IMG/VR virus record: IMGVR_UViG_3300022602_000036
Location: 85,160-149,159 of that record
Strand: one strand, 5' to 3'
Length of the DNA: 64,000 nucleotides
Origin: a virus
In this document: piece by piece, positions 1-64,000 of the stretch
Position numbering within the stretch: the stretch's first letter is position 1
Layout of the letters: every line of letters begins with the position of its first letter
Program-made: the position numbers and the translations under genes
The notes under the pieces: generated by a model
Seen by the model: the letters and a program-made list of their open reading frames with translations, nothing else
The model's database searches: none
Told to the model about the DNA's origin: nothing

Positions 1-1
1 C

Positions 2-217
2 GGATTCAGTATCATACAAAAGAAAAATATTCTATGGATGCGAGATCTAGCTGGTAAAAAATCCACAGTAACAGTAGATCCAGACTATCAGCAGTGGACT
101 GTCAAAGGGTCAAAAGGCAATGAATATCTTGTAATTCGTCAAAAAGGCCAGTATAATTGTACATGTCCAGGCTTTACATATCGCCATAATTGTCGTCACA
201 TCACGGAGGTCCAATGA
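2..217 (+). CDS. SWIM zinc-finger protein (5' truncated by window)
   Basis: Not in ORF track; frame 2 reads ...WTVKGSKGNEYLV...YNCTCPGFTYRHNCRH (CxC-x8-CxH SWIM motif); TGA overlaps ligase ATG. Confidence 0.8.
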   Translation, partial: GFSIIQKKNILWMRDLAGKKSTVTVDPDYQQWTVKGSKGNEYLVIRQKGQYNCTCPGFTYRHNCRHITEVQ

Positions 218-1527
218 ATAATCCTTGGGATATAATCCAAGAACTAGAATCAGATAACAGTCGCTTGGCTAAAGAAGCAGTCATTGAGCACGAAGCACTA
301 GCAGACAATGTAGAATTCTTTGCTGGCTGTCGTTTGGCATTAGATGCTATGATTACCTTTGGTGTTAAAAAGGTAGACGAAACTGACTCAGATGGATTTG
401 GATTAACTTGGGCAGAGTTCGCTCAACTAGCTGATGCACTGGCCAATCGTGAACTAACAGGCAACAATGCACAGTCAGCTATAGAACAAGCACGCAAAAG
501 TTCTACTAAGCTACAATGGAATCTTTGGTATCGTCGTATCTTAATCAAAGACCTACGCTGTGGAGTCAGTGAAAAAACTGTAAACACTGTGATCAAACGA
601 GCTAAGAAACCTGCTTATGAGATTCCTGTATTCAGTTGTCAACTAGCGCATGACTCAGCTAATCATGATGGTAAACTTGCCGGTGCTAAATTAATTGAAG
701 TTAAACTAGATGGTGTTCGTGTAATTACCATTGTTTACCCAAATGGACAAGTAGATCAATACAGTCGCAATGGTAAAGAGCTGGTAAACTTTCCACACAT
801 CAAACAACAGATTGCTTTGCACGCTGATTCATTTAAGGAACCTATGGTGCTTGATGGCGAAGTCATGTCAGCTAGTTTCCAAGATCTAATGAAAATGGTA
901 CATCGTAAGAGTGATGTTAAAAGCAATGATGCTGTGCTGAATTTGTTTGATGTTATTACTCTTAAAGAGTTCCAAGCAGGACAAGGCATTCATAGACAAA
1001 TTGATCGTAGCATAAGTTTGGCCGCTTGGTATAGTCAAGTAGCTGATGATATGCCTAATGTTACTGTAGTAGGTCAAGAGCAGGTTAACCTAGATATACC
1101 AGCTGGGCAAGCTCGTTTCCTACAGATCAATCAAGAAGCTATTGATGGTGGGTACGAAGGTATTATGGTTAAGAATCCATTAGGGATTTATGAATGTAAA
1201 CGCACTATCAATTGGTTAAAATTAAAACCATTTATTGAAGTAAGTTTGGAGGTAACAGATGTCGAAGAAGGTACAGGCCGTAACCAAGGCCGTTTGGGGG
1301 CTTTGGTATGTAGTGGCCAAGACAATGGCCGTAATATTACTGTTAACTGCGGTAGCGGGTTTACTGATAACGATCGCGGAGTATTTTGGGCCAACCGTGA
1401 CAAGTTGGTTGGGCAAGTAGTTGAGGTACGTGCTGATGCTGTTACGCAAAATCAAGACGGTTCTTACTCCTTACGCTTTCCTAGGTTCTTGCGTTTTAGG
1501 GGGTTTGAAGTTGGCGAAAAACTATAA
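214..1527 (+). CDS. lig: ATP-dependent DNA ligase
   Basis: EVKLDGVR (KxDG), LDGE, GYEGIMVK, WLKLK, C-terminal OB fold with SLRFPRF; start moved to ATG 214 after GGAGG. Confidence 0.95.
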   Translation: MNNPWDIIQELESDNSRLAKEAVIEHEALADNVEFFAGCRLALDAMITFGVKKVDETDSDGFGLTWAEFAQLADALANRELTGNNAQSAIEQARKSSTKLQWNLWYRRILIKDLRCGVSEKTVNTVIKRAKKPAYEIPVFSCQLAHDSANHDGKLAGAKLIEVKLDGVRVITIVYPNGQVDQYSRNGKELVNFPHIKQQIALHADSFKEPMVLDGEVMSASFQDLMKMVHRKSDVKSNDAVLNLFDVITLKEFQAGQGIHRQIDRSISLAAWYSQVADDMPNVTVVGQEQVNLDIPAGQARFLQINQEAIDGGYEGIMVKNPLGIYECKRTINWLKLKPFIEVSLEVTDVEEGTGRNQGRLGALVCSGQDNGRNITVNCGSGFTDNDRGVFWANRDKLVGQVVEVRADAVTQNQDGSYSLRFPRFLRFRGFEVGEKL

Positions 1528-1771
1528 GTTAGCTCAAGAAGCTGACAAAGATAAAGTCTACGGTGCTCTTAAAGAGTTCACTCGCAACTCTCGTCTATGG
1601 CGTTCAAGTCCAGTTGGTCGTGAATATTGCCACTTGACAGAAGAAGGCAGAGAAGTTATCATAGACATGATGCAGGATATGTTGCGTACTATTGATATAT
1701 TAGAACGTAAGGCATTTGATCAACGTGCTAAAGAAATTGTGTTTGAAACACTGAAAGGTAAAGGTGAATAA
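1511..1771 (+). CDS. hypothetical protein
   Basis: ORF 1421..1771; likely TTG start at 1511 to avoid long overlap with ligase. Confidence 0.6.
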   Translation: MAKNYKLAQEADKDKVYGALKEFTRNSRLWRSSPVGREYCHLTEEGREVIIDMMQDMLRTIDILERKAFDQRAKEIVFETLKGKGE

Positions 1772-2109
1772 TGGTTGCTGGTATGCGGCGTGATTTCGTA
1801 GAAGAACAGAGCGATACTAATCCTGTGGTATACTGTAAGGACTGCAAATATTACTATCGTACGTTTGGTATGTGGATGGCTCAAACGGAAGCACGATGTA
1901 CTCGCGGTCGTCAACCTAAAGTCAATCTTGTCACAGGTAAAATAGGGCCGCTTGATTACTATAACTTAGAACGTTGTCAACGTGAGCGGACTAATGAGTA
2001 TATTGTTAATTGCGGCGAAGAAGGCAAATTTTGGTCTCCTCGCAAGCCTTCGCCAGAAACCACAATGTTAATGTTAAAAAGAAAGGTACCAAATGATTCT
2101 AACTCGTAA
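1771..2109 (+). CDS. Cys-rich hypothetical protein
   Basis: CKDCK plus further Cys; TAATG coupling. Confidence 0.65.
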   Translation: MVAGMRRDFVEEQSDTNPVVYCKDCKYYYRTFGMWMAQTEARCTRGRQPKVNLVTGKIGPLDYYNLERCQRERTNEYIVNCGEEGKFWSPRKPSPETTMLMLKRKVPNDSNS

Positions 2110-2365
2110 TGAACTTATTGAATCACTACAAGATGGTATTGTAACTGTAACTTTTACCAAAGTAAATGGTGAGGTTCGTACTATGCCTTGTACTCTGCGT
2201 GAAGATATTGTTCCACCTAGGCCTACACCTGCTGAAGGTGCAGAAACTAAAACTAAGAAAAAGAATGATGGTGTAATTAGTGCGTGGTGCATTGATAAAG
2301 GTGCATGGCGCAGTTTTCGCTATGATAGTATTGTTAGTCTACAGTTTGATGGCAGTGGACAGTAA
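2093..2365 (+). CDS. WYL_2/DUF2693-like SH3-fold protein
   Basis: VTVTFTKVNGEVRTMPCTL...WRSFRYDSI typical of this T4-like phage family. Confidence 0.75.
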   Translation: MILTRNELIESLQDGIVTVTFTKVNGEVRTMPCTLREDIVPPRPTPAEGAETKTKKKNDGVISAWCIDKGAWRSFRYDSIVSLQFDGSGQ

Positions 2366-2380
2366 TTTAACCAAAATAGG

Positions 2381-2409
2381 TTGACATGTGCGTATTTTTC
2401 CGCTATTAT
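2381..2409 (+). promoter_or_regulatory. sigma70-type early promoter
   Basis: TTGACA-17nt-TATTAT. Confidence 0.75.
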
Positions 2410-2465
2410 ATATGTTCATGCTGTATTTTAAATAGCAAACTTTTAACTCTATGGAGAAGTAACAA

Positions 2466-2852
2466 ATGGCAAAAACTACTAAAGTAACAATGGCAACAGC
2501 ACCAGCTAAGAAAGCACCTGCTAAGGCTCCAGCAAAAGCACCTGCTAAGGCTCCAGCAAAAGCACCTGCTAAGGCACCAGCTAAGGCTCCTAAAAAAGCT
2601 TCAGTTAACCTAGCTAAGGTAACTAACCAAAAAGCGTTCTTAGAAAAATACCTACGTGGTACAGGTCGTACCTTATCAGTAGCGCAAGCAAAAGCTAACT
2701 ACGGTATTGCAAAATTGTCAGCACGTATTAGTGAAATGCGCGATGCTGGTTTAGTAATCTACACAGATGAAAACACCTCAGGTAAAGCAACTTACCGTAT
2801 CGTTGCTCGTGACGTTGCAGGTTCACGTGCTAAAGTGTTTTCAGCAAACTAA
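2466..2852 (+). CDS. histone H1-like (KAPA-repeat) HTH DNA-binding protein
   Basis: N-terminal PAKA/KAPA repeats; C-terminal helix-turn-helix-like TLSVAQAKANYGIAKLSARISEMRDAG; GGAG RBS. Confidence 0.7.
   Translation: MAKTTKVTMATAPAKKAPAKAPAKAPAKAPAKAPAKAPAKAPKKASVNLAKVTNQKAFLEKYLRGTGRTLSVAQAKANYGIAKLSARISEMRDAGLVIYTDENTSGKATYRIVARDVAGSRAKVFSAN
2499..2597 (+). repeat. coding tandem repeat, 12-bp units in 24-bp higher-order unit
   Basis: AAAGCACCTGCTAAGGCTCCAGCA exact at 2511 and 2535, degenerate at 2559. Confidence 0.9.
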
Positions 2853-2877
2853 TATCTAGGTAGATTTACCAAAGATA

Positions 2878-2903
2878 AAAAAAGCCCCGTTTGGGGCTTT
2901 TTT
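2878..2903. terminator. bidirectional intrinsic terminator
   Basis: AAAAAAGCCCC-GTTT-GGGGCTTTTTT between convergent genes. Confidence 0.9.
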
Positions 2904-2917
2904 GTTGGCTATAGATG

Positions 2918-3238
2918 TTAATTAACAATAGTGGCTAAATCAATAACGGTTTCATTAGTCCAATTAGTGGTATATGTTATACTGTGTGCTGATTTCCATG
3001 CATTGATATCTGCTATTAGCCCTGCGTCTGTTAAAGTATAAGTTGATACAAAAGAATTAGCTGCATCTGTATTGCTAAAAATCAAAATAGTTTTAGTAGT
3101 TGTGCCTGTTTTTTGGTTTAAAGAATTTGCTTCTAAGTAGGTTGCGATATTTTTAGCCCAATCACTAGCAGTGACTGATGGTGGAAATGGTCCAACGTTA
3201 TTTGGATCTTCTACTGTAAAAGTATATACTACTGACAT
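2918..3238 (-). CDS. hypothetical protein
   Basis: 106 aa, AAGGA RBS, ATAAATA late-type box upstream on minus strand (~3267-3273). Confidence 0.75.
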   Translation of the reverse strand: MSVVYTFTVEDPNNVGPFPPSVTASDWAKNIATYLEANSLNQKTGTTTKTILIFSNTDAANSFVSTYTLTDAGLIADINAWKSAHSITYTTNWTNETVIDLATIVN

Positions 3239-3277
3239 ATGGTATTCCTTATTAAACTGTTATAGTTATTTATCTGA

Positions 3278-3306
3278 TTGACAAACAAATCAAAAGATGT
3301 TATAAT
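3278..3306 (+). promoter_or_regulatory. sigma70-type early promoter
   Basis: TTGACA-17nt-TATAAT perfect consensus with TGn extension. Confidence 0.9.
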
Positions 3307-3338
3307 ATACGCATATTAAACAATAAAGAAAGCGAACA

Positions 3339-3917
3339 ATGAGTACTCGTTTATACGTAGGACTTGGGGCAGCAATTTTTGTAGGTAATATAATCTATGC
3401 TCAATATGAAGATAGTCGTATTAGTAGCATAGAAGATAGTGTTATCCAAATTGGCAGTGATGTAGCAGAAATCAAACAGGCAGTGTTAGAACAACAAACA
3501 ACGTCAATCAAATACACTAAAAAAGATGTTGAATGCCTAGCACGCAATATCTACTACGAAGCAGGTGTAGAGCCGTTAATGGGCAAATATGCTGTGGCCA
3601 ATGTAACTATTAACCGTGTTAAAAGCGGCTATTGGGGCTCGCATGTATGTGATGTAGTCTACGCCAAAGACCAGTTTAGTTGGACCAAAGAGAAAAAGCG
3701 TGCTTGGATACAACTAAAAGGCAGTAATTGGGCAACTAGCCGTGCAGTGGCAGAGTCTGCACTAACACAGGGCATTCGTGTTAAGCAATTGAAGCACGCA
3801 TTATTCTATCACGCAGATTACGTTAGTCCTACTTGGCGTGATCGTACTAAACAAGTACTTAAAGTAGGGCAACATATTTTTTACTCACAAGCAAAGGGCA
3901 GTAATTTATCAATATGA
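3339..3917 (+). CDS. SleB-like cell wall hydrolase (Hydrolase_2)
   Basis: CLARNIYYEA, VANVTINRV, QFSW, ALFYHADYV, GQHIFY; N-terminal membrane anchor. Confidence 0.9.
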   Translation: MSTRLYVGLGAAIFVGNIIYAQYEDSRISSIEDSVIQIGSDVAEIKQAVLEQQTTSIKYTKKDVECLARNIYYEAGVEPLMGKYAVANVTINRVKSGYWGSHVCDVVYAKDQFSWTKEKKRAWIQLKGSNWATSRAVAESALTQGIRVKQLKHALFYHADYVSPTWRDRTKQVLKVGQHIFYSQAKGSNLSI

Positions 3918-4378
3918 AATATTTTAGTTATGGTATGAACACAAACTTGGCCAGTATGGCAGTACGCTGCCCAAGTGCTCAGAGTCTAGGAGCTGCTGTT
4001 CTACCGCATTATGAATTTGAATTCAAATCATTTGCTACAATCTCACCTAAAATGGGCGCAGAAACCCACGGAGTTCTTTGGGAAATCACCCCCGAGTGCG
4101 AAAAGAGTTTGGACCGCTTAGAAGGATATCCCGTATACTACGGTAAAATTATTGTATGGGTTGAACACAATGGTATGTTGACTCCGGCAATGACCTACCT
4201 AATGTATCCAGAAGAAGAACCTAACTATCCAAGTAATAGCTATGTGCGTATGTTAGAGGAAGGTTACACAGCACACGGCGTCAGCACAGATCAAATTAAT
4301 CAAGCATTAGATCATTTAAATAACCACTTTGGTTTGACATCTGGTCTCAATGACACTACACTATACTCATACACCTAA
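3914..4378 (+). CDS. gamma-glutamylcyclotransferase (GGCT/AIG2-like)
   Basis: YFSYGMN, GVLWEI, LDRLEGYP, PSNSY motifs. Confidence 0.85.
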   Translation: MKYFSYGMNTNLASMAVRCPSAQSLGAAVLPHYEFEFKSFATISPKMGAETHGVLWEITPECEKSLDRLEGYPVYYGKIIVWVEHNGMLTPAMTYLMYPEEEPNYPSNSYVRMLEEGYTAHGVSTDQINQALDHLNNHFGLTSGLNDTTLYSYT

Positions 4379-4389
4379 GGAGAAGCAAC

Positions 4390-4893
4390 ATGGCAATTTG
4401 GACCGTTAGTACCTATCATAAAAAATCTTGTCAAGAAACTGAACATTGGGTTCAGGACGAAGGCGAAGGCAGCATCACTGTTAGGAATGGTTTCCGTTAT
4501 GGCGAGTGGACTGTAGAAACAGATGACGACAACCCTCCAGAATTTGAATTTACAGAAGTACCTGGTGGTGATGGTCGTAAAGACAGTATCAATATGTTGG
4601 ACTGCGAAGTCAATAATATTGAAAGCGTTGAGCTTGTTGAAATGTTTGATGGCGGTTGCTGGTATGATATTACCATTGAAGGGCTTGACGAGGAAGCTGA
4701 GGAAGAACTACAAGAGTTTATTGATGAAAACAGCATTTATGATCTAGAAGGCCGTGAAGACGACTCTTGGAGCCAAGATGATAGCGAATGGTGGATCTGG
4801 GGTCCAATTGAAATTAAAAACGAAGCTGGTGAACGTGTACGTATTATCTGTGCAGATGATGCTGGTAATACCGTTGACTTTGTGGAAGAATAA
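4390..4893 (+). CDS. acidic hypothetical protein
   Basis: 167 aa, D/E-rich, AAGGAG RBS; TTGACA-17-TACACT at 4333. Confidence 0.75.
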   Translation: MAIWTVSTYHKKSCQETEHWVQDEGEGSITVRNGFRYGEWTVETDDDNPPEFEFTEVPGGDGRKDSINMLDCEVNNIESVELVEMFDGGCWYDITIEGLDEEAEEELQEFIDENSIYDLEGREDDSWSQDDSEWWIWGPIEIKNEAGERVRIICADDAGNTVDFVEE

Positions 4894-5060
4894 TGTCCAA
4901 TAATAGTTCTTACGTTGGCATAAAAGTAGAATGCCCAAATGGCATTATTGGTACAGTTACTCACGAAAACGACGAGTGGATTATTATCCAAGATGATGCT
5001 GGTACTGGTGAATATATGTTTACCAAACTTGGTTGCAAAGTATTAAAGGATACAGAATAA
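4893..5060 (+). CDS. small hypothetical protein (55 aa)
   Basis: Not in track; MSNNSSYVGIKVECPNG...KDTE, TAATG-coupled at both ends. Confidence 0.65.
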   Translation: MSNNSSYVGIKVECPNGIIGTVTHENDEWIIIQDDAGTGEYMFTKLGCKVLKDTE

Positions 5061-5476
5061 TGTCAGTCCACGTACCTAGTCAAGGTAATTACGGTAATAT
5101 TACTATAGGTGCTGGTGTTATGTCTACTGCTGGGTCAGCTGGGTCAGGCACACATACTATCAGTATAACCAATGGTGGTAGTGGGTATCCAAATAGTGTG
5201 CTAACCGCCACTGGTACAGGAGCCACTACTTGGGCCAATAACACCAGTACTAAAATGAATGTAAAAGGTCAGCTTAACCTAGATGGAGAAGGTGCTGACA
5301 TTGTTATGAATGGTGTTAGCCTTAAAGGTATCTTAAATGGTATCACTGATCGTTTAAGTATCCTACAGCCCAAACCAGATATGTTGGAAAAATATGACAA
5401 CCTACGTCAGGCCTACGAACACTATAAAACTTTAGAAGCATTATTATACGATGATCAAGAACCTAGCAACAAGTAG
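5060..5476 (+). CDS. hypothetical protein
   Basis: G/T-rich N-terminus, C-terminal LEKYDNLRQAYEHYK helix. Confidence 0.7.
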   Translation: MSVHVPSQGNYGNITIGAGVMSTAGSAGSGTHTISITNGGSGYPNSVLTATGTGATTWANNTSTKMNVKGQLNLDGEGADIVMNGVSLKGILNGITDRLSILQPKPDMLEKYDNLRQAYEHYKTLEALLYDDQEPSNK

Positions 5477-5795
5477 TGCCTATGTAACAGTAACAGGAAA
5501 CTATCCTCCAAACATTTACAATAATGGTATGTTAAATGTTGGGCAGATAAGATACAATCCTACCAATCAAAACATGGAAGTCTATGATGGCAGCATGTGG
5601 CAAGTAATGAGTCAGGGCGTGACTGTTGGCTTAAGTTGGGACGCTGATAGTGCTATTCGTTGGGCCATTGAAAAACAGCGAGAAGAAGCTACTCTTAAAG
5701 AGCGCATGGAAAAACATCCTGGGCTTAAAGATGCTTATGAGAAATTTCAAGTGATGGATATTCTTACCAGGGAAGAAGATGGCAAACCCGCGTAA
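5451..5795 (+). CDS. hypothetical protein
   Basis: GQIRYNPTNQNMEVYDGSMW motif; C-terminal EKHPGLKDAYEKF. Confidence 0.75.
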   Translation: MIKNLATSSAYVTVTGNYPPNIYNNGMLNVGQIRYNPTNQNMEVYDGSMWQVMSQGVTVGLSWDADSAIRWAIEKQREEATLKERMEKHPGLKDAYEKFQVMDILTREEDGKPA

Positions 5796-5982
5796 TGGAT
5801 CATACAATACTGTTGGCCCTGCTGGTTCAGGTGGCAGTGTTCATCCCACTAACTTTAAGCTAGTAGCAGAAAAACTAGTAGAGTGGGAATGGTACGAACG
5901 ATTTATAGCACAAAATCCAGATCTTAAACTTCGTTGGGAACAACATAAAACATATGAGATATTAAACAATGAGCAAGAGTAA
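5779..5982 (+). CDS. hypothetical protein
   Basis: 67 aa; C-terminal QNPDLKLRWEQHKTYEIL. Confidence 0.6.
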   Translation: MANPRNGSYNTVGPAGSGGSVHPTNFKLVAEKLVEWEWYERFIAQNPDLKLRWEQHKTYEILNNEQE

Positions 5983-6157
5983 ACTAACTATTCGCGTCAC
6001 AAATCTTGACAAGATCAACAGCATTGCCAATTGGTGCAAGGCCAATTTAGACCATCACGAATGGGATATGACTCCTATACATATATTCAAACCAGACTAT
6101 AAATTCCACTTTGAATGTGAGCAAACTCGCTTACAAGTAATACTTCAACACCTATAA
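5969..6157 (+). CDS. hypothetical protein
   Basis: 62 aa in operon. Confidence 0.6.
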   Translation: MSKSKLTIRVTNLDKINSIANWCKANLDHHEWDMTPIHIFKPDYKFHFECEQTRLQVILQHL

Positions 6158-6162
6158 ACCAC

Positions 6163-6191
6163 TTGACAATTTAACCAAAAGATGCTATAAT
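6163..6191 (+). promoter_or_regulatory. sigma70-type early promoter
   Basis: TTGACA-17nt-TATAAT perfect consensus. Confidence 0.9.
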
Positions 6192-6224
6192 TATACATAT
6201 AATAACAATTTAGGCATAGATTAT

Positions 6225-6527
6225 ATGGAAATTTTAAAAGCATTTTTAACGGTTTACTGTATTATATCAGTTACGTTTACTACCTTTTTCCTAATTAATT
6301 TATTTAGAAATATTCGCAAAGAACTTGACATTGCCAAAGGTGTAGACACTGTTAAGAAAACTATGAAGTTAGTCTATGTAGAAGAAGTATGCGGTATGTT
6401 TCATATGTATGATATTGCCACCCATACATTTATCTGTCAAGCATACACTGAAGAAGAATTGTGGACTACGGCAAAAACTAAATTTCCAGACATGAAAGTA
6501 GTTAGTTTAGAAAAGGACAGCAAATGA
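6225..6527 (+). CDS. membrane-anchored hypothetical protein
   Basis: N-terminal hydrophobic helix. Confidence 0.7.
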   Translation: MEILKAFLTVYCIISVTFTTFFLINLFRNIRKELDIAKGVDTVKKTMKLVYVEEVCGMFHMYDIATHTFICQAYTEEELWTTAKTKFPDMKVVSLEKDSK

Positions 6528-6937
6528 CCATGCACATGTTACCGCCTATGTATTCAACAACAGGCAAGAAAAAAGGTAAACAGAAATTCCGTACAGCAGA
6601 ACAGGCTAACAAAGCTCGTCGTAACGCAGAATCGTGGCAACAATTATTGGAGAAATATGATGCTAAAGTGGTGGTGGACAAATCTAAGTCCAACAGAAAA
6701 AATACTAGTAAAAGTGTGGTTACTAGTGGGAGTGATTGGCGTAGCCGTGTTGACCCTAGCCGCCTTACTGATCATATACCAAGTCGTGACACAGGTGTCG
6801 CTGTAGCCGCTCGCCCAGCAGACAAAGTCTACACAGGTGATGCTATGATTGGTATTGGACAACTACATAAGTCAAACGGTATTCCTGTATTCCGTCAAGA
6901 AGATGCTGTCGATGTTAGTAAAATGAGAAGAGGATAA
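6524..6937 (+). CDS. basic conserved phage protein
   Basis: K/R-rich; YTGDAMIGIGQLHKSNGIPVF motif. Confidence 0.7.
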   Translation: MTMHMLPPMYSTTGKKKGKQKFRTAEQANKARRNAESWQQLLEKYDAKVVVDKSKSNRKNTSKSVVTSGSDWRSRVDPSRLTDHIPSRDTGVAVAARPADKVYTGDAMIGIGQLHKSNGIPVFRQEDAVDVSKMRRG

Positions 6938-6938
6938 T

Positions 6939-7433
6939 ATGAACCAAGAATTAATTAATATGGCATTTACTCGTAATCAACTTAGTAAGACTATGACGTT
7001 AAATGAAGCATTTTTTCTTTTTCATAAGGAGAATCTTTTAAACGTAGGAGAATTAACTGAACGTGCTATTGTAAAACAAGGCAAATTAACACAGCATTCA
7101 AAAAACTTTAAAGGTAGTGATTTTAAAGAAGACAACAGCGATAGTAAATATGTTCAGGTTCGCTATTATTCTACAGCTTATGCTACTATTGCCGGAATTC
7201 AAAATAAAATAGGAACATTGCGGGTTTTGTGTTTTGAACCTAAACAAAATAAAAATTATTATTTCTTAATTCCTTACAAAGTGTATGCTCCTTACACTTC
7301 AGCCAATGATTCATTAAAAATCTATTTTGATATGGAAGGCAATCCTAGAAGTCCTAAACGGTCGAATCGTCGATACGATTTATGGGATTATGTATGTACT
7401 AAAAAAGAATGGTATAAAAAATTAGCAAAATGA
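6939..7433 (+). CDS. hypothetical protein, possible PD-(D/E)xK nuclease
   Basis: GELTE...GSD...SDSK spacing; AT-rich. Confidence 0.45.
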   Translation: MNQELINMAFTRNQLSKTMTLNEAFFLFHKENLLNVGELTERAIVKQGKLTQHSKNFKGSDFKEDNSDSKYVQVRYYSTAYATIAGIQNKIGTLRVLCFEPKQNKNYYFLIPYKVYAPYTSANDSLKIYFDMEGNPRSPKRSNRRYDLWDYVCTKKEWYKKLAK

Positions 7434-7615
7434 AAAAAATAATTGGATATATTCTAAGTTGGACATTATATTGGCTAGGTGACTTTACTAGTAAACCTAT
7501 GCACTACTTTGATTGGGGTTGGTTATATCCTGTGTATAATCATCTAATGATTTGGAGCACTGACGTACAAGATTGGTCAGGGTGTGATGGCCCGTGGGGA
7601 GAAGTCAATGGGTGA
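7430..7615 (+). CDS. Trp-rich small protein
   Basis: 61 aa, ATGA overlap. Confidence 0.6.
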   Translation: MKKIIGYILSWTLYWLGDFTSKPMHYFDWGWLYPVYNHLMIWSTDVQDWSGCDGPWGEVNG

Positions 7616-7892
7616 TGAAAGTCAATGGTATTGGAATGATTGGAAAGACTACCAATACGCAGTTAAAAAAGACCTTAACGTCGAGTATGAACTTTGGGAA
7701 AATACACCTAAAAATAACACTGTTATCTTTAATGCTGGCACAGATGACGAAATGCTTAAAATTACTCCTGATGGTTTTTATGTTCGTGGAGTAAAGGTAG
7801 AACAAGGCCCAGAGGAAGCAGAAGCAGTATACAAAGCGTTTAAAGAGTTTATGACTTGGGCTATTATCAGCAGGCCCGAAGAAGAGCAATAA
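7608..7892 (+). CDS. hypothetical protein
   Basis: ATG 7608 after GGGAG. Confidence 0.65.
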   Translation: MGDESQWYWNDWKDYQYAVKKDLNVEYELWENTPKNNTVIFNAGTDDEMLKITPDGFYVRGVKVEQGPEEAEAVYKAFKEFMTWAIISRPEEEQ

Positions 7893-7917
7893 ATAGTATA
7901 TTAAAGGAAAGGATCAA

Positions 7918-8133
7918 TTGGCAAAAGAAGACGTTATAAAACTATCAGGAACCGTAGAAGAAGTCTTAGGTAACAGTATGTTCCGTGTGAAATTAGAAAA
8001 CAATCACATTGTTACCGCATATATTGGAGGTAAACTCCGTATGCACACAATTAAGATTATCATGGGTGACGTAGTTGACGTTGAAATGACGCCATATGAT
8101 TTAACCAAAGCCCGTATTACTTACAGACGATAA
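7918..8133 (+). CDS. infA: translation initiation factor IF-1
   Basis: MAKEDVI...[17 protein letters not shown]...[29 protein letters not shown]; TTG start; ATAAATA at 7889. Confidence 0.97.
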
Positions 8134-8134
8134 G

Positions 8135-8236
8135 CGTCCAGCACCAATTTACCTTTAAGCCACATTGGCTGTGCTGTGCAAAAACAAGGAAAGTTCACAA
8201 CTAGGGGTCCTTGGTAGCCTTGTTGACGACTGGACA
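8135..8236 (-). ncRNA. candidate ~100-nt structured ncRNA
   Basis: 5'/3' ends pair over 13 bp with G-U wobbles only on the minus strand; inner multibranch hairpins; ATAAATA 5 nt upstream. Confidence 0.55.
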
Positions 8237-8255
8237 TAGATATTTATGGAAAATT

Positions 8256-8801
8256 ATGTATAACTTTATTAAATGGACATTAAACGAAGGCAAGGAGCCT
8301 AAAACACTTACCCAAACTCCACTGCCTTATGATCGTGGTGCTCTAGGTAAAAGTCTAAGCAAGGCCACATTAGACTATCACTATGGTAGCCTATACAAAG
8401 GCTATGTTGATCGCTACAACAAGGGCGAAGGTGATGCAGACTTCAACGAAGCAGGCGCTTTCTTACATGACTTATACTTCACACAATTCCGTGCGCCAAA
8501 AAGCTCAAATCTACCCGTAGGTAAAAGTCTAGAGTTAATCAATGAACATTTTACAAGTTTTGATAAATTCAAAGAAGCTTTTGAAAAAGAAGCTATGAAG
8601 ATACAGGGTTCAGGGTGGATCTATCTTTCATACCGTGGCGAGATTAAAACAATTAAAAATCACGAAGTTAGACGAGATATCGCACTGTTAGTTGACTGGT
8701 GGGAGCATGCATGGGCTCTTGACTATAAAGCAGATAAAAAAGGCTACTTAACTAATCAATGGAAAATCATTGATTGGGACATTATTAATCAAAGGATCTA
8801 A
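8256..8801 (+). CDS. sod: Fe/Mn superoxide dismutase
   Basis: LPYDRGAL, DYHY, FLHDLYF, QGSGW, DWWEHAW: all four metal ligands present; ATG 8256. Confidence 0.93.
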   Translation: MYNFIKWTLNEGKEPKTLTQTPLPYDRGALGKSLSKATLDYHYGSLYKGYVDRYNKGEGDADFNEAGAFLHDLYFTQFRAPKSSNLPVGKSLELINEHFTSFDKFKEAFEKEAMKIQGSGWIYLSYRGEIKTIKNHEVRRDIALLVDWWEHAWALDYKADKKGYLTNQWKIIDWDIINQRI

Positions 8802-9560
8802 ATGCGAACTCCTCTTGTACTAGTTGGTACACGATACAACATCTTACCTTTATTAGAAATAGCTGAAGCAACTAATTACGAAGTAATTGGAATTTTAGAT
8901 CGTTTTTATGTAGGACAGAAATTTGAAGGTATAGATGTTATAGGATCTGATCTAGATCTACTAGACAAAGAAAATCAAACCATACAGGATCTTATTAGCA
9001 CAGCTGAATTTTTTGTCTGTACCTATTTTCCAGGTTATACCAATACCGATAATCCCAACGAAAACACATTCTTATTAAGATTGCAACGCATTGATTTAGT
9101 TAAGCGTGCTGGATGTCAGTTGGCGAATCTAATACACCCCAAAGCAGATATCAGCAAATATGCCACTGTTGGTAAAAATACGCTAGCACTGTTAAACTCG
9201 TATGTTGAGCCTAGATCCACCGTTGAGGATTTTTGTACCCTTATGCAAGGAGTTGGTATTGGGCACAACAGTATTGTAGGGGAAAATTGTTCATTCTCTG
9301 GTGATGGTGGAGTCGCAGGCAGTGTGACCATGGGCAAAAATGTCTACGTAGGTGTTAACGTTCGTATATTAAATACCATGGAAAAGAATGTCACAGTAGG
9401 TGACAATGTTATTATTGGCCCAGGACTAATAATTATGAAAGACATACCTGCAGATACTATTGTGTATCCAAATGGTAAAATGGTTCCTAACTGTGATTTT
9501 GATCCAAAAAAATACGAAGGGAACGGAATATTCCCTTCGTACCAGCGACTAACTTCTTAA
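8802..9560 (+). CDS. NeuD/PglD-like sugar acetyltransferase (left-handed beta-helix)
   Basis: Rossmann-like N-terminus, NLIHPKA, hexapeptide repeats IGHNSIVGENC. Confidence 0.85.
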   Translation: MRTPLVLVGTRYNILPLLEIAEATNYEVIGILDRFYVGQKFEGIDVIGSDLDLLDKENQTIQDLISTAEFFVCTYFPGYTNTDNPNENTFLLRLQRIDLVKRAGCQLANLIHPKADISKYATVGKNTLALLNSYVEPRSTVEDFCTLMQGVGIGHNSIVGENCSFSGDGGVAGSVTMGKNVYVGVNVRILNTMEKNVTVGDNVIIGPGLIIMKDIPADTIVYPNGKMVPNCDFDPKKYEGNGIFPSYQRLTS

Positions 9561-9562
9561 AC

Positions 9563-10609
9563 TTACATCACTTCAATATCAGCAGTGGCAATAGGGAATA
9601 GATCAACTCTATGCTTGCGTTCTTGATTGTATTCGTCTTGTGCAAATGGTAGGTATTCACCTGCTAGTTTATCATAATCAAATTGTAAACGTAGACCTAC
9701 TCTGTCAGGTAAACGTCCCTTTGCAGGTTCAATTAGTCTACGATGTAAGGTAATTGAATTATCAAATATCATAAGGTCACGATCACCTTTGTACCAATGA
9801 TCATACATGTACTCTGGAACAAAAATACCTTTTTTAATAGTTTCAAATATCTTTGTGCTTTCTTCTCTAGACATGCCCTCAATATAGTCAAGCGTGGTGA
9901 TGCCTAAGTGAATACCTTTTACCCCACCAGGGCTAGTAATAACCAACGGTACTTTCATATCTGGCTCAGGGCATTGGTTTTCTTTATAAAATGCTTCTTG
10001 ATCTGGTACTACTTCTGGGTGAACTCCTTTTTCGTGATAGTTATGTACTACTACCATTTCATCTAGTTCACTGCGGAAACTTTCACTAAGTGATTCATAA
10101 TAGTCAGTGGTTGTACAAAACCCTGTAGCAGATCCTACGAAGTTTTCCCATCCCATCAAAGACACTCCAGGAGCAAAACTAACATCTGAACAGGCATTGC
10201 TGTGCCAATTCAACTCACCATCTCCAAAGATGCCAATAGATTGTCCACGACGATTTTTCTTAGGTGTTACGCGAACTAGTTGCATGTGCTTGTCAATTAA
10301 CCAACGGCGAGCATTTTGAACTGATTCCATTTCTTCTGCATTGAGCTCATTGTTGAATATTAATTCTTTCAATGGCTTTCCATATTTTAAATATAGATTC
10401 ACTGGACGCGGAAATCTTGGCGTGCCCCATTTTAACATTAGTTCATTATAACGTGGATAGTCAAGAGTATTACCGCGAATAATAGTAACTAATCCCTGAA
10501 GATGTAAATTGCCAATTTCCATCCATTCTTCGTCAGAAATGGTATTTAAATCTACATCATCAATAAAATGGCCAAACCTTCCCAGGCCAGGAATTTTAGT
10601 AATTTTCAT
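9563..10609 (-). CDS. TauD/TfdA-family Fe(II)/2OG dioxygenase
   Basis: G..IDDVDL, WHSN, GSATGFC, PLV, W..GD.L.IFDN.ITLHRR; GAGG RBS. Confidence 0.85.
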   Translation of the reverse strand: MKITKIPGLGRFGHFIDDVDLNTISDEEWMEIGNLHLQGLVTIIRGNTLDYPRYNELMLKWGTPRFPRPVNLYLKYGKPLKELIFNNELNAEEMESVQNARRWLIDKHMQLVRVTPKKNRRGQSIGIFGDGELNWHSNACSDVSFAPGVSLMGWENFVGSATGFCTTTDYYESLSESFRSELDEMVVVHNYHEKGVHPEVVPDQEAFYKENQCPEPDMKVPLVITSPGGVKGIHLGITTLDYIEGMSREESTKIFETIKKGIFVPEYMYDHWYKGDRDLMIFDNSITLHRRLIEPAKGRLPDRVGLRLQFDYDKLAGEYLPFAQDEYNQERKHRVDLFPIATADIEVM

Positions 10610-10644
10610 AAATTTTCCTCAAATAAATTTTAATTAGATTTTAT

Positions 10645-10752
10645 TGCTAGTGAGAAATCACACACGGAAGGCGTTCTAATTTAACAAATTAGTAAAAGGA
10701 TTATTATCCCAGGCGTCTTAGTTTTCCGACGTCGATGAATATCGGCGCTGCA
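10645..10752 (-). ncRNA. candidate structured 5' leader / riboswitch-like RNA of the TauD-like gene
   Basis: five short helices incl. CGGAA/UUCCG closing a junction; ATAAATA immediately upstream. Confidence 0.5.
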
Positions 10753-10755
10753 TAA

Positions 10756-11358
10756 TTATTTATGTTGTTTATAAACGCCAGCTAAATTATACATAGGTTC
10801 TGTGCCTAAGTTAAGCATAGCATAGTCATGTACACCTTCGTTTAGGCAATATGCATGACCCATTTTAGGTTCAAAGTATCCGCGGTTCTCAACAGCAAAA
10901 TACCTTTCAGCAACATAATTCAAAGGAATCCAAAATATATTAAATCCTGCATTGATAGAATCTGTAGGCATGTGATATCTATCTTCAATCCTGGTGTGAT
11001 TGTCAAAGAATCCCAAAGGATTCATTTTAATAATGCGTAGCCCCAGGGGAGTAATACCTAATTTTTCAATTGTTTCTTTAAAAATTACAGTACTACTATC
11101 CCACTCAACAGTACAGGGATCTTGGTCAAAACTAAAACTACCATTATGTGAATAAATTAATTTATACTCCATATTACCAATGCTGTTTTCTTTAGGACGA
11201 GTAAATACTGATAACTCAATAGTCTGACAGAGTTGATATAACATACTGGTTGTATCAGCATCAATGTCTGCTATAGGGCGCATGAAATCATTTTCAACTA
11301 ATGATTGATCTATTTCAGATAGCTTAGAAAAGAAATTATAAGTAGCAAGGCTAGGCAT
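10756..11358 (-). CDS. degenerate cupin / Asp-Asn beta-hydroxylase-like protein
   Basis: RIIKMNPLG, IFWIPLN, GHAYCLN, MLNLGTEP spacing; canonical HxD absent. Confidence 0.55.
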   Translation of the reverse strand: MPSLATYNFFSKLSEIDQSLVENDFMRPIADIDADTTSMLYQLCQTIELSVFTRPKENSIGNMEYKLIYSHNGSFSFDQDPCTVEWDSSTVIFKETIEKLGITPLGLRIIKMNPLGFFDNHTRIEDRYHMPTDSINAGFNIFWIPLNYVAERYFAVENRGYFEPKMGHAYCLNEGVHDYAMLNLGTEPMYNLAGVYKQHK

Positions 11359-11415
11359 ACTTGATATTTATTCTAATATATGCTATTATAATATAAATAT
11401 CTTAAAGGACCTAAT

Positions 11416-11748
11416 ATGGACTCATTTGTAACTGTAAAACCTGGTGCTATTGCTAAAGTTAAAGAACTCATAGCAGAAGAAAACAATCCTAATCTCAAAT
11501 TGCGTATGTTTGTTAGCGGTGGTGGATGCAGTGGATTCCAATATGGTTTTACTTTTGAAGAAGAAACCAATGACGATGATTGGAGTTTTGACTTTGATGG
11601 TGTTACACTAGTAATAGACAGCATGAGCAGTCAATATCTGCAAGGCGCTGAAGTAGACTATACAGAAAGTCTACACGGTAGTCAATTTAGTATTAAAAAT
11701 CCAAATGCGCAAACTACCTGTGGATGTGGTAGTAGTTTTTCAATTTAA
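11416..11748 (+). CDS. erpA: A-type Fe-S carrier (ErpA/IscA/HesB)
   Basis: [23 protein letters not shown]; TATAAATA at 11392. Confidence 0.95.
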
Positions 11749-11757
11749 AGGGTTTCA

Positions 11758-12621
11758 ATGAGAATAGCACTTTGTTTTAGCGGGCAGAACCGCACAGGAC
11801 ATGTCACAGCAGAAAATATCAAACGTTATGTAGGCGACCTACTACCCGACTGTGATGTATTTGCACACTTTTGGGACAGCGAAACCCGCGGTACCAACTT
11901 TGCTAACCGTGAAGGTGCGGCCAGTACAGGTAATGATTGGCATGATGCACAACTGTCCAGCAAAGACAAATTTGTCAAATTCTACAGTGAATGGATGCCA
12001 CGTACTATCATGGTAGAAGAGTATGACCTACAGCCTAGCAAAAAACTTTGGGGTGGTCGTCGTTGGGATCCTGTAGCAGGCAAATATCAAGTCAGCATGT
12101 GGCGCAGTGTTTACGAAGCCAACAAGCTAAAAATGGACTACGCTCAAAAGAATCAGATTGTGTACGACTACGCAGTGCGATTACGTAGCGACATTGTATT
12201 TGATTCAAGCAAAAGTCTAGCAGAAGACCTAAAAGAAATTCCTAATAATCAAACCATGTTACACGGAGATCATTATCATGTTTGGGATTATGATGGACAT
12301 ACCAGAGTAGAAGATATCTTTTGGTTAGGATCTAGTTCTTTAATGGATCAAGTATCAACTTATTGTTTTGCTCATTCTAACACTGTAGCTAATATAGACG
12401 ACCCTACACAACCTGGATATGAAGATTGGCAATGGCATAGCTGTGCGTGGATTACCAAAACCCTAGGCTATAAAATCAACGCATTAACCAACAACATGAT
12501 GCGTATCTACACAGAACAGGATATAACTTCTGGCACTGATCCTTTAAACCCAGGATGGGGTCGTGCACCACTCTACGGTGCTTACAACGATAAAAACATA
12601 GAGAAAATCCGCCGTTGGTAA
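11758..12621 (+). CDS. putative glycosyltransferase
   Basis: MRIALCFSGQ.R, DVF.HFW, YDYAVRLRSD, D.FW motifs. Confidence 0.6.
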   Translation: MRIALCFSGQNRTGHVTAENIKRYVGDLLPDCDVFAHFWDSETRGTNFANREGAASTGNDWHDAQLSSKDKFVKFYSEWMPRTIMVEEYDLQPSKKLWGGRRWDPVAGKYQVSMWRSVYEANKLKMDYAQKNQIVYDYAVRLRSDIVFDSSKSLAEDLKEIPNNQTMLHGDHYHVWDYDGHTRVEDIFWLGSSSLMDQVSTYCFAHSNTVANIDDPTQPGYEDWQWHSCAWITKTLGYKINALTNNMMRIYTEQDITSGTDPLNPGWGRAPLYGAYNDKNIEKIRRW

Positions 12622-12622
12622 G

Positions 12623-12653
12623 ATAAATACTAGATAATTAAGAGGTCTAGTAT
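12623..12653 (+). promoter_or_regulatory. late promoter with overlapping start-occluding hairpin
   Basis: ATAAATA overlaps ATACTAGA, which pairs with TCTAGTAT(G). Confidence 0.65.
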
Positions 12654-12930
12654 GTCAATAACATTAGCAAACGTAAACTTAGGTACAGGTCCTGGTGCAG
12701 GCAATGGTGATCCATTACGTACCGCATTCAGCACCATCAACAATAATTTTGCTGTCATACAGGCCAATATCAACAGTCCAGGAGTAACACCAGTAACACT
12801 AGTTAGCCCAGGACCAACACACAGCAACAGTTCAGGATCTTCAGGACAAGTAGCCGTAACTGGCGGTAATTTATACCTTTGCATTGCTCCTAACACCTGG
12901 GTCAAAACTTCAGTTATCACGTCATTCTAG
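12652..12930 (+). CDS. virion protein with T4 gp9/gp10-like N-terminus
   Basis: VNLGTGPGAGNGDPLRTAFSTINNNF; C-terminal YLCIAPNTWVK. Confidence 0.75.
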   Translation: MSITLANVNLGTGPGAGNGDPLRTAFSTINNNFAVIQANINSPGVTPVTLVSPGPTHSNSSGSSGQVAVTGGNLYLCIAPNTWVKTSVITSF

Positions 12931-12982
12931 TTTCTTAACCCTAGATAAATACTACAATATAGGATTCTTCTAGGTTACAATT

Positions 12983-13657
12983 ATGACTATTACCACAGTA
13001 TCATTTAATACAGTAAACGTAGGTGCCGCGCCAAACGATGGCACAGGTGATGATCTACGTGATGCCTTTATCAAGGTAAACACTAACTTTTCAGACATTT
13101 CAACCATCGGGTTTAATGCGGCCAACATTTATGCTCCTTCAGGTACTGTGCAAGCTAGATACTTTATAGGCGATGGTAGCCAATTAACTAACTTACTAGC
13201 TAGTCCTAGCGCATACAGTAACGTCAACGTAGCCGCATACCTAACCACTGGACTGGTTACTACTGTTAATACATCAGGTAACATCCTAAGTGCTGGTGCA
13301 ACCCATAATTTATTAACTGTTAATGGGCCATTGATCACCGCAGGTGCTAGAATTGTTGCAGGATACCAATACAGCAACGTATTAGCTAACGTTGGTATTA
13401 CTATTGGTAACAGTGTAGAACGTTTGGTTTTAGATCCAACACAGGTTATCAGCGATTATGTTACGGTAATTTTACCAAGTGCTAACGTTGATGCTACTTT
13501 GGTCACAGTCAGCACAACACAGACAATCCAATTCCTAAATGTTGTAGCTAACCCAGGAACAACATTACTTAACAGTGGTAATATCACATTAGCAGCAGGA
13601 ACCAAAGCAGAATACTTCTATCATGCGGTAGAAAGTAAATGGTATAAAGTAGGATAA
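12983..13657 (+). CDS. baseplate/fibre protein with gp9/gp10-like N-terminus
   Basis: VNVGAAPNDGTGDDLRDAFIKVNTNF. Confidence 0.8.
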   Translation: MTITTVSFNTVNVGAAPNDGTGDDLRDAFIKVNTNFSDISTIGFNAANIYAPSGTVQARYFIGDGSQLTNLLASPSAYSNVNVAAYLTTGLVTTVNTSGNILSAGATHNLLTVNGPLITAGARIVAGYQYSNVLANVGITIGNSVERLVLDPTQVISDYVTVILPSANVDATLVTVSTTQTIQFLNVVANPGTTLLNSGNITLAAGTKAEYFYHAVESKWYKVG

Positions 13658-13660
13658 CAC

Positions 13661-16600
13661 ATGGCATATCCAGTCTGGATAACACCTGCAGGTAATTTAG
13701 GCATAGTACCTGAAGAAGAGTTCTATCAACTGCCTCTTGACGCATTTGATGCCGCAGGTGGGCAACTAAAATTTTTCCAAGTGTCAGGTACTCTTCCGCC
13801 AGGTATGCAGGTAGTATCTGATACGGCCAATTCTAAAGGATACGTACAGGGTATTCCAGTAAGCACAGCAGGCCCTGATCAAAATCAAGAATACTCATTT
13901 ACTGTGCGTGTACAGAATCTCAGTGATGGTGGCCTAGCTGATCGAAGTTTTACTTTAACAATCACCAACGTTGCTCCTCCTATTATTGTTCCACGTAATG
14001 TTGATCTTGGCACATACTTTGATGGTAGTTACGTCAACATACAATTAGAAGCACCAGAATATATTGTAGGTGCAATAGAAACTTGGACTGTTAAAACTGG
14101 TACACTACCTCCAGGGTTAACTTTAACAACATCAGGCCTATTGTCAGGATATCTGCAACCAATTCCAGCAAATGGCTACGCAGGTGAGCCAGGTTGGGAC
14201 GACACACCCTGGGATGATCTAGGCTGGCAATTTCCTCTAGGGTCAATTAGTAAAAACTTTGACTTTAGTATAGAAGTATTTGATGGTGCTAACTATGATC
14301 TAAGCACTTATAAGATGTTAGTAGAGCCACGTGCTTATCTGACAGATGACAGCACATTGCTGACAGTTGATGCTACAACAGTCAATGGTAAACCACTAAC
14401 CGTGGATACTGGTGCTAGACATTTTCCAATTATCACAACTACACAAGCTGACTTTGTTCCAGAACGTCAGGGTGGTTGGTTTAGCCAACAGATACAGGCC
14501 ATTGACCTTGACAGTGATGTTTTGCAGTATGTTATCCCAACACTAGACGCTGGGTCGTTTGATGAACAGAATATAGTCAGTGAACCATCATATATCGATG
14601 CAGTGGTTACTAATAACAGTATCACTGTGGGTACTAGCTCATTGGTTACTCCTACTATTGCACCATTGACCAACGGCACACAAATACAGGTCTTACAAAA
14701 CTACACAGACCCAGACTCAGAGCAAACTAGTCTAGTTTGGTACAATGCCACTGTTAATAATTATACCACAGTCCAATTGACTGGTAATACTATTGTTCGC
14801 GGTAATGTTGGTGACTACATCACACAGGCCAGCAGTGGCGCTAATGCCACTATCAGTAATGTTAGTACAACTACAGGTTTTATGACCTTGGGCGGAGCCA
14901 GCTTAACAGGAACTATTGCTCTAGCAGGCGGGGTACTAACAGCGACCAAAGGCAGTTATATCACACAAACTATCAGTGGTAATACTGCTAATGCTGTAGT
15001 AACTGGTAACGTAACCAATACCCTTGTTGTACCTGTGCAGTTTTTAACTGGCGGGTTTGTAACTACAACCAATAGCTATCTACAATTAAACGGCAGCAAT
15101 CTTACAGTTTGGCCATTAACAGTGACTATTTCACCAACTAGCGTAACATTCAATGCTAATATTGGTGACTATATCACACAACCTAGCACTGGTGCCAATG
15201 CTACTGTAATTGATCCGCATGGCACAATTGACACTGACGGATGGAGTTCAAATGTTGTAAACCCATTTGTTCTAGCTGTACAATATACGTCAGGCACGTT
15301 TAACGTTGGTGCAGGTAACATACAGATCAATGGTAGTAATGTCAGCATATATCCAACCAGCGTGAGCTGTGTAACATCAGTAGCGGCACAGTACAACTCA
15401 GCAAATGCGTTTAGATTAATCAGTGGCAGTTATGCTTATATTAAAGGTGCCAATACCCGTAGTATCCCAACTAGTATCACTAGCGTAGGGGTAACTGTTG
15501 ATGGTAGTCCAAATACACAAGGTGCAGGCTTTGACGCAGGATATTTTGATCAAGGTAGTTTACAACTACCATCAACCTTATCTTGCGATGTTAATTCAGG
15601 GTGGATCACTGGATCTTTACCTGTGCAGATAGCCAATGAAACAACTTATAATTTCTCAATTGAAGTTTACAAACGAGATTATCCAGGATACATTACCAAA
15701 CAACTATATACACTGACTATCTTAGGCGATTTGTACAACAACATTGAATGGCTAACCCCTAGTTATTTGGGCACTATTGAAAATGGTGCAGTCAGTGATC
15801 TTAGCATCACAGCACTCAGCAGTGAAGGTAAGTCAGTTTACTATACCTATACACCAGGAGCATATCTCAGCTTACCACAGGGACTAGAACTACAACCAGA
15901 CGGATTAATTTCAGGTCGTGTGAGTTTTGAGCTGTTTAGTTTAGACAATGGATACACTACATTTGATGTTAATAATGTTGCTGTAGCGAATCCCACTACA
16001 TTTGACCACACATTTAACTTTAGTGTTGATGCTATTGCCTTTGATCAAACTGCACGTGCTACGCAGACATTTAGTATTGTAGTCAGAGAAAGAAATACTA
16101 AACCATATGAGAATCTGTATCTCAAAGCATACTTAACTCCATACCAACGCAGAGAATTCCAAACTATCATGTTAGATTCTAGCGTGTTTCCGCCTGATGC
16201 AATCTACAGACACACTGACCCTTGGTTTGGTCGTAGTAAAGACATTAAAACTCTATTCCTAGCTGGGCTTAACCCTAGCACTGCTGCAGAATATGCTAAC
16301 GCAGTTAAAACCAATCACTTTGGTAAACGCCTGCTGTTTGGTAATGTAAAAAGCGCCGTGGCTAGAACTGACAACGTCTATGACGTAACAGACAATAACA
16401 CAGGCGCAGTAGTTGGTACTTGGAATCAAACTACTTTGGTTTTTGTGCCTACTGATTATAGTTTAGGCTACACTGTATCTAATCAAATTCCAAACGGCAC
16501 TACCATTGGTCAACAGCATATCAAGTATGATGTTGTTTATGTTGAAATCCAAGACGAAAATACTCCTCCTGTAGGACAAAATCGCGACAGTATCAACCTA

Positions 16601-17908
16601 ACAGGTGTTATTGCTAATCCTTACTATGACACAGCCGGTAACGCATTTATCATTGCTACACCCAATTCATTTACTAACCTAGATGATGCTGTGGTCAATA
16701 ACATTGGCTATGCTAACAAGGGTGCTTTGCCAGACTGGATGACCAGTGTGCAACCAAACGGCAAACAACTAGGATTTGTTCGCGCAGTGGTCTTGGCTTA
16801 TGTAGAACCAGGCATGGGCGACACTGTAGCTTGGCGTTTCCAACAACAGGGATATGACCTAAATGATCTCAACTTTGTTGTTGATCGCTACTTACTTGAC
16901 AACAATTACACTGCTAACTACGATATTACAGCCAATGCATTTATACCTAGCCGTGAAACTACATTTGATCGCTACCCAGCACTGAATACTATATTCACTG
17001 ACGTTGGCACAGTTGACTATGCAGTTAACACATCGTTTGAAATTATCAATGAACGCAGTGTGTTAGAAATCAACAGTAGTGGTGGCCTTGACGGTATTAC
17101 TTCATACTCTAGCGGACAAACCTTAGTGTTCTACCGTCAAGAATTTGGCACAACTGGTACTAACTCATACAATCAAGGCTGGAGTGATAGCCTAGCACCG
17201 TGGGATGGCCCAACGCCAGCCAGTGAGTGGGACTATCAAGGTTCAGAAGGTTGGGATGCTTCAACTTATGTACCAGGATACAAAGAATGGATTGACAATA
17301 GAGTTACCTCTGGAGTTACACACTATCCTACCTTAAACCAACGCATTGGCATTTGGACTGTGAACATTGACAGCAATGACTATGTGACTCTAACACCTAC
17401 ACTATTCCCTAGCTCAACTAGTAGCAGTATCACAGGCAATGTGTTGACTGTTGGTGGTACAGTTACAGCAACATTCTATGTAGGTATGGAAATATACGGT
17501 AATGCTATTGCAGGTGGCACTAGCGTGATCACAACTAATACATATATCACTAGTCAATTGACATCTGCTGAACCTGGTGGTTCCCTAGGAAAACGTGGTA
17601 CTTATCGTGTTAGCCAATACTACACTGTACCAACAGGCAGTATACAGATCTATCAAGATATGATCTATAACAATGCACTGTATGTACGCCAAGGGTACAC
17701 ACATGGTGGTACACACATTTATTATGACCCTGTGATTAAAACTGGTGCAACTTTACCAAATTACAGTGTTATTCCGCAACAGATTAAAACAGTCAATACA
17801 GAATTTGACGGAAATGGTACTAAATTCTATGACTACAGAGACAAATACAGCATACCAGAATCTGGTGATAGTTACGTAATATTCCCGCATCAGAATGTTT
17901 TTAACTAG
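13661..17908 (+). CDS. large virion structural protein with Ig-like (He_PIG/cadherin-like) domains
   Basis: WITPAGNLG, GTLPPG(M/L), LPQGLEL..DG.ISG repeats; internal YITQ...ANA repeats. Confidence 0.8.
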   Translation: MAYPVWITPAGNLGIVPEEEFYQLPLDAFDAAGGQLKFFQVSGTLPPGMQVVSDTANSKGYVQGIPVSTAGPDQNQEYSFTVRVQNLSDGGLADRSFTLTITNVAPPIIVPRNVDLGTYFDGSYVNIQLEAPEYIVGAIETWTVKTGTLPPGLTLTTSGLLSGYLQPIPANGYAGEPGWDDTPWDDLGWQFPLGSISKNFDFSIEVFDGANYDLSTYKMLVEPRAYLTDDSTLLTVDATTVNGKPLTVDTGARHFPIITTTQADFVPERQGGWFSQQIQAIDLDSDVLQYVIPTLDAGSFDEQNIVSEPSYIDAVVTNNSITVGTSSLVTPTIAPLTNGTQIQVLQNYTDPDSEQTSLVWYNATVNNYTTVQLTGNTIVRGNVGDYITQASSGANATISNVSTTTGFMTLGGASLTGTIALAGGVLTATKGSYITQTISGNTANAVVTGNVTNTLVVPVQFLTGGFVTTTNSYLQLNGSNLTVWPLTVTISPTSVTFNANIGDYITQPSTGANATVIDPHGTIDTDGWSSNVVNPFVLAVQYTSGTFNVGAGNIQINGSNVSIYPTSVSCVTSVAAQYNSANAFRLISGSYAYIKGANTRSIPTSITSVGVTVDGSPNTQGAGFDAGYFDQGSLQLPSTLSCDVNSGWITGSLPVQIANETTYNFSIEVYKRDYPGYITKQLYTLTILGDLYNNIEWLTPSYLGTIENGAVSDLSITALSSEGKSVYYTYTPGAYLSLPQGLELQPDGLISGRVSFELFSLDNGYTTFDVNNVAVANPTTFDHTFNFSVDAIAFDQTARATQTFSIVVRERNTKPYENLYLKAYLTPYQRREFQTIMLDSSVFPPDAIYRHTDPWFGRSKDIKTLFLAGLNPSTAAEYANAVKTNHFGKRLLFGNVKSAVARTDNVYDVTDNNTGAVVGTWNQTTLVFVPTDYSLGYTVSNQIPNGTTIGQQHIKYDVVYVEIQDENTPPVGQNRDSINLTGVIANPYYDTAGNAFIIATPNSFTNLDDAVVNNIGYANKGALPDWMTSVQPNGKQLGFVRAVVLAYVEPGMGDTVAWRFQQQGYDLNDLNFVVDRYLLDNNYTANYDITANAFIPSRETTFDRYPALNTIFTDVGTVDYAVNTSFEIINERSVLEINSSGGLDGITSYSSGQTLVFYRQEFGTTGTNSYNQGWSDSLAPWDGPTPASEWDYQGSEGWDASTYVPGYKEWIDNRVTSGVTHYPTLNQRIGIWTVNIDSNDYVTLTPTLFPSSTSSSITGNVLTVGGTVTATFYVGMEIYGNAIAGGTSVITTNTYITSQLTSAEPGGSLGKRGTYRVSQYYTVPTGSIQIYQDMIYNNALYVRQGYTHGGTHIYYDPVIKTGATLPNYSVIPQQIKTVNTEFDGNGTKFYDYRDKYSIPESGDSYVIFPHQNVFN

Positions 17909-17969
17909 GTACAAAATGCTATAAATACACTTGTAGTCTGATAAATAAACACATAACGAGAGATTTTAA

Positions 17970-19127
17970 ATGAGTAATATTAATCCACAAAATATTGACG
18001 GAACATACCCAATAGCTGGGCAGGACAACAACAGCCAAGGTTTCCGCGATAATTTTACTAATACTGTCAATAACTTTACTTTTGCGGCTGCAGAATTAAC
18101 AGATTTACAGACTTATGCTGTGTTAAAAGGACCATTAGGTTCAGTAGGTCAAAGCGGTACACCTACTAACACAATGAACTATACCTATATTACACAACCA
18201 CAACTATTACAAGCTGTTGAAACCAAATATGATTTTGGTACTATTTCAACAGGTGCAAGTTTTACAGTTGATTGGACTCAAGGACATTTCCAAACAGTAG
18301 CAGTCAGTGGTACAGCTACAATGGCATTTGCGGCTACTTGGCCAACAACTAATTTATACACACGACTAAGATTACAAGTTACTACAGCTAACACTACAGT
18401 ATTGACCTTACCAAGCTCAATTACCAACGTTAGCACATTACAAGGTTATACAAGTGGCACATCAGTTTCGTTGCCAGCTAGCACATACGTATTTGAATTT
18501 AGCACATACAACGCTGGCAGCACAGTGTTAATTAACGATGTACTACGTAACTATAACGTAGAAATTGCAGGTAACGTAGGCAACTTTACTACTGCTAATA
18601 TTACTGGTAATCTAAGTGTCAATGGTAGTATTATTACCTGGGCAGGCAGTGGTGCTAATATCACACTTGATCCAGATGGCACAGCAGATGTTGTATTAAC
18701 CAATAACACAGCATTATGGCTATTAGACACAACACCAACAACGGGCCCAAATACAGGTACATTGATCAACTACGGTGGTGCAAGTATTGGTGGTAACTTA
18801 TACACAGGTGGTGCTAGAATTATTGGTGGATATCAATATAGCTCACCAACTAGCGGATTTAGTGTTACTATTAACAACAACGTTGAACGTTTGATTATTG
18901 ATCCAAGTACAAACAACGTACTAGCAACTGGTACTATTACACTACCAAGTGCTAACGTTGATGCTACATTGGTTACTGTCAGCTCAACATATGGTATTAC
19001 GGCATTGACTGTAAATCCAAATCCTGGCACAGTAGTTAAACCAAGTGGTACTATTACCTTAGCTAATAGCACTACTATTTCGTTCTTCTACCATTCAAGT
19101 GAATCAACTTGGTATAGATTAAGTTAA
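17970..19127 (+). CDS. virion structural protein (tail/baseplate)
   Basis: YPIAGQDNNSQGFRDNF N-terminus; T/N-rich; C-terminal domain shared with 12983 gene; two TAAATA boxes upstream. Confidence 0.8.
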   Translation: MSNINPQNIDGTYPIAGQDNNSQGFRDNFTNTVNNFTFAAAELTDLQTYAVLKGPLGSVGQSGTPTNTMNYTYITQPQLLQAVETKYDFGTISTGASFTVDWTQGHFQTVAVSGTATMAFAATWPTTNLYTRLRLQVTTANTTVLTLPSSITNVSTLQGYTSGTSVSLPASTYVFEFSTYNAGSTVLINDVLRNYNVEIAGNVGNFTTANITGNLSVNGSIITWAGSGANITLDPDGTADVVLTNNTALWLLDTTPTTGPNTGTLINYGGASIGGNLYTGGARIIGGYQYSSPTSGFSVTINNNVERLIIDPSTNNVLATGTITLPSANVDATLVTVSSTYGITALTVNPNPGTVVKPSGTITLANSTTISFFYHSSESTWYRLS

Positions 19128-19142
19128 TATCTACCAAAATCA

Positions 19143-19194
19143 TTGACTCCTTATGCTGCATTAATATATAATGTAGTATAAGGAGTTTTCTTTT
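19143..19194 (+). promoter_or_regulatory. sigma70-type promoter embedded in 18-bp terminator/RBS-occluding hairpin
   Basis: TTGACT-18-TATAAT; arms 19146-19163 and 19169-19186 include AAGGAG; U-tract follows. Confidence 0.75.
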
Positions 19195-19437
19195 ATGCAT
19201 CCATTAAGTCCAGATTTATCAAAATTATCAGATGAAGAGTTACACAGTAAACGAGCTGAGCTGCAGAATCGTCTAGGCTATGCTTACCGTATTGGTAGCG
19301 CAGACATGGTAAATCAATTAAATTTATTAATTCAAGACTATGCCCTAGAAGTAGAAGCACGTAATAAAAAAATGATGCAGGACGCTCAAAAATCAGGCAG
19401 ACTAGGACCAGATGGTCCTAAGGATATTACCTACTAA
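19195..19437 (+). CDS. hypothetical helical protein
   Basis: MHPLSPDLSKLSDEEL, 80 aa. Confidence 0.75.
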   Translation: MHPLSPDLSKLSDEELHSKRAELQNRLGYAYRIGSADMVNQLNLLIQDYALEVEARNKKMMQDAQKSGRLGPDGPKDITY

Positions 19438-19949
19438 TGAAGTACGATCAATACGGCAGAAGGTATACGGATAGTAACGAATTGTGTAACTTACTGTATA
19501 GTAATCCCAACTTGGATTTGAGTCTCTTTCAGGTCGAAGATCCGCAAGAGTACAATAAAAGTCGTGATGAATTACACGCAGAAGTTCCTTGGCTACGTGG
19601 ATATGTTGAGCTTGGCGAAACAGTTAGTTTCTTTGACAATCGTTGGCAAAGCCACTGGCGCATGCCAGATGAATACAAAGAACTAGACATTGCTGCTTAT
19701 GTTCTAGGCCTATGTACACAAGACTATGAACTACAGCGAGTGGGCGAAGAATTACTGTTATTCCAAGAACGTGATGCTTTTAATTTGTTACGTTATATGA
19801 AATATCTAGTAGACACCTTACGTAAGAATAATGTAGTCTGGGGAGTAGGACGTGGGTCAAGTGTAGCAAGTTACGTATTGTTCTTATTAGGTGTACATAA
19901 AATCAACAGTATCTATTATAATTTAGACATAGAAGAATTCCTCAAATAA
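19437..19949 (+). CDS. DNA polymerase III alpha (DnaE)-like fragment
   Basis: R..EEL, WGVGRGSSVASYVLFLLGVHKINSI.Y.L..EEFL matches the DnaE GRGS segment; only 170 aa. Confidence 0.8.
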   Translation: MKYDQYGRRYTDSNELCNLLYSNPNLDLSLFQVEDPQEYNKSRDELHAEVPWLRGYVELGETVSFFDNRWQSHWRMPDEYKELDIAAYVLGLCTQDYELQRVGEELLLFQERDAFNLLRYMKYLVDTLRKNNVVWGVGRGSSVASYVLFLLGVHKINSIYYNLDIEEFLK

Positions 19950-19976
19950 ATACGCATATATTAGGAGAAACAAAAG

Positions 19977-20417
19977 ATGGCAACAAATCACAGAACAGCC
20001 AGAGGTGTGCCAATTGACATGGATAGAATTCGTTTGTCAAACGAAACTACCATTGCTGTAGGCAATATGAATGTTAATGCCCGCGGTGATCAATTAGGAC
20101 CAGGTGGCAAAATTATCAAAACTCGCGCACAGATCATGGCTGACGCAAATAAATTACACAACAGCCCTTTGGCAGATGAAACTCCAATAAGTGAATCTGC
20201 TGATGCTGATCCAACTACACCACAACCAGCAGTACTACAACCCACAGTAGATCACGACACCCCAGTTGTAGAGTCAAATGATCCTCCTGCGTATGTTAAA
20301 CCTCGTGGCAGTTTTGCTGACAGCGTGGCTAATCAAGCAGATGTTACTCAAGAACTATTAGATCCAAGTGTTATTGGATTGGGTGATAAAAAATCTAACG
20401 GACCACAAAGGCTATAA
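19977..20417 (+). CDS. hypothetical late protein
   Basis: RTARG..IDM...AVGNMNVNARGD.LG.GG; ATAAATA and AGGAG upstream. Confidence 0.75.
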   Translation: MATNHRTARGVPIDMDRIRLSNETTIAVGNMNVNARGDQLGPGGKIIKTRAQIMADANKLHNSPLADETPISESADADPTTPQPAVLQPTVDHDTPVVESNDPPAYVKPRGSFADSVANQADVTQELLDPSVIGLGDKKSNGPQRL

Positions 20418-20418
20418 C

Positions 20419-20772
20419 ATGAGTGTATATGACGCAAAGAAAATTACCAAGTTTACTGCAATAAAAAATTATGTTGTTGTAACTGACATGAATTTCAAAG
20501 AAAAAATATCGCACGGTGGAATCATTATTCCACACAGTGACGGTAAACTAGAAGGTGTTCACCCACGCTGGGGTAAGGTCTATGCTATTGGCCCTAACCA
20601 AAAAGATGTCAAGGTTGGCCAATATGTTCTAGTCAAACACGGTCGTTGGACCAGAGGTATATTAATTGAAGATACAGAAGGTGAGAAAACCATCCGCCGT
20701 ATTGACGATGCAGACATTCTAATGGTCAGCGATGAACCTATGCAAGACGAAACAATTGGTCGCGGCTTGTAA
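20419..20772 (+). CDS. groES: GroES-like co-chaperonin
   Basis: SHGGIIIP mobile loop, GKVYAIGP, VKVGQYVL, DIL. Confidence 0.8.
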   Translation: MSVYDAKKITKFTAIKNYVVVTDMNFKEKISHGGIIIPHSDGKLEGVHPRWGKVYAIGPNQKDVKVGQYVLVKHGRWTRGILIEDTEGEKTIRRIDDADILMVSDEPMQDETIGRGL

Positions 20773-21000
20773 TTGGAAGACACACCCTTTATCCCCCACG
20801 AAGTAGTAAGCGCAATCAGGAAGCTGGCTCGTATGGCCAGCGATCCTCATTCTGACGGATTTACTCAATGCACTTACAAACATGATCTTTATGTGTTAAA
20901 ATGTTTTATAGAAGATGAATATAAACGCTGTCCAGACTTCCCACAGCAAGAAGCAGAGTGGGAGCGAGATCGTTTAATGGAGATACTCAAAAGAAAATGA
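20773..21000 (+). CDS. hypothetical protein
   Basis: 75 aa, TTG start. Confidence 0.6.
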   Translation: MEDTPFIPHEVVSAIRKLARMASDPHSDGFTQCTYKHDLYVLKCFIEDEYKRCPDFPQQEAEWERDRLMEILKRK

Positions 21001-21128
21001 TGATATTGACCTTGATTGTTTTGTTAGCATTTGTTATACTAGTACTATTAAACATTGGCAAGGACCGCAGTTGCTCAGGCAGTTGCTGTCAAGGCCGTAA
21101 ACCATGTGATTGCAAGGATAACAAATGA
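20997..21128 (+). CDS. small Cys-rich membrane peptide (43 aa)
   Basis: Not in track; MMILTLIVLLAFVILVLLNIGKDRSCSGSCCQGRKPCDCKDNK, ATGA overlaps at both ends. Confidence 0.7.
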   Translation: MMILTLIVLLAFVILVLLNIGKDRSCSGSCCQGRKPCDCKDNK

Positions 21129-22048
21129 AAGATTTATGGGTAGAAAAGTATAGACCAAAAACACTAGATGGCTATGTGTTTGTGGATAATCATCAACGTG
21201 ACCAAGTTGCTAGCTGGATCAAAGCTGGGACCATTCCGCACTTGATGTTTCACGGTGGTCCAGGAACAGGCAAGACCACACTGGCACGTATGCTGATTAA
21301 TGAACTTGGTGTAGATGACTATGACGTACTTACTGCTAACGGAAGTAAAGAAGCACGTAAAGTAGAATGGATTGACAAACTTATTAATTTTTGTCAGACT
21401 ATGCCATATGGTGCTTTTAAGGTAGTATTAATTGACGAAGCTGACTATATGAATCCTGTGTCAGTACAACCAGCACTGCGTAATCTAATGGAAGAATACA
21501 GTCAAAGTGTACGCTTTATCTTAACCTGTAACTATCCTAACAAGATTCTTCCTCCAATACACAGTCGTTGTCAAACCTTACAGATTGCCAAGGCAGATCA
21601 TACAGAGTTCACAGCCAGAGTTGCTACAGTATTGGTCACAGAAGGCGTTGAATTTGATTTAGATAACCTAGACAGCTATGTCAAAGCTACCTATCCAGAC
21701 CTACGTAAATGTTTGAATCTAGTGCAACAAAATAGCCAAGTTGGAGTACTACGTAAACCTAGCGATGGTGATGGTGCAGTAGGTGATTGGCGATTAGATG
21801 CTGTAGATTTATTCAAAGCAGGTAAAATCAAAGAAGCTCGTACACTGATCTGTAGTCAAGCAGCCGCAGAAGACATGGACGGTATGTATCGTTGGATGTA
21901 TGACAATCTTGACATTTGGGGTAAAACCCCAGAGCAACAAGATGAAGCTATTGTTATTATTCGCAAAGGTCTAGTAAATGTACCTTTGGTTGCTGATCAA
22001 GAAATCAATTTAAGTGCAACACTTGTGGAGTTAACACAAATTGCTTAA
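21125..22048 (+). CDS. clamp loader ATPase subunit (RFC/T4 gp44-like)
   Basis: LWVEKYRP, GGPGTGKTT, DEAD, SRC. Confidence 0.95.
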   Translation: MKDLWVEKYRPKTLDGYVFVDNHQRDQVASWIKAGTIPHLMFHGGPGTGKTTLARMLINELGVDDYDVLTANGSKEARKVEWIDKLINFCQTMPYGAFKVVLIDEADYMNPVSVQPALRNLMEEYSQSVRFILTCNYPNKILPPIHSRCQTLQIAKADHTEFTARVATVLVTEGVEFDLDNLDSYVKATYPDLRKCLNLVQQNSQVGVLRKPSDGDGAVGDWRLDAVDLFKAGKIKEARTLICSQAAAEDMDGMYRWMYDNLDIWGKTPEQQDEAIVIIRKGLVNVPLVADQEINLSATLVELTQIA

Positions 22049-23051
22049 TTACTCTGGAAGACTGTTTACCTTTGGGTGCAGTTTTACAAATTATGATTGG
22101 CCCACATGGGCAGATATCTTAGGGCGCAAATTTTCATATTACGAAAATTGGGGGCATGCTGGAGGTGGAAACCAATATATTTTTAATTCAGTAATAGAAG
22201 CTAATTTAAGAAATAAATTTACTGCCGACGATACCATCATCATTATGTGGACATCTGTTACTAGGAATGACAGTTATTCAAAAGGTAATTGGATTTTCGA
22301 CCCTGATCATATGGGAGATACTGCTGATTATCGTGGATTACTTATAAGAGATCTAGCATCAATTACTGCTATTAGTAATCTTCTTGAATCATTGGGCGTG
22401 TGTTATGAGTTCTTATCAATGCTTCCATTGACATTAAGTCCGAATTTTGATCTATCCACTAGTAATTTCGAATTAACTGAATTTAATGACGAAGTTACTG
22501 ATGTTATTGCATTATACTCCGAGACCGTAGATAAAATAAAACCAAGCTATTATGAGTTGGTAGCAAAGTTTGACTGGTTTAGTGGGCAAGGATTAACTCT
22601 AGATTACTTACCAACAGACCTTGAATTAACTAGATTAGTCAAGGATACTGTAGATCTTCCTGGAGAATATTATAAATTTGTAGGAACTAATTTTCCTTCG
22701 TTTGAAGAATACTATTTTAATAATTATGATCATTACCCAGATTTCGTTAAAAAAGAAATTAAAAAGTTTGACAAAATTAAAAAATCAATTTATGATCAAA
22801 ACAAAAAAGAATTATTAAAATTAATCGATTATCGGACTGGATTAGTTCTAAAAAAACTTAAAAAATATCCCCGAGATCCACATCCTACCCCCAGTGAACA
22901 TTTACGATATTTAGAAATGGTATTCCCTAAATTACATGTCGACTCTGAAACCAGATATTGGGTTAGTGAATATAACACAAAAGTATTAAGTTATGAAATA
23001 GTTAGTATTTGGCAACAGTGGCAATCTCAAATACCAAAAATTAGATTATAG
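22041..23051 (+). CDS. SGNH/GDSL-like hypothetical protein
   Basis: TFGCSFT, NWGHAGGGN, IMWTS, D.HP. Confidence 0.6.
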   Translation: MLNYSGRLFTFGCSFTNYDWPTWADILGRKFSYYENWGHAGGGNQYIFNSVIEANLRNKFTADDTIIIMWTSVTRNDSYSKGNWIFDPDHMGDTADYRGLLIRDLASITAISNLLESLGVCYEFLSMLPLTLSPNFDLSTSNFELTEFNDEVTDVIALYSETVDKIKPSYYELVAKFDWFSGQGLTLDYLPTDLELTRLVKDTVDLPGEYYKFVGTNFPSFEEYYFNNYDHYPDFVKKEIKKFDKIKKSIYDQNKKELLKLIDYRTGLVLKKLKKYPRDPHPTPSEHLRYLEMVFPKLHVDSETRYWVSEYNTKVLSYEIVSIWQQWQSQIPKIRL

Positions 23052-23061
23052 GAATTTTACC

Positions 23062-23376
23062 ATGGCAAATTTAAACATTTATCTAGTAGCTCAATATGTA
23101 GCTAGACCTAAAGACTCCACTAAAACAGCTCAACCTGGTTATATGACAAATCCTGAGAATATTGAGTGGGATGAGCGTATGTATATCACGCAAGGTATAC
23201 GTAAAAAAGATGAACAAATGAACGTGATTTTAGACCTAACCGAAGAGAAAATCATTAAAAATAGCTTCGAAAGTGGCAAGAAATTTAATGAGATGTTTGA
23301 ATACTTCTACGAGGCTTATGGCAATTATATCGACGAGTGCATAACTACTATCAATGAAACGAACAACCTTAAATAA
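23062..23376 (+). CDS. hypothetical protein
   Basis: 104 aa with AGGA RBS. Confidence 0.7.
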   Translation: MANLNIYLVAQYVARPKDSTKTAQPGYMTNPENIEWDERMYITQGIRKKDEQMNVILDLTEEKIIKNSFESGKKFNEMFEYFYEAYGNYIDECITTINETNNLK

Positions 23377-23674
23377 TTGCGGAGCCCGTGGTTGGTTTAT
23401 AGGCAACTTCGATGGTGCTGTGCATCGGACCACTGATTTCGAAATATGTTACCAAAAGAATCCACGTGGGCAAACTGCTAGCCATATTCATAAACTGGCT
23501 TACGAAATAACTCTGGTTATTAGTGGTCGACAAATTTGCAATGGGCAAATGTTCACTGCCGGAGAAATTTGCGTGTTAGAGCCCGGTGATATTAGTCAAA
23601 TCGAATACCTTGAAGAAACTGAAGTAGTTACTATTAAAACTCCTAGCATACCTACTGACAAGCATTATCTATAA
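23354..23674 (+). CDS. cupin-fold protein
   Basis: GWFIGNF, HIHK..EITLVISG, KTPS. Confidence 0.75.
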   Translation: MKRTTLNNCGARGWFIGNFDGAVHRTTDFEICYQKNPRGQTASHIHKLAYEITLVISGRQICNGQMFTAGEICVLEPGDISQIEYLEETEVVTIKTPSIPTDKHYL

Positions 23675-25631
23675 CTATTTCTATGACTTTGTTTTTAACT
23701 AGAATATTCTTATAGAAAGCAGATCGTTTAGCCGAACTTCGATTTTTTAAACTATCCATTCCTTGAAATTTTATATACAACGGGCGAGTTATAGTTAATT
23801 CTTTTTGTTTTGCGTTTATAGTTATTCTATTGTCTGTAAATGATAAGTTTGATCGATAATCGACTGATTCAGTTGACCCCGGTAGTGCTAAACATCCAAT
23901 CGTAATAGCCTGTTCCATATGTTCATGCATATGACCTACCATTGATAATAGATCTGAAACTAAACTGCCTTGATTAAATTTACTAATTACTCGTTCTATC
24001 AAAACCTCATCGGCAGTAATGTGTGACTTGCCCACTGAATTATACATAGCACCATGCATAATCCAATCAGTAACTGATTTTCTAGATATATCAACATTTA
24101 ACCAAGATCTATCTGTTAAGAATCGATTAACTATGGGTTGATAAAATTCATAAGCAGTATATCCGTTAAGTTTTGCTAATTGCCTAGCCATTTTAAGCAC
24201 ATAAAATTCTTCTAAGAATTTTAAGAAATTATGCATAACTATTTGATTTATTAAATCATCAACAGTAAAAGAACTACAACTTTTAATATATCTAATTTGA
24301 CTTGTATATTTTGGAGTAATACCAGCTTCACCACCAAACTCTAAAAAACTTCTTTTACTATAAAACCATTCAATTGAATTGTCGTTGACAAATGCAGGTT
24401 CACTCATTGGCGCCTGTGGGCTGACTTCTAACATATGACATTGTGTATGTCCTTCAACATCGTAGTATCTACAATGACTGGTTAATTCTATAGAAGAATT
24501 GCTACCTGGAAGACCTAGAATAATTTGGAACTTTATTGGCCAAGGTTCGTTTTCATAATCATAATAGCCAGCAAGTTTTTCTGGACTTAATTGTACTCGT
24601 TTGATTGCTTGTAAAACTCCTTCGTCAGCATTCTGCATAGGAATATATTTTTGATTATTGTCTGCTATGTCGTGATCAAACTCACTGGCCTGATATTTGT
24701 TAAAAATATCTAAGATTTTTTTGACTCTGTCAGGGTTATTTTTTGCAAAACTACCGTAAATTAAGTAAGATTTCTTGTTGTACTTGTTTAATAGTTGATC
24801 CAATGTACAGGTAATTTGATAGTCTTCTTCAAAAATACCAAAATTTGCATCACTTAAAAATAATCCTGGCCAATACTTGACTATGAGTTCAATTTCTTGT
24901 TCTAGATGCTGATGATTTCTACGTCTGACTTTTTGTTGTATACCACCACCCCAGTCACAGAAAACACAACCATATGGACATCCACGTGCAGTTTGCCAAT
25001 AAAACATGGTATGTGTAAATGTTGGCGATTGTTTTTCTTTGTCTACATCAGTTAATATTTCATTGATGTTTTCCAATAAACAACTGTAAGAAACATAAGT
25101 GAATCCCAACATATTCTTAGAACCTTTTCCGTTTGAATATGCAATTCTACTGGCTAAATTTGTTGGTTTAATAAAAGAATCATTTTTTCTTAGCCATAGT
25201 CCATCTATGTTATCAATTGGCAAATGGTCATGATATCTGTCAATTAACTCTGTGATTGGGACTTCACCTTCACCTTCAATTATTCCCAAGACGTTTGAAA
25301 GAGATAACATTTCTGAATGGTCATTTAAATCAATATCAGGTCCACCACAGAATACAGGAACGTTAGGCCAAACACTATGGCATAGATTAATGAGATCTAA
25401 CATAAATGCCTTGTTCCACACATATAGGCTTAAGAAGATAATATCAGGCGGAGTATCACATAAATTAATAATATCTTGTGGCGATTCGTGATAAAGAGGA
25501 CAGATTTTCATCCAATTTATGTCGTCAGGGTATTGACCGTAATGTTTGTAGTGAGTTTTAAAAAGGTAATATATTTCACTAAACCCTTGATGATCTGTAC
25601 ACAAAGGGCGGCCATAAATTAATACATTCAT
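23652..25631 (-). CDS. B12-binding radical SAM enzyme
   Basis: PDIIFLSLYVWN/GGP/GEGE cobalamin-type domain; TARGCPYGCVFCDWG (CxxxCxxC); DANFG; ILGLPG. Confidence 0.9.
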   Translation of the reverse strand: MNVLIYGRPLCTDHQGFSEIYYLFKTHYKHYGQYPDDINWMKICPLYHESPQDIINLCDTPPDIIFLSLYVWNKAFMLDLINLCHSVWPNVPVFCGGPDIDLNDHSEMLSLSNVLGIIEGEGEVPITELIDRYHDHLPIDNIDGLWLRKNDSFIKPTNLASRIAYSNGKGSKNMLGFTYVSYSCLLENINEILTDVDKEKQSPTFTHTMFYWQTARGCPYGCVFCDWGGGIQQKVRRRNHQHLEQEIELIVKYWPGLFLSDANFGIFEEDYQITCTLDQLLNKYNKKSYLIYGSFAKNNPDRVKKILDIFNKYQASEFDHDIADNNQKYIPMQNADEGVLQAIKRVQLSPEKLAGYYDYENEPWPIKFQIILGLPGSNSSIELTSHCRYYDVEGHTQCHMLEVSPQAPMSEPAFVNDNSIEWFYSKRSFLEFGGEAGITPKYTSQIRYIKSCSSFTVDDLINQIVMHNFLKFLEEFYVLKMARQLAKLNGYTAYEFYQPIVNRFLTDRSWLNVDISRKSVTDWIMHGAMYNSVGKSHITADEVLIERVISKFNQGSLVSDLLSMVGHMHEHMEQAITIGCLALPGSTESVDYRSNLSFTDNRITINAKQKELTITRPLYIKFQGMDSLKNRSSAKRSAFYKNILVKNKVIEIVIDNACQ

Positions 25632-25636
25632 ATTTT

Positions 25637-25666
25637 TATTTAACGATAATACCGCTCCTATAAATA
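25637..25666. promoter_or_regulatory. back-to-back late promoters
   Basis: TAAATA on minus strand 5 nt from ATG 25631; TATAAATA on plus strand 6 nt from ATG 25673. Confidence 0.7.
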
Positions 25667-25672
25667 ATTTAT

Positions 25673-26281
25673 ATGACTCCTAACAGACCCTCATGGTTTT
25701 TTAAACCAATTAACATCCCAGAACTAGATGCTATTCAACAAGAATTTATAAAGTTGTTTGATCAACATTATTCACATATATTTGATGAACACAAAGCAAA
25801 TTTTGTACACATAGATGTGGAACTAATCAAACAAAACTGCCCTACATTTATTAGTTTACTTACACGTTTAAATCTATTAGATCGTTGGTATAGTATTATC
25901 TGGGCTGGAACAAATAAAGCAGGTGCAGAAGCCTGTATACATGTTGACGAAATTAAATGGTGGGAAAGATGTATGGCCTTGAACATTCCTATACAAAACT
26001 ACCATGATAGCTATACTGTATGGTACGATGCTGATATTGAAGCTGGAATCCCTGGGTATAGTACCAGTGCTAGATATCCTGGATCATTAGGATGGCCTGA
26101 AGAAATAACTAGGGGAGAAGCGGCACGATTGCCAGTATCACAACCAGCATTTGTTAATAATGGTTTACCTCATCGCCCAATAACTAACCACAATGAACCT
26201 AGGCTGATAATTTCAGCCCGGTTCAGTCCTGAATTATTTGATTACGATTTTGATCGTTTAGATTTCGCCATAGATCGATAG
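25673..26281 (+). CDS. 2OG-Fe(II) oxygenase-like protein
   Basis: IHVD...ALNIP...PH...RLIISARF (HxD..H..R). Confidence 0.65.
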   Translation: MTPNRPSWFFKPINIPELDAIQQEFIKLFDQHYSHIFDEHKANFVHIDVELIKQNCPTFISLLTRLNLLDRWYSIIWAGTNKAGAEACIHVDEIKWWERCMALNIPIQNYHDSYTVWYDADIEAGIPGYSTSARYPGSLGWPEEITRGEAARLPVSQPAFVNNGLPHRPITNHNEPRLIISARFSPELFDYDFDRLDFAIDR

Positions 26282-26992
26282 AATCTCCTTTACAGCTGGG
26301 TGACGAGCTATGTCTCTAGATTGGAATTCAACACCGGCCACGTACTTACTTTGTTGGTATCGTTCAACAAGATGTTTGAAATCTAGTAATCCGTTGTCAC
26401 TATCACTACGGTCTGCCTGACGTGTATCACCTGTTACTACTATTTTAGAACCTTCACCGAGTCGCGTTAGGAGCATCTTTATCTGTCCAGGGGTGGCGTT
26501 TTGCATTTCATCTGCAACGACCCAACTTCCCTTAAATGTGCGACCTCTCATGAATGCTAGTGGAGAAATCTCAATTATCTGTTCTTCTAGCATACGGGCT
26601 ACTTCTCTAGGACTATAGTACTCTTGTATAACATCAAACAAGGGTTTAGTCCATGGTTCCATCTTAGCATTAATATTACCTGGTAGGAAGCCGTGCTTTT
26701 CATCGTCCACTCCTACCGCTGGACGTGTTAGAATTAGTTTGCTTACTGATCCTTCTTTGTAGGCTTTAATACCAGCCAGCATGGCCAGCATGGTTTTACC
26801 TGTGCCCGCAGGGCCTGTAGCAAATACTATGTGTTTGGTTTCGTCTGTGAGTAATTCTATATATGTTTCTTGATTGAGGCTTTTGGGTATTAAATGTACT
26901 GTCTTTCTCTGTTGAACGTATTGGTTAAAACTAAGTGTATTGTTTGTTTCTACTGCTGCTAGGTGTCTACTGCTAGTTCTACGTTTTGGCAT
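26258..26992 (-). CDS. phoH: PhoH-like ATPase
   Basis: GPAGTGKT, LTRPAV, GFLPG, FMRGRTF, DEMQN, TRLGEGS, GDTRQ. Confidence 0.97.
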   Translation of the reverse strand: MPKRRTSSRHLAAVETNNTLSFNQYVQQRKTVHLIPKSLNQETYIELLTDETKHIVFATGPAGTGKTMLAMLAGIKAYKEGSVSKLILTRPAVGVDDEKHGFLPGNINAKMEPWTKPLFDVIQEYYSPREVARMLEEQIIEISPLAFMRGRTFKGSWVVADEMQNATPGQIKMLLTRLGEGSKIVVTGDTRQADRSDSDNGLLDFKHLVERYQQSKYVAGVEFQSRDIARHPAVKEILSIYGEI

Positions 26993-27177
26993 AATGCTCC
27001 CTGTTGAAGTGTCGGTAGATTAAAGGCATCTACAAAGGTATTTAAGAGAAGGTTTTTTGTTTTTTAGTGACTAGTTAAATTTTATTTCTAGTGACTAAAT
27101 ATTAAGCTGTCTTCACAACTATCCTTTCATAACTCAATCCTATAATCTGCATAAATAATACAAAAGAGCAGGATCAT

Positions 27178-27720
27178 ATGAGTAAAGCCATACACGACGT
27201 AATAGAAAACACTAAAGAAATCTTTATGACAGATTCAAGTCTTAGCACCCTCTGTGACTTTGAGCGTGTGTTAGATGAACTTGATACCTATGTTTTTGCC
27301 CACTGGAAAGAAGGCGAACTAGTAGAAGGCCCAATTTACGAAAAATACTTTGTAACCTGTACTTTTATGTGGCCTTATAAAATGATGCCAGATCCACGCG
27401 GCGGTGAACGTCTACTAGACTATGACTGCGAAGTATACTACAGTAAAGATATTTTAGAATATCCTATGAAAGTAGAAAAGCCAGAAGATTTTGAACCAGG
27501 CACTAAGATGCCTAAACTAAAGAAAACTCCTGTTTGGTTAGTTAAAATTGTAATGCCTAAAAAGCTCATGCAAGAAATTCAACAGGGTAGTTTGGAACTA
27601 GAAGGTGAAAACCTAGACCTAGAAGACATCAACAACGCCTATGAAGAAGGCGATGATCAAGCACAATTTAATCAAGACGAACAACAAGAACAATCACAAA
27701 ATGCCGAACCACAATTCTAG
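27178..27720 (+). CDS. conserved jumbo-phage late protein
   Basis: ATAAATA upstream; FERVLDELD.YVF..W..GE...GP, MPDP.GG.RL. Confidence 0.75.
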   Translation: MSKAIHDVIENTKEIFMTDSSLSTLCDFERVLDELDTYVFAHWKEGELVEGPIYEKYFVTCTFMWPYKMMPDPRGGERLLDYDCEVYYSKDILEYPMKVEKPEDFEPGTKMPKLKKTPVWLVKIVMPKKLMQEIQQGSLELEGENLDLEDINNAYEEGDDQAQFNQDEQQEQSQNAEPQF

Positions 27721-28267
27721 ACTATTAAGAGAAAATCTTGAAATGGGCGATTTAAAACGCCTAGTTCACAACGAACTGCACATTGACGAATACAAAAGTA
27801 AAATGGGCAGTGATGCTGACGTTGTTGTAGTCAGTTTCAAAGTTGCAGGCAAAGAGCCAAGTGCTGACTTGGTTAGTTTTGTAGAAAAAGGCTATGACTA
27901 CGTATTAGACGCAGACGTTAGCTCAGGTGAAAAAGAAGGTGGTGACTATCTGGTGTTCATTGAAGTAGAACGTACAGCAGAACTTCCAGAACAACTAGTG
28001 CAGATGATGGAAGATCTAATGAACCTAACAGAACAAAAGATTGAAGATTGGCGTGTTAGATATCAAAAATCAAGCAAGGATCATCCTATGACTGTTGATA
28101 CTATAAAAAGTATTGTACCACTAACTCCAGAAGAGTATGAAAAGAAATACGGTGACATCCATGCTGAACTTGACAGTATGAAAGCCATAGCCGGAGTACC
28201 AGTAACAACTAAAGCACCTAAGAATGAATACACGGAGAGCTTAAGAGTAGCCGCAGGCATTAAATAG
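27701..28267 (+). CDS. conserved late protein, probable head component
   Basis: ATG 27701; LLRE near N-terminus, IDEYKSKMG, ends ESLRVAAGIK. Confidence 0.7.
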   Translation: MPNHNSRLLRENLEMGDLKRLVHNELHIDEYKSKMGSDADVVVVSFKVAGKEPSADLVSFVEKGYDYVLDADVSSGEKEGGDYLVFIEVERTAELPEQLVQMMEDLMNLTEQKIEDWRVRYQKSSKDHPMTVDTIKSIVPLTPEEYEKKYGDIHAELDSMKAIAGVPVTTKAPKNEYTESLRVAAGIK

Positions 28268-28291
28268 TAATATAATTGAAAGGAATCAACA

Positions 28292-28903
28292 ATGGAAATC
28301 ACAGCAGACTTAATCAAATCACTTTACCCGCAGTACAAATATCCACAAGACCTTGCAGAGGTCCTAACAGAACAATTTCAAAAATATGAAATCAACACTG
28401 TTAATCGTGCCGCAGGATTCCTAGCACAATGTGGACATGAATCAAACGGATTTACAGTATTAAAAGAAAACCTAAACTATTCAGCAGAAGGACTTAACAA
28501 GATATTCCATAAGTACTTCCCAACTGTAGCAGATGCTCAACCATATGCACGTAATCCTGAAAAGATTGCTAACCGAGTCTATGCTAACCGCATGGGCAAT
28601 GGTCCAGAATCATCAGGTGATGGTTACAAATTCCGTGGACGTGGTGCTATCCAATTAACAGGTCATGACAACTACAGCAAATTTGCTGCCAGTGTTGGTT
28701 ATAGCCTAGATGACTGTGTTGCTGACTTAGAAACACTTGACGGTGCAATTGAATCAGCCTGTTGGTTTTGGGAAACCAACGGGTTAAATGCTATCTGTGA
28801 TGCAGATGATATTGTACACATGACTAAAAAGATCAATGGTGGTACTATTGGCCTAGATGATCGCAAAGCACACTATGAAAAAGCCAAAGGACTATTAGGA
28901 TAA
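28292..28903 (+). CDS. GH19 endolysin
   Basis: FLAQCGHES, ENLNYS, GDGYKFRGRGAIQLTG..NY, TKKINGG..GL.DR. Confidence 0.93.
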   Translation: MEITADLIKSLYPQYKYPQDLAEVLTEQFQKYEINTVNRAAGFLAQCGHESNGFTVLKENLNYSAEGLNKIFHKYFPTVADAQPYARNPEKIANRVYANRMGNGPESSGDGYKFRGRGAIQLTGHDNYSKFAASVGYSLDDCVADLETLDGAIESACWFWETNGLNAICDADDIVHMTKKINGGTIGLDDRKAHYEKAKGLLG

Positions 28904-29361
28904 TGTGGTTATTACATTTTATCCCTGACAGCCTAATAGTACTAGTTATCAATGTTATATTATTAGGTGGCGTCGGCCTTACTGTTGGCAGTTTGTTTAT
29001 GGGATTTATTCCATTTATTAAACAATACAAATTCCCATTGGAAGCCATTGGTATATCATTATTAGTAGTAGGTGCTTACCTCAAAGGTGGGTTTGGCGTA
29101 GATGCAGAAATGCGTGAGCAGGTCAAAGAACTAGAAGCCAAAATAGCAGTCGCTGAACAAAAATCTAATGCTGCTAATGCGCAAGTGCAGACTAAAATTG
29201 TCACTAAAATTCTTAAAATACATGACAAGGCCAATGCTGCTAAAGAAACAATACGCAGAAATAAAGACACAATTAATGCAGGATGCACTTTATCTGACGA
29301 AGCAATTGATGCTTACAATTACAGTATTACAAAAACTAAAACACCAACGGAGACAAAATAA
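28903..29361 (+). CDS. inner-membrane spanin (Rz-like)
   Basis: N-terminal TM helices, coiled coil, C-terminal Cys; follows endolysin. Confidence 0.75.
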   Translation: MWLLHFIPDSLIVLVINVILLGGVGLTVGSLFMGFIPFIKQYKFPLEAIGISLLVVGAYLKGGFGVDAEMREQVKELEAKIAVAEQKSNAANAQVQTKIVTKILKIHDKANAAKETIRRNKDTINAGCTLSDEAIDAYNYSITKTKTPTETK

Positions 29362-29627
29362 TGCGCAAACTATTATTAATCTCTATACTGGCATTAACTG
29401 GATGTGCTACTAGCATTCCGGTCAAAATGAGTTTTCCACAAATTCCAGAGGCATTAAGTAAACCATGTGATCGTTTATTGCCCTTAGAACAAGGCAAGAA
29501 ACAGCTCACAGACCTATTAGAAAATACAGTTGATAACTATGCCAAGGCAAAAGAATGTTATGCTAAAGATCAAGCATGGCAAGAATGGTATGCAACACAG
29601 AAACAAATTTTTGAGGAAGTCAAATGA
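29361..29627 (+). CDS. outer-membrane spanin lipoprotein (Rz1-like)
   Basis: lipobox LTGC, Pro-rich FPQIP, two Cys. Confidence 0.8.
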   Translation: MRKLLLISILALTGCATSIPVKMSFPQIPEALSKPCDRLLPLEQGKKQLTDLLENTVDNYAKAKECYAKDQAWQEWYATQKQIFEEVK

Positions 29628-30043
29628 AAAAATTACTAATTGCATTGGCTATTGTATCACTGACTGGCTGTGCTACTATTCAACAAACTACTATCTACAA
29701 AGCTATTGTTATGGCTAAGTTTGACAACAATGAATACAGTCAAATCAACAGCATTCGTACACAGGCTAATCTAGGTGCAGCTAAATGCGGCACGCCAGAG
29801 GTAGTACCTGTAGTAGAAAACTTATACTATAAATCAGTAGAATTAAAAAATTACTCAGCTAGTATTCCGCATAATGAAGAAGCAACCAAGATGGGCGCAG
29901 AACTTGCTGAAATAGTCAAAGGACTAAATGAAAGATATCACGGCACAGAACCTGTAAGCTCTGGCTATTGTACTCTTAAATTTGGTACTATTGAGAAAAA
30001 TGCAGTAACCATTCAAAATGTTATAGGAGCGAAACCAAGATGA
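29624..30043 (+). CDS. lipoprotein
   Basis: lipobox LTGC; helical domain with two Cys. Confidence 0.75.
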   Translation: MKKLLIALAIVSLTGCATIQQTTIYKAIVMAKFDNNEYSQINSIRTQANLGAAKCGTPEVVPVVENLYYKSVELKNYSASIPHNEEATKMGAELAEIVKGLNERYHGTEPVSSGYCTLKFGTIEKNAVTIQNVIGAKPR

Positions 30044-30234
30044 GTACCATAGCACAAGCACAGGAATTAGAAGCACAACACAATGCTGGACAATTATCAT
30101 CCAGTGAATATAAAGAATTATTAGAAGACTTACAACACACTGCCGCTGTAGAAGAAGCCGCAGGTGACATGGCAAAATTAACTCAGATACACCAAGTAAT
30201 AGAAGGATTAAAAGTAGCCGCTGGTCTAGTTTAA
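30040..30234 (+). CDS. small helical protein
   Basis: GQLSSSEYKELLEDL; ATGA overlap. Confidence 0.65.
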   Translation: MSTIAQAQELEAQHNAGQLSSSEYKELLEDLQHTAAVEEAAGDMAKLTQIHQVIEGLKVAAGLV

Positions 30235-30282
30235 TCCAAAATCAATAAATACTATTATAATCAAGCATTAGGAGCTTAGACA

Positions 30283-30858
30283 ATGACAACAAAAGTAGAA
30301 AAACCAAAAGAAGATTTTATGACCAGCAAGTGGCGCCCAATGATGGCTATGACATACATGGCTACTATTTGGTTTGACTTTATCTTAGGTCCAATTTTAT
30401 TCAACATTTTACAGTATTACAATCCAGGACAAGCAGTTACTAGTTGGACACCGTTGACCTTACAAGGTGGTGGCCTATATCACTTGGCAATGGGTACTAT
30501 TTTAGGTATCTCAGCATACACACGTGGTAAAGAAAAAGTAGCGGCTATTGAGAACGAAAAACCTTTTAGTGAAGGGTTTGGAGGCACCCCAGTAGCAAGT
30601 CCTTCAGCAGAGCCACAATGGGTTAGTGCTCCGCCGCAACAAGGCATTACTCCACAACAAACATGGGCTCAGCCAGCAGCACCTGTAGCAGATCCAACAC
30701 CTGCTCCAGTGGTTCCAGCACCAACAACACCAACACCTGCTCCAGTAGACACTGGTCCTGCTCCAGTAGACAACAGTGTAGTTAGTGATGCACCAGCAGC
30801 TGCACCAGCAGTAGATCCAACAGACCCAGATCGTCCACTACGTCGCGTAAAAAAATAA
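30283..30858 (+). CDS. holin (3TM/GTA-holin-like) with Pro-rich tail
   Basis: KWRPMMA, hydrophobic segments, ILGISAYTRGKEK; own ATAAATA. Confidence 0.7.
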   Translation: MTTKVEKPKEDFMTSKWRPMMAMTYMATIWFDFILGPILFNILQYYNPGQAVTSWTPLTLQGGGLYHLAMGTILGISAYTRGKEKVAAIENEKPFSEGFGGTPVASPSAEPQWVSAPPQQGITPQQTWAQPAAPVADPTPAPVVPAPTTPTPAPVDTGPAPVDNSVVSDAPAAAPAVDPTDPDRPLRRVKK

Positions 30859-30870
30859 ACTAGACATTAG

Positions 30871-30921
30871 TTGACATTAAATAAAAGGTAAGCTATAATA
30901 ACATATAGTTTACCTTTTTTT
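30871..30921 (+). promoter_or_regulatory. sigma70 promoter overlapped by terminator hairpin
   Basis: TTGACA-17-TATAAT; AAAAGGTAAGCTAT/ATAGTTTACCTTTT inverted repeat then T-run. Confidence 0.8.
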
Positions 30922-30939
30922 ATCAATCAGGAGTTTGGA

Positions 30940-31656
30940 ATGTTACAAGGCGAAGAGCAAGGACCTCTATTAGAAAGTCTAATCTATTTAAATCAAAGTA
31001 AAGTTATCGTAGAGGTAGGCGTTGCTGAAGCTAAATCTACACACTTCTTATGCGAAGGTGCTAAGGCAGTTGGTGGATTTGTATATGGTTATGATCTATG
31101 GGACACACATGGATTAAACAATCAATTTGAACATTGGTCTAGCAAAGAAAAATGTGAAGATTACCTAAAATCAAAAGGTCATGTAAATTTTGAACTCACT
31201 AAGATCAACAGCAAAACTCCTGAGTTTCATGAATTAATTAAGTCAAAGCATCCACGTATTGATCTAGCATTCATTGATGGATGTCACAGCTATGAAGGTA
31301 TCTTAAATGACTTTAATGCAATCTACCCACAACTAAGTGAAACTGGTGTTATTGTATTCCATGATACTATGAGTATTGACGGTTGCAGAGAATTAATGAT
31401 TGACCTACGTACTAAATTCTTTGATGGTACATTTGATTTAATCACATTCCCGTATGGTAGTATGGTCTATGGGGATGGCAACAAAGTTGATCGCCGCACA
31501 GGCATCAGCGTACTGGCCAAACGTGGATTTGCTACAATACCACAGGCCTGTGACGAAATCTGTAACCTAGATGATCATACACAAGATATCTATGTTAAAG
31601 AAGAAGAGTGGTATGAGTCAGAGCTTAAAAAAGCTAAAAAAGTAAAAACTAAATAA
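30940..31656 (+). CDS. class I SAM-dependent methyltransferase (Methyltransf_24-like)
   Basis: VEVGVAEAKST, DLAFIDGCHSY, GVIVFHD. Confidence 0.85.
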   Translation: MLQGEEQGPLLESLIYLNQSKVIVEVGVAEAKSTHFLCEGAKAVGGFVYGYDLWDTHGLNNQFEHWSSKEKCEDYLKSKGHVNFELTKINSKTPEFHELIKSKHPRIDLAFIDGCHSYEGILNDFNAIYPQLSETGVIVFHDTMSIDGCRELMIDLRTKFFDGTFDLITFPYGSMVYGDGNKVDRRTGISVLAKRGFATIPQACDEICNLDDHTQDIYVKEEEWYESELKKAKKVKTK

Positions 31657-31693
31657 TATTGACAAAACCTTAATTTTATTGTAATATAATAAT

Positions 31694-32551
31694 ATGGCAA
31701 ACGCATATGAAATATTAGGAGTGCCTAAAGGGGCTTCTGATTCAGACATTAAAAAGGCTTACCGCAGGCTTGCGGGCCAACATCACCCTGACAAAGGTGG
31801 TGATACAGCCAAATTCCAAGAAATACAAAATGCTTATGAAACCCTAAGCGATCCTCAAAAACGTGCTCAACATGATAATCCAAATCCATTTGGGCACGGA
31901 TTCCAAGGGCATCCAGGTGGCAGTCATTTTGAATTCCACTTTGGTGGAGGTGGTCCAGAAGACATATTCCAACAGTTTTTTAACCAAGGATTTGGCGGAC
32001 ATAACCCATTTCAAAGACATCAACAACCCCGTCGTAATAAAGATCTACGTGTGCAATTGACTATTAGTCTAGCCAGCACCTTAGAACAACAAAAGAAAAC
32101 AATCTCAGTACAGACTACCAAAGGCGATCGTTACAATGTAGATGTTGATATCCCTAGAGGTATTAACAATGGCACTACTATCAAGTACACTCAATTGGGT
32201 GATAACATGTTTGATACCTTGACAAGAGGTGATTTATATGTTATAATTAACGTAGAAAATGACAGTCGCTTTGAGATACATGGTATCAACCTAGTAGCTA
32301 ATTTGGAAATAAACAGCATAGAAGCTATGCTAGGTGTAGATAAAATTGTCCAAGGCGTTGATGGAAAAGAGTACGCAGTTAAAATTCCACAAGGCTGTCA
32401 ATACGGTACTAAATTTGGCCTACAAGGTCAAGGCTTATATCAAATGAACACACAACATCGTGGGGATTTGATTGTTAACGTTGTAGTTAAGACTCCAGTA
32501 TTATCTGAACTACAATTAAACATGCTTAGAAACATTAACATCATTCAATAA
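31694..32551 (+). CDS. dnaJ: DnaJ/CbpA-type co-chaperone (no Zn finger)
   Basis: J domain with HPD, G/F-rich linker, C-terminal GDL domains; TTGACA-17-TAATAT upstream. Confidence 0.95.
32219..32247 (+). promoter_or_regulatory. perfect sigma70 promoter internal to dnaJ
   Basis: TTGACA-17nt-TATAAT with TGn. Confidence 0.55.
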
Positions 32552-32574
32552 ATATTTTTATATAGGACATAATC

Positions 32575-34878
32575 TTGGCTGACATGCAAAACAATCCTGA
32601 GATAGAACACATCATTAACACTGCCTGTGTTCTAGCCAAAGACTACAAACATGAATATGTTACACTAGAACATCTATTAATTGCCTTAATAGAATCTAAA
32701 AACTTTAACAAGTTAGTCACTGACTATGGTGTTGATGTAGAAAATCTTCTACGCGACTTATATGATTATATTGGTCGTCAAACACATCTAGTCAACGAAA
32801 TTAAACCAGATCTAACCCCAATGCGTACACACAGCCTAGAGCGTGTGTTTAATCGTGCATTTACACAGGTCTTGTTTAGTGCTCGTGATCAAATGGAACC
32901 TATTGATTTATTCTTGAGCATTAGTCAAGAACCTAATAGCCATGCAGCATACTTTATGCTCAAATGGGGTATTAACCGCAAACAACTAATTGACTTTTTT
33001 GCAGAACAAAACAGCGATCGTTTTAATCGTGCTAAGAAAGTTGAAAGTACTAAGAAAGACTTTGCTGATAAGATTCTAGCAGAATACTGCACAGACTTAA
33101 ACGCACAGGTCGTAGAAGGTAAGATTGATCCCGTAATTGGTCGTGCTTATGAATTAGAAGAAATTGCACAGGTTCTAGCACGTCGTAATAAATCCAATGT
33201 ACTTATGATTGGTGATCCTGGTGTGGGCAAGACTGCTATTGCAGAAGGCCTAGCATATAAGATTGTCAATGGTGAAGTACCAGAATATTTAAAACCTTAC
33301 ACAGTATTCAACTTAGAAATTGGCAGTTTACTAGCTGGTAGTAAGTATCGTGGCGAGTTTGAAGAAAAACTCAAAGATGTACTACACGCCCTAGGTCAAA
33401 AAGGCAACTCAATCTTGTTTATTGATGAAGCACATCAAATGCAAGGTGCTGGGTCAGGTGGCTCTAGTCAAGTAGACTTTGCTAATATGCTTAAACCAGC
33501 ATTGGCCAAGGGCAAGATTAAAGTTATTGCATCAACTACGTTTGAAGAGTATACTCAATCGTTTGAAAAAGATCGTGCGCTAATGCGCAGATTCTACAAA
33601 CTAAATGTAGATGAACCTACGCCAGCTGTGGCCAAAGATATCTTGTACGGATTAAGAACACACTTTGAAAAATTCCACGGCGGGGTTATCACAGATGATG
33701 CTATTGAAGCCGCAGTGGATCTAAGTGTACGTTATCAAACAGACAAACGTTTGCCAGACAAGGCCATTGATTTGATTGACATGAGTTCAGCTAAACTTAA
33801 GATTCAAAATCCAGACTTTGTAGTTACTAAACTAGACATTGTTGATACTATCAGCAAAGCCACTAAGATTCCTAAAGAGAATTTGTTAAGTGAAAAAGCC
33901 ACAGAAAGTCTAGTTAACCTTGAAGCTACAATCAAGGACAAACTATACGGCCAAGATAGTGCTGTAGATCAAGTATTAGAAAAGATCTATGTTGCCAAAG
34001 CTGGTATGAAATCACACAACAAGCCTGTAGGTAACTTCTTGTTCCTAGGACCAACTGGTACTGGTAAAACAGAACTATGTAAACTACTCAGCGAATCGTT
34101 GAGCATGAAACTCTTACGCTTTGATATGAGTGAATATCAAGAGAAGCATGCTATGGCTAAACTTATTGGTGCTCCCCCAGGCTATGTTGGCTATGAAGAC
34201 GGCAATCTAGGTGGTGGCTTATTGATCAGTGAAATTGAACGTAACCCACATGCTATTATCTTGTTAGATGAAATTGAAAAAGCACACCCAGATATCAGTA
34301 ACTTATTGTTACAGATCATGGATGAGGGCTACATTACAGGATCTAACGGTAAGAAAGCAGATGCACGTCACTGTATCCTTATCCTTACTTCAAATCTAGG
34401 TGCTGCAGATGGTGAACAAAATGCTATTGGTTTTGGTAGATCATTGCAAAAAGAAGGCACAGATGACGAAGCGGCTAAGAAGTTCTTTAAACCAGAATTC
34501 CGTAACAGACTTGATGCTGTAGTTAAGTTTGGTAAACTTGATAAATTGGCTATGAAGAAAATTGTTGTCAAATTCTTAAATGAATTAAATGACCTACTAG
34601 AAGAAAAGAATATCAAAGTTCGTTCATCAGAAGCCCTAGTAGATCACTTAACAGAAGTTGGATTTGATCCTGCAATGGGCGCACGCCCGCTAGCACGTAA
34701 GATTAACGAACTTATCAAAGTACCGCTAAGTAAGAAAATCTTATTTGAGCACATAGAATCTGGTAGTGTAGTTACCGCTGATTACAGTGAAGATGTTGTT
34801 AAATTTATTGTAATTCCGCCTGCACTTGATCTATTAGAAAACAAAACCGTTGACGAAAACGGCTACATTGTAGCATAA
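32575..34878 (+). CDS. clpA: ClpA-like AAA+ chaperone
   Basis: Clp N domain, [28 protein letters not shown] ClpP-docking loop, MGARPL; no ClpB middle domain. Confidence 0.93.
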
Positions 34879-34938
34879 TAATTTTAGCCGTGAATTTTGC
34901 CCTGGTAAATAATAGCATATTATTTAGGAATTATAATC

Positions 34939-35103
34939 GTGGCAAAATTACATGAAGAAACCGTAGTAATCACAGTGAGTAAACTGCTAAAGAATGACGA
35001 AGATGCTTCAGAAATCTTAACCAGTGACACTGTAGCAAGTCTAGAGGCAGTAGTAGCAGAACTCGCTGGCGCAGGTGCGTTAGTAGAAATAACAGTAGCA
35101 TAA
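34939..35103 (+). CDS. small late protein (54 aa)
   Basis: Not in track; GTG start, MAKLHEETVVITVSKL...LVEITVA; TAAATA and AGGA upstream. Confidence 0.7.
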   Translation: MAKLHEETVVITVSKLLKNDEDASEILTSDTVASLEAVVAELAGAGALVEITVA

Positions 35104-35127
35104 TTCAATTTAAAAGAGAGATTTTCA

Positions 35128-35970
35128 ATGAGCAAACAATCAAAACGTATCAAACCTAACTCACCTAAAATGATGCAGGTTAATGTTCCAGCAGCAAATG
35201 CACAATCACAAGCGCAATCTGGACAATTTGACTTTAGTAAAGTACATGTCCACTTTGGTATCCCAGCATATGGCGGTATGATTACAGAACCTTGCTTTAC
35301 TAGTTTCTTACGTTTTATCTTAATGGCAAGTAAGATGAACCTACAATGGTCATTAGACACTATGGTTAATGAGTCATTGGTTACACGTGCTCGTAACAAC
35401 TTGATGGCTAAGATGATGACCAACACTGCGGCCACACACTTTATGTTCATTGACGCAGACATCCGCTTCCAACCAGAAGCTATCTTTATGATGCTGGCCA
35501 CTGATAAAGATGTTATTGGTGGATTGTATCCTAAGAAAGCACTACCAATTAGCTATGTAATTAACGTTAAACCTGGTACAATGATTCAAAATGATATTTT
35601 CCCAGTAGACACAATGGGCACAGGCTTTATGATGTTCAAACGTCATGTATATGAAAAACTATGTGCTGCACATCCAGAAACAAAATACGTGGATGATGTG
35701 GGTCTAGGTAAACAATACGAGCCAACCATGTATGCTATCTTTGACTGTGAGATTGATGAAAAAGGTCACTATCTAAGTGAAGATTGGACATTCTGTCGTC
35801 GTTGGGCTAAACTAGGTGGTGAGATCTATGCTCACGCTAAAGTGTTACTAAACCACAGTGGTCACTATGAGTTTGCAGGTGATCTAAGTGTGTTAACTGG
35901 TGGTAAACCAACAATGCCTGATATTACTCCAGACCAAATAGCTGCAAAACAAGCACAACAAGCAGCCTAA
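35128..35970 (+). CDS. GT-A fold glycosyltransferase-like protein
   Basis: GIPAYGG, ESLVTRARN, FIDADI (DxD), GTGFM, LSEDW.FC. Confidence 0.8.
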   Translation: MSKQSKRIKPNSPKMMQVNVPAANAQSQAQSGQFDFSKVHVHFGIPAYGGMITEPCFTSFLRFILMASKMNLQWSLDTMVNESLVTRARNNLMAKMMTNTAATHFMFIDADIRFQPEAIFMMLATDKDVIGGLYPKKALPISYVINVKPGTMIQNDIFPVDTMGTGFMMFKRHVYEKLCAAHPETKYVDDVGLGKQYEPTMYAIFDCEIDEKGHYLSEDWTFCRRWAKLGGEIYAHAKVLLNHSGHYEFAGDLSVLTGGKPTMPDITPDQIAAKQAQQAA

Positions 35971-36416
35971 TGACCGAAGAAAAACTGAGTTTCGTAGTAA
36001 CCCTTAGTGGTACATTTTGGGAGAAACGACCTCAGTTTTCTATTTGGCTTGATGATCACATTGTCATACAGAGTGAAATTCCTGATTCTGCTCAACACCT
36101 TATAAAGTTTGAGCATACAATTGGTGAAGGCCCACATAGTCTTAAAATTCGTTTAGAAAACAAGACCAATGATGACACTGTAATTGAGAATGGTGAAGTC
36201 ATTAAAGATATGTTGCTGAACATAGATGACATTACCATTGATGATATTAGCCTTGGCAATCTATTATGGACTGCTGAATACAAATTAGACAAACCCCAAC
36301 AATATAATAATCAAACTATTGATCATTTAGATAGCTGTGTTAATCTAGGGTGGAATGGTACTTACATTCTTAATTTTAGTAGTCCGTTTTACATCTGGTT
36401 ACTTGAGAAACTCTAA
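35970..36416 (+). CDS. hypothetical beta-sandwich protein
   Basis: ends LGWNG...FSSPFYIWLLEKL. Confidence 0.7.
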   Translation: MTEEKLSFVVTLSGTFWEKRPQFSIWLDDHIVIQSEIPDSAQHLIKFEHTIGEGPHSLKIRLENKTNDDTVIENGEVIKDMLLNIDDITIDDISLGNLLWTAEYKLDKPQQYNNQTIDHLDSCVNLGWNGTYILNFSSPFYIWLLEKL

Positions 36417-36446
36417 GATAAATATAGTAACATCTACGGATTTACT

Positions 36447-37238
36447 ATGTTATTAACTGAATTATACGAAACTAAACAACCCAAGCATGCAGCATTTTGT
36501 TTTGGCCGCATGAACCCGCCTACCATTGGTCACGCTCAACTAATGGCCACCACACAAAAAGCTGGTAAAGGTGGTGACTATTACATATTCCTTAGTCACA
36601 CACAAGATCGCAAAGACAATCCCCTAGACTACGATACTAAAATCAAATTTATTAAACAGATGTTTCCTAAATATGCTGGCCATGTTAGCACAACTGAGTT
36701 ACGCACTATCATAGAAATAGCTGGATTTTTATATGATCATGGATACACACATGTTACCTTTGTAGCGGGTAGTGATAGACTAGAAGCATTCCAAAAACTA
36801 CTCACCAGTTATAATGGTGTAGAAGGCAAGAAAACCTACTATAAATTTGCTAATATTGATTTTGTATCAAGTGGCGAACGTGAAGACGGTGCAGAAGGCG
36901 TAGAAGGCGTTAGTGCTAGTCAAGCACGTGCGGCCGCAATGGCCAATAATATGCAGGCTTTTTCACAGGCCACAGGTGCAGGTAAATTTGCACAGTCACT
37001 ATTCCAAGCAGTTAGAGCTGGTATGGGTCTAACTGAAAATATTGCTGAAGCAGGTGGAGTGGGTGTAGTTAAAGGTGGCGATCGTAGATATAATAACAGT
37101 CTAACAGTAGATGTAAAACCTAACACACTTGGTAAAGAAATGAAAGCATTTGGTCTAGTAGGCCGCAAAAATCCAGGTGCACCAACACGACAAATTCCAG
37201 TTGGTAAGAATGTAGGCAAAGGCAAGAAACCTGTTTAA
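36447..37238 (+). CDS. HIGH-type nucleotidyltransferase (cytidylyltransferase/NMNAT-like)
   Basis: FGRMNPPTIGH, NPL, VAGSDR, SAS..R; N-terminal MLLTELYE. Confidence 0.85.
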   Translation: MLLTELYETKQPKHAAFCFGRMNPPTIGHAQLMATTQKAGKGGDYYIFLSHTQDRKDNPLDYDTKIKFIKQMFPKYAGHVSTTELRTIIEIAGFLYDHGYTHVTFVAGSDRLEAFQKLLTSYNGVEGKKTYYKFANIDFVSSGEREDGAEGVEGVSASQARAAAMANNMQAFSQATGAGKFAQSLFQAVRAGMGLTENIAEAGGVGVVKGGDRRYNNSLTVDVKPNTLGKEMKAFGLVGRKNPGAPTRQIPVGKNVGKGKKPV

Positions 37239-37240
37239 TC

Positions 37241-37555
37241 ATGGCAGAAGTTAGTCTGAGTGTACAAGTGCAGGTACTGCAGCCTAGATGGATTGATCAT
37301 GAACGTAATCGTTATCGCTTGTATGTCAATGATGATCTAATTACAGAACGTACTTGGATTTGGAACATAGACACTGTAATTGAAGAAAATATACTAGTTG
37401 ATGTTCCCCCACACCTATCACATACTGTTAGAATAGAACCTATCCTAGAACCTAGGTCTATAGCACAATTTGGCCTACGTAATTTCAAAGTAAACAATTG
37501 GCCTAAACCAGATTGGGGTGGTGCGAAGACTCAACTAAGTTTTATTATAGAATAA
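37241..37555 (+). CDS. hypothetical protein
   Basis: YRLYVNDDLITERTW. Confidence 0.7.
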   Translation: MAEVSLSVQVQVLQPRWIDHERNRYRLYVNDDLITERTWIWNIDTVIEENILVDVPPHLSHTVRIEPILEPRSIAQFGLRNFKVNNWPKPDWGGAKTQLSFIIE

Positions 37556-37578
37556 ATACACTATATTAGGAAATTATT

Positions 37579-37974
37579 ATGAAACCATCAGAATTTATTA
37601 AAGAAGAATTTGACAGCAAAGAATACAATGATGAAGCAGGTATGGTAGAAAACAACCTTGTAACTATCATGCGTTCATTAGTAGACTTGGCCAATCACAT
37701 CAAACACGATGACAATCTACCTGAATGGTGCCAAGAAAAAATCGCCGCAGTTAAGGGTATGATGGTTAGTGTTAGTGATTATATTGTCAGTCAAAAATCA
37801 TTAGGTATTGATCCTAAAGTAGACCAAGTATCAGAAGATGCCAGTGGCGGTGGTACATCAAGCGGTGGTATTGCTACTACTCCTATGGGTGGCATGGCTA
37901 AACGTAGCCAAGTAGGTAGCTTGTTTGGTGGCACTTACCAACAACCTAAAAAAAGCAAGGCTAAAAAGAAATAA
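37579..37974 (+). CDS. probable internal head protein
   Basis: MKPSEFIKEE, LPEWCQEKI; ATAAATA upstream. Confidence 0.65.
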   Translation: MKPSEFIKEEFDSKEYNDEAGMVENNLVTIMRSLVDLANHIKHDDNLPEWCQEKIAAVKGMMVSVSDYIVSQKSLGIDPKVDQVSEDASGGGTSSGGIATTPMGGMAKRSQVGSLFGGTYQQPKKSKAKKK

Positions 37975-38414
37975 TGGATAAGTTTTCAACGCAGTTAAAG
38001 ATTGCTTTTGCTAGCCAATATGCGTTTGCTATCAAAGCACAGAACTTTCACTGGAACGTGGAAGGTCCAGAGTTCTATCAACTGCATTTGTTGTTTGAAA
38101 CAATCTACAACGAAGTCTACGGTGCCGTGGATGATTTTGCAGAAAATATCCGTAAGATCAAAGCCTATACTCCAGCAAGCCTAGAACGTTTTTCATCATT
38201 GACCGCAGTTGATGATGAACTAGCAGTTTTAGATCCACAGGCTATGGTAGCAGAATTATTGGGCGATGCTGAAAAAATGCAAGAAATTATGAAAGTGTTG
38301 TTTGTTGAAGCTGAAAGTCTTGGGCATCACGGCCTAAGCAACTTCCTAGCAGATCGTCAAGATGCATTTGCTAAACACGCTTGGTTCTTACGTGCAACAC
38401 TTAAAGGTAACTAA
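37974..38414 (+). CDS. dps: Dps-family ferritin-like protein
   Basis: KAQNFHWNVEGPEFYQLHLLFE, D.FAE.IR, KHAWFL. Confidence 0.93.
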   Translation: MDKFSTQLKIAFASQYAFAIKAQNFHWNVEGPEFYQLHLLFETIYNEVYGAVDDFAENIRKIKAYTPASLERFSSLTAVDDELAVLDPQAMVAELLGDAEKMQEIMKVLFVEAESLGHHGLSNFLADRQDAFAKHAWFLRATLKGN

Positions 38415-38416
38415 TT

Positions 38417-40369
38417 ATGGACATGAAAAAACTTTTAGAATCAATTACTAGACTAGAAGGCAAAGAGTCTATGAAGGGTGCCGAAAAGGCGCCTACAGGC
38501 CCTAAGTTTACAGGCTATTGGAAAGGCACAGACTCAGCAACACCAGGTAACAAAATGGTAGGCGGTGGTGCAGAAGAATATGACGAAAGTATTCTAAAAG
38601 ACCTAAGCAAAGGTCCTAAGGCCAAAACCGTTGAAGAAGAACTAGCAGAAGCCTATGCACAGTTTATGGAAGATGACCTAGGTGTAGAACCTAAACGTCC
38701 AAGTCGCAAAGGCAGTCGCCCGGAACGTGAATATACTAAACACGGTAAACCAAGTAAACGTTATAAAGAAGTTAGCGTAAATGAACATGGAGATCAAGAA
38801 GATTACAAACCATGGGGATCACAGGATTTAGAGCCAGGACAAAAAGCTGTTCAAGGTAAACCTGTAAAAGATACTAAAAAATTTACTAAAGATCTAGCTA
38901 AAGATTTTGGCAAACATTTAGGTCAAGATGACGACGACTTAGAAGAAGGTGTTGCTGATCGTGTTTATACTGTAAACATTGTGCGCCGCAGTAGTTTTGG
39001 TGGCGAAGATAGAACACGTTCAACATCAGGTACTATTCCAGAATTGCTAGACTATTTTGGCTACACATTAGAAACAGGCAAATCATACGAACACGAACGT
39101 GGTCGTTACAAAATCAACATGGCACCTAAGAACATTAAGAGTCTAGTTGACAACTTAAACAAAGCCGCAAGTAACGCTGCCAGAAATGGACACAGTAGTA
39201 CATATTACGAAGTAGGCAGTGAAGAACAACAAGTCACAGAAGGTCGTGTTAAAGACGTTGCCATTGACCTCAAAGAACTATCTGACGAAGAATTTCTTAA
39301 AAAATACAAAAAAACCAAAGCAGAAATGCGTTCAGCACTAAGTGAAGCAATCAATCCAGCACAGCAAGCGGCTATTGCTATTTCAATGAAGAAAGCTCAT
39401 AAGAAACCTAAAAATGAAGGTTGGGGTGCTGATGCGGCCAATGCTCGTCACGCAGAACAACAAAGTGACTGGGACAAAACTTTAGAAAAATACAAAAACG
39501 ATCCTAAAATGACCAGTAGATTAAAACATCTACGTAGTTGGAAAGCTAGTGAAGCTGAAAAAGCCGCACACGCTGGCGAATACGTTGTTCGTGGTCGTGG
39601 ACATAAATTCCCAGGTGAAGACTTAGATGAAGCTACATCTACTGTAAAATACGGTGTGTTTGCCAAAGGTGGTAGCGTTGGTAGTGATAACAGCAAACCA
39701 TACAAGGTATTTGACACTAAAGAAGAAGCCCTTGCTTGTGCTAAAAGATATCGTTCACAGTTAACACCAGGTGAACGTGACTACTATAAAATGGGCTTTG
39801 TAACCAAGGCTATTAAAGAAAGTAGCGGACATAAAGTAATTGATAAGAAATTAAAGGATCGTGACAGTTGGCAACGTTTCTTAGATCAAACTCCAGAAGA
39901 ACGTGCTGCTCACGAAAAGAAAAATGCAGAGATTGCAAAAAAATTAGCCAAAGACTACAAAAGTCCATTCAAACATTCAATCTGGAAAGATGAAGTAGAA
40001 GAAGACATTGTGCCAATGGCTAATCCACAGTCTACTGGTTCTGTTAATCCAGCCAATCAACCTACAGATCAACAAGCTGAACAAGATCCTAAAACAGCGG
40101 CACAGACTGCTATTGCATTAAACACTCTTAAATCTGCTGCAGGAATCACAGCACAGCCAAAAGATATTGCCAAAGCACTAGATGATGTTAGCCAAGGTAA
40201 ACAGGTTAATCAACAGGATATGACTAAACTTAAACCTATGATGGATGTGATGAAAACTGCTGGCACTGACCCAAAGGTTGCACAACAGTTTAAAAATCTA
40301 TCAACACAGGCCAAGCAAACACAGCTACAACAACAGCAACAACAGGCCAAACAACAACCTAAGACTTAG
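38417..40369 (+). CDS. modular internal head (poly)protein
   Basis: charged low-complexity modules separated by [LIV]xE sites; Q-rich C-terminus. Confidence 0.65.
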   Translation: MDMKKLLESITRLEGKESMKGAEKAPTGPKFTGYWKGTDSATPGNKMVGGGAEEYDESILKDLSKGPKAKTVEEELAEAYAQFMEDDLGVEPKRPSRKGSRPEREYTKHGKPSKRYKEVSVNEHGDQEDYKPWGSQDLEPGQKAVQGKPVKDTKKFTKDLAKDFGKHLGQDDDDLEEGVADRVYTVNIVRRSSFGGEDRTRSTSGTIPELLDYFGYTLETGKSYEHERGRYKINMAPKNIKSLVDNLNKAASNAARNGHSSTYYEVGSEEQQVTEGRVKDVAIDLKELSDEEFLKKYKKTKAEMRSALSEAINPAQQAAIAISMKKAHKKPKNEGWGADAANARHAEQQSDWDKTLEKYKNDPKMTSRLKHLRSWKASEAEKAAHAGEYVVRGRGHKFPGEDLDEATSTVKYGVFAKGGSVGSDNSKPYKVFDTKEEALACAKRYRSQLTPGERDYYKMGFVTKAIKESSGHKVIDKKLKDRDSWQRFLDQTPEERAAHEKKNAEIAKKLAKDYKSPFKHSIWKDEVEEDIVPMANPQSTGSVNPANQPTDQQAEQDPKTAAQTAIALNTLKSAAGITAQPKDIAKALDDVSQGKQVNQQDMTKLKPMMDVMKTAGTDPKVAQQFKNLSTQAKQTQLQQQQQQAKQQPKT

Positions 40370-40812
40370 TCATCTAGGTCTTCTGGTTCTTGCCCAGCTG
40401 ATTGCAGTTCCTTGTCTAGCTTTTTAATTGCTGATTTTACACTTGCTAGTTTATTAAACAGTTTAGCACCGCGTTTACCATTGATGTACAAGCAGAACTT
40501 ACCAGTTAGGTCTGCTTTGACTTCTGCTAGCATATCACCTTTAAATCCAATCTTAGCAGTGTATACTGGAGCAACATCAGCTAGAGTGTCAAACCCTAGT
40601 AGAATACTGTCACCTTGAGCACCAATCTTAACTAATCGTTGATCAAATACGCCACTTGAATTAGCTTTACGCATGATCATAGCAGCTACTCGAACATTGT
40701 TTTCTGCTACTTGAATAGTACCATCATCGTCAATCCAAAAATCTTCACCTTCAAATGGCCCGTCAAACGGATCTGAAATAATGTTGGTTAACTGTTTGTT
40801 GAATGTAGTCAT
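40366..40812 (-). CDS. hypothetical early protein
   Basis: ATG 40812 after AGGTG; own perfect sigma70 promoter. Confidence 0.75.
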   Translation of the reverse strand: MTTFNKQLTNIISDPFDGPFEGEDFWIDDDGTIQVAENNVRVAAMIMRKANSSGVFDQRLVKIGAQGDSILLGFDTLADVAPVYTAKIGFKGDMLAEVKADLTGKFCLYINGKRGAKLFNKLASVKSAIKKLDKELQSAGQEPEDLDD

Positions 40813-40845
40813 TGTTGGGTTCACCTAATGGTTAATAATACGTCT

Positions 40846-40874
40846 ATTATACACTCAAAATCTAAAGTTGTCAA
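40846..40874 (-). promoter_or_regulatory. sigma70-type early promoter
   Basis: minus strand TTGACA-17nt-TATAAT with TG extension. Confidence 0.85.
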
Positions 40875-40899
40875 GTGTTAAATCATGATAAATACTCTT

Positions 40900-41364
40900 A
40901 TGCTGATTACAGAATTTTTCTTTGAAACTAAACGTAAACAATCTCAAACCAATGAGTTTAAAGATTGTATAGTCCCAGTTCCTCGCCCGCTTAAAAGCAA
41001 GACCCCTGTAGCTGAAGACCAGTGGACTAACCAGGACAATACCTATCACACAGGCAACGGGCAATGGCACGAAAATGGTGGTGAATGGTCGGGTGGTAGC
41101 AACAGTACCTATCACACAGGTCAGGGCATGTGGGAAGACCTAGCCACAAGTAACTATATCACCAATGAAAATGAACATGTAGATTTTGGTGACATTATCA
41201 CAGCACGCAACCTAATAGGATTGTCCTTAGATAATCCAAAAGAACACAAGCACAAGTATTTTGAATTTTTAAAACATCTTAGAAATAAAGCAGGTGAAGA
41301 ATACAGTACACAAGTACATCAACTTGCGGCCAAACTAGCCAAATCAGCTAAGGACTCAGACTAA
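40900..41364 (+). CDS. probable internal head protein
   Basis: MLITEFFFE; ATAAATA 5 nt upstream; duplicated TYHTG motif. Confidence 0.65.
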   Translation: MLITEFFFETKRKQSQTNEFKDCIVPVPRPLKSKTPVAEDQWTNQDNTYHTGNGQWHENGGEWSGGSNSTYHTGQGMWEDLATSNYITNENEHVDFGDIITARNLIGLSLDNPKEHKHKYFEFLKHLRNKAGEEYSTQVHQLAAKLAKSAKDSD

Positions 41365-43280
41365 TGGCATCATTACAGTATTATTATATATCAAGCACAC
41401 CAGGCCCAAAGGCGTTTACTATGCCCAAAGGATTCCAAGCTAATGTAGAAGTACATTGCTGGGGAGCAGGTGGTGGTGACGGCACTGGCGGAGTTGGTGG
41501 CGGTGGTGGATATGTTAAATCTCTGGTTACTATCAATCCAGGCGATATTGTTGAAATTGGCGTTGGCCTACAGGGTGCGGCTGCTAGTGGGCAAAGTGCA
41601 GGCGCAGGTGGCGGTAGTAGTATTGGTTTTAGCTATGCCGGCGGTTCAGGCGGCGGTAGTGGCGACGAAGATGCAGACATGGGCGCAGGTGGTGGTGGTG
41701 GTGGAGCTACCGTAGTAGAAGTTAACGGAATACCTGTAGCTGTAGCCGCTGGTGGCGGTGGTGGTGGTGGTAACGGAGACGATGGTGGCGCCGGTGGAGC
41801 GGGATTACCTGGCGGAGTGCAGGCAAGTGCCACTGGGTGGTATCCAGTATCACTAAGCTGGGCTTGGAATAGTTTTATGAATAGCTATGCTATTTGGACT
41901 GGTGGTAGTCAAGATGTTACTACTAATGTCTATACTACTATTGTAAATTTCCCTACATCAGGCACATATACATTTAATCTATCAACAGACAACTATGGTA
42001 GTCTAACTTTAGATTCAACATTGATAATAAGTTATAGCGATTTTACCACAACTGGAACTACTACACACGCAGTTACCGCAGGCAATCATACTATAACATT
42101 AAGTATCACTAACCAAGGTGGCCCAGCAGGTATTGCAGCACAGATTTTAAATCCAGACAGTTCAGAACTATGGGATACTAGAAATCCGCAGAACTTCCCA
42201 CAACTAAATTCAACCACACAAGGCGCAGCAGGTGCTTATGGATCAGCTGGTGGCGGCGGAGGAGGCGGTGGTGTATTTGGAGGCCTTGGCGGCACTGCCA
42301 CAGGCGATGACCAGGGAGGTGCTCCAGGCGGTAGCGGCGGACTTCAACTAGGCGATACTAAACTGCCAGGATCAGGAGAATTTGCAGGTGGCCGTACAAC
42401 CACTTATGCGCCAACTGCACCATATGGTAATGCTGGATATGGTGGGTATGCTATATTGGTGTTGACACGTAGATTCCAGCTTTGGAATAAAGTAACTGGT
42501 GCGTGGAATCAAATTACCAATGCTTGGCAAAAAGTAAATGGCCAATGGCAAAGTATCTCTCAAATTTATATAAAAAATAATGGTGCTTGGAATCCACTAC
42601 TAAGTACTACTGTAATTAACGACAAACGTAGTGTACAATATACTACACAGGGCACTTATAGTTGGATCTGTCCAGCGGATATTATTCGTGTTAAAGCCAG
42701 AGTATATGGTGCAGGCGGAGCAGGAACAGGTGGTGCTGGTGGCGCAGGTGGATATGCAGAAAAGTATCTAACAGTTACCCCAGGTGCAACCTATACCGCA
42801 GTAGTTGGTGCAGGAACTAGTGCCACAGGACAGGACAGTAGTTTTAATAGTACTATAATTGCACACGGTGGCGGAGCAGGTGCTAGCCAAACTGGCGGAA
42901 CAGATGCTGGTGGTAGTGGTGGTACAGCCACAGGTGGCGATACAAACTTAACTGGTGCCGCAGGTACCAGTGGGCAAGCTGTTTATTCTTACTACTACTG
43001 GTGGTGGGGCTGGGGCGGCTGGGGCTGGAACGGCTACTATAATGGGTACTGGAACGGCTATTATGGCAATGCATACTATAATAATGGTTACTATGGGTAT
43101 GGTTACTATAATTATGGTTGGGGTTGGGGTGGTTACTGGAATTGGGGATGGCCATATTATGGTACATACCAAACAGGATATACCTACGGTGTACCTGGTA
43201 CAGGCTATGACAACATAGGCAGTGGTGCTGTTGGTCCTGGTTCTACAGGAGCACCAGGCGCAGTATTTTTAATTTATTAA
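41364..43280 (+). CDS. glycine-rich fibre/adhesin protein with PA14-like insert
   Basis: WGAGGG...AAGGGGGG polyglycine domains; FPTSGTYTF..STDNYG beta-sandwich; W..I...W.KVNGQW linker; Y/W/G/N-rich segment. Confidence 0.75.
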   Translation: MASLQYYYISSTPGPKAFTMPKGFQANVEVHCWGAGGGDGTGGVGGGGGYVKSLVTINPGDIVEIGVGLQGAAASGQSAGAGGGSSIGFSYAGGSGGGSGDEDADMGAGGGGGGATVVEVNGIPVAVAAGGGGGGGNGDDGGAGGAGLPGGVQASATGWYPVSLSWAWNSFMNSYAIWTGGSQDVTTNVYTTIVNFPTSGTYTFNLSTDNYGSLTLDSTLIISYSDFTTTGTTTHAVTAGNHTITLSITNQGGPAGIAAQILNPDSSELWDTRNPQNFPQLNSTTQGAAGAYGSAGGGGGGGGVFGGLGGTATGDDQGGAPGGSGGLQLGDTKLPGSGEFAGGRTTTYAPTAPYGNAGYGGYAILVLTRRFQLWNKVTGAWNQITNAWQKVNGQWQSISQIYIKNNGAWNPLLSTTVINDKRSVQYTTQGTYSWICPADIIRVKARVYGAGGAGTGGAGGAGGYAEKYLTVTPGATYTAVVGAGTSATGQDSSFNSTIIAHGGGAGASQTGGTDAGGSGGTATGGDTNLTGAAGTSGQAVYSYYYWWWGWGGWGWNGYYNGYWNGYYGNAYYNNGYYGYGYYNYGWGWGGYWNWGWPYYGTYQTGYTYGVPGTGYDNIGSGAVGPGSTGAPGAVFLIY

Positions 43281-43294
43281 TAAAGGAAAGTTCA

Positions 43295-44005
43295 ATGAAA
43301 AAACTATTAGTAGCAGTAGCATTATTAGCAACATCAATGTCAGCATTTGCTGGCCTTAAAGATTGTAGTCAGTTTGAAGTAGCATTACCAACATACACAG
43401 CTAAACCAGGTGACCAAGAACTATGTCACATGAACTACGCTGTTATTCATCGTTGCGATGTTAAAGCACCAGAAGCAGTATTTGAGCATTTAACACCAGC
43501 AGCAATTAGTGGTCCAGCAAAACGCAAGGACAATTTCCACCCAGACACAAGTGTAACACCAGCATGTTCAGCTAGCCTAGCAGATTATGCTATTGTTGGT
43601 AAAACACATGATCGTGGTCATATGGCTCCAGCAGGTAACAACACACAAAGTGATGCTATCATGAGTGAAAGTTTTAACTTGTCAAATATGGTTCCACAAG
43701 TAGCTAACAACAACCGTGGTATTTGGAAACAAGCAGAAACATTTGAACGTCAATGGGCTCTAACACCAAACACAGACTACTATGTTATCAGTGGTGGTAT
43801 TTGGGATCAAGGTTATCAAAAGATTGGTAGCGGTTTAGGTATTCCTACACGTTTATACAAAATTGTATACGAAAAGAAAAGCAAAAAAGTTACAGCATGG
43901 TTAATGCCAAACGCAGCACTACCAGTAGCAGACTTACCTAAGTATGCAACTACAGTGGCTAACATTGAAGCGGCTACAGGTATCAAATTTAACTTACCAC
44001 AGTAA
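43295..44005 (+). CDS. secreted DNA/RNA non-specific endonuclease (NucA-like)
   Basis: signal peptide ending AFA; DRGHMAP, ESF.LSNMVPQ, NRGIW..E, IPTRLYK. Confidence 0.92.
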   Translation: MKKLLVAVALLATSMSAFAGLKDCSQFEVALPTYTAKPGDQELCHMNYAVIHRCDVKAPEAVFEHLTPAAISGPAKRKDNFHPDTSVTPACSASLADYAIVGKTHDRGHMAPAGNNTQSDAIMSESFNLSNMVPQVANNNRGIWKQAETFERQWALTPNTDYYVISGGIWDQGYQKIGSGLGIPTRLYKIVYEKKSKKVTAWLMPNAALPVADLPKYATTVANIEAATGIKFNLPQ

Positions 44006-44029
44006 TCAAATTTAAAAGGATTTTCAATT

Positions 44030-44446
44030 ATGGTAGATACCGTCCAAGTACAGGTTCCAGCACCACAATCAGTGGTGCCTTGGGGCTTTCATGGAATCTT
44101 TGATTGCAGTGGATGTGATCTAGATAAAATTCAAAGTGCAGACAACATCAAGTCTTGGTTATCATCATTGCTGACCGCTATTGATATGACCGCAGTAGGT
44201 GATCCTATTGTGACTATGACTGGTGTTGGCATGCCTGATAAAGAAGGCTACACTGCTATACAGATCATTGTAACCAGCAGTATTGTAGCACATTTTATTG
44301 ACAGCACACAGCATATCTACATTGATGTGTTTAGCTGTAAAGAATTTGATCCTACAAAAGTAGAAGCTAGTATTAGCTCATTCTTTGGCGCAAACACCAA
44401 GATTAACAAGATGTTAATTCCACGGAACGCGGCCTTACAAGTTTAA
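44030..44446 (+). CDS. speD: S-adenosylmethionine decarboxylase-like proenzyme
   Basis: WGFH..FDCSGCD, GYT..QII.TSSI..HF, YIDVFSCKEFD. Confidence 0.8.
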   Translation: MVDTVQVQVPAPQSVVPWGFHGIFDCSGCDLDKIQSADNIKSWLSSLLTAIDMTAVGDPIVTMTGVGMPDKEGYTAIQIIVTSSIVAHFIDSTQHIYIDVFSCKEFDPTKVEASISSFFGANTKINKMLIPRNAALQV

Positions 44447-44461
44447 CATAACTTAACAAAC

Positions 44462-44485
44462 AACCACTCGCAAGGGTGGTTTTTT
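44462..44485 (+). terminator. intrinsic terminator
   Basis: AACCACTC-GCAA-GGGTGGTT then T-run. Confidence 0.85.
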
Positions 44486-44486
44486 A

Positions 44487-44541
44487 TTGACTTTTTTACC
44501 AAATTCGTGTATAATGCTTGTATCTTAAATCACGATAAATA
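44487..44541 (+). promoter_or_regulatory. tandem sigma70 and late promoters
   Basis: TTGACT-17-TATAAT (44487-44515) and ATAAATA (44535-44541) 7 nt before ATG. Confidence 0.75.
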
Positions 44542-44548
44542 CTACATC

Positions 44549-45088
44549 ATGCAAGCAAAAGACCTAATTAGAGCAACAGACAACACTAAAATTTACCTAG
44601 ACATGGATGGAGTCCTTGCAGACTTTTTTGCAGAATATGCAAAACTAGCTGGGGTTACTAGCGGTAGCTACAGAGATATACCACCAGCTAAAGCTGATCC
44701 TACCCTAGACAAAATGATTGGCACTGATTTCTTTGCTCGCTTGCCTATGTTTAGCACAGCGCCAAACTTAATACAACTAGTATTGAGTTACGTACCACAC
44801 TATAACATCTGTTCAAGTCCTTTACGTGGGGATCACGAGAATAGCAGTAAATGGAAACGTGTATGGATCGCTAAACATCTAAGCCCACAACCCAGTGACG
44901 TTGTTATCACAGGGCAAAAAGAACGTCATGCAGTAAACCCAGATGGTAGCCCAAATATCTTAATTGATGATCGCGGCACTAACATTGTTGCTTGGCGTGC
45001 CCGTGGTGGTATTGGCATTAAGTATCAAGCAGATGAAGACAGTTTAGACGTAGTAGCAAAAGGACTAGCACACGCATATGGCTATTAA
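44549..45088 (+). CDS. HAD 5'(3')-deoxyribonucleotidase (NT5C-like)
   Basis: IYLDMDGVLADF, CSSP, K..W, ILIDD, W...GGIGI. Confidence 0.88.
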   Translation: MQAKDLIRATDNTKIYLDMDGVLADFFAEYAKLAGVTSGSYRDIPPAKADPTLDKMIGTDFFARLPMFSTAPNLIQLVLSYVPHYNICSSPLRGDHENSSKWKRVWIAKHLSPQPSDVVITGQKERHAVNPDGSPNILIDDRGTNIVAWRARGGIGIKYQADEDSLDVVAKGLAHAYGY

Positions 45089-45818
45089 TTTATATGAAGG
45101 CGGTAATGTTTTTAAAGACGAAAAGGGTCAACCCGCAACTATTCGTATCACTCGCAACAATGTGGTTCCAACAGTACAATGGTTAGAGAAGCTAACTGGA
45201 CTGAATCTAGTAGACAATATGCTAGGCAGTACAGGTTACAAAGAAACTTCAGGTGATCTAGACCTAGGTGTAGATGTTAGTAAAATCTCAAAAGAAACGT
45301 TAATAAATCAGCTGATTAAGAAGGGAATTGACCCAAAAGACATCAGAAAAACAGGCGATAGTGTGCATTTAAAGACACCTATCCTAGGTGATGCAGCTAA
45401 CGGTTATGTACAAACTGATTTTATGTTTGGCGAGCCTAGTTGGCAGAAATTTAGTCTAACTGGTAGCCCAGAAGGTAGCCCATACAAAGGACTACATCGC
45501 CATATTTTACTCAGCAGTATTGCTAAAGCTCAGGGACTAAAATGGAGTCAAAAATACGGCCTAGTTGATCGTGCTACCAATGAAGTTATTACACAAGATC
45601 CTAAAGAAATTGCTGCACGCCTAGTAGACGGAGTTCCAGCAGACTTAGCCAGCGTTGAAAGTATTATTAAAAAAATCAAAGGTCGTCAAGACTACGACCA
45701 ACTAACAGCAGATGCACGCGAATCATTTGCTAAAGATCAGTTAGTATTACCAGAATCTGCACCACTTCCAGGTACAGGTGCTTGGTTCCGTCAGTTTGTA
45801 AACATGGATCATATATGA
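45078..45818 (+). CDS. Pol-beta-like nucleotidyltransferase
   Basis: LGSTG.K.TSGDLDL (GS..DxD) and VQTDFM third Asp. Confidence 0.75.
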   Translation: MAINLYEGGNVFKDEKGQPATIRITRNNVVPTVQWLEKLTGLNLVDNMLGSTGYKETSGDLDLGVDVSKISKETLINQLIKKGIDPKDIRKTGDSVHLKTPILGDAANGYVQTDFMFGEPSWQKFSLTGSPEGSPYKGLHRHILLSSIAKAQGLKWSQKYGLVDRATNEVITQDPKEIAARLVDGVPADLASVESIIKKIKGRQDYDQLTADARESFAKDQLVLPESAPLPGTGAWFRQFVNMDHI

Positions 45819-47002
45819 GAGCAAAAGATCTAGTCAAAGGTAACATTGCTTACCATGAAGAATTAAATCCAGAAGTATGGGATGATGTATTTGGCAAAGG
45901 TTATAAACTTCGTATTGACGTGCGCTATAGGCTATTAGAAATAGCACATCGTTTTATTGAATACTTAGAAGTACCCGACTTTAAACTATCAGGTATCTTA
46001 TTACGTGGTAGTCTAGCTAACTATAACTATACTCCCTACAGTGACTTTGATCTACACCTAGTTACCAACTATGCTGATCTAGGCTGTGATATCACAGAAC
46101 AGTTTTACATGGCCAAGAAAAAGATATGGAACGACGAACATGACATTACTATCAAAGGCTATGAAGTAGAACTTTATGTAGAAGACGTTGATGCTAAAAA
46201 CGTCAGCTCAGGCACATACGATATCTTAGATGATAAATGGGTAAGTGTGCCTAAACACGAAGAGCCTACTATAGATGACCGTGCTGTTAATGCCAAAGCC
46301 CGTGACCTAATGACCCAGGTCAATCGCGCAGTTAAATCAGGTAGTGTAGAAGACCTAGACAGACTAAAAGACAAAATTAAAACAATGCGTCAAGCTGGTT
46401 TAGATGCTAACGGTGAGTTTAGTACAGAAAATCTAGCATTTAAAATCCTGCGTAACAAAGGTTACATGGATAAACTATACAAAGCCAAAAATCAAAAGTT
46501 TGATCAGGAATTGAGCTTAGATGAACAAGTTATTAACGAACTAAGAAACAAGTTGCAGGATTATCTACAGCAACAGTTTCCTACATGGCCACCGTATGTG
46601 GTAAATGATCTACTGTATAAAAATGCCAAAGGTATAACTGATTCTGCAGAGTTAGAAGATTGGATCGCTGGCATTAAGAAAGACTACAAAGTTAAACGTT
46701 GGGAGTTGATTAATGACATGCCTATTACGTTTAAGATGTTTCATCCAGAAACCAGAAAACAATTAATAGCACGTGGGGTAGGTACAGATACTATTCAAAA
46801 TCCTTATAATGTACCAAAAGACGACGAACGTCATGCTCAACAGGCCGCAATGATACAACAGCGTGGTATCAGTCCAGAGCCTATTGTGTTAATGAAGGGT
46901 CGTCACCAATACTATTTAATAGAAGGCTGGCACAGAACTATACAGCACTTCAAAGCAAACCCACAAGGATATAAAGGCCCAGCTTGGGTTGGATATCTAT
47001 GA
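45815..47002 (+). CDS. Pol-beta-like nucleotidyltransferase fused to ParB/Srx-like domain
   Basis: RGSLANYNYTPYSDFDLH, EVELYVED; C-terminal EPIVL...YLIEGWHR. Confidence 0.8.
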   Translation: MRAKDLVKGNIAYHEELNPEVWDDVFGKGYKLRIDVRYRLLEIAHRFIEYLEVPDFKLSGILLRGSLANYNYTPYSDFDLHLVTNYADLGCDITEQFYMAKKKIWNDEHDITIKGYEVELYVEDVDAKNVSSGTYDILDDKWVSVPKHEEPTIDDRAVNAKARDLMTQVNRAVKSGSVEDLDRLKDKIKTMRQAGLDANGEFSTENLAFKILRNKGYMDKLYKAKNQKFDQELSLDEQVINELRNKLQDYLQQQFPTWPPYVVNDLLYKNAKGITDSAELEDWIAGIKKDYKVKRWELINDMPITFKMFHPETRKQLIARGVGTDTIQNPYNVPKDDERHAQQAAMIQQRGISPEPIVLMKGRHQYYLIEGWHRTIQHFKANPQGYKGPAWVGYL

Positions 47003-47097
47003 AAGAATATTTTACATTTGAGAACTTACCACTGACTATAGTAGTTGGATTAGTTGCTTGGTCATGGGCTATTGTTTTTACTGTGATCTTATCATGA
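46999..47097 (+). CDS. 32-aa membrane peptide
   Basis: Not in track; MKEYFTFENLPLTIVVGLVAWSWAIVFTVILS with ATGA overlaps both ends. Confidence 0.6.
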   Translation: MKEYFTFENLPLTIVVGLVAWSWAIVFTVILS

Positions 47098-47498
47098 GAG
47101 CAAACGAATTCTTAAAAGAAGACTCCCATATACCGCGTTATCTATATAAATGGGTGAACGGTCAACAATTCCAGAAGTATATTGATGCAGGCAAGCTGCC
47201 GGTTAAACGTAAGTATGCTCACTATATTGATGCTGTTGATAGGTTAGTTCCAGGCAATAGTTTTACAGATGAAGCACATATTGGCAGATGGACTGGTGAT
47301 ACATTAATTAGAATTGACGCGAGCAAACTGTCTAATAACATATATCCCATTGCTGGTAATAGAACATATCTAAAAACAATGGGGATGACACACAGTGAGT
47401 ACGATCCAAATGCGTGGGAATACGAGCCGGAAGAAATAGACGAATATTGGATTGAAGGCCCTGTTGATATTAGTTCAGCGGAAATAATTAAGAAGTAA
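47094..47498 (+). CDS. possible ADP-ribosyltransferase-fold protein
   Basis: YLYK...GNSFT...LIRID...EIDEYWIEGPV resembles R-S-E ART strand order; MRANEFLKE N-terminus. Confidence 0.5.
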   Translation: MRANEFLKEDSHIPRYLYKWVNGQQFQKYIDAGKLPVKRKYAHYIDAVDRLVPGNSFTDEAHIGRWTGDTLIRIDASKLSNNIYPIAGNRTYLKTMGMTHSEYDPNAWEYEPEEIDEYWIEGPVDISSAEIIKK

Positions 47499-47499
47499 A

Positions 47500-47568
47500 G
47501 AACACCCTGCCTTAGGACTGTTAGGTGTGGCCGGCTGCTGGCCTGGAGGGATGCCAAAAGTGAGCAAC
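47500..47568 (-). ncRNA. candidate GC-rich structured RNA
   Basis: ACACCU/GGGUGU, GUC-CUAA-GGC, GGCC/GGCC, UUUGG/CCAGG; TAAATA adjacent on minus strand. Confidence 0.45.
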
Positions 47569-47587
47569 TATTTAGAAAGTAAAAACA

Positions 47588-48361
47588 ATGAAAACAGTAA
47601 TTTGCCATTTCTATAACGAAGAACATCTATTACCCTGGTGGCTAGAACATCATAAACGTATCTTTGATCATGGTATTATGATTGACTATCATAGCACTGA
47701 TCGCAGTATGGAAATCATCAGAGAGATATGCCCTAATTGGGAATTACGTTACACTCGTAATAAATTTTTTGACAGTGGACCTATTGATCAAGAAGTAATG
47801 AACATAGAAAAGGTTCTAGGTGGTTGGCGCATGGCATTAAATGTCACAGAGTTCTTATATGGTAACACTGACCATTTGCGTGACTTACCTGACCCAACAC
47901 AGTATTTTATTGGCAACTATGTGTTTGTTGACATGGAAAATCCTGAACAAGGACAAACGCTATTAGATCACAGACATCCCCTACACCAACAACGCTATTG
48001 GGGCTATGATGACTTTGCTAATACTGGTGCTCCTAGACATGGACCAATAATGAGTCGCATGAGTCGTAGCATACACAACTATCCTGTAACCTATACAGGT
48101 GGGCGTCATTGGAATGGACACGAAAAATCATTTAATGATCTGGTGATATTTTACTATGGTTGGGCTGACTTTAGTGAAGCTGGGATTAAACGTAAAGATC
48201 AAATCAAAACTAAAATCAGTGAGGGTGCTACAGTGCATCATCACTCCGCAGATGACTTTAGAAATTGGGGTCGTGCTAGGAAAGTAGACAGTAGAGATCT
48301 ACGCCCAGAGATTGCTACGATCCTAGAACACAATCGTAGAATAACTGGATCTGAGTGGTAA
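47588..48361 (+). CDS. GT2-like glycosyltransferase
   Basis: HFYNEEHLLPWWLEHH, IDYHSTD.S, LNVTEFL. Confidence 0.75.
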   Translation: MKTVICHFYNEEHLLPWWLEHHKRIFDHGIMIDYHSTDRSMEIIREICPNWELRYTRNKFFDSGPIDQEVMNIEKVLGGWRMALNVTEFLYGNTDHLRDLPDPTQYFIGNYVFVDMENPEQGQTLLDHRHPLHQQRYWGYDDFANTGAPRHGPIMSRMSRSIHNYPVTYTGGRHWNGHEKSFNDLVIFYYGWADFSEAGIKRKDQIKTKISEGATVHHHSADDFRNWGRARKVDSRDLRPEIATILEHNRRITGSEW

Positions 48362-48400
48362 GATAAATACATAAAGACAGGAATTTGTTAAAAGTTAATC

Positions 48401-51400
48401 ATGCGTTACAGTCAAATTAAAAAAGCCCTACGAGAAGCAGAGATCATTGATGAAGTATCAATGAGTCCAACCAGCCTTGAAAAATTTGCCAATAGTCCAG
48501 AAGCAGAAGGCATGCTTATGGGCATTGAATTTGAAATGTGCGTACCTAATGCATCATCAGGCGATGACGAACCTGAATGGGAATACGACTGGGACGCTAA
48601 CGAAAGTGCCTACGACATTGACGAAATTATTAACTTCTTCCGTATGGGCGAATTTAGTAACATGAGTCGCAGTGATGCTGATCGCCTACGCAGTCAGTTA
48701 TACGATGAATACCTAGAATGGCAGTACGAAGCTGCACAAAACTACGTAGACGAAAATACTACTGATGTTATTGAGAAAACTCGTGAGTATTTACAAGATG
48801 ATGCTCGTGATGCCAGCAATGATCATTACGATGAATTTGTCGCAGATGCTAAAGAAGAACTAGGCAAACTATTACCAGACGATGATGCCGCTATAGAAGA
48901 GCGTGTTCGTGCATTAACATTAGCATGGATGGATCGTTGGATAGATGAACAAATAGAAGAAGCAGATAGCCGCGCATACGATAACGCACGTGAAGCTGCT
49001 GAAGAAGAACTACGAGAAGAGTACCGTGACAACTATGCTAGCCAAACAGATTGGCTAGAGTCAATTGGCGTTGATGACATGCAGGATGCACATCGCCATT
49101 GGAACTTAGATTGGCCACACATGTATGATGCTAACTACAGCGACGAAGGTAGTGCTGACGTAGATCAAGTAGCAGATGATTTCTACGGTGCTACAGGTTA
49201 CGAAGCACGTGGTTACAGCAACTACCATGCTGCTAGCCGCAGTGACCAACAAGCAAAAGGTTATTTCATTATTGAACCAGATGGCTCAATTGATGCTGAT
49301 AGTGGTGATGCAGGCTTGGAGTTTATTAGCCCAGCAATGCCACTTAAAGACGGCATTGAAATGATCAAGCGAGTTAAACAATGGGCTAAGGCAGCTGGTT
49401 GTTACACTAACAAGTCAACTGGCCTACACATGAACATCAGTGTTCCTGGAATGACTATTGAGAATCTAGACTATGTTAAACTAGCATTGTTCCTAGGTGA
49501 CGAACACGTACTTAAAGAGTTTGGTCGTCAATACAATAGTTTCTGTAAAAGTGCAATGAAGATTGTTAAAGAAAAGATTGAACAGAATCCAGAAAATGCC
49601 ACAGCCTTATTAAACAAGATGAAAGAACATCTTGGTGCGGCTGCTAGTAAACTAATCCACAGTGGCGTTACACAAAAGTATACAAGTATTAACACCAAAG
49701 ACAAGTATGTAGAATTCCGTGGTCCTGGTGGCGATTATCTAAACGAAGACATACCTAAATTAATCAGCACTGCTCTTCGTCTAGCACAGGCTCTACGCAT
49801 TGCTACAGATGATAATGCTTACAAACAAGAATACGCTAAGAAGTTATACAAATTAGTAAGTCCAAATGAAGGTGATTGGACGGATCCTAACAATTCAGTA
49901 TCTCTATTCAGTCGCTATGCTCTAGGCGAAATTAAGAAAGATGAATTAGTCAGCAATGTACGTCAAGCACAGGTAGCTCGTAAAGAGAAGAAAGGTGAAG
50001 AACAACAGTACTGGGTTATGAACAAAGACGGTACTGGCGGCAAGCAAATGGTCTTTGCTCAAAGTACTACAGATGCTATCATCAAAGGTGGTAAGCAATT
50101 AGGCATGAAGCGTGAGGACAGTATTAGCAAACTTAAGGCCGTGCCGTTTGAACGTACTCCTCCAGGTCCAGCACCAACTAAACCAGCACCAGAATCATTG
50201 ACTGGTGGTTGGATCAATTGGATCAAAGATAAAGCACCAATAGTAGACGCAAATGAACTGTTCAGAATTGAACAAGAACTTAAAGCCGGAAATTTTAGTT
50301 ACCTAGATGATGAGAGTACACAATATCTATTAGACTATATTAATGAACTAATAGAATTCCGTAAAGAATCTAGTACACAAATCCCAGACTCAGTACCCGA
50401 AGGATGGAAAGGTTGGGTTGAAGATACCCTACCACATGTTACATTAGCAATAGCAAACGAAGTTAGAGCGAGAATTAAAGACGGCAGGGATGGTTTAGAT
50501 CAAGCGGCTAATGTTTGGATTATCCAACAAATTGACAAAGAACTACGTCGTAGACAAAGCGGTACAGCAGATAATGGTGGTGTTGTCGACAATAATGAAA
50601 CACGCTGGAAGGTTAATTCTGCAAGTGGTAGTTCAGTATATGTTGATGCTGATAGCCCACGTCAAGCCAAAGTTAAAGCAGTAGAATTGTTTGCAAGAGA
50701 ACATGGATTAAATGTTGATGCTAATGATTTAGAAGCCATTGCTACTACGCAGGATAGTGGTGCGTTACATGCTATTCCACAACAATGGCGTAACTGGGTT
50801 GATACATTACCTAATAGACGCACAGAAGTTATTGCTGACTTTAGACGCCAAATTGAACAAGGTGAACATAATCCTAGTTTAGAATCACAAGCGCAACGCG
50901 ATGCTGTGATTAGAGTTATTGATGATGAACTACGCCGTAGACAAGATGCTGGTGAAACTGGTGAAGAACAAGAATGGTCTATTAGAGATGGATTGGGTAG
51001 ATATGTAGGTACAACAAACGCAAGAACACAGGCCGAAGCACTACATATATACGGTAGTGTTAATAATGTTGATCCTAGAAACTATACAGCAACTTTAACT
51101 GATGATAATCCTCCACATGCGGGCATGTCTACTACCAGCAGAGAAGTGTTTGATAGTTTACCAGAAGGTACTAGATCTTGGCTAGAGCGTGTAGGTGAGC
51201 ATCACGATTTAGAACTACGTCAGGCTCTAGATCATCTTGCGGCAGGTAGAGGTATCGGTAGTGGACTATATAGTAATCAAGTAGCATTTGTTAAAACAGC
51301 TATTGAGACTGAACTACGCCGTCGTAGCAATAATGCTGCTGTAGAAAACGATGATACTACCAGAAATCCAGTGTTTGATACACTACCACAGCACTGGAAA

Positions 51401-51724
51401 GATTACATTGCTAATGATCTAAGTTATAGTGCAGATATGCATCTTATCAATATGTTAAGAAATCTATCGCGTGAGGATGCTGGCCGTAATCTTACTCTAA
51501 GCGATCAACAGTTAGCCTACATTAGAATTTTACTTAAACGTCAATTGCGTGCTAACGGTATTAACCCAGACGATGAATCAACTCCGTCACCAACTACTAC
51601 TTACGCAGATGATGCTGATGAGCGTGAACGTATGCGTCGTGAGCGTGAGCAGATTTCACAGGATATGGCACAACAAACAAACGAAAGTATTAAAGAACTA
51701 CGCAGACTAGCAGGATTACAATAA
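48401..51724 (+). CDS. COOH-NH2 ligase (Amidoligase_2-like) with acidic insertion and C-terminal repeats
   Basis: MGIEFE, EPDGSI, GLEFISP, TNKSTGLHMNIS, KY.SIN, YVEFRGPGG; ATAAATA upstream. Confidence 0.82.
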   Translation: MRYSQIKKALREAEIIDEVSMSPTSLEKFANSPEAEGMLMGIEFEMCVPNASSGDDEPEWEYDWDANESAYDIDEIINFFRMGEFSNMSRSDADRLRSQLYDEYLEWQYEAAQNYVDENTTDVIEKTREYLQDDARDASNDHYDEFVADAKEELGKLLPDDDAAIEERVRALTLAWMDRWIDEQIEEADSRAYDNAREAAEEELREEYRDNYASQTDWLESIGVDDMQDAHRHWNLDWPHMYDANYSDEGSADVDQVADDFYGATGYEARGYSNYHAASRSDQQAKGYFIIEPDGSIDADSGDAGLEFISPAMPLKDGIEMIKRVKQWAKAAGCYTNKSTGLHMNISVPGMTIENLDYVKLALFLGDEHVLKEFGRQYNSFCKSAMKIVKEKIEQNPENATALLNKMKEHLGAAASKLIHSGVTQKYTSINTKDKYVEFRGPGGDYLNEDIPKLISTALRLAQALRIATDDNAYKQEYAKKLYKLVSPNEGDWTDPNNSVSLFSRYALGEIKKDELVSNVRQAQVARKEKKGEEQQYWVMNKDGTGGKQMVFAQSTTDAIIKGGKQLGMKREDSISKLKAVPFERTPPGPAPTKPAPESLTGGWINWIKDKAPIVDANELFRIEQELKAGNFSYLDDESTQYLLDYINELIEFRKESSTQIPDSVPEGWKGWVEDTLPHVTLAIANEVRARIKDGRDGLDQAANVWIIQQIDKELRRRQSGTADNGGVVDNNETRWKVNSASGSSVYVDADSPRQAKVKAVELFAREHGLNVDANDLEAIATTQDSGALHAIPQQWRNWVDTLPNRRTEVIADFRRQIEQGEHNPSLESQAQRDAVIRVIDDELRRRQDAGETGEEQEWSIRDGLGRYVGTTNARTQAEALHIYGSVNNVDPRNYTATLTDDNPPHAGMSTTSREVFDSLPEGTRSWLERVGEHHDLELRQALDHLAAGRGIGSGLYSNQVAFVKTAIETELRRRSNNAAVENDDTTRNPVFDTLPQHWKDYIANDLSYSADMHLINMLRNLSREDAGRNLTLSDQQLAYIRILLKRQLRANGINPDDESTPSPTTTYADDADERERMRREREQISQDMAQQTNESIKELRRLAGLQ

Positions 51725-52329
51725 TGAATATAATTGATTTGTTTGAAGAAATGGAAGTAAACAATCTAACCCTAATTGATGCACTACGTGACTTCCTGCC
51801 GTTGGCTGTGCGTCATTTAAAACTTCCTGGTATTCCTAAAATTACTTTAGAAAAAAACATAGAAAAATCTAATGTTCCTACCTTTGGTCGCTTTACTAAC
51901 GAAGACGATCATGTATATGTAGCCATTAATAATCGCAACCCCAATGATATTCTACGTACACTAGCACACGAAATGTGCCATTTCAAACAACGTACAGAAC
52001 ATCAACTAAGTGGTGGTAGCTGGCACACAGGTAGCCCAGAAGAAAATCAAGCACACGATCAAGCTGGTATTATCATGCGTGAGTTTAACAGCAAATTTCC
52101 ACAATACCTACGTATGAAACCTATTATTTTACCTAATTCAGCACCTAGCAAGGACTTAGATGAAAACTTTGCAGATGGCAAGGGTCCGGGTCGCCCAGGT
52201 GATAGTCAACGCTATGGCATTCCAAAACATGCTACTATGTCTGAATTAGAACGAGCCAGCCACAGCAAAGGCCGTAAAGGACAGCTAGCTCGTTGGCAAC
52301 TAAATATGCGTAGAGGGCATAAAAAATGA
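51724..52329 (+). CDS. zincin metallopeptidase-like protein with basic C-terminal module
   Basis: LRTLAHEMCH (HExxH) plus downstream E.QA. Confidence 0.75.
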   Translation: MNIIDLFEEMEVNNLTLIDALRDFLPLAVRHLKLPGIPKITLEKNIEKSNVPTFGRFTNEDDHVYVAINNRNPNDILRTLAHEMCHFKQRTEHQLSGGSWHTGSPEENQAHDQAGIIMREFNSKFPQYLRMKPIILPNSAPSKDLDENFADGKGPGRPGDSQRYGIPKHATMSELERASHSKGRKGQLARWQLNMRRGHKK

Positions 52330-52874
52330 GAGCCATTGAATTTTTAACAGAAGTTAAACAACGTTTAGACGCTAAATGCTGGAAGGGCAAACACAAAGAA
52401 GGTACCAAGATCAAAGGTGGCGTTCGTGTTAATAACTGTGTACCAAATGAAAGCCTAGAACTAGAAGAAGAGTTTAATCTTATTGAGTCTATCATTGACA
52501 ATCTTGCACTACGCAATCAAGTTGATAGTGAAGTGATCTGGGAAGATTTAGAATCCTTGTCAGATGACGAGCTATATGTATTTGCTGTTACACAAGAGCC
52601 AGTGAACGAAGATTGGCAAAAGGTCAACAAGAAAGACAAAACAGATGGTATGAGTAAGAAAGCTGTTAGTGCATACCGCCGTGAACACCCTGGCAGTAAA
52701 TTAAAAACAGCCGTTACTACTAAACCTAGTAAACTAAAGAAAGGTAGCAAGGCCAGCAAGCGTCGTAAGAGCTACTGCTCACGTAGTAAAGGTCAAATGA
52801 AAATGCACAATATCAGCTGTGCTAAAACTCCAGATAAGGCAATTTGTAAAGCACGTCGTCGCTGGAACTGCTAA
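52326..52874 (+). CDS. basic Cys-containing probable internal head protein
   Basis: MRAIEFLTE; CWKG...NCVP module; PGSKLKTAVT...RRKSYCSRS...RRRWNC module. Confidence 0.7.
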   Translation: MRAIEFLTEVKQRLDAKCWKGKHKEGTKIKGGVRVNNCVPNESLELEEEFNLIESIIDNLALRNQVDSEVIWEDLESLSDDELYVFAVTQEPVNEDWQKVNKKDKTDGMSKKAVSAYRREHPGSKLKTAVTTKPSKLKKGSKASKRRKSYCSRSKGQMKMHNISCAKTPDKAICKARRRWNC

Positions 52875-52876
52875 CA

Positions 52877-53389
52877 ATGTTTCTTGCTGAATTTGGGCCG
52901 CCCAAAAACCTAGACCACTATCTTTACAAACTTTGTAAAGAACTAGTATTTGCACAAAAAGTCAAACCTGAATACTATGGTTGGGTAGCTGCAGGTATCC
53001 TAGATCCACGCAATCGTTTTATATGGGCCATTAACATTCCTGCAGGTGAAGGCGATCGTTTACATGCTGAACCAGCGGCCATGCAGAAATATCAAGCAAC
53101 CTACGGTGATATTCCAAAGGGCAGTATCTTACTTACTACGCTAAGTCCTTGCAGTGAATTTATGAATGATCGTGATGGTCCTAGCTGTACAGAGATTGTT
53201 GATAACAGTCCTATACGCAGAGTCTATTGCGGGTTCATTGATCCTACACAAGGTGAAAGTGCAGCATATCAAAACAAGCAGTTTACTTTAATTGCTACTA
53301 AAAATAAAAAAATACACGAAATGTGCAAGGGCTTTGCAGAAGAGTTTTTGGGCAGTTTAGCCGACACCCACGTTAACAAGGAAAATTAA
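52877..53389 (+). CDS. RibD-like zinc-dependent deaminase (standalone)
   Basis: HAE, TLSPC-x11-C, VYCGFIDP. Confidence 0.8.
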   Translation: MFLAEFGPPKNLDHYLYKLCKELVFAQKVKPEYYGWVAAGILDPRNRFIWAINIPAGEGDRLHAEPAAMQKYQATYGDIPKGSILLTTLSPCSEFMNDRDGPSCTEIVDNSPIRRVYCGFIDPTQGESAAYQNKQFTLIATKNKKIHEMCKGFAEEFLGSLADTHVNKEN

Positions 53390-53390
53390 C

Positions 53391-53810
53391 ATGACCAATT
53401 GGGAAACCTACGTTAAGGAATCCTATGAATTAGTTCGCAGAGCAGAATGCGAACTCACTGTTAATTTGACACACGAATTAGAAGCCTATGTAGTACACTT
53501 ATTTGCCTATTATCTAGATAAACCTTTGGTCAACACAGTGCCAGTGGGAATTAAACTACTGTCAGCCAGCAATTTGCCTGTTACCACTCGCAAGGAAGTA
53601 TTCAAATCAGTAGGAGACGAATGTCTACTAATCAACGCAATGGAATGGGGTCGTCGTCGCTGGCCCAGTGATAATTACTATGCTGACATGGGGCAAATGG
53701 CCTACTTAAATCGTGCTTACGCAGAACGCCCACCAGAAGATCTATATGATGATTTGGCATTGGAATTTCAAACTGCCACTCGTATACTCAGAAAATGTAG
53801 AGTAAATTAG
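53391..53810 (+). CDS. hypothetical helical protein
   Basis: 139 aa, AAGGA RBS; VGDECLL motif. Confidence 0.7.
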   Translation: MTNWETYVKESYELVRRAECELTVNLTHELEAYVVHLFAYYLDKPLVNTVPVGIKLLSASNLPVTTRKEVFKSVGDECLLINAMEWGRRRWPSDNYYADMGQMAYLNRAYAERPPEDLYDDLALEFQTATRILRKCRVN

Positions 53811-54925
53811 ACAATATTATTTGTTTGTATATTGTAAAACAATCTGATAAAATAATATTGTATATTAATATATTTTAACAATCTAGGTCCAAGTATCAAT
53901 GCATTTTTTCTATGATGGCTAGCATGATAAGCGTATTCTGGACAAATTAAAAATAGTTTAGGATGATCTTTTTCTGTTTGTCTGGTAGCAGACCCTGGGT
54001 GTGCTACAATTTCACCAAAGAATAAAGAATATATTTTGTTTATCCAAATTTGTAAAAATACAAAAAAGAAGTAATATTTTAATCCCAACAATGCTAATAG
54101 TATTATGTGCAGTGTTAAAAATACCTTTGTATAATTATTTTCAATGAACAAAGAAAATTTATCCAAAGACTTTAAGTAAGTTGGGTTAAGGTCGGCGACA
54201 AATGATTCAGCTAGTTTATTATTTTTATTATTAATTTTCATATTTAAAAACAAATAGACTAACCAATGATTTTCAGCTAGATTTCCCTGTACATCATCTT
54301 CCTCTTTGCGCCACTCTTTATGATGGTATAGATGTCTACAGGTCCAGTGTAGTCTAGCAGATTTAGTAGTTTCGTGCCAAAACACAACACCAATTAAACT
54401 TAGTATCATGCTTATTAATTTATTTTTAGGAGTTACGTATCTGTGTGACCATCCCATGTGCCCAACTACTACTAGACAATTACACACAATGTATGCTTCT
54501 ATCAGCGCATATCCAATCAAATCAAATTGAAAATACAAAAGGCCAGCAATAACACAGACTAACTGTAATGGAATACTGTTAATTAATTCATTAACATATT
54601 TCATTGTTTGAAAATATTTAATTTTTAGTTTTTGCTCTGTTGGCAGTGTTGTGGTATGTGATTGTAAAGATTCTAAGGTAGTTGGAAATTGATTTAAATC
54701 ATAGCAAATCAAATCAATACCACGATTTCTTAATAATTTTTGTACCAAGGCTTCATCTTCTAGTGTTAAATTAGCCCAAGTAGTAATTTTGTTAGCCGCA
54801 ATTTTATTAACTAACTCAAAATTTGGTGAATTGTCTATGTCGGAATATGATAAGATTTCTCTTTGCTCCCAGCGAGCATACTCATCAAATGGCTTTCCGC
54901 CCCAATTAGCTGTGTCTATTTGCAT
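53807..54925 (-). CDS. membrane fatty-acid desaturase-like di-iron protein
   Basis: His boxes HMGWSH, HLYHH, HASHH; TM helices; ATG 54925 7 nt after TATAAATA. Confidence 0.8.
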   Translation of the reverse strand: MQIDTANWGGKPFDEYARWEQREILSYSDIDNSPNFELVNKIAANKITTWANLTLEDEALVQKLLRNRGIDLICYDLNQFPTTLESLQSHTTTLPTEQKLKIKYFQTMKYVNELINSIPLQLVCVIAGLLYFQFDLIGYALIEAYIVCNCLVVVGHMGWSHRYVTPKNKLISMILSLIGVVFWHETTKSARLHWTCRHLYHHKEWRKEEDDVQGNLAENHWLVYLFLNMKINNKNNKLAESFVADLNPTYLKSLDKFSLFIENNYTKVFLTLHIILLALLGLKYYFFFVFLQIWINKIYSLFFGEIVAHPGSATRQTEKDHPKLFLICPEYAYHASHHRKNALILGPRLLKYINIQYYFIRLFYNIQTNNIV

Positions 54926-55006
54926 GGTTAAATATTTATAGCTAACCACTAGACATGCATATATAATTAATGTATACTTAAATTTTAAACGCAAGAGGAA
55001 TCTTAA

Positions 55007-55264
55007 ATGGCACAAATGTTTTCAAGTGAGCAAAAAGCTAAATTAACTCAAATAGTTAACGAAGGTATTGCAGTATTACAAGAAGTAGAAGATCTGACAG
55101 CAGGCTTAAATGATACTGTTAAAGCTGTTGCAGAAGAACTACAAATCAAACCAGCTATCTTAAAGAAAGCCATTAAGATTGCACAAAAAGCTAAATTTGG
55201 TGAAACTAATCAAGATCACGAAACACTACAAGACATTCTTGAAACTGTTGGCCGTACGCTTTAA
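55007..55264 (+). CDS. small dsDNA-binding protein (T4 DsbA/GapR-like)
   Basis: helical LNDTVKAVAEELQIKPAILKKAIKIAQK; upstream of polymerase. Confidence 0.6.
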   Translation: MAQMFSSEQKAKLTQIVNEGIAVLQEVEDLTAGLNDTVKAVAEELQIKPAILKKAIKIAQKAKFGETNQDHETLQDILETVGRTL

Positions 55265-55554
55265 TGCGTATAGATTGGCACGAAACTGTCAATTTTATTA
55301 AGCGAGATTGGCAGAGTAATCCTCTAAGGCTAATACTAGAAACTATAAATTGGTTATTGAATTTAACTATAGGTTTGATATTTGCATTCACGGTGCCTGA
55401 TGTTCCGTTGCTATTATGCTATAGTTTATTTTTAATTTCTATATCAACCAGTATATATACTAGTATTAGCCGTGGGAGCTTTGGGTTATTGGCCACAAGT
55501 CTTACGATTTTTACCATTGACTTAGTCACTTGGATTAAGTTATTATATAGTTAA
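55264..55554 (+). CDS. membrane protein
   Basis: three hydrophobic segments. Confidence 0.7.
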   Translation: MRIDWHETVNFIKRDWQSNPLRLILETINWLLNLTIGLIFAFTVPDVPLLLCYSLFLISISTSIYTSISRGSFGLLATSLTIFTIDLVTWIKLLYS

Positions 55555-55556
55555 AC

Positions 55557-55613
55557 GCCCATATAGGGCATGTAGAGTGTGTGTGAGCTAGAAGTCGCAC
55601 AAAAAGGAAAAAT
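55557..55613 (+). promoter_or_regulatory. two-hairpin leader before the DNA polymerase RBS
   Basis: GCCC-ATATA-GGGC and TGTGTGA...TCGCACA then AAGGA and ATG. Confidence 0.5.
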
Positions 55614-58271
55614 ATGAGTTATGTAGACGCACTGTTCGATCGTGCTAAAGATCGTATCTATATTGTAGAAAGAGTTAATGGCCTGAGGGAATATCGCGAA
55701 TATCCTGCCAATTATACTTTTTACTATGATGATCCCCGTGGTAAGTTTCGCACTATTTACGACACACCTGTTAGCCGTTTCAACACACGTAACGGTAAAG
55801 AATTCCACAAAGAACTGAAGATCAATTCAGGCAAGCGTATTTGGGAAAGTGATATTAATCCAGTATTCCGTTGCCTAGAAGACAATTATCTAGGACAAAA
55901 GTCACCTAAACTACAAACAGCGTTCTTTGACATTGAAGTTGACTTTGATCCTGTGCGTGGCTTTAGTCGTCCAGAAGATCCATTTAATCCCATAACTGCG
56001 GTATCAGTATACTTGGACTGGTTAGACAAACTGGTTACTATGGTTATCCCGCCCAAGAGCATGAGCTGGGAAACTGCTGAAGAGATCTGTGCCAAATACG
56101 ACAACTGTTTCCTTATGGCTCGTGAAGAGGACCTATTAAAAACGTTCTTGGATCTAATTGATGATGCAGACATCTTAAGTGGGTGGAACTCAGAGGGCTT
56201 TGATATCCCGTACATGGTACAGCGTACCAATCGTGTGCTGAGCAAAGATGACACACGTAGATTCTGCCTATGGGGACAGTACCCTAAACAGCGTGAGTTT
56301 GAACGGTTTGGTGCTAGCAATATTACCTTTGACCTAATCGGTCGCGTGCATATGGACTATATGCAACTGTATCGCAAGTATACCTATGAAGAACGTCACA
56401 GCTACAGTCTAGATGCTATCGCTGAATATGAACTAGATGAACGCAAAACACAGTATGAAGGCACATTAGATCAACTGTACAATCAAGACTTTCCTAAATT
56501 TATTGAGTATAACCGTCAAGATACCGCACTGTTACACAAACTAGATGCTAAACTGCGTTTCTTAGATCTAGCCAATGAACTAGCACATGATAACACTGTA
56601 TTGTTACAAACAACCATGGGTGCTGTGGCTGTTACAGAGCAGGCGATTATCAACGAAGCACATCAACTTGGTATGATTGTGCCCAATCGCAGTAGAGATG
56701 AACAGTTTGACACACAGGCCGCAGGTGCGTATGTAGCAACTCCCAAAGCAGGTATGCATGACTACATTGGCGCTATTGACATTAACAGTCTATATCCAAG
56801 TGCGATTCGCGCATTAAACATGGGTCCAGAAACTATTGTTGGACAGTTAAGACCTGTGATGACAGAACACTACATCAAAGAAAAACAGCAAGGAGGTTCG
56901 TCATTTGCTGACGCATGGGAAGGTTTGTTTGGATCACTAGAATATACCAGTGTAATGAACATGGAACCAGGCACTGAAATTACCATTGATTGGGCCAATG
57001 GCTCCAGTGATGTAGTTAGTGCCGCAGACTGTTGGAGACTTATATTTGACAGTAATAAACCTTGGATTTTAAGTGCCAATGGTACTATTTTTAGTAATGA
57101 ACGCAAAGGCGTTATACCAGGCCTACTAGAACGTTGGTATGCTGAACGTAAAGAAATGCAGGCTAAGAAAAAGGAATCAACTACAAATGAAGATATTGCA
57201 TTTTGGGACAAAAGACAGCTGGTTAAGAAAATTAATCTTAACAGCTTGTATGGTGCTATTCTTAATCCTGGTTGTCGCTTCTTTGATAAGCGTATTGGAC
57301 AATCCACTACCCTTACCGGTCGTACCATTGCCAAACACATGGATGCCTACATAAATGAATGTATCACAGGCAAATATGATCACGTAGGTGAAGCAATTAT
57401 CTATGGTGATACTGACTCATGTTACTTCTCAGCTTGGCCTGCGGTCAAAGCAGACGTTGAAGCGGGTCGTATGGAATGGAACAAAGACATCGCTGTGGGC
57501 TTGTATGATACTATTGCTGATCAAGTCAATGAAAGTTTTCCAGCATTTTGTGAGCGTGCTTTCCATACTCCACGCAAGCAAGGCGAGCTTATCAAAGGTG
57601 GGCGTGAACTAGTAGCACTTAAAGGCTTGTTTATTAAGAAGAAACGCTATGCTGTACTGATCTATGACATGGAAGGCAAGCGTCTAGATACACACAGTAA
57701 TCCAGGTAAAGTAAAAGCCATGGGACTAGACTTAAAACGCAGTGATACTCCTAAGGTTATTCAAGACTTCTTAAGTGAAATCTTGTTAGATACCTTAACT
57801 GGCGCTACCCGTGAAGCTATTATTGACAAAGTGCGCGAGTTTAAATTGGTATTTACAGAGCGTCCAGCTTGGGAAAAAGGTACACCTAAACGTGTTAACA
57901 ACTTGACCAAGTACAGCAAGGAAGAAGAACGCCTAGGTAAAGCCAACATGCCAGGGCATGTACGTGCAGCAATGAATTGGAACAACCTGCGCCGTATGCA
58001 CAGTGACAACTATTCAATGGCTATTGTTGATGGTATGAAGACTATTGTATGTAAACTTAAAGATAATCCTCTAGGTTATACAAGTATTGGATATCCAACA
58101 GACGAGTCGCATATTCCAGCGTGGTTCAAAGAATTACCATTTGATCAAGATTCAATGGAAGCTGGTATTGTAGACCAAAAGGTAGAAAACTTACTAGGTG
58201 TACTCAATTGGAAGATTGGCGAAAACACACAGATTGCCACAACGTTTGATAATCTATTTACGTTTGAATAA
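55614..58271 (+). CDS. family B DNA polymerase (gp43-like)
   Basis: DIE exonuclease, GWNSEGFD, YNRQD, DINSLYPS, K..LNSLYG, YGDTDS, KKRY. Confidence 0.97.
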   Translation: MSYVDALFDRAKDRIYIVERVNGLREYREYPANYTFYYDDPRGKFRTIYDTPVSRFNTRNGKEFHKELKINSGKRIWESDINPVFRCLEDNYLGQKSPKLQTAFFDIEVDFDPVRGFSRPEDPFNPITAVSVYLDWLDKLVTMVIPPKSMSWETAEEICAKYDNCFLMAREEDLLKTFLDLIDDADILSGWNSEGFDIPYMVQRTNRVLSKDDTRRFCLWGQYPKQREFERFGASNITFDLIGRVHMDYMQLYRKYTYEERHSYSLDAIAEYELDERKTQYEGTLDQLYNQDFPKFIEYNRQDTALLHKLDAKLRFLDLANELAHDNTVLLQTTMGAVAVTEQAIINEAHQLGMIVPNRSRDEQFDTQAAGAYVATPKAGMHDYIGAIDINSLYPSAIRALNMGPETIVGQLRPVMTEHYIKEKQQGGSSFADAWEGLFGSLEYTSVMNMEPGTEITIDWANGSSDVVSAADCWRLIFDSNKPWILSANGTIFSNERKGVIPGLLERWYAERKEMQAKKKESTTNEDIAFWDKRQLVKKINLNSLYGAILNPGCRFFDKRIGQSTTLTGRTIAKHMDAYINECITGKYDHVGEAIIYGDTDSCYFSAWPAVKADVEAGRMEWNKDIAVGLYDTIADQVNESFPAFCERAFHTPRKQGELIKGGRELVALKGLFIKKKRYAVLIYDMEGKRLDTHSNPGKVKAMGLDLKRSDTPKVIQDFLSEILLDTLTGATREAIIDKVREFKLVFTERPAWEKGTPKRVNNLTKYSKEEERLGKANMPGHVRAAMNWNNLRRMHSDNYSMAIVDGMKTIVCKLKDNPLGYTSIGYPTDESHIPAWFKELPFDQDSMEAGIVDQKVENLLGVLNWKIGENTQIATTFDNLFTFE

Positions 58272-59242
58272 TGTCAACCTTAAGCGAATTAGTAAAATTT
58301 AAAAATGATCTGTTGGAGTTGATCGCTGATCTATCTTTAGACCGTGCAATCAATGAAAAAATACACTTATTTGATTCATTGCGATTGCGTAACGAATCTG
58401 TAGACTATAATCAACTGATACAGCAACACGTCGGCGACTATCAAAATTTAATTGTTCACAGTAATGATATTATTACTAGAATAAAAAATTCAATTAATAT
58501 TGTTGACAACGACATTACTCAACTGGCTAGTACCGTTGATAATAGTAAATTCACTGAAGAAAACATGTGTTTTCTTTTGCCAACCTCTGATGAAATAGAA
58601 AAGATATTACAGTCTAAAATCAGTGCATCAGGAGATTGGCATTTTCCAGGGCTACAACTTTGTAGATATATTTCAGATGATCATTGGCAATTCTCAGCAA
58701 AATTACAGGAATTTGCAAATGCAAAAACACGCATGGACTATATGATAGCCTGTGATCCCCTGTATATCGTTGGTCAGAATTTCAGCATTTTAGAAAAGAT
58801 TATTGAACCGTTTCCTGATGCATATCAACGTAGATTAAGACTCTATGAGATTAAAAATAGAAACTACAGTGAGTTGCCGCATGATCAATTTGGTCTAATA
58901 CTGTGTTGGGATTATTTTAATTATCTACCAATCGATACCATTGAACAGTATCTTAGATCAATCATTAAATTATTACGTCCAGGTGGCAAACTAGTGTTTA
59001 GTTATACCAATGGAGAAATTGTATCTTCAGCAAAATTGGTTGAGGAACACAAAGCACCTTGGGCCACTGCTAGACTTTTAACAGATATGATTACTGGTCT
59101 AGGATATGAATTTATTGTTGCTGAGAATTTCCCAACTAACGATATGTTTGACTCTTGGATCAGTTGGATGGAAATAAAGAAACCTGGTGAACTAACCACA
59201 GTAAAAAGAGCCCAAGCAGTGGGGGCGGTATTAGCAAAATAA
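58271..59242 (+). CDS. methyltransferase-like protein with N-terminal coiled coil
   Basis: LPHDQFGLILCWDYF, LLRPGGKLVFSY. Confidence 0.65.
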   Translation: MSTLSELVKFKNDLLELIADLSLDRAINEKIHLFDSLRLRNESVDYNQLIQQHVGDYQNLIVHSNDIITRIKNSINIVDNDITQLASTVDNSKFTEENMCFLLPTSDEIEKILQSKISASGDWHFPGLQLCRYISDDHWQFSAKLQEFANAKTRMDYMIACDPLYIVGQNFSILEKIIEPFPDAYQRRLRLYEIKNRNYSELPHDQFGLILCWDYFNYLPIDTIEQYLRSIIKLLRPGGKLVFSYTNGEIVSSAKLVEEHKAPWATARLLTDMITGLGYEFIVAENFPTNDMFDSWISWMEIKKPGELTTVKRAQAVGAVLAK

Positions 59243-59306
59243 ATTTATCAAAACCATTGCACGATCTAAATAAATCATATACACTATATTATCAAAGGAG
59301 AACTAC

Positions 59307-60038
59307 ATGAGAGACCATCTATTAGACATCGTTAAAAACACTTACGGCTTGGGCGGAATTAGCCTAGTCAAAATTACAGGCACAGCTAAAGACACTACCA
59401 TTGAAGCATTAGCAGAAGATCGTTCAGTGATTGTTCAAGGTAAATTAAACAATCCAGTAGCAGAATTCATTGGCACATTTGGTATGCCAAACTTAGATAA
59501 ACTTAACATTATCTTAGGTATTAGCGAATACAAAGAAAACGCTAAGATCACATTAACCACACAAGATCGCAATGGCGAAACAGTTCCAGTGGGCTTACAT
59601 TTTGAAAATGCCGCAGGCGACTTTAAAAATGACTATCGTTTTATGAGTCAAGAGATTGTCAATGACAAACTAAAAACAGTTAAGATGCGCACAGTAAACT
59701 GGAATGTTGAATTTGAACCAACTGTAGCAAATATCCAACGTTTAAAATTTATGGCGTCAGCTAACGCAGAAGAAAACAATTTTACTGCTAAAACTAACAA
59801 CGGTAACTTAGAATTATCATTTGGTGATCATTCAAGCCACGCAGGTAACTTTGTATTCCAAGCAGGTGTTACAGGCGCACTAAGTAAAGGTTGGTCGTGG
59901 CCAGTAGCGGCATTCAGCGCAATCTTAGGTTTATCTGGTGATAAAACTGTTAAGATTTCAGATGAAGGTGCGGCACAGATCACTGTTAACTCAGGTCTAG
60001 CAACTTACAACTATATTTTACCAGCACAAAGTAAATAA
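59307..60038 (+). CDS. DNA polymerase sliding clamp (gp45-like)
   Basis: 243 aa beta-rich, near PolB, ends YNYILPAQ; clamp loader present in window. Confidence 0.7.
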   Translation: MRDHLLDIVKNTYGLGGISLVKITGTAKDTTIEALAEDRSVIVQGKLNNPVAEFIGTFGMPNLDKLNIILGISEYKENAKITLTTQDRNGETVPVGLHFENAAGDFKNDYRFMSQEIVNDKLKTVKMRTVNWNVEFEPTVANIQRLKFMASANAEENNFTAKTNNGNLELSFGDHSSHAGNFVFQAGVTGALSKGWSWPVAAFSAILGLSGDKTVKISDEGAAQITVNSGLATYNYILPAQSK

Positions 60039-60040
60039 CT

Positions 60041-61594
60041 GTGGAAAAAGACAACTTAACCAGTAAGCAAAAAGATTATGCTGTATTCTTGCCTGCATTG
60101 AGTGGCTTCTATGCTACTTATGTAGGCAAACAACGCTACCCTGATGCCAACGGTAACTTGTATGTTGAGTCAACTCGCGTACCAGCAGACTTTGAACATG
60201 GCATTGAAGGACTTAATTGGCTTAATCCAACTGAAGCATACTTTCCCTATCAATGGAGTCTATACTCAGCAGGTCATGCTGAACTAGATATAAACAAGCA
60301 CAGTCCAAAAGAAGATATGGTGCGTAACAGAGATCGTACTAAATCGTTTATCTTGGGTGACAGTGGTGGTTTCCAGATTGGTAAAGGTGTTTGGGAGGGT
60401 GATTGGAAGAATCCTAACTGCCCTAAAGCACAAAAGAAACGTGAGCTAGTTCTTACTTGGATGGATGCATACATGGATTATGGTATGTGTTTAGATATTC
60501 CAGCGTGGGTAGCTCGTAGTCCAGCAGGTGCAAAAGCCACAGGTATCAGCACATATGATGAAGCTGTAGAAGGCACTTACATTAACAATGATTGGTTCAT
60601 TAACAATCGCACAGGTGCTTGTAAGTTCTTAAACGTCTTACAAGGCGAAAATCACGCAGACGCAGACGATTGGTATGATCGTATGAAGAAGTACTGTGAC
60701 CCTAAGCAATATCCAGGTCGTCATTTTAATGGTTGGGCTATGGGTGGACAGAACATGTGTGATGTTCATCTAGTGTTAAAACGTCTGGTGGCTTTACGCT
60801 ATGATAATCTACTACAAGAAGGCATACATGACTGGATGCACTTCTTGGGTACAAGTAAGCTAGAGTGGGCTTGCTTGTTAACTGATATTCAACGTGCTGT
60901 TAGAAAACATGTCAACCCAGCATTTACTATATCATTTGACTGTGCAAGTCCATTCCTAGCTTCAGCTAACGGACAGATTTACATTCAAACTGAAATTGAA
61001 GATCGTAAGAAATGGGTATACCGTATGGTACCTAGCGTAGATGACAAGAAATATGCCAAAGACACACGTAAGTTCAGTGATGCTGTCCTACAAGATGGTA
61101 AGTTTGCTAACTTCACAGACAGTCCTATTAGTAATCGTATTAAGATCAATGATGTGTGTAAGTATGCGCCAGGCGACCTAAATAAGATTGGTAAAGAAGG
61201 CAAAACATCATGGGATAGCTTTAGTTACTGTATTCAAATGGGGCATAACGTTTGGAGCCATATCACAGCCGTACAAGAAGCCAATCGTCAATATGATCAA
61301 GGATTGGTGCCAAACATGCTGGTTCAAGAAACATTTGATCGCGTATACTTTAAAGATGTAGTTAACAGTATATTTGCTGCCAAGGATCGTAGCACAGCAG
61401 AACAGATCATTGAAGATCACAGCAAGTTTTGGCAACAGATTATTGGTACTCGTGGTGCAACAGGTAAGAAAACTGTCAACGCAAGTACTATGTTTAACAA
61501 CTTGTTTGATGTTGAAGAAGAAGAGCATCATATTGATGACAGTGGCCTAGATGAAGGTAGTCTAGATAACTTAGAACTAGGGTTAGGAGAATAG
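60041..61594 (+). CDS. tRNA-guanine transglycosylase / DpdA-like protein
   Basis: GDSGGFQI, LDIP, LNVLQG, GWAMGG, HFLG, SFD catalytic-type motifs; GTG start. Confidence 0.8.
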   Translation: MEKDNLTSKQKDYAVFLPALSGFYATYVGKQRYPDANGNLYVESTRVPADFEHGIEGLNWLNPTEAYFPYQWSLYSAGHAELDINKHSPKEDMVRNRDRTKSFILGDSGGFQIGKGVWEGDWKNPNCPKAQKKRELVLTWMDAYMDYGMCLDIPAWVARSPAGAKATGISTYDEAVEGTYINNDWFINNRTGACKFLNVLQGENHADADDWYDRMKKYCDPKQYPGRHFNGWAMGGQNMCDVHLVLKRLVALRYDNLLQEGIHDWMHFLGTSKLEWACLLTDIQRAVRKHVNPAFTISFDCASPFLASANGQIYIQTEIEDRKKWVYRMVPSVDDKKYAKDTRKFSDAVLQDGKFANFTDSPISNRIKINDVCKYAPGDLNKIGKEGKTSWDSFSYCIQMGHNVWSHITAVQEANRQYDQGLVPNMLVQETFDRVYFKDVVNSIFAAKDRSTAEQIIEDHSKFWQQIIGTRGATGKKTVNASTMFNNLFDVEEEEHHIDDSGLDEGSLDNLELGLGE

Positions 61595-61595
61595 C

Positions 61596-61781
61596 TTGGA
61601 TAAATCTAAACTTGAAGGACACTTAGCAGAACTAGTAGAATACCATCACGGACTTGACAAAAAGATCAAAGAAGGTTATACTAACTATATGGATGACGTA
61701 GGCTTGAGTAAAATGAAACAAGAAAAAGCTCATGTTCGTCGCCAAATTGAAGATACTAAACAAAAATTGGATACTCTATGA
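61596..61781 (+). CDS. DUF465/YdcH-like coiled-coil protein
   Basis: L..L...H..LD..I...MKQEK..V...I. Confidence 0.6.
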   Translation: MDKSKLEGHLAELVEYHHGLDKKIKEGYTNYMDDVGLSKMKQEKAHVRRQIEDTKQKLDTL

Positions 61782-62305
61782 AACGTGAGTACGACACAGG
61801 TACAGCAGAAGCAATTACATTCTTTACAGGCATAGAGATTGAAAAGACTCCAGCATACAACATGCAAACACTATTTGTAGTAGGTGTGCAAAGTACTTTA
61901 AGTATTTTAGAACTAGCAGGTGAACACTACTGTAAACACATTTACTTTGGTGCTAATCAAAGTTTTCCTAAACTAGCTACAGATGATGCAGATGCATGGC
62001 GCCCTTGGGAACAAATGATTAATGCTTGTTTAGAGATGGGCTATTGGTGTACTTTAGATTTTGATGTTAGTGTTGTACAGGGTGTATTAGAAATGCCTGT
62101 AATTGGACATCGTCGTTTTATTCCTCAAGTAAGTGTTAAAATTCCATACTTGACACAGCTTGGATATAATGCTACAATTAAGCTAGACGACTTGGACTTT
62201 GAATACTCTAATCCAGGTGTTTGGTGTCATACACTCAATTCATTGACTACTAGAGAAACATTTACTGATTGGGATCAGTATGGAAAGGATGCAATTATCA
62301 AATGA
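61778..62305 (+). CDS. conserved hypothetical protein in base-modification cluster
   Basis: FFTG.EIEKTPA, HIYFGANQSF, KLDD.DF..SNPGVW. Confidence 0.75.
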   Translation: MKREYDTGTAEAITFFTGIEIEKTPAYNMQTLFVVGVQSTLSILELAGEHYCKHIYFGANQSFPKLATDDADAWRPWEQMINACLEMGYWCTLDFDVSVVQGVLEMPVIGHRRFIPQVSVKIPYLTQLGYNATIKLDDLDFEYSNPGVWCHTLNSLTTRETFTDWDQYGKDAIIK

Positions 62306-62496
62306 TTAAACTATATAGAGAATGGGTAGAAAGTAAACGTCTAGCTAATCTACAGACTAGAATAGCTATGGTCTCTGAACTAGACAAACTTCCTTATATG
62401 AGCAAACGTTTCATTCTAACTGAATGTTTATTATCTAAAGAACAACTTGGCCGCAACGATGAGTTATGGTCAGAAGAACAGGGTGTCTCAAATTGA
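62302..62496 (+). CDS. hypothetical protein
   Basis: ATGA overlap at 62302. Confidence 0.55.
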   Translation: MIKLYREWVESKRLANLQTRIAMVSELDKLPYMSKRFILTECLLSKEQLGRNDELWSEEQGVSN

Positions 62497-62942
62497 TTCA
62501 ATCAGAACGCGAAACTATAAATAGAATTATCAAGGCTAGCCAAAAGAAAGTATGGGTCACCTTTCAAAAGGAAGGCATTCACTGCTATCCTGCAGCCTCA
62601 ACTGATCCTAAACTTAATACTGGAGATGAGTATGATGTATCGTTTCTTGCTAGTCCTCATCGTCACATGTTTCATTTCAGGGTGTCAATCGATGTGTACC
62701 ATGATGACAGAGAACTCGAGTTCATCCAATTCAAAAGATGGCTTGAAAACCTGTATGTACGTGGTGGCGCCGTTTTAGATTTAAATAATAAAAGCTGTGA
62801 AATGATTGCAGATGACTTATATCTGCAGATAGCTGCAAAGTATCCCAATCGCGATGTTCACATTGAAGTAAGTGAAGATGGCGAAAATGGGTGTTATGTT
62901 GAGTACAACTGTACTCGTCCTTACCAAAATGTCACTGTATAG
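62493..62942 (+). CDS. QueD/PTPS-like T-fold protein
   Basis: H.Y...PHRHMFH, EFIQFK, SCEMIA, EVSEDGENG; TTG start. Confidence 0.7.
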   Translation: MIQSERETINRIIKASQKKVWVTFQKEGIHCYPAASTDPKLNTGDEYDVSFLASPHRHMFHFRVSIDVYHDDRELEFIQFKRWLENLYVRGGAVLDLNNKSCEMIADDLYLQIAAKYPNRDVHIEVSEDGENGCYVEYNCTRPYQNVTV

Positions 62943-62953
62943 GAGATTTAATC

Positions 62954-63190
62954 GTGGCACAACAACCAGCTTGGCTTAAGAAGTATCTACGTATGAGCCC
63001 AGAAGTAAGACAAATCTACAACGACTTAGATGCATGGTTAAACTACTGTCGTTTCCGTATGATCAAGTACGATCCTGCTGATTTATACCGCAGTGTAGAG
63101 TATAAAGAGTGGCAAGAACGCCGCAAGAAACGTCAGCAATGGCAGGCTCGCAATGGTGTTGTTCGTAATAACAACAACCGAGGACAATAA
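62954..63190 (+). CDS. basic hypothetical protein
   Basis: GTG start with AGGAG; YNDLDAWLNYCRF, DPADLY. Confidence 0.7.
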   Translation: MAQQPAWLKKYLRMSPEVRQIYNDLDAWLNYCRFRMIKYDPADLYRSVEYKEWQERRKKRQQWQARNGVVRNNNNRGQ

Positions 63191-64000
63191 TGACTGTATA
63201 TCTAGTTGATCTAGAAGCAGTTGAAACTAGATACACGGGTCAGTGGAAGACCCATGTACCTAAGTTGCTTGAGGAACATGGACATGAAGTATATGTTATT
63301 ACGGGCCCGACTGATATACCTAGTGCCACTACTCCTGGTGCTTTCCTCAATTTTGGGGGTACTAATATCTATAAATCTGTTCAGGTTGAACGAATGGCAA
63401 GACTCTTCACAGAAGGCAGGGTTAAGTCAGGAGATCACTTTATATTTACTGATGCTTGGCACCCTGGAATTATCAACCTTAGGTATATGTCTGAACTACT
63501 GGGTATTAAAGTAACTATACATGCATTATGGCATGCTGGTAGTTATGATCCACAGGACTTCTTAGGACGTCTTATTGGTGATGCTCCTTGGGTTAGACAT
63601 GCTGAACAAAGTTTCTTTTATGCCATCGATCACAATTACTTTGCCACAGACTTTCATATTGAAATGTTTGTTAACAATCTATTAGGTGATGACATCAGTG
63701 TAAAATCAAACTTTGCTGATGGTGCTATTATACGTAGTGGCTGGCCTATGGAATATATGCCAGAAACTATTACACCTTATAAGACTACAAAGCGTGATTT
63801 AATCTTATTCCCGCATCGTATAGCACCAGAGAAGCAGGTAGAAATTTTTAAAGACCTTGCTCAATCTATGCCTGAATATGAATGGATTATTTGTCAAGAA
63901 CAAAACCTAACTAAAGAAGGCTATCATACTCTACTAGGTGAAGCTAAGATGGTATTCAGTGCTAACCTACAAGAAACACTAGGTATTAGCATGTATGAAG
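63190..64000 (+). CDS. GT-B (GT4-like) glycosyltransferase, 3' truncated
   Basis: Not in track; MTVYLVDLEAVETRYTGQW...WHAGSYDPQDFLGR...FPHRIAPEKQ...NLQETLGISMYE (R..EK and E.LG...E motifs). Confidence 0.85.
   Translation, partial: MTVYLVDLEAVETRYTGQWKTHVPKLLEEHGHEVYVITGPTDIPSATTPGAFLNFGGTNIYKSVQVERMARLFTEGRVKSGDHFIFTDAWHPGIINLRYMSELLGIKVTIHALWHAGSYDPQDFLGRLIGDAPWVRHAEQSFFYAIDHNYFATDFHIEMFVNNLLGDDISVKSNFADGAIIRSGWPMEYMPETITPYKTTKRDLILFPHRIAPEKQVEIFKDLAQSMPEYEWIICQEQNLTKEGYHTLLGEAKMVFSANLQETLGISMYE

What the first reader, a model, noticed from the sequence alone, without database searches (positions are those of the whole stretch)
8135..8247. Unannotated ~100-nt structured RNA antisense between infA and sod
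Seen on the minus strand: ATAAATA (8241-8247), then UGUCCAG-U-CGUCAA pairing with the 3' end UUGGUG-CUGGACG (13 bp, one bulge). Inside, a UACC/GGUA stem closes a junction with hairpins CAAGGA..AGUU-GUG-AACU..UCCUUG, UGC-ACA-GCA and AGCCA-AUG-UGGCU. Three G-U pairs in the terminal stem become A-C mismatches on the + strand, which favours the minus strand and matches the promoter. It ends 2 nt from the infA stop. Inference: a late small RNA with a long stem and cloverleaf-like head, reminiscent of Y-RNA/tRNA-mimic architecture or a protein decoy.
Basis: partly seen in the sequence, partly recalled or inferred. Interest (0 to 1): 0.75.

Follow-up and report, generated by a model that had tools for sequence, protein, structure and literature searches.

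The report
New structured small RNA beside phage sod
Between infA and sod this giant freshwater phage carries a gene for a roughly 105-base non-coding RNA with a conserved fold locked by two pairing loops; it matches no catalogued RNA family, recurs in at least 73 related phage sequences, and its function is unknown.

Summary
Window 8136-8235 (minus strand) encodes a conserved structured RNA that starts just after an ATAAATA promoter-type box (8241-8247). I collected 73 distinct homologues from viral and lake metagenome contigs, one copy per genome. They show compensatory changes in seven helices: 92% of cells paired, 24 of 33 pairs changed on both sides, 0 of 500 shuffles as good. G-U outnumbers A-C by 103 to 2 in four helices, which fixes the minus strand. 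The supported fold is a 7-bp terminal stem and two three-way junctions. A 6-bp loop-loop helix links a tiny hairpin to hairpin b, and a conserved GGAY/YAAA internal loop sits between the junctions. No reading frame is conserved. There is no Rfam match and no tRNA call. The phage records hold no Ro60 or RtcB gene, and a strict pattern found no copy in bacterial genomes. The RNA nearly always sits at the start of sod, in four different promoter arrangements. It is mostly its own transcription unit. Function is unknown. My best inference is a folded, partner-binding regulatory RNA tied to sod expression. It is a new RNA family.

The parts
8241..8247 (-). ATAAATA promoter-type box (core TAAATA = complement of 8241-8246). 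It lies 5 nt upstream of the first base of P1.
   Evidence: Sequence. A TAAATA box lies 4-5 nt before P1 in 69 of 73 homologues (2-8 nt in all). TAAATA is enriched upstream of genes in the window: 25 of 86 genes against about 3 expected, peaking 25-40 nt before starts.
8136..8235 (-). The structured RNA from P1 to P1 (100 nt). The predicted 5' end is at about 8235-8237. The 3' end is not defined.
   Evidence: The covariance model hits 8133-8238(-) at 108 bits, E 4e-29, the only hit in the window and in the 149-kb record. Covariation.
8229..8235 (-). P1 5' strand GUCCAGU. It pairs with 8136-8142 (GCUGGAC).
   Evidence: All 7 pairs show changes on both sides; 98.4% of cells paired. Coordinates.
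8215..8228 (-). Mini-hairpin Pc: a 2-pair stem (8228:8215 is a C-A mismatch in this copy; 8227:8217 is G-C) around a 9-nt loop UCAACAAGG. ACAAGG (8223-8218) is the 5' strand of the loop-loop helix.
   Evidence: Pairs 11:24 and 12:22 covary (G-U, U-G, G-C, U-A, A-U; G-C/A-U); 96.6% paired.
8184..8189 (-). CCUUGU in the loop of hairpin b. It is the 3' strand of the 6-bp loop-loop (pseudoknot) helix with 8218-8223.
   Evidence: 99.3% paired. Three of 6 pairs changed on both sides (C-G/U-A 49/21; A-U/U-A 49/17; G-C/A-U).
8211..8214 (-). Helix a 5' strand CCAA. It pairs with UUGG 8144-8147.
   Evidence: 100% paired. The middle pair is A-U in 42, G-C in 27 and G-U in 4 sequences, with 14 state changes on the sod tree.
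8204..8210 (-). Internal-loop strand GGAC (8210-8207) plus a2 5' strand CCC (8206-8204). Opposite lie UAAA (8151-8148) and AGG (8154-8152).
   Evidence: GGAY/YAAA is invariant or nearly so. Pair 35:135 covaries as G-C, U-G, U-A and C.A.
8173..8201 (-). Hairpin b: GUUGUG (8201-8196) pairs with CACAGC (8178-8173), around a 17-nt loop.
   Evidence: 46 distinct helix sequences among 73 RNAs, each with a 4-8 bp hairpin around the conserved UUUCCC loop. All 6 aligned pairs changed on both sides. The alignment register is imperfect (73% paired).
8158..8170 (-). Hairpin AGCCA-AUG-UGGCU.
   Evidence: 93% paired; 4 of 5 pairs changed on both sides. One subfamily has a longer hairpin here instead.
7918..8133 (+). 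infA (IF-1), convergent with the RNA. It is an incidental neighbour.
   Evidence: Pfam eIF-1a, E 7.6e-24. It is the neighbour in only 6 of 73 loci.
8247..8801 (+). sod (Fe/Mn superoxide dismutase), the constant neighbour. Its ATG lies 20 nt from P1, and its first base is also the last base of the RNA's ATAAATA box.
   Evidence: Pfam Sod_Fe_C 1.1e-22 and Sod_Fe_N 2.2e-7. sod was recovered next to the RNA in 56 of 73 loci, and several of the others are cut short.
8110..8128 (-). Weak terminator-like hairpin plus UUUGGUU, 8 nt after the RNA and inside the infA coding sequence. It is a possible 3' end.
   Evidence: Consensus scan: 1 found against 0.6 expected. On its own this is not significant.

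Best explanation
Shown: window 8136-8235 (minus strand) is a gene for a non-coding RNA of about 105 nt. The fold has a 7-bp stem joining the two ends. A first three-way junction carries a tiny hairpin (Pc). Helix a follows, then a conserved GGAY/YAAA internal loop and a 3-bp helix a2. A second three-way junction carries hairpins b and hp. A 6-bp helix between the loops of Pc and b ties the two junctions together.

Strongly inferred: it is transcribed from its own TAAATA-type promoter box, with the start at or within 1-2 nt of the first base of P1. In most genomes it is an independent transcription unit.

Inferred, about 30-35% sure: it works through its folded shape, binding a protein, ion or small molecule, and not merely as an antisense strand. 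Its most likely target is expression of the adjacent sod(-erpA) unit. In about two thirds of the loci, including this window, the sod mRNA must be transcribed through the RNA gene in antisense, against the RNA's promoter. Transcription of the RNA and pairing with the sod leader would therefore lower or reshape sod expression.
For: Homologues: 73 distinct sequences from IMG/VR and lake metagenome contigs. There is one copy per genome, including a CheckV-complete 354-kb genome.

Structure: 92.1% of cells paired, 24 of 33 pairs changed on both sides, 0 of 500 shuffles as good, and 29-47% paired when partners are slid. Pair states change many times on a tree built from the neighbouring sod protein, for example 14, 13 and 11 times.

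Strand: G-U to A-C is 103:2 in P1, Pc, the kissing helix and helix a.

Promoter: a TAAATA box lies 4-5 nt before P1 in 69 of 73. The box is 8-fold enriched upstream of genes in the window. In three loci the box and the RNA are inverted together relative to sod.

Non-coding: no frame is open in more than 26 of 73, and lengths differ by non-multiples of 3.

Independent unit: the downstream same-sense gene has its own TAAATA box in 37 loci. There is no same-sense downstream gene in about 27 loci, including the window.

Link to sod: sod starts 11-27 nt from P1 in nearly all loci, despite at least 10 changes of promoter architecture and varied outer neighbours (infA, nrdA, UvdE, a small 'PYKVE' protein gene). 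In 36 type-B and 8 or more type-C loci, the only sod-sense promoter lies beyond the RNA gene.
Against: There are no expression data. The transcript, its ends and its 'late' timing are inferred from sequence only. In 18 type-A loci the sod promoter lies between the RNA and sod, so there is no antisense overlap, yet the RNA is equally conserved. One 93%-complete genome has the RNA but no sod. So sod control cannot be the whole function. An antisense role would not need such a conserved tertiary fold. No partner protein or ligand is identified. The 3' end is undefined: a U-run follows P1 in only about half the loci. The alignment of hairpin b is imperfect (73% paired). Relatedness of the sequences inflates cell counts, although the tree counts argue for many independent events.
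Confidence: 0.75

Rival explanations
1. It is a cis-acting 5' leader, such as a riboswitch, protein-binding operator or 5' stabiliser, for the gene that follows it in the RNA's own direction. That gene is the small 'PYKVE' protein gene in most genomes and sod in the inverted ones. Copies like the window's would then be orphans.
For: A same-sense gene starts 20-75 nt after the RNA in 37 loci. In about 6 loci (L004, L029, L068, L091, L166, L173) no promoter box intervenes, and in 5 of them the ribosome-binding site comes 6-12 nt after P1. In 3 inverted loci the sod ATG is 8-9 nt after P1. The conserved junction nucleotides and the long-range loop-loop helix are typical of aptamers. RNAalifold offers an alternative 3-pair extension of P1 that excludes helix a (12-14:144-146).
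Against: In 37 loci the downstream gene has its own TAAATA box. In about 27 loci, including the window, the RNA runs into the end of a convergent gene, yet it scores as well (108 bits) as the others. No conserved expression platform exists. The alternative pairing shows no covariation and is contradicted at 12:22 and 27:143. No known riboswitch class matches.
Confidence: 0.12
2. It is a self-cleaving ribozyme or RNA-processing signal that defines transcript ends, for example by releasing a near-leaderless sod mRNA in the inverted loci.
For: It is a compact pseudoknotted fold with invariant unpaired nucleotides. Self-cleaving ribozymes are common in phage genomes (general knowledge). In the inverted loci the sod ATG follows P1 by 8-9 nt with no Shine-Dalgarno sequence. 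In RNA-free relatives sod sits 5-6 nt after its TAAATA box, an apparently leaderless layout.
Against: There is no match to any Rfam ribozyme family. No cleavage site can be proposed from sequence. Most copies have nothing downstream to process.
Confidence: 0.07
3. The functional strand is the plus (sod-sense) strand: a structured 5' UTR or intercistronic element of the sod mRNA, possibly with a small upstream ORF.
For: In type B and C loci the sod mRNA must contain this sequence. In 24 of 36 type-B loci an ATG lies 2-5 nt (usually 5) after the sod-sense box and opens an ORF, 32-43 codons in all but one, across the element.
Against: G-U to A-C of 103:2 means the helices would carry A-C mismatches on the plus strand. 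The box and element invert as one unit. In 18 loci the sod promoter lies downstream of the element. The uORF is absent in 12 of 36 type-B loci and uses different frames with unrelated peptides. No frame is open in more than 26 of 73.
Confidence: 0.03
4. It is a Y-RNA-like or tRNA-like mimic that acts as a decoy for a host protein.
For: The ends are paired in a 7-bp stem, as in a tRNA acceptor stem. A loop-loop contact holds the fold. The phage also carries translation-related genes such as infA.
Against: ARAGORN finds nothing. No Y RNA, YrlA or tRNA-like Rfam family matches. There is no four-way junction. Five phage records hold no TROVE/Ro60 or RtcB gene. There is no conserved 3' tail.
Confidence: 0.03

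Closest known systems
Orphan structured ncRNA motifs found by comparative genomics in phages and metagenomes (Weinberg/Breaker-type motifs in Rfam, e.g. GP20-b)
   Same: It was found as a conserved intergenic element with covarying helices. It is restricted to uncultivated phages and its biochemical role is unknown.
   Different: It matches none of the 4227 Rfam 15 families at E up to 10, in the window or in 16 homologues. It has its own promoter box and is mostly not a leader of a fixed gene.
phi29 packaging RNA (pRNA)
   Same: It is a phage RNA of about 100-120 nt. The 5' and 3' ends form the closing helix, there is a three-way junction, and two loops are Watson-Crick complementary and covary. 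In pRNA that loop pairing turned out to be intermolecular.
   Different: There is no sequence or Rfam match. This RNA has two junctions and a 6-bp loop pairing that can close within one molecule. The host phages are T4-like in their replication genes, and such phages are not known to need a packaging RNA. The phi29 RNA is made from an early promoter (general knowledge).
Cis-antisense RNAs and face-to-face promoter pairs; RyhB control of sodB in E. coli
   Same: In 44 or more of 73 loci the RNA is fully complementary to the leader of the sod mRNA and its promoter faces the sod promoter. Control of a superoxide dismutase mRNA by a small RNA has a precedent (RyhB-sodB, general knowledge).
   Different: RyhB acts in trans by short pairing with Hfq. 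Here the pairing would be in cis over about 100 nt, it is absent in 18 loci, and the RNA has an elaborate conserved tertiary fold that antisense action does not need.
Riboswitch aptamers built on three-way junctions with a long-range loop contact (e.g. purine and THF-I classes)
   Same: A P1 stem closes the domain. Junction and internal-loop nucleotides are nearly invariant. A distal loop-loop or loop-bulge helix pins parallel helices together.
   Different: There is no match to any known class, no conserved expression platform and no constant downstream gene. The ligand is unknown.

Membership tests
Any Rfam 15 family (riboswitches, ribozymes, sRNAs, Y RNA, pRNA, tRNA-like) | Covariance-model match to the element | tested here: not met
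   cmscan at E up to 10 on window 7000-9500 and on 16 homologous loci gave no hit overlapping the element.
tRNA / tmRNA | Cloverleaf or tmRNA features recognised by ARAGORN | tested here: not met
   0 genes in the whole window. The fold has two three-way junctions, not a four-way junction.
Y RNA / YrlA (Ro60 RNP) | A Ro60 (TROVE) gene, often with RtcB, in the same genome | tested here: not met
   PF05731 and PF01139 are absent from 5 phage records that carry the RNA, while the positive controls matched. The host genome is unknown, so a host Ro60 is not excluded.
Y RNA / YrlA (Ro60 RNP) | Long terminal stem with the conserved Ro-binding helix and bulge | tested here: not met
The covariation-supported terminal stem is only 7 bp.
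Protein-coding small ORF (38 aa, 8121-8237 minus) | The reading frame and start codon are conserved in homologues | tested here: not met
   Minus-sense frames are open in only 6-8 of 73. Lengths vary among 99, 100, 101, 102, 103, 107, 111 and 112 nt. Of the homologues inspected, only the window copy has the ATG.
Cis-antisense RNA of sod | The target mRNA overlaps the RNA gene on the opposite strand | tested here: inconclusive
   The position of promoter boxes implies overlap in 36 type-B and 8 or more type-C loci, but not in 18 type-A loci. There are no transcript data.
Riboswitch (generic) | An aptamer followed by an expression platform controlling a constant downstream gene | tested here: not met
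   The downstream gene has its own promoter box in 37 loci and is absent in about 27. No conserved alternative pairing exists.
phi29-type pRNA | Intermolecular loop-loop pairing that builds a ring on the packaging motor | not testable with these tools
   Loop complementarity with covariation is present. Whether it forms within or between molecules cannot be told from sequence.
T4-type late transcription unit | A TATAAATA-like -10 box about 6 nt before the start, recognised by a gp55-type late sigma factor | tested here: inconclusive
   The TAAATA core is enriched upstream of genes and is fixed 4-5 nt before P1. The full TATAAATA is not enriched. The late sigma factor gene was not searched for.

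The most novel reading that the evidence does not exclude
This is the founding member of a new class of aptamer-like phage RNAs. It would be a stand-alone, late-made sensor or partner-binding RNA, for a metal ion, a redox signal or a protein. It would tune the phage's oxidative/UV-stress gene block, since sod with an ErpA-like Fe-S gene lies on one side, UvdE on the other, and Dps next to it in a sod-less genome. Alternatively its two complementary loops pair between molecules to build a multimeric RNA assembly, as in phi29 pRNA.
Probability: 0.2. Interest if true: 0.85.

Novelty: categorically new. Interest (0 to 1): 0.68.

Why it matters
Giant phages are known for protein novelties, but few conserved structured RNAs of their own are described. 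This one has covariation support as strong as that of accepted RNA families, a compact fold closed by a loop-loop helix, its own promoter and a strict single-copy position beside a phage superoxide dismutase. It gives a concrete and cheap experimental target of 100 nt. One can test for ligand binding, self-cleavage, multimerisation or control of sod. It is also a new family that could be added to RNA databases, so that the same intergenic gap in hundreds of lake phage contigs gets annotated. The novelty rating refers to the RNA family and its fold. Whether the function is new is unknown.

Tried and rejected
- **Single-sequence folding:** not significant on either strand, so it gives no evidence either way.
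- **Known families:** Rfam and ARAGORN found nothing.
- **blastn against cultured phage genomes:** only infA matched, in an Acinetobacter phage. No cultured phage carries the RNA at that sensitivity.
rejected by covariation.
- **Coding readings:** the 38-aa ORF and the sod-sense uORF are both rejected.
- **Plus-strand function:** rejected by the G-U/A-C bias.
- **Y-RNA partners:** TROVE and RtcB are absent.
- **Bacterial and archaeal genomes:** a strict pattern found 0 matches. Only one pattern was tried, so distant cellular relatives are not excluded.
- **TATAAATA as the promoter word:** not enriched. The shorter TAAATA is.
- **Pfam and PHROGs on the downstream 'PYKVE' protein:** no family. 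It was also not found in the window's own record, which is only 42% complete.
- **P1 plus U-run as an intrinsic terminator:** U-runs occur in only about half the loci and at variable distance, so this is left open.
- **MAFFT and first-model alignments of hairpin b:** out of register between subfamilies. I relied on per-sequence hairpin checks instead.
- **Literature:** three searches found no description of this RNA.

Full report
**What is at the coordinates.** The window is the last 64 kb of a 149-kb IMG/VR virus record, estimated 42% complete. It carries a T4-type family-B DNA polymerase, a DNA ligase and a Lon-like protease. infA (7918-8133, +) and sod (8247-8801, +) are confirmed by Pfam. 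The 113-nt gap between them holds the element. On its own the sequence does not fold better than shuffled versions: z is -0.93 on the minus strand and 0.02 on the plus strand. It also matches no Rfam family and no tRNA or tmRNA. The window alone would therefore not justify the claim.

**Homologues.** A search of viral contigs with the SOD protein gave 80 loci. In about a third of the distinct upstream regions the element lies directly upstream of sod at 71-82% identity, whatever lies beyond it. In L002 the outer neighbour is nrdA. In L003 infA abuts sod directly and the element is missing. Two degenerate patterns built from conserved blocks found 74 viral and 63 metagenome loci, and none in one-per-species bacterial and archaeal genomes. 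A covariance model (R1) finds exactly one copy per locus. It also finds one copy in the window's own record and one in each of four large phage records of 259-355 kb, one of them CheckV-complete. In total there are 73 distinct RNA sequences.

**Structure.** Coordinates below are window minus-strand positions.
- P1 is 7 bp: GUCCAGU 8235-8229 pairs with GCUGGAC 8142-8136.
- The next two nucleotides pair with 8217-8215 to form a minimal stem, Pc, around a 9-nt loop.
- Six loop nucleotides, ACAAGG 8223-8218, pair with CCUUGU 8189-8184 in the 17-nt loop of hairpin b (8201-8196 with 8178-8173). This helix crosses the others, so it is a kissing-loop pseudoknot.
- Helix a, CCAA 8214-8211 with UUGG 8147-8144, follows Pc directly.
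- Next come a nearly invariant 4x4 internal loop (GGAC opposite UAAA) and a 3-bp helix a2.
- A second three-way junction carries hairpin b and the hairpin AGCCA-AUG-UGGCU (8170-8158).

On the 73-sequence alignment, 92.1% of cells are standard pairs and 24 of 33 pairs show changes on both sides. No shuffle out of 500 reaches any of the five measures, and sliding the partners by 1-3 columns drops pairing to 29-47% (earlier versions). Mutual information independently recovered 11:24, 12:22 and 35:135. Hairpin b has 46 different helix sequences around the same loop. On a tree of the neighbouring SOD protein the pair states switch repeatedly, for example 27:143 14 times, 17:58 13 times and 18:57 11 times. 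The signal is therefore not one inherited change. RNAalifold independently predicts P1, the loop-loop helix and the small hairpin. Its alternative 3-pair extension of P1 has no covariation and is contradicted at 12:22 and 27:143.

**Strand and coding.** In P1, Pc, the kissing helix and helix a there are 103 G-U cells against 2 A-C cells when read on the window's minus strand (first estimate 41:8). The plus strand would carry the mismatches. No reading frame is conserved. Minus-sense frames are open in 6-8 of 73 sequences and the best plus-sense frame in 26 of 73, and lengths differ by non-multiples of three.

**Promoter and transcription unit.** A TAAATA box lies 4-5 nt upstream of P1 in 69 of 73 sequences and 2-8 nt in all. 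In the window it is ATAAATA at 8247-8241. TAAATA is strongly enriched 25-40 nt before start codons in this window, with 25 of 86 genes against about 3 expected. The full T4 word TATAAATA is not enriched. By analogy with T4 late promoters (established knowledge), transcription would start at or next to the first base of P1.

In three loci the box and the RNA are inverted together, so that the RNA directly precedes sod. This supports the box and the RNA being one unit.

Downstream of the RNA, 37 loci have a small gene for a 'PYKVE' protein with no Pfam or PHROG family. That gene has its own TAAATA box. About 6 loci have the gene with no box in between, and in 5 of these it follows immediately. 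In about 27 loci, including the window, the RNA runs into the end of a convergent gene. The RNA is therefore mostly an independent unit. Its 3' end is unclear. A U-run follows in about half the loci at variable distance. In the window only a weak terminator-like hairpin is present (8128-8110).

**Link to sod.** The sod start lies 11-27 nt from P1 in nearly all loci, and four architectures occur.
- Type A, 18 loci: back-to-back boxes sit between the RNA and sod.
- Type B, 36 loci: the sod-sense box lies beyond the RNA, so the sod mRNA must carry the RNA's antisense as a leader of about 140 nt, and the two promoters face each other.
- Type C, 8 or more loci, including the window: sod has no box of its own and must be read from the upstream plus-strand gene through the element.
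- Type D, 3 loci: inverted, so that the RNA is the sod leader.

The architecture changed at least 10 times on the sod tree while the adjacency persisted. The wider neighbourhood is a stress-protection block: UvdE in 41 loci, an ErpA-like Fe-S protein after sod in 18, and a ferritin/Dps gene next to the RNA in one genome. That 93%-complete genome has the RNA but no sod, so sod cannot be the only reason for the RNA.

**Interpretation.** The gene, strand, fold and promoter association are well supported. The mechanism is inference. The invariant junction and internal-loop nucleotides and the loop-loop lock point to an RNA that acts through its shape, by binding a protein or small ligand. Its fixed place at the head of sod points to sod expression as the likeliest target, through transcriptional interference and pairing with the sod leader in types B and C. 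Rival readings are scored in their own sections: a cis leader or riboswitch, a ribozyme or processing signal, a plus-strand UTR element, and a Y-RNA or tRNA mimic. The Y-RNA idea fails its testable features: no Rfam match, no TROVE or RtcB gene, and a short stem.

**Novelty.** No Rfam 15 family matches, blastn of the infA-to-sod stretch against cultured phage genomes matched only infA, three literature searches found nothing, and this scan recorded no look-alike in any other genome. The same stretch had been flagged independently in an overlapping window of the same genome. I rate it a new RNA family with a new fold and unknown function.

Noticed in passing
L012, L019, L021 and about 30 other loci, the 20 nt before the sod ATG: In relatives without the RNA, sod sits only 5-6 nt after its TAAATA box (e.g. 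GATAAATATCATTATG). This suggests a leaderless or nearly leaderless sod mRNA. The divergent gene uses a back-to-back TATTTA box 2-6 nt away.
   Followed up: partly
L017:2477-2818(-), L004:2659-2844(-) and 35 other loci: A family of small proteins (60-130 aa) sits downstream of the RNA. Each has either an N-terminal membrane helix or an MLHHIKKLFG-type start, followed by a conserved (A/V)PYKVE(T) motif and an Ala/Pro/Val/Thr-rich tail. There is no Pfam or PHROG match.
   Followed up: partly
L003:2784-3010: This closest relative with the same upstream genes has the infA stop codon abutting the sod ATG, with neither RNA nor promoter box. The 113-nt unit is therefore either inserted in the window's lineage or deleted there.
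   Followed up: partly
L090, L121, L128 (type D): The promoter box plus RNA is inverted as a cassette, so that the sod ATG follows the 3' strand of P1 by 8-9 nt with no Shine-Dalgarno sequence.
   Followed up: partly
Type-B loci, e.g. L017 and L089, sod-sense strand just beyond the RNA's 3' end: In 24 of 36 type-B loci an ATG lies 2-5 nt (usually 5) after the sod-sense TAAATA box and opens an ORF across the antisense of the RNA. In all but one (L061, 6 codons) it is 32-43 codons long and stops 14-27 nt before sod or overlaps its start by 8 nt. The frames and peptides differ between subfamilies.
   Followed up: partly
L115 1281-2390 (record G003, 331 kb): This genome has the most divergent RNA copy and no sod. 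The RNA is flanked by a ferritin/Dps-like gene plus a 64-aa basic protein on one side and a 100-aa protein on the other.
   Followed up: partly
window 10610-10763 (minus strand): Another first-stage note reports a long multi-hairpin leader after a TAAATA box upstream of a TauD-like gene. My covariance model does not match there, so it is not a paralogue of this RNA.
   Followed up: no
window 7890-7917: infA itself has a CAATAAATAGTA box 28 nt before its TTG start, so infA and sod are probably read from a TAAATA-type promoter as well.
   Followed up: no
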